Shown: positions 1 to 7,449 of the stretch, one piece after another
Layout of the letters: each line of letters starts with the position of its first letter
How positions within the stretch are numbered: position 1 is the first letter of the stretch
IMG/VR virus record: IMGVR_UViG_2671180437_000020
Direction: 5' to 3' (one strand)
Source: a virus
Taxonomy: Duplodnaviria > Heunggongvirae > Uroviricota > Caudoviricetes
DNA length: 7,449 nucleotides
The notes under the pieces: generated by a model
The model's database searches: none
Told to the model about the DNA's origin: nothing
The model's input: only the letters and a program-made list of their open reading frames with translations
Position numbers and translations under genes: made by a program

Positions 1-171
1 TCAATAAATCCCATCATTGCGATCAACCTCATCCTTAACCATTGATGCGAGCAGTTCTTCCAGTTTCTGCGCTGACAGCTTTACCTGGTGATCTTCAGCA
101 TCTTCCCGGGCTATTGTGGTTCGCGCAGTGGCTGATTTTGCTGAAATCACCACAGGGGGCAGACGGACCAT
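1..171 (-). CDS. hypothetical small protein (56 aa from the ATG at 171..169; the ORF track extends it to 282, 93 aa)
   Basis: Open frame ending with TGA at 3..1. The ATG at 171..169 is preceded on the minus strand by GGAGG with ~10 nt spacing. The longer 93-aa version would start inside the hairpin at 238..271, so the internal start is preferred. I do not recognise the protein. Confidence 0.3.
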   Translation of the reverse strand: MVRLPPVVISAKSATARTTIAREDAEDHQVKLSAQKLEELLASMVKDEVDRNDGIY

Positions 172-237
172 TGAACCATGGCCTCCGGAACAAATAAGGG
201 CAAAAATAACAACCACTATCGAAAGCTCACAAACTAA

Positions 238-271
238 CCGCAGCACGTTCCTGTATACGACGTGTCTGCGG
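238..271 (-). terminator. GC-rich hairpin 14 nt downstream of the tfa-like ORF stop; candidate intrinsic terminator
   Basis: Arms ccgcagcacgt (238..248) and acgtgtctgcgg (260..271) pair with a 1-nt bulge around an 11-nt loop. On the minus strand it is followed by UUAGUUUGUG. It is a diverged copy of the hairpin at 1288..1320. Confidence 0.35.
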
Positions 272-451
272 CATAATCCCAATGATTACTCCCTGACAGG
301 ATTTGCAGGCCACTCAATATCAGGTGCAGTTGATGTATCAACACGATTCAACAATACCCGATATTTATTCCATGCCTCCAGCAACGATCTTTCTTCCTCC
401 GTTGCGATTTCCAGATCTACAGCATCCTGCAGTGGCGCAATATACTCACTG
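238..451. repeat. direct repeat copy 1 (tfa 3' end plus hairpin), diverged copy of 1288..1500
   Basis: By-eye alignment of 238..451 with 1288..1500 gives roughly 85-90% identity, ending at ...ctcactg in both. The encoded C-termini match (…[41 protein letters not shown]…VRE). Confidence 0.7.
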
Positions 452-555
452 AATTCCTGGATGTAGAACTGTGTGGTGACGGTCTTCCAGCCATTCGGCT
501 CCTGCTGTATCGAAGCATACCAGGCTATTTCAATATCGCTATGCTGCGGCAGCAT
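286..555 (-). CDS. tail fiber assembly (Tfa)-like C-terminal domain protein, 89 aa; possibly a remnant
   Basis: The C-terminal ~55 aa are near-identical to the C-terminus of the 194-aa Tfa at 1335..1919, while the N-terminal 34 aa are unrelated. The ATG at 555..553 is preceded on the minus strand by AAGGGG with a 4-nt spacer. Stop is TAA at 288..286. Confidence 0.4.
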
Positions 556-563
556 TTAACCCC

Positions 564-592
564 TTGTAATTCATCGCCATAATTGATTTAAT
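564..592 (+). promoter_or_regulatory. candidate sigma70 promoter for the methyltransferase gene
   Basis: TTGTAA (564..569), 17-bp spacer, TTTAAT (587..592), in the 56-bp AT-rich divergent intergenic region, about 20-30 nt upstream of the ATGs at 612 and 624. Confidence 0.3.
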
Positions 593-611
593 TCACAAAT
601 AAAACTATAAC

Positions 612-1280
612 ATGGTGAAATTAATGAAAAAAAACACAGATGATGGGGCTAAAATTTACACACCACTTACCCTAAAGCTTTATGACTGGTGGGTTTTGGG
701 AGTATCAAATTGGCTTGCATGGGGATGTCCTACAAAGGAACACCTTCTTCCACACTTTCTGGAACATTTAGGTAACAACCATCTGGATATTGGTGTTGGA
801 ACTGGGTTTTACCTTACTCACGTACCTGAGAGTAGTCTGATATCTTTAATGGATTTGAACGAAGCTAGCCTGAACGCGGCATCTACAAGGGCTGGGGAAT
901 CAAAAATTAAACATAAAATTAGCCATGATGTTTTTGAACCTTATCCCGCGGCGTTACATGGTCAATTTGATTCCATTTCCATGTTTTACCTTCTTCACTG
1001 CCTGCCTGGAAATATAACTACAAAAAGCTGTGTAATACGCAATGCGGCGCAGGCCTTAACTGACGATGGAACTCTATACGGAGCCACAATTCTTGGCGAT
1101 GGAGTTGTGCACAATAGCTTCGGTCAAAAACTGATGCGCATTTACAATCAGAAAGGTATCTTTTCAAACACAAAAGATTCCGAAGAAGGCTTAACACATA
1201 TACTCTCAGAGCATTTCGAGAATGTTAAAACCAAGGTTCAAGGTACTGTAGTAATGTTTTCCGCTTCAGGGAAAAAATAG
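612..1280 (+). CDS. class I (Rossmann-fold) SAM-dependent methyltransferase, substrate unknown; 222 aa from ATG 612, or 218 aa from ATG 624
   Basis: Motif I LDIGVGTG is encoded at 783..806. An acidic residue ends the next strand (SLISLMDLNE), followed by HDVFEP and FDSISMFYLLHCLP motifs and LTDDGTLYGATIL, in the usual class I order. The pre-motif segment YDWWVLGVSNWLAWG loosely resembles the UbiE/COQ5-type N-terminal region. GGTGA at 614..618 favours the ATG at 624. The gene is visibly AT-rich compared with its flanks. Confidence 0.65.
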   Translation: MVKLMKKNTDDGAKIYTPLTLKLYDWWVLGVSNWLAWGCPTKEHLLPHFLEHLGNNHLDIGVGTGFYLTHVPESSLISLMDLNEASLNAASTRAGESKIKHKISHDVFEPYPAALHGQFDSISMFYLLHCLPGNITTKSCVIRNAAQALTDDGTLYGATILGDGVVHNSFGQKLMRIYNQKGIFSNTKDSEEGLTHILSEHFENVKTKVQGTVVMFSASGKK

Positions 1281-1287
1281 CATCCAA

Positions 1288-1320
1288 CCGCAGCACGTTC
1301 TTGCTTAAGACGTGCTGCGG
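1288..1320 (-). terminator. perfect 11-bp GC-rich hairpin between the convergent tfa and methyltransferase genes; candidate bidirectional terminator
   Basis: ccgcagcacgt (1288..1298) pairs perfectly with acgtgctgcgg (1310..1320) around an 11-nt loop. It lies 14 nt past the tfa stop and 8 nt past the methyltransferase stop. On the minus strand the U-run (UUGGAUGCUAUUUUUU) is not immediately adjacent to the stem. Confidence 0.4.
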
Positions 1321-1500
1321 CATAATCCCAATGATTACTCCCTGACAGAGTTCGTAGGCCACTCAATATCAGGTGCAGTTGATGTATCAACACGGTTCAG
1401 CAACACCCGATACTTTTTCCAGGCTTCCAGCAATGAGGTTTCTTCCTCCGTTGCAATTTCCAGATCTGCAGCATCCTGAAGCGGCGCAATATGCTCACTG
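1288..1500. repeat. direct repeat copy 2 (tfa 3' end plus hairpin)
   Basis: Matches 238..451; see copy 1. Confidence 0.7.
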
Positions 1501-1919
1501 GCTACCTGCATCAGGTTGTTTTTTGTTTCTTCCGCCTCCCGGATCCGGAACAGTTTTTCTGCTTCCGTATCCTTCACCCAGGCTGTGCCGTTCCACTTCT
1601 GAAACTCCCCTTCCGGAGATAACCAGGTGACATTTTCCGGTAACGGACCGAGTTCAGAAATAAATAACGCGTCCCCTGATGCCACGTCATAAACTGTTTT
1701 ACCCCGATGGTCTTCAACAAGATACCACGATGCATCATCACTGTTGAAAACAGCCACGAAGCCAGCCGGAATATCTGGCGGTGCAATATCGGTACTGTTT
1801 GCTGGCAGACCTGTATGAGGCGGAATATATGCGTCACCTTCACCAATAAATTCATTAGTTCCGGCCAGCAGATTATAAATTTTTATGGTCCGTGCTTGTT
1901 CACTCATTCTGAATGCCAT
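1335..1919 (-). CDS. tfa: tail fiber assembly protein Tfa (lambda Tfa/orf-194 family), 194 aa
   Basis: At 194 aa it is the same length as lambda Tfa and near-identical along its length to that sequence as I recall it ([53 protein letters not shown]...). Its ATG at 1919..1917 overlaps the upstream stf-fragment stop (TAATG). Stop is TAA at 1337..1335. Confidence 0.9.
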
Positions 1920-2902
1920 TATGCAAGCCTCACAATATAGTTAAATGCGATGTTTTTGACGGTGTTTTCCGCGTTACCAGCAGCGTTAACGGTGATGGTG
2001 TGTCCATGTGAACCAATCGCAACCGAGTGCGTATGCGCACCAATACCTACAGTATGTGCGTGTGCACCTGCGCTTGCAGCAGTACCCGATACAGAGTGCG
2101 TATGAGCGCCTGCAGAAGAAGTGTTAACACTGTATTTAGAATAATCAGGTGCTCCACTTCCCGGAGCACCACTGGAACCACCTGAAACAAATGTCATCGA
2201 ATGGGTATGTGCACCGGCTGAAGCAGCCGTACCGCTAACACTATGGGTATGCGCCCCGGTGTTATTCGTGGATTTAGTGCCGTAATCAAACGACGATGTG
2301 GTTTTCGTACCCAAATCCGTACTGGATGCGCTGGCGCTGTGGGTGTGCGATTTAATGCCGTCCTGTTCCTGAGACAATACGGCACGACCACTGGCGGGCT
2401 TGCCCTTAATCGTCCAGCCACGCATATCAGGGATCACGCCTGACGGATAAGCCACTGCAAGTTTCGGGTATGCAGATTTGTCAAAAGTCTGCCCCTGCAT
2501 CAGGGCATAACCAGACGGAACGGTATCTGATGGCCACGGGATTGGTGCACCAACAGGGTAGCTTTCTGGTGGAATATTTTTCGAGGTATAAACTTCTGCC
2601 CAGTCTTCCTCAAAACCATAGCCATCTCTTGAAGAACGGTAGAACAGACCACCATTTCTGTAATGCGCCTTCATCTGCAGGGTCCGGCAACTTCCGACTC
2701 CGGTATAGAAGTTAACCAGAATATAGCTGTCGCCAGAGCGAGTGACATTGTAAGCGCCTGATTCGGCATTCCAGGGAACGCCCCCATCCGCATCGGCATA
2801 CGTATCCGTTGCTCTTCTGGCAAAAGCAGCAACATGCGCAGCGGTTAAAGTGATATCAGTAGAACCATCAAACGAAACACCAGATATTTTTATTGCTGTC
2901 TG
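1919..2902 (-). pseudogene. stf: 3' fragment of a side tail fiber gene (about the last 327 codons), cut at its 5' end by IS1
   Basis: The frame is open from the IS1 junction at 2902 to TAA at 1921..1919. It encodes the His-rich tip (GAHTHS/GAHAHT/GSHGH) and ends ...[22 protein letters not shown], which matches the lambda Stf C-terminus as I recall it. There is no start codon or RBS of its own at the 5' end, and the first Met is at 2674. Confidence 0.8.
2153..2902. repeat. direct repeat copy A of the stf 3' segment (750 bp), flanking IS1
   Basis: Aligns with 3672..4421 at a constant offset of 1519. I count about 13 mismatches by eye (~98% identity), all within 2411..2750. Confidence 0.85.
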
Positions 2903-2957
2903 GGTGATGCTGCCAACTTACTGATTTAGTGTATGATGGTGTTTTTGAGGTGCTCCA

Positions 2958-3233
2958 GTGGCTTCTGTTTCTATCAGCTGTCCCTCCTGTTCAGCTACTG
3001 ACGGGGTGGTGCGTAACGGCAAAAGCACCGCCGGACATCAGCGCTATCTCTGCTCTCACTGCCGTAAAACATGGCAACTGCAGTTCACTTACACCGCTTC
3101 TCAACCCGGTACGCACCAGAAAATCATTGATATGGCCATGAATGGCGTTGGATGCCGGGCAACAGCCCGCATTATGGGCGTTGGCCTCAACACGATTTTA
3201 CGTCACTTAAAAAACTCAGGCCGCAGTCGGTAA
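2958..3233 (+). CDS. insA: IS1 InsA (transposition regulator / N-terminal part of the InsAB' transposase), 91 aa, GTG start
   Basis: [40 protein letters not shown]... is the InsA sequence. The A6C frameshift motif (ttaaaaaactc) near 3205..3215 precedes the insB frame. Confidence 0.9.
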
Positions 3234-3655
3234 CCTCGCGCATACAGCCGGGCAGTGACGTCATCGTCTGCGCGGAAATGGACGAACAGTGGGGCTATGT
3301 CGGGGCTAAATCGTGCCAGCGCTGGCTGTTTTACGCGTATGACAGGCTCCGGAAGACGGTTGTTGCGCACGTATTCGGTGAACGCACGATGGCGACGCTG
3401 GGGCGTCTTATGAGCCTGCTGTCACCCTTTGACGTGGTGATATGGATGACGGATGGCTGGCCGCTGTATGAATCCCGCCTGAAGGGAAAGCTGCACGTAA
3501 TCAGCAAGCGATATACGCAGCGAATTGAGCGGCATAACCTGAATCTGAGGCAGCACCTGGCACGGCTGGGACGGAAGTCGCTGTCGTTCTCAAAATCGGT
3601 GGAGCTGCATGACAAAGTCATCGGGCATTATCTGAACATAAAACACTATCAATAA
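3152..3655 (+). CDS. insB: IS1 InsB (transposase catalytic part, expressed as InsAB' by -1 frameshift), 167-aa frame
   Basis: [25 protein letters not shown]...HYLNIKHYQ matches InsB. It differs from the K-12 IS1 InsB I recall at two positions (AKSCQRW and YDRLRK). Confidence 0.9.
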
Positions 3656-3665
3656 GTTGGAGTCA

Positions 3666-6600
3666 TTACCATCCACTTCCCGGAGCACCACTGGAACCAC
3701 CTGAAACAAATGTCATCGAATGGGTATGTGCACCGGCTGAAGCAGCCGTACCGCTAACACTATGGGTATGCGCCCCGGTGTTATTCGTGGATTTAGTGCC
3801 GTAATCAAACGACGATGTGGTTTTCGTACCCAAATCCGTACTGGATGCGCTGGCGCTGTGGGTGTGCGATTTAATGCCGTCCTGTTCCTGAGACAATACG
3901 GCACGACCACTGGCGGGCTTGCCCTTAATCATCCAGCCACGCATATCAGGGATCACGCCTGACGGATAAGCAGCTGCAAGTTTCGGGTAAGCAGATTTGT
4001 CAAAAGTCTGCCCCTGCATCAGGGCATAACCAGACGGAACGGTATCTGATGGCCACGGGATTGGTGCGCCGACTGGGTAGCTTTCTGGTGGAAGATTTTT
4101 CGAGGTATAAACTTCTGCCCAGTCTTCCTCAAAACCATAACCGTCTCTTGAAGAACGGTAGAACAGACCACCATTTCTGTAATGCGCCTTCATCTGCAAG
4201 GTCCGGCAACTTCCGACTCCGGTATAGAAGTTAACCAGAATATAGCTGTCGCCAGAGCGGGTGACATTATAAGCGCCTGATTCGGCATTCCAGGGAACGC
4301 CCCCATCCGCATCGGCATACGTATCCGTTGCTCTTCTGGCAAAAGCAGCAACATGCGCAGCGGTTAAAGTGATATCAGTAGAACCATCAAACGAAACACC
4401 AGATATTTTTATTGCTGTCTGAAGTTTCGTAGCTGTATCAGAATTTCCCTTAATCCCCTTAGGCGAATTAAGTGGTGTATTGATCGTCACTTCACCTGTT
4501 GCGTTATTTACAGCAAATGGTCGAAGACCGTTCCAGCCACCGTACTGGTCGCCTTTATCAGTCATGAGCAAGTAAGTATTTGCTCCATCATTTCGCCATA
4601 TGACACCGTAATCGCCTGCAATCATCCTTAACGCGTTCTGACTACGGACAATAACTTCATCATTAGCGTAAATCTTATTCCCGCTAATATCTGACTTACT
4701 CAAAACAGGATACGAACTATAAAATCCATTACCTTGTTTAAAATCTAAAATTAAATTTACAGCAACTGATTCAGAATAAGGATCAGTTGCACCAAATTTA
4801 TAAGTTGTTTCAGCAACAACATAATCAGAAGCAGGTGCAGTAACGGAGAGTCCTTCTTCTAAAAAAACCTCTACGGGAAATGCCCCACCTTCTATATAGA
4901 ATACGCTGTCTACGGTATCGCCTTTATTACTCATCAGAATGGAATGAATAGCGCGTTCCGATGATGAATAAGCCCAGAACATACCACAGGCATAGCTACC
5001 CCGGTCCGTCCAGCCGCCTGCGCAAACAAAACCATTAAACTCACAGTTATTCATTCTGTGATTAGCTGTGCGACTTGGCGTTGAAATGACAACGCGGGAT
5101 GCCCGATGGCTGTCATTCCTTTTTATCACTAACGGATAATATTTACCTTCCTGGACACCCGCCGGGGCATTTACCACAACGTATCGCATCCCCTTTTTCT
5201 GATCCACTTCACCTTTGCTGTAAACATTAATGTTACTCAGGAAGCGGTCCTTGTCGGGAATATCAGCACCGTTCTGGTCTTTCTGCAGACGTTTCTCTGC
5301 ATTGTCATAGGCTGCTTTTACTGCCTTTGGCGTTGCCGCCAGCGTTTCAGACGTGCTGTTGGTCGCACTGCTGAGCTGTACTACCCCCTTTTTCGTCGTG
5401 CTCGCATCCTCAAGCGCCACGGCGGATGCAATATCCTCTGCACGTTTTGCCGCTGTCTCAGCGCGCGTTGCCGCGGATTCCGCCGTACTTTTGCTCTGTG
5501 CTGCCGCCGTCGCACTGCCAGCTGCCTCTGTCGCCTTCGTGGATGCTGTCGTGGCGCTGCCCTTCGCTGCTGACGCCTGTCTGGTCGCCTCATCTTTTGA
5601 AGCAGACGCCGATGATGCCGATGACGCCGCCGAACTGGCTGACGATGCGGCAGCCGTTTTTGAGGATTCTGCACGGGTTTCCGACGCTTTCGCGTTCGTT
5701 TCGGATGTCTTCGCTGCGGAAGCTGACCTCGCTGCTGCGCTGGCCTGTTCAGTGGCTTCGCCAGCCTTCGTTGTGGCTGTTGAAGCAGACGATGCGGCAC
5801 TTTCTGCCGACTTTCCGGCAGCGGTGGCACTGGCTGAGGCCTGCCCGGCACTTGTTGATGCGGCACTGGCAGATGATGCAGCCGCTGTTTTTGAGCCTGC
5901 CGCAGCTGAGGCACTCTGTCCCGCTGCCGTTTCAGAAGACCTGGCGTTCGTCTCGGACGTTTTTGCCGCCTTCGCGGAATTTCCTGCCGCCGTTGCCGAG
6001 GAAGCGGCACTACTGGCGCTTGATGATGCGTTCGTTTCTGATGATTTCGCTGCCTCTTTTGAGGCCGCCGCATCCCGGGCTGAGGTGGCAGCTTCTGACG
6101 CCTTTGTGGTCGCTGCGGATGCAGAAGTGGCTGCAGATTTTTGTGACGCTGCCGCATTCGTTTCTGACGTTTTCGCCGCACCGGCACTGGTAGCTGCCGC
6201 GCTTTTTGAGGACTCTGCAGCGGCAGCACTTTTTGAGGCTTCAGTGGCCTTTGTTGATGCCGTTCCTGCGCTGGAAGACGCTGACTGAGCCGACGTCGCG
6301 GCCTGCCCGGCTGATGTGCTGGCTGCGCGTGCTGAGCCTGCAGCATCAGTCGCATGGGTTGCCGCCTCACGGGCTGATGTGCTGGCATCACTGGCTGACT
6401 TCTTCGCGGCTGCCGTGTTCTGTGCCACCGCGGACGCGTTACGCGCCACCTCTTCCACCATCAGTTCAAAACGGCGCAGTGCCTCAGGACGGGCATCATC
6501 CTCCGTCATGGCACCGAGAAAATCATTCAGCGTACCGGGTCGGGAATCTTCATACACGGTGATGGTCCCGGCATGTGACGGCGGGAATCCCTCCACCAAC

Positions 6601-6785
6601 AGAATAACGCTGTACTGCCCGTACTCAACGTCCATGCTGTAACGCCCGGCTTCATCCGGATTTTCTGAGGCCAGCGTGTTCACCACCACCGTGGTGCTGT
6701 TACGTTTTGCTTTCAGCTGGATTGTGCAGTTCTGTACCGGTTTTCCTGTGCCGTCTTTCAGTACACCTGAAATCTTTACTGCCAT
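3666..6785 (-). CDS. stf: side tail fiber protein Stf (lambda Stf family), about 1039 aa, C-terminally truncated by IS1; likely non-functional
   Basis: N-terminus [26 protein letters not shown]... matches the lambda Stf N-terminal domain. The ATG at 6785..6783 is preferred over the GTG at 6791 and is preceded by GGGGTGA. The frame runs into IS1 and ends ...GSGW-TAA (3668..3666), with the W and stop supplied by the IS1 terminus. About 76 C-terminal residues present in the 1919..2902 fragment are missing. Confidence 0.85.
3672..4421. repeat. direct repeat copy B of the stf 3' segment (750 bp), flanking IS1
   Basis: See copy A at 2153..2902. Confidence 0.85.
5418..6431. repeat. imperfect tandem repeats inside stf encoding an Ala/Ser/Thr-rich low-complexity shaft
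   Basis: Residues ~121-458 are almost entirely A/S/T/K/E, with recurring AAKTSETNA-type units. Corresponding DNA units recur at roughly 5693, 5941, 6029 and 6146. This GC-rich repetitive stretch produces long spurious ORFs in other frames. Confidence 0.6.
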
Positions 6786-6794
6786 ATTCACCCC

Positions 6795-6823
6795 ACAAAA
6801 AAGCCCGCCTGAACCGGCGGGCT
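6795..6823 (-). terminator. intrinsic terminator between lom and stf (minus strand)
   Basis: AGCCCGCC (6802..6809) pairs with GGCGGGCT (6816..6823) around a 6-nt loop. On the minus strand it is followed immediately by UUUUUU (6800..6795), then the stf RBS and start. Confidence 0.7.
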
Positions 6824-6849
6824 GTCATAACACTGTGTTACCTGGCTAA

Positions 6850-7449
6850 TCAGAATTTATAACCGACACCCACGATGAAACCGTCAGTGCGCCAGTCACC
6901 ACTGCCGGAGCCTTCATAAGCAATATCAATGGACACGGATTCGGTCGGGTTAAACTGCACGCCAGCCCCCCACGCCAGAGACGTGTTGCTGTGGCGACCG
7001 TCATCACTTCCGGTCAGCACATCGTGCTTTTTCCCCTTGTTGTCAGTTACGCGAAGATAATCCCCGGAGAAAGTCGACACACGGCTGTAAGCTACACCCG
7101 CCATCGCATACGCGCTGAACCATTCATTCACGCGCACAGACGGCCCCGCCATTACGCTGAACCAGCGGTTACGAACGGAATCTTCATGCCAGCGGGTATC
7201 GCTGTAACGGGTCAGCTGGCGATTCTTGTCTCCTGCATAGCTGAATGACGTCACCAGCCCCAGTGTGTCCGTAAACTCATAACGGTATTTCATGTTAATC
7301 CCGTTCAGATCATCACTGCCGGGGACGTTCGTCGAGGCATGAAGATACCCCGCGCTCAGCGTGGACTGATGTTCAGACGCCCATGCAGGCGCACCGGATA
7401 CGGCCAGACAAATGGCTGCGGACAAAATTGCTGCACAAACTTTACGCAT
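6850..7449 (-). CDS. lom: Lom outer membrane beta-barrel protein (Ail/Lom/OmpX/PagC family), 199 aa, apparently intact
   Basis: Signal-peptide-like N-terminus MRKVCAAILSAAICLAVSGAPAWA. The C-terminus ...DIAYEGSGSGDWRTDGFIVGVGYKF matches lambda Lom as I recall it. The start codon is the last 3 nt of the window, so the RBS is outside it. Stop is TGA at 6852..6850. Confidence 0.9.
   Translation of the reverse strand: MRKVCAAILSAAICLAVSGAPAWASEHQSTLSAGYLHASTNVPGSDDLNGINMKYRYEFTDTLGLVTSFSYAGDKNRQLTRYSDTRWHEDSVRNRWFSVMAGPSVRVNEWFSAYAMAGVAYSRVSTFSGDYLRVTDNKGKKHDVLTGSDDGRHSNTSLAWGAGVQFNPTESVSIDIAYEGSGSGDWRTDGFIVGVGYKF

Follow-up and report, generated by a model that had tools for sequence, protein, structure and literature searches.

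The methyltransferase gene in the stretch of viral DNA analysed here (the window, 7,449 nt in full) lies between two direct copies of the 3' end of a tail fibre assembly gene (tfa), and the arrangement is probably an old recombination scar in a cargo ('moron') slot that closely follows the side-tail-fibre genes of lambda-like prophages. Far from being a local curiosity, the locus is the tfaD-ybcY-tfaX module of lambda-like (DLP12-type) prophages, named in E. coli K-12; it is already annotated and does not constitute a new kind of element. The relevant features are as follows.

1..189, minus strand: remnant of a DUF4376-domain gene, a pseudogene with an internal stop (from RefSeq annotation of homologous loci and translation)
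236..462, minus strand: left direct repeat, with a hairpin (238–271), a 14-nt spacer to the stop codon (272–285) and the last ~58 tfa codons (286–462)
286..555, minus strand: chimeric ORF of 89 aa, the same as K-12 tfaX; codons 1–29 from a PHROG-3893 gene (gene X), codons ~36–89 encoding a Tfa C-terminal domain
451..468, minus strand: junction zone of the illegitimate X::tfa fusion; X homology stops at 469, and clear tfa homology runs from 450–462 or below
469..555, minus strand: 5' segment derived from gene X, codons 1–29, in the same frame as native X in Ayreon and Citrobacter (codon-by-codon alignment)
556..623, no strand: spacer that separates the divergently oriented chimeric ORF and methyltransferase, with a sigma-70-like TTGATT-17-TATAAC at 583–611 (plus strand)
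612..1280, plus strand: class I SAM-dependent methyltransferase of the ybcY family (PHROG 2132), an AT-rich cargo gene
1286..1511, minus strand: right direct repeat, with a hairpin (1288–1320) and the 3' end of the intact 194-aa tfa
1335..1919, minus strand: intact tail fibre assembly gene tfa (194 aa, PF02413), annotated as tail fiber assembly protein in homologous loci

Alignment of the direct repeats (236–462 and 1286–1511) revealed 199 identical columns among 227 (87.7%) and a single 1-nt indel. The repeat finder returned them as a 197-nt pair (266–462 and 1315–1511, 88% identity) and a 29-nt pair (236–264 and 1286–1314, 86% identity); the indel between the two pairs falls inside the hairpin, in agreement with the MAFFT alignment. 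The segments initially proposed as repeats, 238–451 and 1288–1500, are thus real and lie within these limits, and the similarity extends well beyond the hairpin over all 227 columns. Each copy consists of a GC-rich hairpin and the final ~58 tfa codons (~55 had been proposed), and the match of the left copy to K-12 tfaD (blastn, E = 1.6e-80) is far beyond chance. As originally stated, the right copy belongs to a full 194-aa tfa: PF02413 (Caudo_TAP/Tfa) scores 148.4 bits (cut-off 22.1) over profile positions 1–129, which represents the complete two-domain Tfa architecture, and a 3' fragment of stf lies directly upstream, abutting at 1919. The left ORF scores 88.3 bits against the same cut-off, on profile positions 75–130 of 131 only. 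It does not have the two-domain architecture, its residues 1–29 belonging to phrog_3893, and it sits after the methyltransferase, not next to stf as is characteristic of Tfa. The dN/dS between the left and right tfa ends is 0.12 with a dS of 0.44, the differences being mostly synonymous, so the two ends appear to be diverged alleles that were brought together rather than a duplication in place.

On the tfa-sense strand, both repeat hairpins fold at −29 to −30 kcal/mol (z = −4.1 for the left and −4.4 for the right), and none of 200 shuffles folded as stably. The lambda hairpin shows a compensatory change from C-G to A-T. A canonical U-tract is absent from both hairpins and the terminator scan called neither; by analogy, the most likely role of the two is to terminate the late operon. 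A second copy of the same hairpin, without tfa, is found in the lambda b region.

Two Rfam families overlap the repeats. The covariance model of RF02111 (IS009) matches the right tfa 3' region at 1576–1378 with 225 bits, above the gathering score of 117, and the chimeric ORF at 532–329 with 112.5 bits, slightly under it. Both matches sit within reading frames on the coding strand; membership is therefore uninformative on RNA function, and IS009 probably represents a fragment of tfa coding sequence rather than an sRNA. The right hairpin matches the 3'-terminal stem-loop of RF02799 (CssrB, a Shigella sRNA family) at 32/32 positions. These last 32 positions are common to both, whereas the body of CssrB is not shared. 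In the literature, CssrB and IS009 were found only as mentions in lists.

The left junction is an illegitimate in-frame fusion in which a PHROG-3893 gene, at codon ~29–35, is joined to a tfa allele at codon ~140. Within the 89-aa ORF, phrog_3893 matches residues 3–37 (E = 3.3e-7) and tail-fibre-assembly PHROGs match residues 29–87. Only positions 2–36 of the 79 in phrog_3893 are covered, and the window therefore carries a 5' fragment of gene X alone; the proteins of HK225, Midgardsormr38 and Kp4882-3 match positions 1–78/79. By tblastn, full-length X genes of 79–99 aa were detected in HK225 (gp28), Erwinia phage Midgardsormr38 (gp33) and Klebsiella Kp4882-3, together with a partial copy on a Citrobacter contig, cut by the contig end. 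The N-terminal 40 residues as a query retrieved short E. coli/Shigella fragments and the Citrobacter X type, but nothing long. The initial annotation was right in describing a fusion, but the 34 codons it called unrelated are not so, since the first 29–35 codons are the 5' end of a PHROG-3893 gene. The Shine-Dalgarno sequence AAGGGG is present four bases upstream of the ATG at 555. Because the native PHROG-3893 gene of phage Ayreon has the same Shine-Dalgarno sequence and ATG, these signals look inherited from that gene rather than evolved for an ORF encoding the Tfa C-domain.

Phage Ayreon also indicates what preceded the fusion. It retains the tfa 3' end and hairpin, ~40 nt from the end of the methyltransferase and the same spacer and Shine-Dalgarno sequence, and then continues into native X, which suggests that a pre-fusion neighbourhood of methyltransferase and X existed. 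A synthetic junction query for an intact methyltransferase beside native full-length X found none in 5,426 E. coli genomes at ≥80% coverage, and tblastn of X proteins against IMG/VR loci gave 0 true matches in 80, a single hit (locus L059) being spurious. With no intact pair of this kind, we infer the ancestor solely from the Ayreon-type, methyltransferase-deleted derivative.

Between the repeats, the methyltransferase appears to be a self-contained cargo gene with a putative promoter of its own; its true start is probably the ATG at 624. The methyltransferase core is present in 3,798 of 5,426 complete E. coli genomes (about 70%) and is ≥98% identical across the species. Two features of morons are found here, namely a deviant base composition (GC 40.8% vs 47–53% in the flanking tfa and stf) and presence or absence between collinear relatives, as the gene is missing in lambda and in 20 E. 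coli genomes whose flanks are the same. Hexamers identical to those in the spacer, TTGATT-17-TATAAC, have been reported for K-12 ybcY, and in K-12 RpoD holoenzyme and H-NS bind the ybcY/tfaX spacer (PMC3946193). A generic promoter scan returned no more sites than expected by chance. In the sense of the methyltransferase, a hairpin begins 8 nt past the stop codon (−25 kcal/mol, z = −5.1); a U-tract was not found after it and the terminator scan did not call it. An IS1 at 2904–3670 is unrelated to the methyltransferase cassette.

The AlphaFold model of the methyltransferase (pLDDT 90.5) has many equally good neighbours among Rossmann-fold methyltransferases, and its predicted fold resembles those of small-molecule and lipid methyltransferases. 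The best structural neighbour is phosphatidylethanolamine N-methyltransferase (TM 0.64–0.69, 15–16% identity), which is too little for a substrate to be assigned. A sequence search of the PDB gave weak generic matches only. PADLOC-DB (E ≤ 0.01) returned nothing for the methyltransferase, the 89-aa ORF or HK225 gp28, and the reading as a defence system was rejected on this ground. Four homologous loci with 60–64% identity (tblastn) were found on Enterobacter chromosomal contigs, and the sole locus with annotated neighbours adjoins dcp/ydfG. In none of the four is tfa nearby, and they carry no information on the scar.

In the DLP12 prophage of K-12, tfaD-ybcY-tfaX (MG1655 b0561, b0562 and b0563) has the same order and orientation as in the window and is collinear with positions 309–1773 at 96.5% identity. 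K-12 TfaX and the 89-aa ORF agree at all of the first 61 residues, and the hexamers upstream of ybcY are the same. In K-12, tfaD lacks its 5' end, tfaX has a stop at codon 62 and ybcY is a pseudogene, whereas in the window the methyltransferase and tfa are intact and the chimera is full-length. The homology of K-12 tfaX to the left repeat switches to a different tfa allele below window position ~381, and appY/ompT come next after tfaX, where the window has the hairpin and the DUF4376 remnant. The whole filled arrangement occurs in 1,113 of 5,426 complete E. coli genomes. In the literature on ybcY/tfaX, exchangeable effector loci, morons near tail fibres and lambda late terminators, this structure was not found described.

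The initial annotation held that recombination between the repeats would precisely delete the methyltransferase, and predicted an empty site in which tfa is followed directly by the 1..171 ORF with one hairpin. Such an arrangement, with the 1..189 DUF4376 pseudogene as the left flank common to filled and empty alleles, is present in 20 of 5,426 E. coli genomes. Nine of the empty alleles were retrieved, and at least 7 of these are at the same chromosomal locus. At the diagnostic sites, all 8 empty alleles examined have a left-type hairpin and a right-type tfa body, and the switch at 264–343 falls in each of them within the longest identical blocks of the repeats, a zone of perfectly identical stretches of 34 and 39 nt. 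EFF60 (empty) and JCC-EE 7 (filled) share the same Tfa accession, WP_000885577.1. Lambda, which is without the cassette, shows a near-identical pattern, with one hairpin site of the right type and a few body sites that differ, and for this reason the empty alleles may never have carried the cassette. The diagnostic sites fit both histories, and the empty alleles could be deletions or never-filled ancestors. Evo1 (empty) and JCC-EE 7 (filled) have neighbouring accessions and were considered as a laboratory parent and offspring, but their prophage content differs and the pair was rejected.

The boundaries of the cassette vary between phages. Among 80 IMG/VR loci, homology to the window on the left ends at 381, 331, 308–309 or 214, or runs through, and on the right it ends at 1320, 1429, 1455–1463 or inside the tfa body; left and right end-points reassort among the loci. 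Because several end-points reassort on both flanks, the conserved tfa 3' end appears to act as a portable homology patch and a recurrent crossover zone. The suggested module exchange by recombination within conserved tfa 3' sequence is therefore borne out as an exchange footprint with recurrent crossovers, but it does not extend to the left junction, which is an illegitimate in-frame PHROG-3893/tfa fusion.

Taken together, the following history is proposed. The ancestral phage would have carried stf, tfa and the hairpin, followed by the convergent cargo methyltransferase ybcY, itself transcribed divergently from the small gene X. A single illegitimate in-frame join would then have linked X at codon ~29–35 to a second tfa allele at codon ~140; this allele, by then already diverged, would have brought its own hairpin and downstream DNA; the join would have created the 89-aa chimera tfaX and, as a by-product, left two ~227-bp copies of the tfa 3' end and hairpin in direct orientation around the methyltransferase. 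Later homologous crossovers in the tfa 3' end on either side could move the cassette between phage backgrounds, and could precisely excise or restore it. The tfa 3' end would be alike in otherwise different phages because it encodes the conserved C-terminal helical domain; Tfa proteins are described, in a passage of PMC9608196 that cites North et al. 2019, as pairing an N-terminal domain that is variable and binds the fibre with a C-terminal helical domain that is conserved.

The proposed course resembles known modes of phage evolution and departs from them in some respects. In the model of Juhala and Hendrix, mosaic joints of lambdoid phages reportedly arise by illegitimate recombination and selection, with homologous exchange in conserved segments. 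The window likewise has one novel illegitimate joint and signs of many homologous exchanges in conserved flanks, and, as in morons, an AT-rich cargo gene with a putative promoter of its own between late-operon genes and the prophage end. The joint here differs in being in frame and in leaving a 227-bp direct repeat, through which ordinary homologous recombination could add or remove the cassette; morons do not have this property in general. Tail fibre and tfa genes are exchanged horizontally among unrelated phages (lambda Stf/Tfa, P2 H/G, Mu S/U, P1 S/U), and a conserved tfa 3' end common to otherwise different fibre modules is seen here as well. Whereas the classical exchange swaps functional pairs, the second tfa end in the window would be a non-functional remnant that supplies homology.

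The main alternative concerns the chimera, which might be a selected functional small protein, perhaps a factor with the chaperone domain alone that assists or poisons side-tail-fibre trimerisation, the repeat being incidental. The in-frame fusion with a good Shine-Dalgarno sequence and ATG, the binding of RNA polymerase at the K-12 spacer and a PHROG of its own (2341; 88 positions, E = 4e-61) would agree with this, and the ORF is intact (88, 89 or 101 aa) in about 66 of 77 IMG/VR loci with a readable start and in all examined chromosomal copies from the prophage integrated at ompW. The predominance of intact copies and the low dN/dS of the Tfa part against functional tfa also fit continued selection. 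That ratio, however, is explained if the divergence dates from a time when the donor tfa still worked, and the copies of the chimera, being ~98–100% identical to one another, are too recent for a test of selection. The ORF, moreover, does not behave as a conserved independent gene: it is truncated or frameshifted in K-12 (61 aa, early stop), in phage 2G7b (66 aa, 7-bp frameshift) and in about 10 of 80 viral loci, 28-, 66- and 68-aa variants also occur, and in PhiR26/Turner its C-terminus is replaced (101 aa). It is missing from the 20 empty alleles, the Ayreon type and locus L113, PGAP annotates the region as a pseudogene, the fibre-binding N-terminal domain of Tfa is absent, and the −10 hexamer proposed for K-12 tfaX overlaps the Shine-Dalgarno sequence and ATG. 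We therefore consider a functional chimera unlikely and infer that the ORF is most likely a dispensable by-product. Still less likely is a combined reading, in which the tfa 3' end and hairpin are a selected, reusable docking sequence for cargo swaps and the chimera is expressed and acts on side-tail-fibre assembly. The reassorting boundaries, the tfa-less hairpin of the lambda b region and the mostly intact chimeras keep it alive; under it, the chimera could be a dominant-negative trimerisation domain against superinfecting stf+ phages, for which prophage-encoded tail-assembly interference (Tai) is a loose analogue (PMC11364771).

Direct repeats around an AT-rich foreign gene look at first sight like the trace of an insertion, and they might have arisen in place as a target-site or tandem duplication when a mobile cassette delivered the methyltransferase. 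This is highly improbable: the mostly synonymous divergence of the copies already contradicts it, the left copy is joined to part of another gene, and its diagnostic substitutions are constant across unrelated phage backgrounds. Furthermore, no transposase, integrase or terminal inverted repeat was found around the methyltransferase (556–1285), and a repeat of 227 bp with 87.7% identity far exceeds any target duplication by transposition. Equally hard to credit is a decayed invertible host-range segment (of the Mu G, P1 C, e14 P or p15B Min type) in which an alternative tfa formerly lay. In some relatives (Turner, HK225 gp29 and locus L113), DNA invertases and a gix-like site do lie beside the cassette, and in L113 the sequence TTATCTAAAACCTCGGTTTACAGGAA adjoins window position 570. 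The two tfa ends, however, are direct and not inverted, no alternative stf C-terminus is present between them, and the left copy is joined to gene X rather than to a tail-fibre segment; the window has no invertase ORF and gave no match to a degenerate gix/cix/pix pattern with 2 mismatches allowed. The recombination scar remains the preferred reading.

The finding matters chiefly for annotation and bookkeeping and will not surprise phage genomicists. The region of the small ORF is variously labelled 'protein TfaX', a tail fiber assembly pseudogene or 'hypothetical protein', and the same element underlies the Rfam 'sRNA' family IS009. The locus may serve as a worked example of how phage mosaics form, in which one illegitimate in-frame joint would have given rise to a chimeric ORF, and conserved chaperone-domain DNA on both sides would allow a cargo gene to move or be deleted through ordinary homologous recombination. 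The highly conserved cargo methyltransferase is a more interesting part of this locus than the scar beside it.

The window holds the right end of a lambda-like prophage, with the tail genes on the minus strand. ORFs were listed, scanned against Pfam and NCBIfam, and compared with annotated genomes:

7449-6850, minus strand: lom, outer membrane protein
6791-3666 and 2674-1919, minus strand: stf, side tail fibre, interrupted by IS1 at 2904-3670
1919-1335, minus strand: tfa, 194 aa, intact
1288-1320: GC-rich inverted repeat (right hairpin)
612-1280, plus strand: class I SAM-dependent methyltransferase, convergent with tfa
555-286, minus strand: chimeric ORF, 89 aa
238-271: GC-rich inverted repeat (left hairpin)
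189 to below 1: DUF4376 pseudogene remnant

E. coli 042 is one of many strains in which the prophage adjoins, at this end, a truncated ompW beside yciE/F/G and trpA.

The initial annotation had placed the methyltransferase between direct repeats of the tfa 3' end plus hairpin. This was confirmed, as the left (236-462) and right copy (1286-1511) are identical in 199 of 227 aligned columns. The repeat finder reported two blocks, 266-462 versus 1315-1511 (197 nt, 88%) and 236-264 versus 1286-1314 (29 nt, 86%), offset by one base because of an extra T in the left hairpin. Each copy consists of the GC-rich inverted repeat, a 14-nt spacer to the stop codon, and the stop with the last ~58 tfa codons. 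The 89-aa ORF and 194-aa Tfa proteins have 50 of 63 C-terminal residues in common. Over 54 shared codons, the copies show 19 nucleotide but only 6 amino acid differences (dN 0.054, dS 0.438, ratio 0.12); given this low ratio, most of the divergence arose while both copies were working tfa genes. A target-site or tandem duplication as origin of the repeats is opposed by this mainly synonymous divergence, and the defining features of an invertible segment or a transposon were absent. Judged by their codons, the copies are two alleles and not a fresh duplication, and their divergence fits a single illegitimate crossover of two phages or two fibre modules, each ending in tfa and hairpin.

The object in the window is a module already named in E. 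coli K-12, tfaD-ybcY-tfaX, and a very common one. Window 309-1773 is collinear with tfaX (b0563), ybcY (b0562, a pseudogene in K-12), and tfaD (b0561) in DLP12 of MG1655, at 96.5% identity. Among 5,426 complete E. coli genomes, the methyltransferase core (556-1285) was found at no less than 98% identity in 3,798, with up to four copies in one genome, and the whole arrangement of window 1-2000 in 1,113. Functional temperate phages also carry the module (2G7b, ev243, the PhiR26/29/30 series, Turner, Kati), as do E. albertii and, adjoining ipaH, Shigella/EIEC. Contigs from MAGs binned as Bacillus sp., Planococcaceae, and Segatella copri (loci L013, L020, L025) carry the cassette at 97-99% protein identity, almost certainly through bin contamination.

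The left ORF had been described as starting with 34 unrelated codons, which did not hold. With the first 40 residues as query, no long protein was retrieved, only short E. coli/Shigella fragments and a Citrobacter protein that continues differently. A tblastn search with the Citrobacter sequence recovered a phage family of 79-99-aa proteins, here gene X, including HK225 gp28, Klebsiella Kp4882-3, and Erwinia phage Midgardsormr38 gp33 (mislabelled 'DNA polymerase V'). Against PHROGs, full-length matches to phrog_3893 were obtained for the HK225, Erwinia, and Klebsiella proteins; in the 89-aa ORF, residues 3-37 match phrog_3893 (E = 3.3e-7) and residues 29-87 tail-fibre-assembly families. At the codon level, the ORF tracks native X to codon 29 (window 469) and tfa from codon ~32-36 (462-450), which places the joint within 451-468. 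Native X in phage Ayreon is preceded by the same Shine-Dalgarno sequence and spacer as the chimeric ORF. In HK225 and Citrobacter, X directly follows the tail-fibre chaperone, divergent from dinI, in the slot held by the methyltransferase in the window. Ayreon and some E. coli chromosomes carry the tfa 3' end, hairpin, last ~40 nt of the methyltransferase, spacer, and X with its native continuation, a layout that reads as a methyltransferase-deleted derivative of the pre-fusion arrangement.

The 89-aa ORF is intact in most copies. K-12 TfaX comprises its first 61 residues, identical; the 2G7b version has 66 aa through a 7-bp deletion, that of PhiR26/Turner 101 aa with a foreign tail, and about 10 of 80 viral loci have 28-68 aa. 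PGAP labels the ORF a pseudogene. We rate it a dispensable by-product and consider a real function improbable.

LexA-box-like palindromes (e.g., TACTGTATATACATACAGT) occur upstream of the PHROG-3893 gene in Kp4882-3 (L029, ~2975-2995) and, in HK225 (L027, ~3960-3980) and Citrobacter (L026, ~1750-1770), in the interval separating this gene from the divergent dinI. In Midgardsormr38, a UmuD-like gene comes after gene X. Members of the gene X family may be under SOS control; in the window, the chimeric ORF has no LexA-like box upstream.

The positions where homology to the repeat copies ends were compared across loci.

Homology end-points of the two copies (window coordinates)
Left, ~381: K-12
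Left, 331: 2G7b, Turner, PhiR26
Left, 308-309: several IMG/VR loci and phage PhiR68_2
Left, 214: Shigella/EIEC type
Left, running through: this window, 042, E. albertii
Right, 1320 (hairpin only): Turner, Shigella
Right, 1429 or 1455-1463 (short tfa remnant): 2G7b
Right, within or through the tfa body: this window

In Shigella, the left copy carries a different tfa allele from ~309 up to the hairpin. Across 80 IMG/VR prophage loci, left end-points are combined with right ones in many ways, which shows that the two flanks were exchanged independently. By these end-points, crossovers have recurred in the tfa 3' end on both sides. According to PMC9608196, citing North et al. (2019), the N-terminal fibre-binding domain of Tfa chaperones is variable and the C-terminal helical domain conserved; this makes the last ~60 codons alike in otherwise different phages, a plausible reason for the recurrent crossovers.

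In E. coli ECMA0423 and Shigella flexneri SFBU1023 (L012, L014, L015), the right side stops at the hairpin (1320), and beyond it come an LRR fragment, a transposase of the IS4 family, and a gene with an IpaH E3-ligase domain; their left copy is a mosaic with substitutions typical of the right copy and a different extreme 3' end. In L113 (IMG/VR UViG 2695420708_000013), cassette homology stops at 570 and tfaX is absent; a gix-like site (TTATCTAAAACCTCGGTTTACAGGAA) and an apparent invertase gene lie directly beside this end (L113 ~2900-2946).

Empty sites, predicted as tfa, one hairpin, and the DUF4376 remnant, do exist. Joining window 1-330 to 1380-2000 gave an artificial deletion product that matched several genomes in a single piece, and a stricter junction query retrieved exactly 20 of the 5,426 genomes. 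Of nine empties fetched, at least seven lie at the ompW/trp locus and one elsewhere beside uspF and ompN. At 27 diagnostic sites, defined in six filled genomes as telling left from right copy, each of the eight empties analysed combines a left-type hairpin with a right-type tfa body, switching between 264 and 343, an interval that holds the two longest blocks of perfect identity (34 and 39 nt). EFF60 is a chimera with one clean switch, and its Tfa shares a RefSeq accession with that of a filled genome. Deletion via homologous recombination would give this pattern. However, lambda lacks the cassette and has almost this pattern as well, which makes the never-filled state equally possible for the empties.

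The methyltransferase behaves as cargo, with a GC content of 40.8% versus 47-53% in the flanks. Enterobacterales widely carry homologues (55-70% identity); of four Enterobacter loci, none has tfa nearby, and the one with annotated neighbours adjoins dcp/ydfG. A PADLOC search gave no match. Its confident AlphaFold model (pLDDT 90.5) has methyltransferases of small molecules and lipids as PDB neighbours, with a phosphatidylethanolamine N-methyltransferase as the best (TM 0.64-0.69), a likeness that may serve as a lead, not an assignment. For K-12, Shimada et al. (PMC3946193) reported that RpoD holoenzyme and H-NS bind in the ybcY/tfaX spacer and gave TTGATT-17-TATAAC as the ybcY hexamers, which are present at window 583-611. 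The annotated start, ATG 612, abuts the -10 hexamer TATAAC (606-611). Because this hexamer ends at 611, and the PHROG 2132 profile starts at residue 5 and Enterobacter homologues at residues 4-5, the true start is probably ATG 624 (218 aa).

The hairpins are probably terminators closing the late operon. They fold much more stably than shuffled controls, with z-scores of -4.1 to -5.1 in three of four strand/copy combinations and -2.8 in the fourth. Their structure is conserved: in lambda, a C-G pair has become A-T, a compensatory change. The hairpins are without a canonical U-tract, and neither was called by the terminator scan. The right hairpin (1289-1320, minus strand) is identical, at 32 of 32 positions, to the terminal stem-loop that closes Rfam RF02799, CssrB (chromosome-encoded Shigella sRNA B), which suggests that it terminates a detectable transcript in Shigella; the body of CssrB is absent from the window. 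Lambda carries a second hairpin, of the common left type (CCGCAGACACGTCGTATGCAGGAACGTGCTGCGG), at 24162-24195 (L002 1418-1451) in the b region between ea47 and ea31. It has no adjoining tfa and is separate from the diverged hairpin just after orf-194 (22573-22606), making the hairpin a recurring element in its own right.

Upstream in the fibre module, IS1 (InsA/InsB ORFs, NCBIfam transpos_IS1) is flanked by two copies of a 750-nt stf 3' segment (2153-2902 versus 3672-4421; 98.3% identity, 13 mismatches, 0 gaps). With IS1 between them, stf is split in two, a C-terminal ORF of 251 aa and one of 1041 aa that runs into IS1. An assembly artefact or fresh duplication is disfavoured by the mismatches, which suggest that stf genes of two different prophages were joined via IS1-IS1 recombination, so the window halves may derive from different prophages. 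Within stf, window 5350-6400 (minus strand) contains many imperfect direct repeats spaced at multiples of 21 nt (families D2-D8), encoding an Ala/Ser/Thr-rich stretch in the N-terminal half of the fibre.

Rfam RF02111 'IS009', a candidate sRNA family, scored 225 bits at 1378-1576 (minus strand; gathering score 117) in tfa 3' coding sequence and 112.5 bits on the chimeric ORF (329-532, minus strand). It seems to represent a fragment of tfa coding sequence, not an RNA gene. No paper discussing the structure of the module was found. Likewise, we found written nowhere that tfaX is an X::Tfa chimera, that natural empty alleles with the predicted junction exist, that the flank boundaries reassort, or that IS009 is essentially this tfa coding segment. 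The module belongs to a textbook kind, the moron in a lambdoid-phage mosaic joint; these four points are useful annotation corrections, and the biology is unsurprising.

Follow-up and report, generated by a model that had tools for sequence, protein, structure and literature searches.

A ybcY-family methyltransferase gene as probable captured bacterial cargo between tfa repeats of a lambdoid prophage

We analyzed a 7,449-nucleotide stretch of tailed-phage DNA (IMG/VR record IMGVR_UViG_2671180437_000020; the whole stretch is called the window below) and propose that it carries a captured bacterial gene as prophage cargo, a moron, encoding a stand-alone class I SAM-dependent methyltransferase of 218 aa from the ybcY / PHROG 2132 family. 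We consider this reading probable. The moron interpretation was first put forward in a sequence-only reading of the same DNA, and it is supported by the composition of the gene, the repeats around it, an empty site, the rarity of the family in phages and the relatives of the gene in bacteria. According to that reading, the gene would instead count as an ordinary phage gene if most related prophages had it here and its composition matched theirs; we found that its composition differs and that the locus is polymorphic. The gene itself is already known as ybcY of the DLP12 prophage (RefSeq WP_000239881.1, PHROG 2132), the name under which the DLP12 locus appears in the literature (PMC3946193; 10.1101/594564; PMC4559166). 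What we add is incremental, namely the start codon, the boundaries of the cassette, the chimeric tfaX-type ORF beside it, filled and empty alleles of the locus, a conserved candidate promoter and the nature of the K-12 null allele.

The window covers, in reverse orientation, the tail end of a lambdoid prophage (Table 1). As the sequence-only reading had stated, the methyltransferase gene runs antiparallel to its phage neighbors: the flanking phage ORFs all lie on the minus strand, and the only other plus-strand genes are those of the IS1 that interrupts stf. Near the cassette, the methyltransferase is the only substantial plus-strand ORF, and it is convergent with the intact tfa. The lower GC content estimated earlier by hand also holds, with 40.5% for the ORF (35% at third codon positions, GC3) vs 47-55% for each neighboring gene, and the spacer upstream of the methyltransferase (556..611) has a GC content of 26.8%.

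Table 1. Features of the window discussed in the text (strand: +, plus; -, minus;., both or neither).
Feature	Position	Strand	Remarks
Tail-fibre/DUF4376 fragment	1..282	-	
Left direct repeat	236..462	-	tfa 3' end (last ~57 codons) and hairpin 238..271; repeat families D3 and D9
Chimeric tfa-like ORF, 89 aa	286..555	-	PHROG 2341; K-12 'tfaX' type
Unique cargo segment, ~825 bp, low GC	463..1285	+	Between the two tfa repeats; portable unit
Candidate sigma-70 promoter	564..592	+	TTGTAA (564..569), 17 nt, TTTAAT (587..592); from conservation; expected start ~599-600
Alternative hexamer pair	583..611	+	TTGATT-17-TATAAC; SELEX-derived proposal (PMC3946193)
Shine-Dalgarno GGTGA	614..618	+	5 nt before ATG 624
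Methyltransferase CDS, 218 aa and stop	624..1280	+	Conserved start; annotated in databases as 612..1280 (222 aa)
Right direct repeat	1286..1511	-	3' end of intact tfa and hairpin; from repeat and pairwise alignment
Stable hairpin	1288..1320	.	Between convergent methyltransferase and tfa; in right tfa repeat
tfa, intact, 194 aa	1335..1919	-	Pfam Caudo_TAP E = 1.6e-43; RefSeq annotation in E. coli 042
stf, continuation beyond IS1	1919..2674	-	
stf, long part	3666..6791	-	Tail-fibre gene; interrupted by IS1
lom	6850..7449	-	Flanking phage ORF

The methyltransferase ORF noted in the sequence-only reading is present, but the 222-aa length given for it, which assumes a start at ATG 612, should be revised. 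The protein is most likely 218 aa long and starts at ATG 624, because its homologues start at M5, because the Shine-Dalgarno sequence and ATG 624 are conserved, and because the K-12 null allele hits this same ATG. Specifically, the first residue in each of the 39 aligned homologues is the one that lines up with M5, which is invariant across the 40 sequences of the alignment, and in the comparison across genera AGGTGA-N5-ATG (613..626) is conserved while ATG 612 is not. The longer form AGGTGAAAT(T/C)AATG is kept across 6 enterobacterial loci, and the K-12 allele lacks one A as well as the G of this ATG. The 90%-identity cluster at 222 aa, the length annotated in databases, has 6,589 member sequences, which speaks for a functional gene. 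By its profile match the gene is a member of the ybcY / PHROG 2132 family: the PHROG 2132 HMM matches it along all 218 profile positions (E = 3.9e-155), in an alignment that runs from residue 5. Comparison with relatives in other genera for which dS is unsaturated gives dN/dS values of 0.11-0.21, which shows, at the level of sequence comparison, that the coding sequence is under purifying selection.

On both sides, the cassette is bounded by tfa sequence. A 227-nt direct repeat, 86-88% identical by pairwise alignment, ends both tfa copies; its homology begins exactly at 236 and 1286 and stops at about 462 and 1511, leaving the unique cargo segment in between. In Citrobacter freundii, homology covers exactly positions 469..1292 of the window (91%), and neither flank has any tfa sequence. 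The terminal hairpin that had been assigned to the cassette is real, since it is stable against shuffled sequences (folding z = -5.9 on the plus strand and -4.7 on the minus strand), but it is not the cassette's own: it lies within the 227-nt repeat and therefore belongs to tfa, as part of a duplicated module whose second hairpin copy (238..271) has z = -3.4 to -3.7. In 66-nt windows the hairpin of the right repeat reaches -23.9 kcal/mol on the plus strand and -28.5 kcal/mol on the minus strand, and is thus stabler on the strand of tfa. It was not called in a terminator scan and has no adjacent 3' U-run on the plus strand. We found no terminator belonging to the methyltransferase itself, the only hairpin being that of tfa, which is not a canonical intrinsic terminator. 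This tfa hairpin may act bidirectionally, and it would insulate the methyltransferase from convergent tfa transcription. Separately, we observed a partial match on the minus strand between the hairpin and the 3' hairpin of the Shigella sRNA CssrB.

The small ORF to the left of the methyltransferase (286..555) had been taken for a truncated tfa, and our comparisons show it to be chimeric. Pfam Caudo_TAP covers only its residues 31-86, and PHROG 3893 covers only residues 3-37. By these matches, codons 1-31 (463..555) come from a small divergent phage gene of PHROG 3893, and the remainder is the duplicated tfa C-terminus, joined in frame. Citrobacter carries an intact PHROG 3893 gene of 79/80 aa that shares the first ~30 residues and is divergent from the methyltransferase. 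Because the gene is intact there and the window retains only ~31 codons of it, the left boundary of the cassette appears to be an old illegitimate breakpoint inside this gene. We propose that the initial joining to a lambdoid phage was an illegitimate event that would have fused codon ~31 of the PHROG 3893 gene to the middle of tfa, and that the cassette is probably spread and lost by homologous recombination between conserved tfa 3' ends.

The locus exists in filled and empty forms. In E. coli 042 the cassette is present at the trp-yciGFE-ompW' locus, and JP538 represents the empty site: it has the same prophage at the same chromosomal site (trpA-yciGFE-ompW'), otherwise collinear, in which the order is stf, tfa, hairpin and DUF4376 fragment, and the methyltransferase is absent. 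Compared with a synthetic junction in which both repeats are collapsed into one, JP538 gives a single 870-bp match (96.6%). This empty site may not be the ancestral state, since a later deletion between the repeats could also have produced it. The cassette is also found behind a different tail-fibre module in phage 2G7b, beside an alpha/beta hydrolase gene, ompT and int, and in the DLP12 remnant of K-12. Among 50,697 phage records the family occurs in only 14, all from E. coli lambdoid phages, and in one fragment record of 1.7 kb, with at least 98% identity throughout. Of 5,426 complete E. coli genomes, 3,832 (71%) carry the gene, in up to 4 copies per genome. Relatives with 55-65% identity are stand-alone, chromosomal, non-phage genes in unrelated neighborhoods of Salmonella, Enterobacter, Yersinia, Klebsiella, Erwinia and Pasteurellaceae; the Salmonella relative is STM1638, which adjoins rydC and cybB. 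Those with 67-89% identity lie in islands or prophage remnants together with sodC, DinI, SopA, PerC or CdiI. We also considered an ancestral home between yciE/katN and ompW, from which the gene would have been captured by aberrant excision. This is not a general pattern: OmpW is adjacent in only three genera, all of them Pasteurellaceae, and the DUF892/Mn-catalase context does not hold more widely.

In several respects the cassette resembles the classic morons and lysogenic-conversion genes at the tail end of lambdoid phages, such as lom and bor of lambda and, in other lambdoid prophages, sodC, ompT and genes for effectors. Like them, it is a single gene of deviant composition, placed between or after conserved late genes, and with its candidate promoter it may, as they are, be transcribed apart from the late operon. 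Such genes also accompany it, namely lom in the window, ompT in both 2G7b and DLP12, and sodC in C. braakii. It differs from them in that the classic morons encode envelope or secreted proteins with known phenotypes, whereas the ybcY-type product is a cytoplasmic enzyme for which no signal peptide feature was noted. A dedicated terminator is likewise not evident here.

For the proposed promoter, the outcome is mixed. The hexamers named in the sequence-only reading are present, but scanning the region for consensus promoters gives no more sites than chance would (3 vs 3.9 +/- 2.0 expected). The case for them comes from conservation: the hexamers TTGnnA and TTTAAT and their 17-nt spacing recur in 7 of 10 loci of other genera, including the chromosomal Salmonella locus (57% protein identity), whose coding dS has reached saturation or nearly so, and ~60 nt upstream of the gene are conserved in five enterobacterial loci with coding dS > 1. 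In addition, genomic SELEX with K-12 mapped one site for RpoD holoenzyme and one for H-NS to the ybcY-tfaX spacer (PMC3946193). The hexamer pair proposed from that work overlaps an invariant 14-mer, TTGATTTAATTCAC (583..596). Its TATAAC, however, is absent in Klebsiella and chromosomal Salmonella and changed in Enterobacter. We regard this alternative as the less likely promoter, because it is less conserved and because a start ~7 nt past TATAAC would fall after the Shine-Dalgarno sequence. We thus favor 564..592 as a candidate promoter, on the basis of its conservation and of the in vitro SELEX data from K-12. In a lysogen, host sigma-70 RNA polymerase would transcribe the gene from this site independently of the phage programme, and transcription would probably be damped by H-NS.

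The assignment of the product to the class I SAM-dependent methyltransferases is well founded. Four Pfam models pass their gathering cutoffs (score, with cutoff in brackets: Methyltransf_12, 37.5 [30]; Methyltransf_23, 28.7 [27]; Methyltransf_25, 27.8 [27]; Methyltransf_11, 24.7 [21.2]). Motif I, DIGVGTG (residues 59-65 in the 222-aa numbering), is invariant across the 40 sequences, and D81 (in LMDLN) and D106-V107 (in HDVF) are invariant or nearly so, at the ends of the predicted strands E76-81 and E99-104. From the family consensus, D81 would contact the ribose hydroxyls and D106-V107 the adenine. The AF2 model (pLDDT 90.1) predicts a seven-stranded sheet with a C-terminal beta-hairpin and is similar to solved class I members; the core fold accounts for all 218 aa. 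We envisage that SAM is bound through DIGVGTG, D81 and D106, and that the Trp-rich helices at the N-terminus (YDWWVL..SN..AW.C) would form a cap over the substrate pocket.

Beyond the class, no single relative points to a function. The suggestion of a UbiE/COQ5 enzyme did not hold, as the UbiE/COQ5 and UbiG family models were not matched above cutoff, and no curated NCBIfam family model came near its cutoff. Sequence searches of the PDB, with the single sequence and with a profile, matched only the SAM-binding half, to the juvenile-hormone acid methyltransferase JHAMT (profile E = 1.5e-5) and to UbiG. The neighbors by fold and by sequence are methyltransferases of small molecules and lipids at 11-21% identity, and their list is flat: none stands out among JHAMT (7ec0), DhpI (3ou2), MM_2633 (3dtn), Coq5/UbiG and the phosphoethanolamine N-methyltransferases. 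The motifs that characterize the family, YDWWVL..SN..AW.C.T at the N-terminus and a YN.KGIFSN..DS loop at the C-terminus, had no matched counterpart in these enzymes. PmtA, the bacterial phosphatidylethanolamine N-methyltransferase of the Rhodobacter/Legionella type (8ys9), is 15-18% identical. The NCBIfam model for Legionella PmtA, with a cutoff of 390 bits, gives only 15.7 bits and covers no more than the SAM motif (residues 56-131). We know of no report of methylated PE in E. coli. The family comprises 425 clusters (50% identity) at E <= 1e-30. It extends to Pseudomonas, Xanthomonadales, Rhizobiales, Acidobacteria and many ascomycete fungi (fungal homologues 42-53% identical). Among the thousands of relatives found by profile and representative searches, none is informatively named or characterized. 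Domain fusions in longer relatives were uninformative as a clue, the sole extra domain being RCC1 in a 743-aa protein that may be a merged eukaryotic gene model.

The sequence-only reading had also noted that the gene has no partner, and this extends to its relatives. In an unbiased clustering of neighbors at 83 loci from 34 genera, no gene family recurred in more than 6 genera and there was only genus-level synteny. Recurrent esterase/lipase neighbors had been considered as a lead; these were post-hoc, belong to different families and were not recovered by the unbiased clustering. One instance of genus-level synteny is a gene for a methyl-accepting chemotaxis protein, which directly precedes the methyltransferase homologue at 12 of 27 Pseudomonas loci and at one Janthinobacterium locus. 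Since the enzyme is compact, without a partner and found across kingdoms, we infer a small and widely available substrate. At the level of class, the substrate is most likely non-DNA and a metabolite or xenobiotic, possibly a lipid head group. The median pI across the 40-sequence alignment, 8.9, would also suit an RNA or an anionic-membrane substrate.

What such an enzyme does for its carrier can be framed in several ways, none of which we rate highly. One is lysogenic conversion: upon relief from H-NS, the enzyme would transfer methyl groups to a ubiquitous metabolite of the host or to a lipid of its envelope and thereby alter stress tolerance, surface charge or signaling, by analogy through, for example, carboxyl O-methylation as in JHAMT/Tam or head-group N-methylation as in PmtA. 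We consider this specific proposal rather unlikely. If it were true, ~70% of E. coli strains would be affected, the phenotype having been missed because the K-12 copy lacks a start codon, and it would provide the first function for a family that spans bacteria and ascomycete fungi.

It is also improbable, in our estimate, that the gene is a silent hitch-hiker, intact and silenced by H-NS, with no current role, that persists by linkage to the recombination-prone tfa end. The H-NS site in the K-12 promoter spacer, a K-12 null allele with no reported phenotype and the existence of empty-site alleles are what this explanation would predict. Selection on the family, evident from the dN/dS values across genera, and the conservation of the promoter and Shine-Dalgarno sequences beyond the level of synonymous sites speak against it, although what they mostly capture is selection that acted before, or outside of, the phage lineage of E. 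coli, in which the copies are 98-99% identical.

An RNA methyltransferase acting on tRNA or rRNA and tuning host translation in the lysogen is a similarly doubtful prospect, to which we give a low probability. The basic family median would fit it, but the window protein itself is near neutral (pI 6.6, and 6.8 for the 222-aa form), it has no RNA-binding extension or domain, and no NCBIfam RNA-methyltransferase model matches it. In the fold searches dozens of small-molecule enzymes score at least as well as the RNA enzymes, and a patchy, accessory distribution at island and prophage sites would be unusual for modifiers of the translation machinery.

Because the gene adjoins tfa and is embedded between tfa-derived sequences, an enzyme with a virion role, for which the tail fibre or the chaperone that assembles it would be the substrate, might be imagined. 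We hold this to be very unlikely, given that the gene runs the other way behind a conserved candidate promoter of its own, that it is kept in DLP12 remnants devoid of tail fibres, that identical cassettes occur behind unrelated fibre modules, and that its 55-65% identical relatives reside in chromosomes without phage genes. The association with tfa is explained by recombination at the repeats.

Orphan DNA methyltransferases are common in phages, and with a SAM-binding Rossmann fold present, an anti-defence enzyme that shields phage or host DNA from restriction comes to mind; it is extremely improbable here (the sequence-only reading, too, took the motifs for those of a non-DNA enzyme), as a regular-expression search found no [DNS]PP[YFW] or PCQ catalytic motif, 218 aa leave no room for a target-recognition domain, the Pfam matches are to Methyltransf_11/12/23/25 and not to N6_Mtase, N6_N4_Mtase or DNA_methylase, neither fold search lists a DNA methyltransferase among its top 50-60 matches, PADLOC gave no significant match (best mad2, E = 0.019, 11.8 bits), and the homologues include chromosomal genes without a restriction partner as well as fungal genes.

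The locus in the window can be compared with the K-12 copy. The ybcY locus of DLP12 is 98.8% identical to it in DNA and shares with it the tfa'-methyltransferase-tfa' order and the promoter spacer. [quoted passage not shown] The surroundings differ as well: the window copy lies with a complete stf-tfa module beside ompW', and the DLP12 copy in an argU-linked remnant beside appY/ompT. The loss of the start codon in K-12 explains why phenotypes are missing from studies in this strain; as the loss has had no known consequence, the function is dispensable in the laboratory. Our search of the literature on ybcY, tfaX, STM1638 and moron methyltransferases returned incidental mentions only.

As a sequence feature, this is an ordinary annotated cargo gene. 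The family to which it belongs is nevertheless a well-defined target, being intact, under selection, preceded by a conserved candidate promoter and extending to fungi, with no characterized member so far. Since inducible coliphages (2G7b, ev243 and the PhiR series) carry the gene and K-12 is a natural null, gain-of-function tests would be straightforward. The locus also provides a clean example of how lambdoid cargo is shuffled via the conserved 3' end of tfa, with filled and empty alleles both available.

Upstream of the methyltransferase gene (the ybcY/PHROG 2132 family), we observed that the 14-mer TTGATTTAATTCAC is identical in 4 out of 5 enterobacterial loci, with a single substitution in C. 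braakii, and that it is kept despite a coding synonymous-site dS > 1 in three of these loci. Besides containing the -10 element, the 14-mer may serve as a binding site for a regulator. When comparing the neighbours of methyltransferase homologues, we found that 12 of the 27 loci from Pseudomonas, and a single one from Janthinobacterium (L057-L107, L029), encode a methyl-accepting chemotaxis protein of ~685 aa directly upstream and on the same strand, at a median gap of 156 nt. Other Pseudomonas loci carry a DUF892/Mn-catalase/DUF6388 run upstream of the homologue, and both contexts in Pseudomonas are genus-level synteny only. The chromosomal homologue in Salmonella is STM1638. In this region (L004 7001..8464), the gene for RydC, an sRNA that activates cyclopropane fatty-acid synthase mRNA, sits between STM1638 and cybB (10.1101/2024.02.12.579971), an adjacency that is probably a positional coincidence.

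Coordinates of features in and around the methyltransferase, tfa and stf genes
Feature	Coordinates	Strand	Description
14-mer	583..596		upstream of methyltransferase
45-aa ORF	1225..1362	-	RefSeq: 'hypothetical protein' (E. coli 042), 'nucleocapsid protein' (K-12)
IS009 match	1378..1576	-	within tfa coding sequence
IS009 match	329..532	-	duplicated tfa 3' copy
CssrB match	1289..1320	-	tfa-side hairpin
IS1	2903..3670		768 bp; terminal repeat 2903..2925; inserted within stf
stf duplication	2153..2902 = 3672..4421		direct, 750 bp, 98.3% identical
Low-GC block	4601..4900		inside stf
Direct repeats	5330..6400		N-terminal part of stf

At the tail-fibre assembly gene tfa, the Rfam model of the candidate E. 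coli sRNA IS009 (RF02111; gathering score 117) scores 225 bits within the coding sequence and 112 bits against the duplicated 3' copy. What this 'RNA family' describes appears to be the coding sequence at the 3' end of tfa, a pseudogene in K-12. The last positions of the Shigella sRNA model CssrB (149-180 of 180) match the tfa-side hairpin at 32 bits, under the gathering score, suggesting that CssrB ends at this phage-derived hairpin on the tfa strand. The 45-aa ORF spans this hairpin, reaching into the 3' end of the methyltransferase gene on one side and over the stop codon of tfa on the other, and is probably a spurious call.

The usual target duplication of IS1 is 9 bp; in its place, the copy within the tail-fibre gene stf is flanked on both sides by the 750-bp direct duplication of stf. 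This architecture was reproduced in none of the complete E. coli genomes, where the best matches cover ~1.9 kb of the 2.6-kb query. It could have arisen by recombination of two stf paralogues at IS1, or it could be an assembly artefact. Elsewhere in stf, the GC content falls to 34.5%, below that of the methyltransferase cassette, between flanks of 43-50%, which suggests a mosaic (recombinant) block. The N-terminal part (58-65% GC, Ala/Ser-rich) contains numerous short degenerate direct repeats in 41-45 nt families, spaced at multiples of 21 nt, consistent with a repetitive fibrous shaft.

In K-12 MG1655, the start of ybcY (L003 about 7025; window 624..627) reads TTAATAAAAAAAC instead of TTAATGAAAAAAAAC, such that the conserved ATG lacks its G and the A8 run lacks one A. 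These losses inactivate the gene but leave its other 216 codons undamaged, which makes K-12 a clean natural null in which to test complementation.

Follow-up and report, generated by a model that had tools for sequence, protein, structure and literature searches.

The window, the whole 7,449-nt stretch of phage DNA analysed here, corresponds over 7449 bp to draft contig CYCU01000062.1, the sole difference being at position 3671. It carries lom, a side tail fibre gene (stf) that is interrupted by an IS1, and the tail fibre assembly gene tfa (Table 1), and the coordinates of the original prediction are correct within it. In a lambda-type late operon lom precedes stf, and in sister loci J, I, K, L, M and H lie further upstream. 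The window carries no prophage sequence upstream of lom, so the state of the remaining prophage cannot be judged from it.

Table 1. Features of the window
Feature	Coordinates	Strand	Remarks
tfa 3′ remnant, 89 aa	286..555	-	PF02413, E 6e-25; direct repeats D2 and D4; context only
Cargo class I SAM-dependent methyltransferase, 222 aa	612..1280	+	between tfa and tfa 3′ remnant; context only
tfa, tail fibre assembly chaperone, 194 aa	1335..1919	-	PF02413 (Caudo_TAP), E 1.6e-43
Tip-only segment	1919..2151	-	last 76-77 codons, 4 HxH motifs, ...NYIVRLA; native allele; absent from long ORF
stf 3′ fragment, 327 codons	1919..2902	-	open from IS1 junction; Collar, gp37_C and Phage_fiber domains
Left repeat copy	2153..2902	-	foreign allele 2
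IS1 (IS1A/IS1B-like), 768 bp	2903-3670	+	transposase reads opposite to stf and tfa
insA	2958-3233	+	PF03811 and PF12759 (zinc ribbon + HTH)
insB′	3152-3655	+	PF03400 (DDE_Tnp_IS1); overlaps insA
A6C -1 frameshift motif AAAAAAC	3209-3215		in IS1
Long stf ORF	3666..6785	-	1039 codons from ATG 6785, 1041 from GTG 6791; PF08400 at 1-134, PF21446 at 655-758, Collar at 906-953
Right repeat copy	3672..4421	-	native allele 1 except allele-2 bases at 3899 and 3903
lom, Ail/Lom outer-membrane protein, 199 aa	6850..7449	-	PF06316, E 7e-122

The features of a lambda-type Stf (a PF08400 N-terminus, a long shaft, a collar with a gp37-type HxH tip, and a place after J-lom) are all present, but only when the long ORF and the 3′ fragment are taken together, neither having the complete set alone. 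The long ORF consists of residues 1-1038 of the intact 1115-aa Stf, one junction codon whose first letter is base 3671, and a TAA (3668-3666) that lies 3-5 nt inside IS1, the product thus ending ...GSGW. Comparison with the full gene (3348 nt, 1115 aa) carried by sister genomes and phages bears out the claim that the C-terminus is missing: 76 of the 1115 residues are absent, including four of the seven HxH motifs and the terminal ...NYIVRLA. These residues are encoded only on 2902..1919, as had been proposed, where the end of the fragment overlaps the tfa start (1919-1921) in a TAATG at 1919-1923, an stf-stop/tfa-start overlap which the fragment has and the long ORF has not. The layout as drawn allows no full-length Stf, and tip and tfa are physically apart from the stf body.

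Residues 112-327 of the fragment are a gp37-type receptor-binding tip, aligning to residues 26-242 of the T4 gp37 tip structure 2XGF (E 3e-90) with seven HxH motifs. As in T4, where gp38 serves, the tip goes with a Tfa-type chaperone but, unlike gp37, its carrier is a lambda-type Stf whose N-terminus is PF08400; in the window the break in the chain falls at about position 164 of the 242-residue construct. The frame of the fragment meets a stop five codons inside IS1, and its first start codon, ATG 2674, is without a Shine-Dalgarno sequence; the 251-aa product from there is predicted to lack the PF08400 tail-attachment domain. Tfa, whose protein matches the Mu assembly protein U (5YVQ), keeps its own GAGG Shine-Dalgarno sequence 8 nt upstream.

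That the interrupting element is a member of the IS1 family is seen from its length, its canonical imperfect terminal inverted repeats (GGTGATGCTGCCAACTTACTGAT / GGTAATGACTCCAACTTATTGAT), its insA/insB′ pair and its frameshift site, and annotated IS1A/IS1B copies match it at 98.6-99.5% identity. Transcription reading out of IS1 had been suggested as a means of expressing the tip fragment and Tfa, a suggestion with which the orientation disagrees: both the transposase genes and the IRL promoter (2910-2937, + strand) face away from the fragment. Promoter-like matches are at chance level (4 found, 4.0 expected). Transcripts of the fragment could arise by only two routes, the late stf transcript reading antisense across IS1, or a weak fusion promoter whose -35 (TTGGCA, 2916-2911) points outward from IS1 and whose -10, lying in the flank, is poor.

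That -35 in the IRL would be one ground for regarding the supposedly promoterless tip and chaperone as a programmed or selected cassette, kept as a second receptor-binding module that IS1 expresses or recombination swaps in, after the manner of the invertible cassettes of Mu, P1 and e14. Another would be three residue differences (I/L, V/A, T/M) in the collar/needle region between the products of the two repeat copies described below. Such an arrangement is scarcely credible, given that IS1's own promoter faces away, that no usable translation start precedes ATG 2674, that the copies are direct with neither inverted repeats nor an invertase in the window, and that the layout occurs only in draft assemblies of a single clonal group, none of the 5,426 complete genomes having it. 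An invertible tail-fibre cassette proper, as with Mu Gin, P1 Cin, e14 Pin or Qin PinQ, was rejected, the window having no inverted repeat pairs and no recombinase ORF. Invertases do adjoin related modules at two other loci (L007, L022).

The simple picture of an stf cut by IS1 holds as to the break as drawn, but it omitted that the stf 3′ region is present as a 750-bp direct repeat on both sides of the IS1, that the left copy is of a foreign allele, and that an N stands at one junction. The repeats are 98.3% identical, with 13 mismatches, all within 2412-2750, and 750 of the 984 nt of the 3′ fragment are accordingly a second copy of the long ORF's own 3′ end. Against the intact sisters the left copy differs at 16 sites, counting 2152, 2380 and 2384, while 2058-3006 is identical (0 mismatches) to a bio-locus prophage remnant in another draft genome (L006) and 99.9% identical to a Qin-locus fragment (L003). 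The two alleles share identical blocks of 152, 259 and 94 bp. In the right copy the allele-2 bases 3899 and 3903 stand only 28 bp from a native-specific base, 3931. Deletion of 1519 bp restores exactly the 1115-codon stf.

No 6-12 bp match between the IS1 flanks, of the kind expected of a target-site duplication, was found, whereas in three controls (EA13, UTME-14 and PSS-07) a 9-bp duplication accompanies each simple IS1 insertion. Simple (conservative) insertion is ruled out by this lack and by the 750-bp tandem repeat that removal of IS1 would leave behind. An IS-centred tandem duplication by unequal sister exchange was likewise rejected, the left copy matching a different natural allele at every one of the 13-14 differing sites.

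Site A denotes the left IS1 junction (2902/2903) and site B the right one, after native codon 1038. Base 3671, where IS1 IRR meets stf, reads ‘A’ in the window and ‘N’ in CYCU01000062.1, where the rest of the 15,571-bp locus is free of non-ACGT characters; with an N there in the public contig, the right-hand junction is not sequence-resolved. The junction k-mer as drawn is ...GTTGGAGTCATTACC-A-TCCACTTCCCGGAGC, the native S2-A-S1 join being ...AATCAGGTG-A-TCCACTTCC. Searches of 5,426 complete E. coli genomes, GTDB species representatives, IMG/VR and JGI metagenomes turned up neither IS1 junction. No recorded gene product equals the truncated Stf, and the complete genomes searched have no IS1-centred stf tandem duplication.

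Six sister assemblies have an intact 1115-aa stf at the same trp-side locus with 0-3 SNPs in 4.7 kb of flank, and the stf side of the window (3671-7449) has 99.95% identity to the intact sister genes. The sole change relative to the six is an inserted block comprising IS1 and 751 bp of the foreign allele, the end of which is within 94 bp of where the other contig part stops. Junction A is seen independently in two draft contigs. In L006, IS1 joined at site A to the allele-2 block runs on into a different tip/tfa and the bio locus. (The draft genome with this bio/att-lambda stf remnant is of the same accession series as the window's contig.) The other is a sister contig, L018, with an identical 4.7-kb flank, which joins the allele-2 block to the native S1-A-S2 adjacency and has A at 2152 where the window contig has C. 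Both break 104 bp inside IS1, which implies that IS1 is multi-copy in the sister genomes. Since S2-A-S1 reads are impossible if IS1 occupies site B, at least one of the two sister contigs is presumably chimeric.

Directly seen are the repeat, the missing target duplication, the distribution of the two alleles, the N, an unbroken stf in the sisters and a second setting for junction A. All this is best explained, with a probability of about one half, by a scaffolding or gap-filling chimera of a short-read draft, the order body, IS1, second copy and tip then not being that of a contiguous chromosome. The original prediction had named an uninterrupted stf and an assembly artefact as what would overturn it, and this is a live possibility in view of the junction N, the sisters' intact stf and the foreign left allele. 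We infer the assembler's behaviour, and a second stf locus in this particular genome, along the following lines. The true state would be a trp-side lambda-type prophage with a native allele-1 stf, like its near-identical sisters, together with a second stf remnant of allele 2 truncated by IS1 at site A, as at the bio/att-lambda locus of the other draft. The assembler would have threaded an IS1 stub with the allele-2 copy onto the native tip-tfa-trp contig, and the scaffolder would have set the native lom-stf contig in front. Gap filling may then have run from one edge through IS1 to its terminus, and from the other as far as the A/C polymorphism at site B, halting there and leaving one N.

In favour of a chimera, the N is exactly at the IS1 IRR/stf junction, the 9-bp duplication of the complete-genome insertions EA13, UTME-14 and PSS-07 is lacking, and both junctions are absent from the genome and metagenome collections named above; the intact stf in six sisters, the discordance of L018 and the allele-2 block in a second context (L006) also point that way. 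Authors of a widely used draft-assembly pipeline describe SSPACE and GapFiller as greedy, with false joins possible, mark joins with N, and work from 300-500-bp fragments, too short to span a 768-bp IS1 (PMC5320598); that the window's assembly came from that pipeline is our assumption. Repeat-induced false joins in scaffolded, gap-filled Illumina drafts share with the window a join across a multi-copy IS, an N mark and an apparent tandem duplication of near-identical paralogous sequence; for this record such a join is the likeliest reading, short of proof.

Against a chimera, the contig stands in the public record, one further assembly has a gene neighbourhood similar to the window's, and scaffolder joins need read-pair support. 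A true repeat-flanked junction would also leave a single N, because the shared 259-bp block is separated from IS1 by exactly one unique base. The allele-2 patch at 3899/3903 is more easily produced by real gene conversion between adjacent repeats, which it resembles, than as a de Bruijn-graph artefact, and IS1 insertions and rearrangements in stf/tfa are demonstrably common in complete genomes. These last two points also favour a real IS1-mediated recombinant of two IS1-broken stf copies in one cell, a possible but rather unlikely origin. The native stf would have been hit by IS1 at site B and the allele-2 stf of a second prophage at site A, 750 bp apart with A upstream and both IS1 in the same orientation; recombination or gene conversion, crossing over once within IS1 and once in the 94 bp of identity just past B, would then have placed IS1 and A..B of allele 2 in the native gene. 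Recombination between IS copies should leave just such an IS1, lacking a target duplication and lying between direct repeats that are not identical; a review notes that direct repeats are missing around IS copies which stem from rearrangements of this kind (PMC9330008). The independent existence of junction A, the exact regeneration of the 1115-codon gene by a 1519-bp deletion and the readiness of lambda-family phages to recombine in stf-tfa (PMC3945230) are in keeping with this. However, three events are required (IS1 inserting twice, then a double crossover), junction B is N in the record and absent from everything else searched, no complete genome has such a duplication, and the native A at 2152 in the clonal sister L018 is incompatible unless there was a further event.

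A quite improbable variant is that both junctions are real and come from two different IS1 copies or a larger rearrangement, the assembler having collapsed the two IS1 copies into one. An inversion or deletion, IS1-mediated or between prophages, that brought the trp-side prophage together with the bio-side remnant would be an example. The multi-copy state of IS1 in the sisters, the location of the N at junction B, and the deletion-linked IS1 without target duplication in stf of two E. coli genomes, MB50 and HNSQ2209, would agree with it. Yet both halves are native to the same prophage in the sisters, making adjacency the simplest reading, and there is no direct evidence for junction B. If it were true, stf would really be broken, with its halves not 768 bp apart.

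Whether routine IS1 rearrangement or assembly artefact, the layout is ordinary either way. IS1 disruption of an accessory prophage tail-fibre gene is commonplace, the same module being hit repeatedly in finished E. coli genomes. PSS-07, EA13 and UTME-14, all complete, likewise have IS1 in the lom-stf-tfa module, the first within the final ~21 codons of stf and the other two in tfa; in PSS-07, as in the window, the stf ORF ends inside IS1 with a short tip remnant and tfaQ beyond. They differ in having the 9-bp duplication, no duplicated stf segment and finished assemblies. MB50 (DLP12 site) and HNSQ2209 (Qin site) resemble the window also in the stf 3′ fragment and tfa left behind the IS1 IRL, but MB50 has lost most of its prophage and HNSQ2209 about 200 bp, where the window has gained a 750-bp repeat.

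The further claim that a broken stf suggests a defective or domesticated prophage does not follow, as side tail fibres are dispensable in lambda. Hendrix and Duda (1992) reportedly showed that lambda PaPa has an stf frameshift relative to Ur-lambda and is still viable. This laboratory strain grows normally with the frameshift, and inactivation of stf/tfa reportedly even improves plaque growth (PMC3945230). The parallel is an accessory stf inactivated near its 3′ part, with tfa intact and the phage viable (PMC3945230); the difference is that PaPa has a 1-bp frameshift and no IS, the gene being split into two ORFs without duplication.

The methodological lesson is that, where an IS in a draft contig lacks a target duplication, its flanking repeats carry different alleles and an N stands at the junction, the assembly is to be checked first. 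The biological weight is small. If the chimera is true, tip and chaperone are not uncoupled in this prophage at all. If instead the recombinant is true, the long-ORF Stf would be without half of its gp37-type needle and unable to form the receptor-binding tip, Tfa would be made from its own Shine-Dalgarno sequence only with antisense late read-through of IS1, and RecA or Red recombination between the 750-bp repeats would delete IS1 and one copy, restoring an in-frame 3348-nt stf. That the arrangement is both real and a reversible switch, IS1 and one 750-bp copy being lost by RecA in the lysogen or Red on induction, is very doubtful; the restored 1115-aa Stf would then have the collar/needle of allele 1, allele 2 or a chimera according to the crossover point, and a lysogen population would release a minority of phage with slightly different side-fibre tips. 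A real structure would illustrate on a small scale how paralogous prophage genes and IS copies recombine, and how an IS knock-out can be reverted precisely through homologous recombination.

Every phage gene of the window lies on the minus strand, and the transposase of the IS1 element reads opposite to the side tail fibre gene, stf, and the gene for its assembly chaperone, tfa. Window 1-300 matches some relatives only (ETEC strains and phage 204576), whose annotation for it is a DUF4376-domain protein; the window's 93-aa ORF there gives no significant match in a Pfam search, and the stretch is probably a relic close to the boundary of prophage and chromosome. In one comparison locus, L001, a 45-aa antisense ORF across the tfa/methyltransferase junction (6916-7053, about window 1225-1362) is named 'nucleocapsid protein' in RefSeq, a label that is almost certainly spurious. 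The stf gene is mosaic in composition (window 4430-5100 versus 5400-6600), the Ala/Ser-rich shaft having a GC content of 0.59-0.62 with strong AT skew (about -0.38) and the Gp34_trimer module one of 0.38-0.45, which suggests horizontal exchange of the middle domain.

Features of the window, with the sequence at the right-hand IS1 junction
Feature	Coordinates	Strand	Remarks
lom	7449..6850	-	PF06316, E 7e-122
long stf ORF	ATG 6785 to 3666	-	PF08400 residues 1-134, Ala/Ser-rich shaft, Gp34_trimer domain, Collar domain
IS1	2903-3670, 768 bp	transposase genes +	complete: canonical ends, insA, insB', A6C frameshift site
stf 3' fragment	2902..1919	-	stop overlaps tfa start (TAATG)
tfa	1919..1335	-	PF02413, E 1.6e-43
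SAM methyltransferase	612-1280	+	left of tfa
tfa 3' remnant	555..286	(-)	left of SAM methyltransferase
junction B			IS1 IRR into stf site B: ...GTTGGAGTCATTACC[N]TCCACTTCCCGGAGC
native site B			uninterrupted stf: ...ATAATCAGGTGATCCACTTCCCGG

The coordinates of the original prediction are correct: the long stf ORF ends ...GSGW at a TAA (3668-3666) within IS1, and the overlap of fragment stop and tfa start is as it described. Its estimate of the loss also stands, comparison with intact relatives (3348 nt, 1115 aa) leaving 76 residues absent, and these, with four of the seven HxH motifs and the ...NYIVRLA end, are encoded at 2151..1919 only. Carriers of the intact gene include E. coli ET474 and WY517-2, the plaque-forming phage PhiR30_1 and six sister assemblies. 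Residues 112-327 of the fragment resemble the crystal structure of the receptor-binding tip of T4 gp37 (2XGF, E 3e-90), with the break point about two thirds along this gp37-type tip and, going by the known gp37 fold, the truncated chain would be unable to finish the intertwined needle. The essential adsorption protein is the central fibre J and not Stf. That the prophage is defective, as had been proposed, gains no support from the stf break, given that lambda PaPa is fully viable with a stf frameshift, and inactivation of stf/tfa reportedly improves plaque growth (PMC3945230). The window includes nothing upstream of lom; tail operons are complete in some sister genomes and IS-truncated in others.

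IS1 is flanked by a direct repeat of 750 bp, the left copy (2153-2902) and the right copy (3672-4421) differing by 13 mismatches, all between 2412 and 2750 (3931-4269 in the right copy), so that the 'tip fragment' mostly repeats the 3' end of the long ORF itself. No target-site duplication was found in the flanks, unlike the clean 9-bp duplication in each of three finished genomes with IS1 in stf or tfa (EA13, UTME-14 and PSS-07), and the window IS1 is therefore not a simple insertion; the deletion-linked IS1 copies of MB50 and HNSQ2209 also have no duplication. A 9-bp-stem hairpin, GGTGCTCCGGGAAGTGGAGCACC, lies at 2148-2170, precisely at site B, with a cut copy at 3672-3689, the right repeat copy terminating within its 3' arm. 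This may be coincidence or may bear on why an assembly edge or IS1 end sits there.

An exact-protein look-up leads to draft contig CYCU01000062.1 (GCA_001283545.1), identical over all 7449 bases except 3671, whose prophage adjoins yciE/F/G and the trp operon. Comparison loci L011-L013 and L015-L017 share this flank, with 0-3 SNPs in 4.7 kb, and carry an intact 1115-aa stf there. Relative to these intact sisters, the right copy and all sequence rightwards are native except for bases 3899 and 3903; in the left copy 16 sites from 2152 to 2750 are different, and the window is native again from 2057 leftwards. At each of the 16 sites the foreign base is precisely that of a second allele, carried by a prophage remnant at the bio locus (L006, CYGS01000045.1) on a contig that begins 104 bp inside IS1 with an identical junction A (IS1 IRL to stf fragment, 2902/2903). 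There it is followed by a different tfa (193 aa, its product 95% identical to the window Tfa), a Mn-catalase cluster and the bio operon; Qin-site fragments (L003, L007) also carry it. The net change from the intact sisters is thus a single block, 'IS1 + 751 bp of allele 2', at site B. The native allele and allele 2 are perfectly identical over blocks of 152, 259 and 94 bp, sufficient length to confuse a k-mer assembler.

At a probability of roughly 0.5-0.55, the window layout is an assembly chimera. The public record has an N, its sole one in 15.6 kb, for base 3671, which separates IS1 IRR from the right copy. This leaves junction B without support from contiguous sequence; the 'A' of the window is probably a placeholder, as no recorded gene product equals the truncated Stf (exact-product look-up with the 1039- and 1041-aa versions). 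In the widely used draft pipeline which, from the accession series, is assumed to have made this assembly, scaffolding and gap filling are by its authors' account greedy and liable to false joins, N marks joins and fragments of 300-500 bp are too short to span IS1 (PMC5320598). Also in favour of a chimera, 400-bp junction BLAST against 5,426 complete E. coli genomes gave neither junction, only two-piece matches at other IS1 positions, whose insertion sites on inspection differ from the window's. Exact scans of GTDB species representatives, IMG/VR and JGI metagenomes, for B also with N{0,12}, again returned neither, one of them being weak evidence as its pattern held the doubtful 'A'. In a further sister, L018 (CYFE01000060.1), the 4.7-kb flank is identical to the window's and the contig breaks 104 bp inside IS1, showing that IS1 is multi-copy in the clone. 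Its allele-2 block is joined to a native A at 2152, a position at which the window reads C. Since IS1 at site B would preclude reads running from the tip through that A into the repeat, either the L018 or the window contig would be chimeric, or an extra event would be needed. A Lom look-up for the lom-stf contig of the sister assembly broken in IS1 yielded long contigs only, and a literature search with the assembly accession had no match.

Against a chimera, a scaffolder join requires read-pair links, the gene neighbourhood recurs in similar form in one more assembly, and a true junction between two repeats would likewise leave exactly one unresolved base. In addition, the allele-2 bases 3899 and 3903 of the right copy, 28 bp from a native-specific base, resemble real gene conversion between neighbouring repeats. 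A genuine IS1 x IS1 recombinant seems less likely. It would have IS1 entering two stf paralogues, at sites A and B, with crossovers in IS1 and in the 94-bp identical block past B then transferring 'IS1 + A..B' to the native gene; no direct repeats flank IS copies that arise by such recombination (PMC9330008). A different real rearrangement involving IS1, which the assembler would have collapsed, is improbable.

Were the arrangement real, the Stf made from the long ORF would have no tip, and any 251-aa product of the fragment would be without the tail-attachment domain. The fragment frame meets a stop five codons within IS1 and its first start codon, ATG 2674, has no Shine-Dalgarno; tfa retains GAGG 8 nt upstream. 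Transcription reading out of IS1 had been suggested to express both, but the element's own promoter (2910-2937, plus strand) points away from the fragment, and a promoter and terminator scan of 1200-4500 gave counts equal to shuffle expectation. The fragment and tfa could be transcribed by one of two routes: late-operon read-through, antisense across IS1, which is plausible under Q antitermination, or a weak putative fusion promoter with TTGGCA at 2916-2911 and a poor -10, a kind of promoter that IS1 is known to generate (PMC9330008). As computed from the sequence, recombination of one 750-bp repeat with the other would delete 1519 bp and restore an exact in-frame 3348-nt stf. An invertase-type fibre switch was rejected, since the window has neither inverted repeats nor a recombinase and its two copies are direct.

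The methyltransferase gene is bracketed, at 236-462 and 1286-1511, by two direct repeats (86-88% identical) that comprise the 3' end of tfa and a GC-rich hairpin (AACCGCAGCACGT...ACGTGCTGCGG); it looks like cargo acquired through a duplication of the tfa terminus. The lom-stf-tfa-MTase-tfa' layout is shared by prophages at the DLP12/appY-ompT and trp sites and by phage PhiR30_1. In four prfC/dinI-site prophages with identical Lom and 1115-aa Stf (L019, L021, L025, L027; about 15040-16670), the cargo slot directly behind tfa instead contains a 534-542-aa reverse-transcriptase + TIR protein (PF00078 + PF01582/PF13676), and in locus L026 a GIY-YIG protein together with a restriction-modification system of EcoRII type, so that it looks like a defence-cargo hotspot.

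Finished E. coli genomes have IS1 at at least five different stf-tfa positions (HNSQ2209, MB50, L029-L031), sometimes with a large prophage deletion (MB50) or a second IS (IS5 in HNSQ2209); an apparent orientation bias of IS1 relative to stf was rejected as a selection artefact of BLAST-piece joining. The closest known parallels are the insertions of IS1 and the deletions mediated by it that finished genomes show in this module, the stf lesion of lambda PaPa, and false joins induced by repeats in draft assemblies. Real or artefact, the finding is of a well-known kind that opens no new question, and tail-fibre modules look like frequent IS1 targets.

What the first reader, a model, noticed from the sequence alone, without database searches (positions are those of the whole stretch)
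2153..4421. IS1 in stf without a target-site duplication, flanked by ~98%-identical 750-bp direct repeats
IS1 normally leaves a 9-bp direct duplication; here the flanking 9-mers differ. Instead, the 750 bp to the left (2153..2902) and right (3672..4421) of IS1 are direct copies of the same stf 3' segment. Reading the minus strand, the structure is stf(5' part)-B-IS1-B'-stf(3' end)-tfa. The copies differ at about 13 positions by my manual alignment. This fits an IS1-mediated rearrangement, for example recombination between IS1 copies in two different stf alleles or prophages, better than a simple insertion or a fresh tandem duplication.
Basis: seen in the sequence. Interest (0 to 1): 0.65.

Follow-up and report, generated by a model that had tools for sequence, protein, structure and literature searches.

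The report
Probable scaffold artefact at IS1-interrupted tail-fibre gene
The two 750-bp repeats around IS1 are in the sequence as given, but they are two different versions of a prophage tail-fibre gene segment, and their side-by-side placement rests on an unsequenced one-base gap, so it is most likely a draft-assembly artefact.

Summary
2153-2902 and 3672-4421 align without gaps, with 13 mismatches in 750 bp. IS1 is 2903-3670 (768 bp). Its flanking 9-mers differ.

The window equals a public draft contig (GCA_001283545.1, CYCU01000062.1) at 7448 of 7449 bases. The one difference is position 3671, the IS1|B' junction, which is 'N' in that record. So the right-hand junction was never read through.

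Sister assemblies have one intact 1115-aa stf at this trp-adjacent prophage, carrying B' only. B is the allele of a second, Qin-type stf that ends in IS1 at the same left junction. One sister assembly holds both loci on separate contigs. Others break, or switch path, inside the blocks the two alleles share.

The N falls on site 2152+1519, one of only 22 sites per 984 bp that distinguish the two alleles. Read-based extension would stall exactly there.

My reading, at about 0.65: two paralogous stf 3' ends were threaded and scaffolded in tandem across IS1. The B|IS1 junction and a small gene-conversion patch in B' are real. A true IS1-bridged, two-allele repeat remains possible at about 0.2. Interest is low.

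The parts
6850..7449 (-). lom (Ail/Lom outer-membrane protein, 199 aa), upstream neighbour of stf
   Evidence: Pfam PF06316, E = 7e-122. Annotated as Ail/Lom in relatives.
4422..6785 (-). stf 5' part (segment Y). With B' it forms a 1039-aa ORF (3666-6785) that stops 5 bases inside IS1.
   Evidence: Pfam phage_tail_N, Gp34_trimer and Collar; translation. No mismatch to the IS1-free parent L023/L018 anywhere from 3904 to 7449.
3672..4421 (-). B': the resident (parent-type) copy of the stf 3' segment. It carries a Qin-type patch at 3899 and 3903.
   Evidence: Carries the parent-allele base at all 13 sites that differ from B. It differs from the parent only at 3899 (C, parent T) and 3903 (A, parent T).
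3671..3671 (.). Unresolved base between the IS1 end and B'. It is 'N' in the public record. It corresponds to site 2152, which distinguishes parent-type (A) from Qin-type (C) alleles.
   Evidence: The only difference between window and L005 is 3671, A versus N. Site 2152 is one of 22 allele-distinguishing sites in 984 bp.
2903..3670 (+). IS1 (768 bp): IRL GGTGATGCTGCC..., IRR ...GGAGTCATTACC, insA 2958-3233, insB' 3152-3655, A6C frameshift site at 3209
   Evidence: Pfam Zn_ribbon_InsA, HTH_Tnp_IS1 and DDE_Tnp_IS1. 99% identical to annotated IS1A/IS1B copies. Inverted repeats.
2153..2902 (-). B: Qin-type allele of the same stf 3' segment, abutting the left end of IS1. In frame with segment X downstream.
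   Evidence: Identical at all marker sites to L003 and L006-L012. The B|IS1 junction also occurs in L006 and L025. No stop codon in 1919-2902.
1919..2152 (-). X: the last 78 codons of stf. Parent-type from 1919 to 2057, with the Qin-type base C at 2152.
   Evidence: Identical to L016 and L018-L024 over 1517-2151. L006 differs at 1937, 2012, 2024, 2036, 2048 and 2057.
1335..1919 (-). tfa (tail fibre assembly protein, 194 aa)
   Evidence: Pfam Caudo_TAP, E = 1.6e-43.
612..1280 (+). Class I SAM-dependent methyltransferase (222 aa), prophage cargo gene
   Evidence: Pfam methyltransferase domains; annotated so in relatives.
286..555 (-). Remnant of a second tfa (C-terminal 89 aa)
   Evidence: Pfam Caudo_TAP profile positions 75-130. 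266-462 is 88% identical to 1315-1511.

Best explanation
The genome carries two related prophage side-tail-fibre genes. One is the resident stf of the lambdoid prophage next to the trp operon. It is parent-type, normally an intact 1115-aa gene, and contains B'. The other is a Qin-type stf in a second prophage that is interrupted by IS1 just after its B segment. The two genes share identical blocks of 94, 227-259 and 152 bp around B.

In this short-read draft assembly, the path from the trp-side tfa and stf 3' end was threaded through a shared block into the Qin-type B-IS1 contig. The contig holding the resident B'-stf 5'-lom was then scaffolded behind it. Gap filling read out through IS1 to its last base. 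From the other side it read back through the shared block, until reads disagreed at the A/C site. That left a single N, which appears as 'A' at 3671 in the window.

On this reading the B-IS1-B' tandem, and the missing target-site duplication, are products of the scaffold.

Shown here:
- The N sits at the junction.
- The two alleles exist at separate loci in a sister genome.
- Sister assemblies break or switch inside these shared blocks.
- The B|IS1 junction is real.
- B' carries a Qin-type patch at 3899/3903, linked within 28 bp to a parent-type base. That indicates real gene conversion between the two genes.

Inferred, not shown:
- The threading and gap-filling sequence of events.
- That this isolate also carries the second locus.
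- That IS1 has a normal 9-bp duplication on its true right flank.
For: 1. The window is identical to L005 (GCA_001283545.1, CYCU01000062.1) at 7448 of 7449 bases. The only difference is 3671, which is N in L005, immediately after the last IS1 base.

2. 3671 corresponds to 2152. That is one of 22 sites in 984 bp (2.2%) separating parent-type (A) from Qin-type (C) alleles. Read-based extension has to stall there. GapFiller leaves gaps open where extension finds alternatives at equal ratio (PMC3446322).

3. IS1-free relatives at the same trp-adjacent locus (L018-L024) have a single X-A-B'-Y gene. Outside B they differ from the window only at 1157, 2152 and 2380/2384, which correspond to 3899/3903 in B'.

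4. Assembly GCA_001277635.1 holds both loci on separate contigs: an intact parent-type stf next to trp (L039), and Qin-type X-C-B-IS1 ending 104 b inside IS1 (L006).

5. Sister assemblies disagree exactly at the shared blocks. L041 ends at 2379. L025 joins the parent-type X-A to Qin-type B-IS1. L039 shows C at 2152 in an otherwise parent-type gene. The window shows C there where L025 shows A.

6. No independent record of the IS1|B' junction was found. It is absent from 5426 complete E. coli genomes and from JGI metagenomes. The 1039-aa product it would encode is not on record.

7. The accession style and the 104-b overhang fit a Velvet + SSPACE + GapFiller pipeline. Its authors state that these greedy steps can make false joins, with fragments of 300-500 bp, which is shorter than IS1 (PMC5320598).
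Against: - I cannot see reads, so the scaffold link itself is unexplained. Under common SSPACE settings, pairs implying a strongly negative gap would be rejected (my recollection of the program, not tested here).
- A true B-IS1-B' structure would also leave an N at 3671, because reads there would split between the IS1 end and X.
- The contig crosses the shared block from parent-type X into Qin-type B in two independent assemblies (L005 and L025). That could equally reflect a real recombinant.
- The Qin-type patch in B' shows that the two genes really do recombine in this lineage.
- The intact Stf protein predicted for this isolate under the artefact model (V963 with S1039 or A1039) is not in the protein collection.
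- That the pipeline was the Sanger one is an inference from accession style and contig-end length.
Confidence: 0.65

Rival explanations
1. The structure is real as given. A single IS1 is bridged by two direct copies of the stf 3' segment that derive from two alleles.

It would arise in two steps. First, IS1 transposes into the resident stf at the X|B' boundary. Second, a double crossover occurs with the co-resident Qin-type stf::IS1, one exchange in IS1 and one in X (2058-2151). Alternatively, a B-IS1-B-IS1 duplication made by inter-sister replicative transposition in the Qin-type gene is imported by homologous recombination. Gene conversion between the copies follows.
For: - Both alleles and an IS1 at the left junction exist in the lineage.
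- The switches between parent-type and Qin-type sequence lie in identical blocks, as homologous recombination requires.
- B' carries a real Qin-type patch next to IS1.
- Parent-type X is joined to Qin-type B-IS1 in two assemblies.
- The N replaces exactly one base, which preserves the parental spacing.
Against: - It needs at least two more events than the artefact model, including a new IS1 insertion at a GC-rich site.
- That insertion would have to fall exactly beside one of the 2.2% allele-distinguishing sites.
- The junction is unsequenced in the only record and absent everywhere else searched.
- L005 and L025 disagree at 2152. Under a single real structure that needs yet another event.
- Fragments of 300-500 bp cannot span IS1 plus its repeated flanks to support the link (PMC5320598).
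Confidence: 0.2
2. A real rearrangement exists, but not the one drawn. There are two options.

One is a reciprocal crossover, such as an inversion, between the trp-side stf and the Qin-type stf::IS1 of the second prophage. The stf 3' end by trp would then truly continue into B-IS1, and B'-Y-lom would now follow the other prophage's tfa-X.

The other is a larger tandem duplication in which sequence hidden by the N separates IS1 from B'.
For: - Parent-type X joins Qin-type B-IS1 in both L005 and L025.
- The Qin-type patch at 3899/3903 looks like a conversion tract next to a crossover.
- A single N can hide any amount of sequence.
Against: - Three sister assemblies show an intact gene at the trp locus (L023, L024, L039).
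- With C at 2152 on both products, extension of the B' contig should not have stalled at 3671 in L005.
- There is no direct evidence for either arrangement.
Confidence: 0.1
3. A fresh 750-bp tandem duplication, or an exceptionally long target-site duplication made by IS1 transposase, followed by point mutation.
For: IS1 sits exactly between the two copies, and the IS1-free parent has one copy.
Against: - All 13 differences are pre-existing allelic variants found as complete haplotypes in other genomes.
- They are clustered within 2412-2750.
- 1.7% divergence cannot accumulate while the flanks stay identical to sister isolates.
Confidence: 0.01

Closest known systems
False duplications in draft assemblies, where alternative haplotype or paralogue contigs are placed in tandem by a scaffolder with a gap between the copies
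   Same: There are two near-identical copies. A gap character sits at the copy boundary. That boundary falls on a variant site. The copies are separate loci in a better-resolved sister assembly. A multicopy repeat (IS1) lies at the join.
   Different: The copies here are paralogous prophage genes in a haploid genome, not heterozygous haplotypes. I could not inspect read-level evidence.
IS1 insertion in a lambdoid prophage side-tail-fibre gene (stf)
   Same: A canonical 768-bp IS1 truncates stf. Other E. coli genomes carry IS1 or IS5 at other positions in the same gene: HNSQ2209, MB50 and EA13.
   Different: No 9-bp target-site duplication is visible, because the true right flank is not in the scaffold, or has been exchanged.
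IS-bridged tandem duplications formed by unequal recombination between IS copies or by inter-sister replicative transposition. This comparison is from my knowledge of the Salmonella and E. coli duplication literature; no paper was read for it here.
   Same: The layout is copy, IS, copy in direct orientation, with a single-copy parent.
   Different: The copies are two different alleles. No IS sits at the outer ends. One junction is unsequenced.
Mosaic evolution and gene conversion among prophage tail-fibre genes. This comparison is from my knowledge of lambdoid, P2 and Mu tail-fibre mosaicism; no paper was read for it here.
   Same: Short patches of one allele lie inside another (3899/3903 in B'). 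Allele switches occur in identical blocks. The same stf module is found at the trp, prfC, DLP12 and Qin sites.
   Different: Nothing unusual; this part is ordinary.

Membership tests
IS1 family insertion sequence | About 768 bp, with imperfect terminal inverted repeats of about 23 bp | tested here: met
   2903-3670 is 768 bp; IRL and IRR match at 18 of 23 positions.
IS1 family insertion sequence | insA and insB' reading frames joined by an A6C -1 frameshift site | tested here: met
   Pfam Zn_ribbon_InsA and HTH_Tnp_IS1 (91 aa) and DDE_Tnp_IS1 (167 aa). AAAAAAC at 3209. 99% identical to annotated IS1A/IS1B.
IS1 family insertion sequence | Direct target-site duplication flanking the element (usually 9 bp) | tested here: not met
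   The flanks TGCTGTCTG and ATCCACTTC share no repeat of 7-14 bp. The right flank is separated from IS1 by an N in the source record, so this says little about the real insertion.
Lambdoid side tail fibre module (lom-stf-tfa) | Stf domain set and a downstream Tfa chaperone, in the order J-lom-stf-tfa | tested here: met
   Pfam phage_tail_N, Gp34_trimer, Collar, Phage_fiber and Caudo_TAP. Gene order in relatives.
IS-bridged tandem duplication (real) | Both copy|IS junctions read through in contiguous sequence | tested here: not met
   The left junction is contiguous and recurs in L006 and L025. The right junction is an N in the only record, and no other record was found.
IS-bridged tandem duplication (real) | The copies derive from one parental segment | tested here: not met
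   B is the Qin-type allele and B' is the parent-type allele.
IS-bridged tandem duplication (real) | Single molecules span copy, IS and copy | not testable with these tools
   No read data or long-read assembly of this isolate is available here.
Scaffold-level false duplication | A gap character at the boundary between the copies | tested here: met
   L005 has a single N at the position of window 3671.
Scaffold-level false duplication | The boundary coincides with a site that differs between the two source loci | tested here: met
   3671 corresponds to 2152, which is A in parent-type and C in Qin-type alleles; there are 22 such sites in 984 bp.
Scaffold-level false duplication | The two copies occur as separate loci in closely related genomes | tested here: met
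   GCA_001277635.1 has L039 (trp side, intact stf) and L006 (bio side, B-IS1) on separate contigs.
Scaffold-level false duplication | Read pairs and coverage contradict the join | not testable with these tools

The most novel reading that the evidence does not exclude
The B-IS1-B' structure is real. Two co-resident prophage tail-fibre genes, one carrying IS1, recombined through IS1 and through a short block of the gene. That left the resident receptor-binding segment and a foreign allele of it as direct repeats around one IS1. Simple repeat-repeat recombination could then pop out IS1 and regenerate an intact, chimeric tail fibre gene.
Probability: 0.2. Interest if true: 0.35.

Novelty: not a real feature. 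Interest (0 to 1): 0.1.

Why it matters
If the artefact reading is right, the finding matters mainly as a caution. Windows cut from scaffolded short-read drafts can show an IS without a target-site duplication, flanked by long diverged repeats, when two paralogous prophage genes are threaded together. A single masked N is enough to hide this.

The real biology underneath is ordinary. IS1 disrupts one prophage stf, and short gene-conversion patches pass between co-resident tail-fibre genes.

If the structure were real, it would be a tidy natural example of IS-assisted allele shuffling in a phage receptor-binding gene. It would still lie within known recombination mechanisms.

Tried and rejected
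- **Chance or miscounted repeat.** Rejected: the 750-bp ungapped match with 13 mismatches is exact.
- **Hidden target-site duplication of another length.** Rejected: no shared 7-14-mer at the flanks.
- **Fresh duplication or long target-site duplication.** Rejected: B and B' are complete natural haplotypes of two alleles.
- **Either IS1 junction in 5426 complete E. coli genomes.** The apparent 100% hits are two separated pieces, not the junction.
- **Exact junction patterns in public collections.** The scans were of GTDB representative genomes and JGI metagenomes. B|IS1 was sought in GTDB representative genomes and IS1|B' in JGI metagenomes. The expected IS1-TSD-Y junction was sought in both collections. 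All scans returned 0.
- **Exact look-ups of the truncated 1039/1041-aa Stf.** Not on record.
- **Exact look-ups of the intact Stf predicted under the artefact model (V963 with A1039 or S1039).** Not in the collection. This is uninformative, because only same-pipeline assemblies of the lineage seem to exist.
- **Protein search with the 251-aa remnant, to find the S-variant.** Returned cluster representatives only; no use.
I later reasoned that this test would not discriminate anyway, since de Bruijn assemblies collapse identical copies.
- **Paper search for the assembly accession.** Nothing.
- **Inferring Velvet k = 105 from the 104-b IS1 overhang.** Abandoned as unreliable. L039 shows T at 2057 with C at 2152, which such a k would forbid unless the combination is real.
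- **Tandem Repeats Finder on the Ala/Ser-rich part of stf.** Nothing above threshold.
Full report
**1. Observation**

At offset 1519 the window is identical from 2153-2902 to 3672-4421, apart from 13 substitutions. These lie at 2412, 2453, 2454, 2471, 2549, 2552, 2555, 2575, 2621, 2624, 2680, 2741 and 2750, which gives 98.27% identity. Identity vanishes immediately outside this span.

Between the copies lies a canonical IS1 at 2903-3670 (768 bp). Its inverted repeats match at 18 of 23 positions. It has insA, insB' and an A6C frameshift site at 3209. It is 99% identical to annotated IS1A and IS1B copies.

The flanks...TGCTGTCTG on the left and ATCCACTTC... on the right, share no repeat of 7-14 bp.

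**2. Anatomy**

On the minus strand the window reads as follows:

| Feature | Coordinates | Note |
|---|---|---|
| lom | 6850-7449 | |
| stf 5' part plus B' | ORF 3666-6785 | 1039 aa, stops 5 bases inside IS1 |
| IS1 | 2903-3670 | |
| B plus the last 78 stf codons (X) | 1919-2902 | open, in frame |
| tfa | 1335-1919 | |
| methyltransferase | 612-1280 | plus strand |
| tfa remnant | 286-555 | |

This is the right-hand end of a lambdoid prophage.

**3. Source**

The 251-aa remnant led to L005 (GCA_001283545.1, contig CYCU01000062.1, 19 kb), where the module lies beside yciGFE-trpABCDE. L005 matches the window at 7448 of 7449 bases. The single difference is window 3671, which is 'A' in the window and 'N' in L005. 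That is the one base between the IS1 terminus and B'.

The window's 1039-aa product, which needs that 'A', is not on record anywhere. I infer that the window is this record with the N written as a base. In any case, the IS1|B' junction has never been read through in a public sequence.

**4. Relatives without IS1**

Eight assemblies carry the same trp-adjacent prophage with one intact 1115-aa stf. These are L018-L020, L022, L023, L024, L036 and L038 (L036 is the same contig as L018). All have the layout X-A-B'-Y.

They differ from the window only at these sites:
- 1157
- 2152 (A in the relatives)
- 2380/2384, equivalent to 3899/3903 (T,T in the relatives; C,A in both window copies)
- the 13 B/B' sites, where they carry B'

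So the window equals this parent plus 1519 extra bases, 2152-3670, made up of C + B + IS1. The same stf also occurs in a prophage next to prfC (L013-L017), at 99.8% identity to 3671-7449.

**5. Origin of B**

B, together with C at 2152 and C,A at 2380/2384, is the haplotype of Qin-type stf genes. It occurs in L003 and L006-L012, next to tfaQ-pinQ or in a bio-side prophage.

L006 (GCA_001277635.1, contig 45) carries the identical B|IS1 junction. It matches the window perfectly over 2058-3006 and ends 104 b inside IS1. Left of 2058 it carries a different X and tfa.

So B and B' are two pre-existing alleles. A fresh duplication or a long target-site duplication is excluded.

**6. Sister assemblies disagree exactly at the shared blocks**

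The two alleles share identical blocks at 2058-2151, 2153-2379 and 2751-2902. In the window the second block extends to 2411.

| Record | 2057 | 2152 | 2380/2384 | Continues as |
|---|---|---|---|---|
| Parent (L018-L024) | T | A | T,T | B' |
| L039 | T | C | T,T | B' |
| L006 | C | C | C,A | B-IS1 |
| L025 | T | A | C,A | B-IS1 (contig ends 104 b inside IS1) |
| L041 | T | A | contig ends at 2379 | - |
| Window / L005 | T | C | C,A | B-IS1-N-(C,A)-B' |

L039 and L006 are two contigs of one assembly. That genome therefore holds an intact parent-type stf by trp and a separate Qin-type stf::IS1. L041's break at 2379 shows that both the T,T and the C,A paths leave the shared block in that genome too.

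**7. Why I favour a scaffold artefact for the right junction**

(a) The only record has a gap there.

(b) The gap sits on site 2152+1519, one of only 22 allele-distinguishing sites in 984 bp (2.2%). If reads carrying X-A-TCCACTT and reads carrying X-C-TCCACTT both exist, leftward extension of the B' contig must stall exactly there. Rightward extension through multicopy IS1 must stall at its last base. GapFiller's authors describe exactly such residual gaps (PMC3446322). A real IS1 insertion would land beside that site only by chance.

(c) The ingredients, two loci sharing blocks of 94-354 bp, are present in the lineage. Sister assemblies show every outcome of resolving those blocks: correct, broken and switched.

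(d) The A/C disagreement at 2152 between L005 and L025, and the odd C in L039, are easy to explain as collapse or mis-phasing of an isolated variant between two repeat blocks. As real events, each needs its own extra recombination.

(e) The likely pipeline is Velvet, then SSPACE down to 5 read pairs, then 120 rounds of GapFiller, with fragments of 300-500 bp. Its authors say it can make false joins. Such fragments cannot span IS1 plus its repeated flanks (PMC5320598).

(f) No independent trace of the junction exists in complete genomes, in metagenomes or in the protein collection.

**8. What still looks real**

The B|IS1 junction is real. It has no gap, occurs in three assemblies and occurs in two contexts.

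In the B' copy, C at 3899 and A at 3903 lie 28 bp from the B'-specific A at 3931. That combination must sit on single reads, and it is absent from every intact relative. I read it as a short gene-conversion patch from the Qin-type gene into the resident gene. The patch also lengthens the shared block to 259-354 bp, which may be why this particular assembly went wrong.

**9. What argues the other way**

I cannot see reads. A true B-IS1-B' would also leave an N at 3671. Two assemblies thread parent-type X into Qin-type B-IS1. The lineage demonstrably recombines these genes. I cannot reconstruct with certainty how the scaffolder obtained its link.

For these reasons I keep a real IS1-bridged two-allele repeat at about 0.2. 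It would need an IS1 insertion at the X|B' boundary, followed by crossovers in IS1 and in X. Alternatively it would need import of a B-IS1-B-IS1 duplication made by inter-sister replicative transposition. I keep another real arrangement at about 0.1. That would be a reciprocal exchange between the two prophages, or a larger duplication hidden by the N.

**10. Comparison with known things, and verdict**

IS1 itself and the lom-stf-tfa module are textbook members of their families. Only the target-site duplication fails, and that test is void if the right flank is not the true one.

As an IS-bridged tandem duplication, the structure fails two defining tests: both junctions read through, and a single parental origin of the copies. 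As a scaffold-level false duplication, it meets every test I could run.

Verdict: the string is as described, but the feature is most likely not real. The underlying biology is ordinary: IS1 in a prophage tail-fibre gene, and gene conversion between tail-fibre paralogues. Interest is 0.1.

Noticed in passing
window 3899 and 3903 (B' copy); parent relatives L018-L024: B' carries the Qin-type bases C and A at two sites where every IS1-free parent has T,T. These lie only 28 bp from a parent-type marker (3931). It looks like a short real gene-conversion patch between co-resident tail-fibre genes. It changes I963 to V in Stf.
   Followed up: partly
window 266-462 versus 1315-1511; methyltransferase gene at 612-1280: An 88%-identical direct repeat consists of the tfa 3' end and a downstream tfa remnant. 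The two bracket a SAM-dependent methyltransferase gene on the opposite strand. This suggests a cargo gene inserted by recombination between tfa copies.
   Followed up: no
window 5336-6440 (stf 5' part): There is a long Ala/Ser/Thr-rich region with many degenerate 21-bp-register repeats (repeat finder families D2, D4-D8). Tandem Repeats Finder reports nothing above threshold.
   Followed up: partly
L013-L017, about 450 b downstream of tfa (for example L013 12378-14006): In relatives where the same stf-tfa module sits next to prfC, the methyltransferase is replaced by a 534-542-aa protein with reverse-transcriptase and TIR domains. This is a likely anti-phage defence cargo gene.
   Followed up: no
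L039 (GCA_001277635.1, contig 61), at the site equivalent to window 2152: An otherwise parent-type intact stf shows the Qin-type base C at 2152, while the same assembly also holds the Qin-type stf::IS1 (L006). This is either a one-marker conversion or the collapse of an isolated variant between repeat blocks during assembly.
   Followed up: partly
L003 (E. coli HNSQ2209) 2329-5275; hits H31 (MB50) and H46 (EA13): The same stf is hit by IS elements at other positions in other strains. HNSQ2209 has IS5 and IS1 in one gene, with about 200 bp missing next to IS1. MB50 and EA13 have IS1 a few hundred bp from the sites seen here. stf seems to be a frequent IS target.
   Followed up: no
one search hit table: Many database entries name this tail-fibre protein 'short-chain fatty acid transporter'. 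This appears to be a propagated misannotation.
   Followed up: no
window 1157 (methyltransferase gene): T in the window and L005, but C in all ten related loci examined. It is a private substitution at a third codon position.
   Followed up: no
L006 1789-4002: In the second prophage, tfa is followed by a Mn-catalase gene and yciE/yciF/yciG-like genes, and then ybhB-bioA. So paralogues of the genes that flank the trp-side prophage lie beside the bio-side prophage. This is another repeat that could confuse assemblies or mediate rearrangement.
   Followed up: no

Follow-up and report, generated by a model that had tools for sequence, protein, structure and literature searches.

Mosaicism of stf by recombination is already known and is a textbook property of phage tail-fiber genes. 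Recombination of phage lambda with the Rac and Qin prophages within the stf/tfa homology has been shown experimentally and yielded many different junctions (De Paepe et al. 2014, PMC3945230). The window analyzed here, a whole stretch of 7,449 bp of Caudoviricetes DNA (IMG/VR record IMGVR_UViG_2671180437_000020), holds an ordinary example of this property, and it provides a clean, quantified small-scale case of recombination making prophage tail-fiber genes mosaic. Two copies of a 3' segment of stf, designated copy A and copy B, occur in the window as direct repeats. We consider it very likely that they represent two functional alleles of the stf C-terminal module that existed beforehand and were made mosaic by recombination, and not the remains of a decayed duplicate. 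This reading was tested by span, permutation, pairwise, and four-gamete tests.

The features of the window are collected in Table 1. The lambdoid gene order J-lom-stf-tfa is recognizable, given that lom lies immediately upstream of stf and tfa directly downstream; related loci keep the order of lom and stf and carry J further upstream. The domain layout of a lambda-type Stf, in which an N-terminal prophage tail-fiber domain precedes the shaft, the collar, and C-terminal Gly-rich repeats, is likewise present, with an N-terminal PF08400 match (239 bits) followed by PF21446, PF07484, PF03335, and PF12604. In related contigs, the prophage lies beside yciEFG and the trp operon. The intact stf gene of these prophages encodes 1,115 aa, and this frame is not preserved in the window, where IS1 leaves a truncated protein of 1,041 aa, whose stop lies 5 nt into IS1, and a 3' fragment without a start. 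The longest ORF internal to the fragment encodes 251 aa (1919-2674) and is not preceded by the 5' part of a gene; 11 contigs, which represent several prophage contexts, carry a call of exactly this 251-aa product. Given that one copy is truncated by IS1 and the other has no 5' part, neither stf copy is a working gene here. The stf fragment and tfa share an ATGA overlap at 1919, and the exact Tfa protein is found in 11 contigs beside trp.

Table 1. Features of the 7,449-bp window, with their positions, strand, and basis
Feature	Position	Strand	Basis or remark
tfa' fragment, C-terminal 89 aa	286-555	-	PF02413 partial, profile positions 75-130
Class I SAM-dependent methyltransferase, prophage cargo	612-1280	+	Pfam domains; RefSeq annotation of homologous loci
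tfa, tail fiber assembly chaperone, 194 aa	1335-1919	-	PF02413, 148 bits
stf 3' fragment	1919-2902	-	Pfam gp37_C, Collar, Phage_fiber; without the N-terminal two thirds
Switch interval, A-type (donor) to resident sequence	2058-2151	-	Downstream of copy A
Copy A of the repeat, A-type allele	2152-2902	-	Variable center 2412-2750
Complete IS1, 768 bp	2903-3670	+	PF03811, PF12759, PF03400; insA, insB', terminal inverted repeats
stf 5' part plus copy B, truncated	3666-6791	-	PF08400, PF21446, PF07484, PF03335
Copy B of the repeat, resident B-type allele	3671-4421	-	Variable center 3931-4269; N at 3671 in CYCU01000062.1
lom, Ail/Lom outer-membrane protein gene	6850-7449	-	PF06316, 404.9 bits, full length

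Several further observations concern the neighbors and the shaft of stf. The methyltransferase gene sits between tfa and the tfa fragment, and its exact protein is very widespread. Direct repeats of the tfa 3' ends (D3, 266-462 versus 1315-1511, 88% identical; also 236-264 versus 1286-1314) bracket the methyltransferase gene, an arrangement that matches the tfa, methyltransferase, and tfa fragment annotated beside appY/ompT in E. coli ET474. The stf shaft (5353-6391) is Ala/Ser-rich and consists of degenerate repeats phased at 21 bp, which yield spurious long ORFs of 311, 336, and 255 aa in other frames and on the opposite strand. Prophages with the same lom and stf (L099, L101, L102, L105, L107, L119, and L122; L numbers designate the loci compared) have, just 3' of tfa, a gene for a reverse transcriptase with a TIR domain that is annotated as anti-phage, and in both RefSeq-annotated loci (L119 and L122) this gene adjoins prfC.

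Positions 2153-2902 aligned without gaps to 3672-4421 at an offset of 1,519, defining a 750-bp direct repeat with 13 mismatches, no indels, and no stops. A 14th difference lies at the terminal base of the repeat (2152 C versus 3671 A); when this base is counted, the repeat is 751 bp long and directly flanks the complete IS1. All 13 mismatches (2412, 2453, 2454, 2471, 2549, 2552, 2555, 2575, 2621, 2624, 2680, 2741, and 2750 in copy A) fall inside 2412-2750, a span of 339 bp, and the stretches around this variable center are identical over 259 bp (2153-2411) and 152 bp (2751-2902). The variable tract covers the gp37_C-like and collar domains recognized by Pfam. Read in the stf frame on the minus strand, three codons change a residue, namely T/M (ACG/ATG) in RGWT/MIKGK, V/A (GTG/GCT) in KLAV/AAYPSG, and I/L (ATT/CTT) in SKNI/LPPE; 10 of the 13 changes are synonymous, and 9 of the 13 are transitions. 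An earlier note on this DNA, made from the sequence alone, had reported about 13 mismatches within about 340 bp, identical ends of about 260 and 150 bp, and three residue changes with the rest synonymous, and the exact alignment reproduced each of these figures; the mismatches are neither evenly spread, nor mostly nonsynonymous, nor frame-disrupting.

The clustering of the differences was significant by every calculation. For 13 differences scattered uniformly over 750 bp, the chance of falling within a span of at most 339 bp was 5.5e-4 analytically and 5.0e-4 by permutation, and it was 2.8e-4 to 4.6e-4 when the differences were drawn from population-variable sites only, whether or not these were weighted by diversity. 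Synonymous changes were in clear excess, with a dN/dS of 0.08 between the copies (3 nonsynonymous and 10 synonymous differences). Under neutrality, about 77% of the changes would be expected to be nonsynonymous, and the probability of 3 or fewer among 13 was 6.6e-5, in agreement with the purifying selection proposed in the earlier note. Synonymous divergence was 0.137 in the center and 0 in the flanks over about 102 synonymous sites; by simple arithmetic, flanks as divergent as the center would hold about 13 differences, and 0 were observed.

Both complete haplotypes are present in intact genes of other genomes, outside the lineage of the window. Copy A (2152-2902) is identical to the intact 1,115-aa stf of L103, which lies in a Qin-like context with pin and ynaE, as part of an identical 887-bp block. 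It differs by one mismatch from the stf of the complete genome HNSQ2209 (L002), and its central 356 bp occur exactly in at least eight complete E. coli genomes; the A-type allele often adjoins a pin-like invertase gene. Copy A is also identical over 2058-3006 to L092, a prophage beside bioA/bioB, and this identity includes the same IS1 junction. At 2057 and below, the window departs from L092 and agrees with the resident type, and position 2152 is C, the A-type state, where resident alleles carry A. As read from these boundaries, the imported tract is predicted to consist of IS1 plus 2152-2902, with the switch to resident sequence somewhere in 2058-2151, and the L092 prophage is a plausible donor of IS1 and the A-type tract. 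The same L092 prophage (CYGS01000045.1) carries a Mn-catalase and yciE/F/G-like cargo.

Copy B carries the B-type state at 13 of 13 sites, like the intact genes of L004-L009 and L099-L107. Compared with the intact 1,115-aa stf of the trp-adjacent prophage (L004-L009, L100, and L104), the copy B allele differs at two sites, 3899 and 3903, and these are the only differences of copy B and the sequence upstream of it from L004-L006, L009, L100, and L104 over 3.8-4.6 kb. Specifically, the stf 5' part plus copy B shows 2 mismatches in 3,779 bp to the intact stf of L004-L006 and L009; L008 has the same B allele but five further mismatches, all within lom. The proposal that the copies descend from two functional alleles therefore holds, given that each matches an intact 1,115-aa stf elsewhere (L103 for copy A and L004-L009 for copy B).

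The wider pool of stf alleles was sampled from the 80 best IMG/VR protein matches and about 40 E. coli loci, a non-random sample that contained 67 distinct alleles of the 750-bp segment from other genomes. For a random pair of alleles from this sample, the expected numbers of differences were 8.5, 8.8, and 17.3 for the 5' flank, center, and 3' flank, respectively, and the numbers observed between copies A and B were 0, 13, and 0. Of the 2,145 allele pairs, 270 differed at 13 or more central sites, and not one of these was identical in both flanks; the 10 pairs that were identical in both flanks each showed 8 or fewer central differences. All 13 sites segregate in the sample, with more than 45 haplotypes across them. 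Recombination is pervasive in this gene pool: the minimum number of recombination events (Rmin) was 28 in 653 bp of the segment, and 930 of 2,701 informative site pairs (34%) failed the four-gamete test. The sites at which copies A and B differ are standing polymorphisms, for the most part synonymous, of a gene pool that recombines heavily.

How the pattern arose may be read from unrelated genomes, in which A-type alleles (L092 and L103) already differ from B-type alleles (L102, L104, L106, and L107) at 0, 13, and 2 sites in the 5' flank, center, and 3' flank. This suggests that the mosaic mostly predates the locus and was not made by these two copies. The earlier note had proposed that the two alleles exchanged their ends by recombination; the recombination is supported, but an exchange between these two copies is not, given the same 0/13/2 pattern elsewhere. 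In the scheme that we propose, copy B would be the allele native to the prophage beside yciEFG-trp, and copy A, with its attached IS1, would be an allele in circulation among further lambdoid prophages, including some of the Qin/pin type and one at the bio locus. Short tracts would be swapped between the stf genes of prophages by homologous recombination, and the flanks would be identical because of such swaps, so that the A and B lineages would share recent ancestry in their ends and not in their middle. The 5' flank holds no site that separates the A-type from the B-type lineage, so that shared ancestry there is read only from how diverse this stretch generally is. We infer that the patch arose by gene conversion or a double crossover.

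A second case of the same kind was found among the related prophages. L105 equals L099 except for 12 substitutions at gene positions 2523-2877, which are equivalent to window 3915-4269, and this patch is an independent parallel over nearly the same interval as the center of copies A and B. Short conversion patches over this tract accordingly recur, and the same tract of about 340 bp has been swapped at least twice independently.

The arrangement of the two copies around IS1 is a separate question from the origin of the alleles. A simple IS1 insertion is expected to leave an 8-10-bp direct duplication of the target. The element in the window is complete, with the A6C frameshift motif at 3209 and ends GGTGATGCTGCC... 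and ...GGAGTCATTACC, and it shares 99% identity with annotated copies of IS1A and IS1B. No target-site duplication was found, as the 9-bp flanks TGCTGTCTG (2894-2902) and ATCCACTTC (3671-3679) differ, and the element is thus not a simple insertion. Over 40 bp, the left flank has a high AT content of 65% and the right flank one of 47.5%, the copy B side being GC-richer than usual IS1 targets. Three draft assemblies (L007, L010, and L092), which represent two prophage contexts, share the left junction, 2902/2903. The junction on the right, where IS1 meets copy B, was absent from 5,426 complete E. coli genomes, GTDB representatives, and JGI metagenomes; the complete genomes gave only split, non-contiguous matches to both junctions, and an exact-pattern scan of the GTDB representatives and JGI metagenomes matched neither the left junction nor the right one, with or without the extra base. 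The right junction was seen only in L007, with the N, as GAGTCATTACC[N]TCCACTTCC.

This contig, CYCU01000062.1 (L007/L091; assembly GCA_001283545.1), is the sole public contig with the full arrangement, and it is identical to the window over 7,449 bases save for a single N at its position 3819, which corresponds to window 3671, where the window shows A. Look-up of the exact truncated Stf product with both start codons returned no record. Given this identity, the coincidence of the window edges with the gene-call boundaries of CYCU01000062.1, and the absence of the truncated Stf from the records, the window is probably that scaffold, with A in place of the N.

The placement of copies A and B side by side, with only IS1 between them, is unproven, and we consider it somewhat likelier that the layout is an artifact or a mis-collapsed larger structure than that it is real. 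The tandem of copy B, IS1, and copy A would then be a product of scaffolding or gap filling, joined through multicopy IS1, with the two alleles lying apart in the genome or within a larger unit that is duplicated; this would be compatible with two pre-existing alleles made mosaic by recombination. The one N of CYCU01000062.1 falls exactly where the right end of IS1 meets copy B, and the window edges, as stated, are those of its gene calls. The upstream piece stops one base short of the sole nearby difference between A-type and resident sequence (C/A, 2152/3671), which is expected where an assembly graph branches between two copies present together and would be a coincidence of about 1% for a real IS1 junction. 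An artifact is also favored by the lack of a target duplication and by the contrast between the two junctions, that of copy A being found in three drafts and that of copy B being unmatched in the collections searched. The sibling assembly L010, whose contig breaks inside IS1, has A and not C at 2152 (Ala to Ser in the 251-aa ORF), and this A could be the other branch. L010 also has C instead of T at 1157, and its differences at 2152 and 1157 may be either real recombinant differences or other branch choices of the assembly. Against an artifact, both halves of the window match one trp-adjacent prophage of the relatives at 99.9-100%, so that the simplest placement is in one prophage; several assemblies connect copy A to the trp-side flank; and a single N may survive gap closure of a genuine IS-bridged join. 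Heteroallelic duplications beside an IS in short-read scaffolds should have their junction checked for unresolved bases before they are given an evolutionary reading.

Other insertions in stf were seen among the compared loci. The A-type stf of prophages in the pin/ynaE context (L093 and L095-L098) is cut at one position, equivalent to window 2713, by an element that we take, from its sequence, to be an IS3 left end, and because of this cut the same 251-aa ORF is called there. HNSQ2209 (L002) has IS1 and IS5. Together, the IS3-cut assemblies and HNSQ2209 suggest that stf is a frequent IS target.

A real duplication, in which two alleles met at one IS1 and gene conversion between the adjacent copies homogenized their ends, is unlikely. 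Its origin could be either an adjacent deletion, mediated by IS1, in prophages arranged in tandem, or recombination between a pair of stf genes that were both interrupted by IS1. In its favor, positions 3899 and 3903 of copy B show the A-type state, unlike all other B-type alleles sampled; as the closest B-type site (3931) is only 28 bp away, the hybrid junction is real sequence. Also in its favor, the A-type tract stops in 2058-2151, just past the repeat. However, 38 records of the complete-genome collection contain exactly the same local combination at 3899/3903, in alleles with differences at other positions. Given that the combination pre-exists, conversion in situ is not required, and we rejected it as a necessary source of the C and A at these positions; a local exchange is possible and would be hinted at by at most these two sites. 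Moreover, A- and B-type alleles share the flanks in question in unrelated genomes, none of the 5,426 complete E. coli genomes has IS1 at the second site, and the copy B junction is an N. A single reciprocal crossover of the Campbell type was also rejected, given that the copies are not reciprocal hybrids and copy A retains donor states at 2380, 2384, and 2152. If the layout were real, a RecA-dependent crossover between the 751-bp repeats, which carry two different stf alleles, would remove IS1 and make stf whole again, an outcome that we regard as improbable. The sequence of the restored stf would then depend on the crossover point, and the locus would be either a snapshot of allele shuffling in progress or a switch that turns the side tail fiber on and off reversibly, with a variable outcome.

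Two further explanations of the alleles themselves were refuted. Pseudogene decay, in which one copy would be a recent duplicate gathering random mutations, suits the present state of both fragments, which are non-functional through IS1 truncation or the missing 5' end, but it is very improbable in view of the clustered differences (P of about 5e-4), the 10 synonymous changes of 13, the absence of indels and stops, and the occurrence of every variant state in other genomes and of both haplotypes in intact genes, and the haplotype matches refute it. The earlier note had likewise suggested, from the pattern of substitutions, that decay was not the cause. Equally improbable is that stronger constraint keeps the ends identical or that diversifying selection acts on the center; the center does span the gp37_C-like and collar domains, but in the allele sample the flanks are more diverse (pi of 0.055 and 0.068) than the center (0.026), so that the identity of the ends is not due to constraint, and the dN/dS of 0.08 in the center refutes diversifying selection there.

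The locus recalls several known systems. The DLP12-type prophage end of E. coli K-12 (tfaD-ybcY-tfaX) resembles the window, as seen in the annotated homologue ET474, in having tfa, a SAM-methyltransferase, and a tfa fragment after stf; the relatives of the window, in contrast, sit beside yciEFG-trp and not beside appY/ompT. Switching by Pin/Gin/Cin invertases likewise places alternative tail-fiber C-terminal sequences close together, but the repeats here are direct and not inverted, the window has no invertase gene, and the copies differ by only three residues, so that this is not a host-range switch. With misjoins at IS elements in short-read assemblies, the locus shares the single N at the IS end, a contig end at an allele branch, and sibling assemblies that break inside IS1; here, however, both halves match one prophage lineage, and the misjoin itself is a candidate only. 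As in other IS1 insertions and IS-associated rearrangements, such as adjacent deletions by IS1 or duplications with an IS at their junction, a complete 768-bp element lies in a prophage gene and the junction 2902/2903 recurs in another prophage, whereas the 8-10-bp duplication of the usual IS1 insertion gives way to direct repeats of 751 bp that are not identical, and only one N-bearing scaffold shows the second junction.

The closest counterpart is the mosaicism of lambdoid stf/tfa through homologous recombination of phages with resident or defective prophages (De Paepe et al. 2014, PMC3945230, and earlier tail-fiber work that it cites). The window has the same gene family in the same order, J-lom-stf-tfa, and shares with that system the alternation of short identical and diverged blocks and the many hybrid junctions within the stf/tfa homology. 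It differs in that the evidence here is comparative, the tract is small (about 340 bp, with about 4% divergence), and both partners appear in one scaffold.
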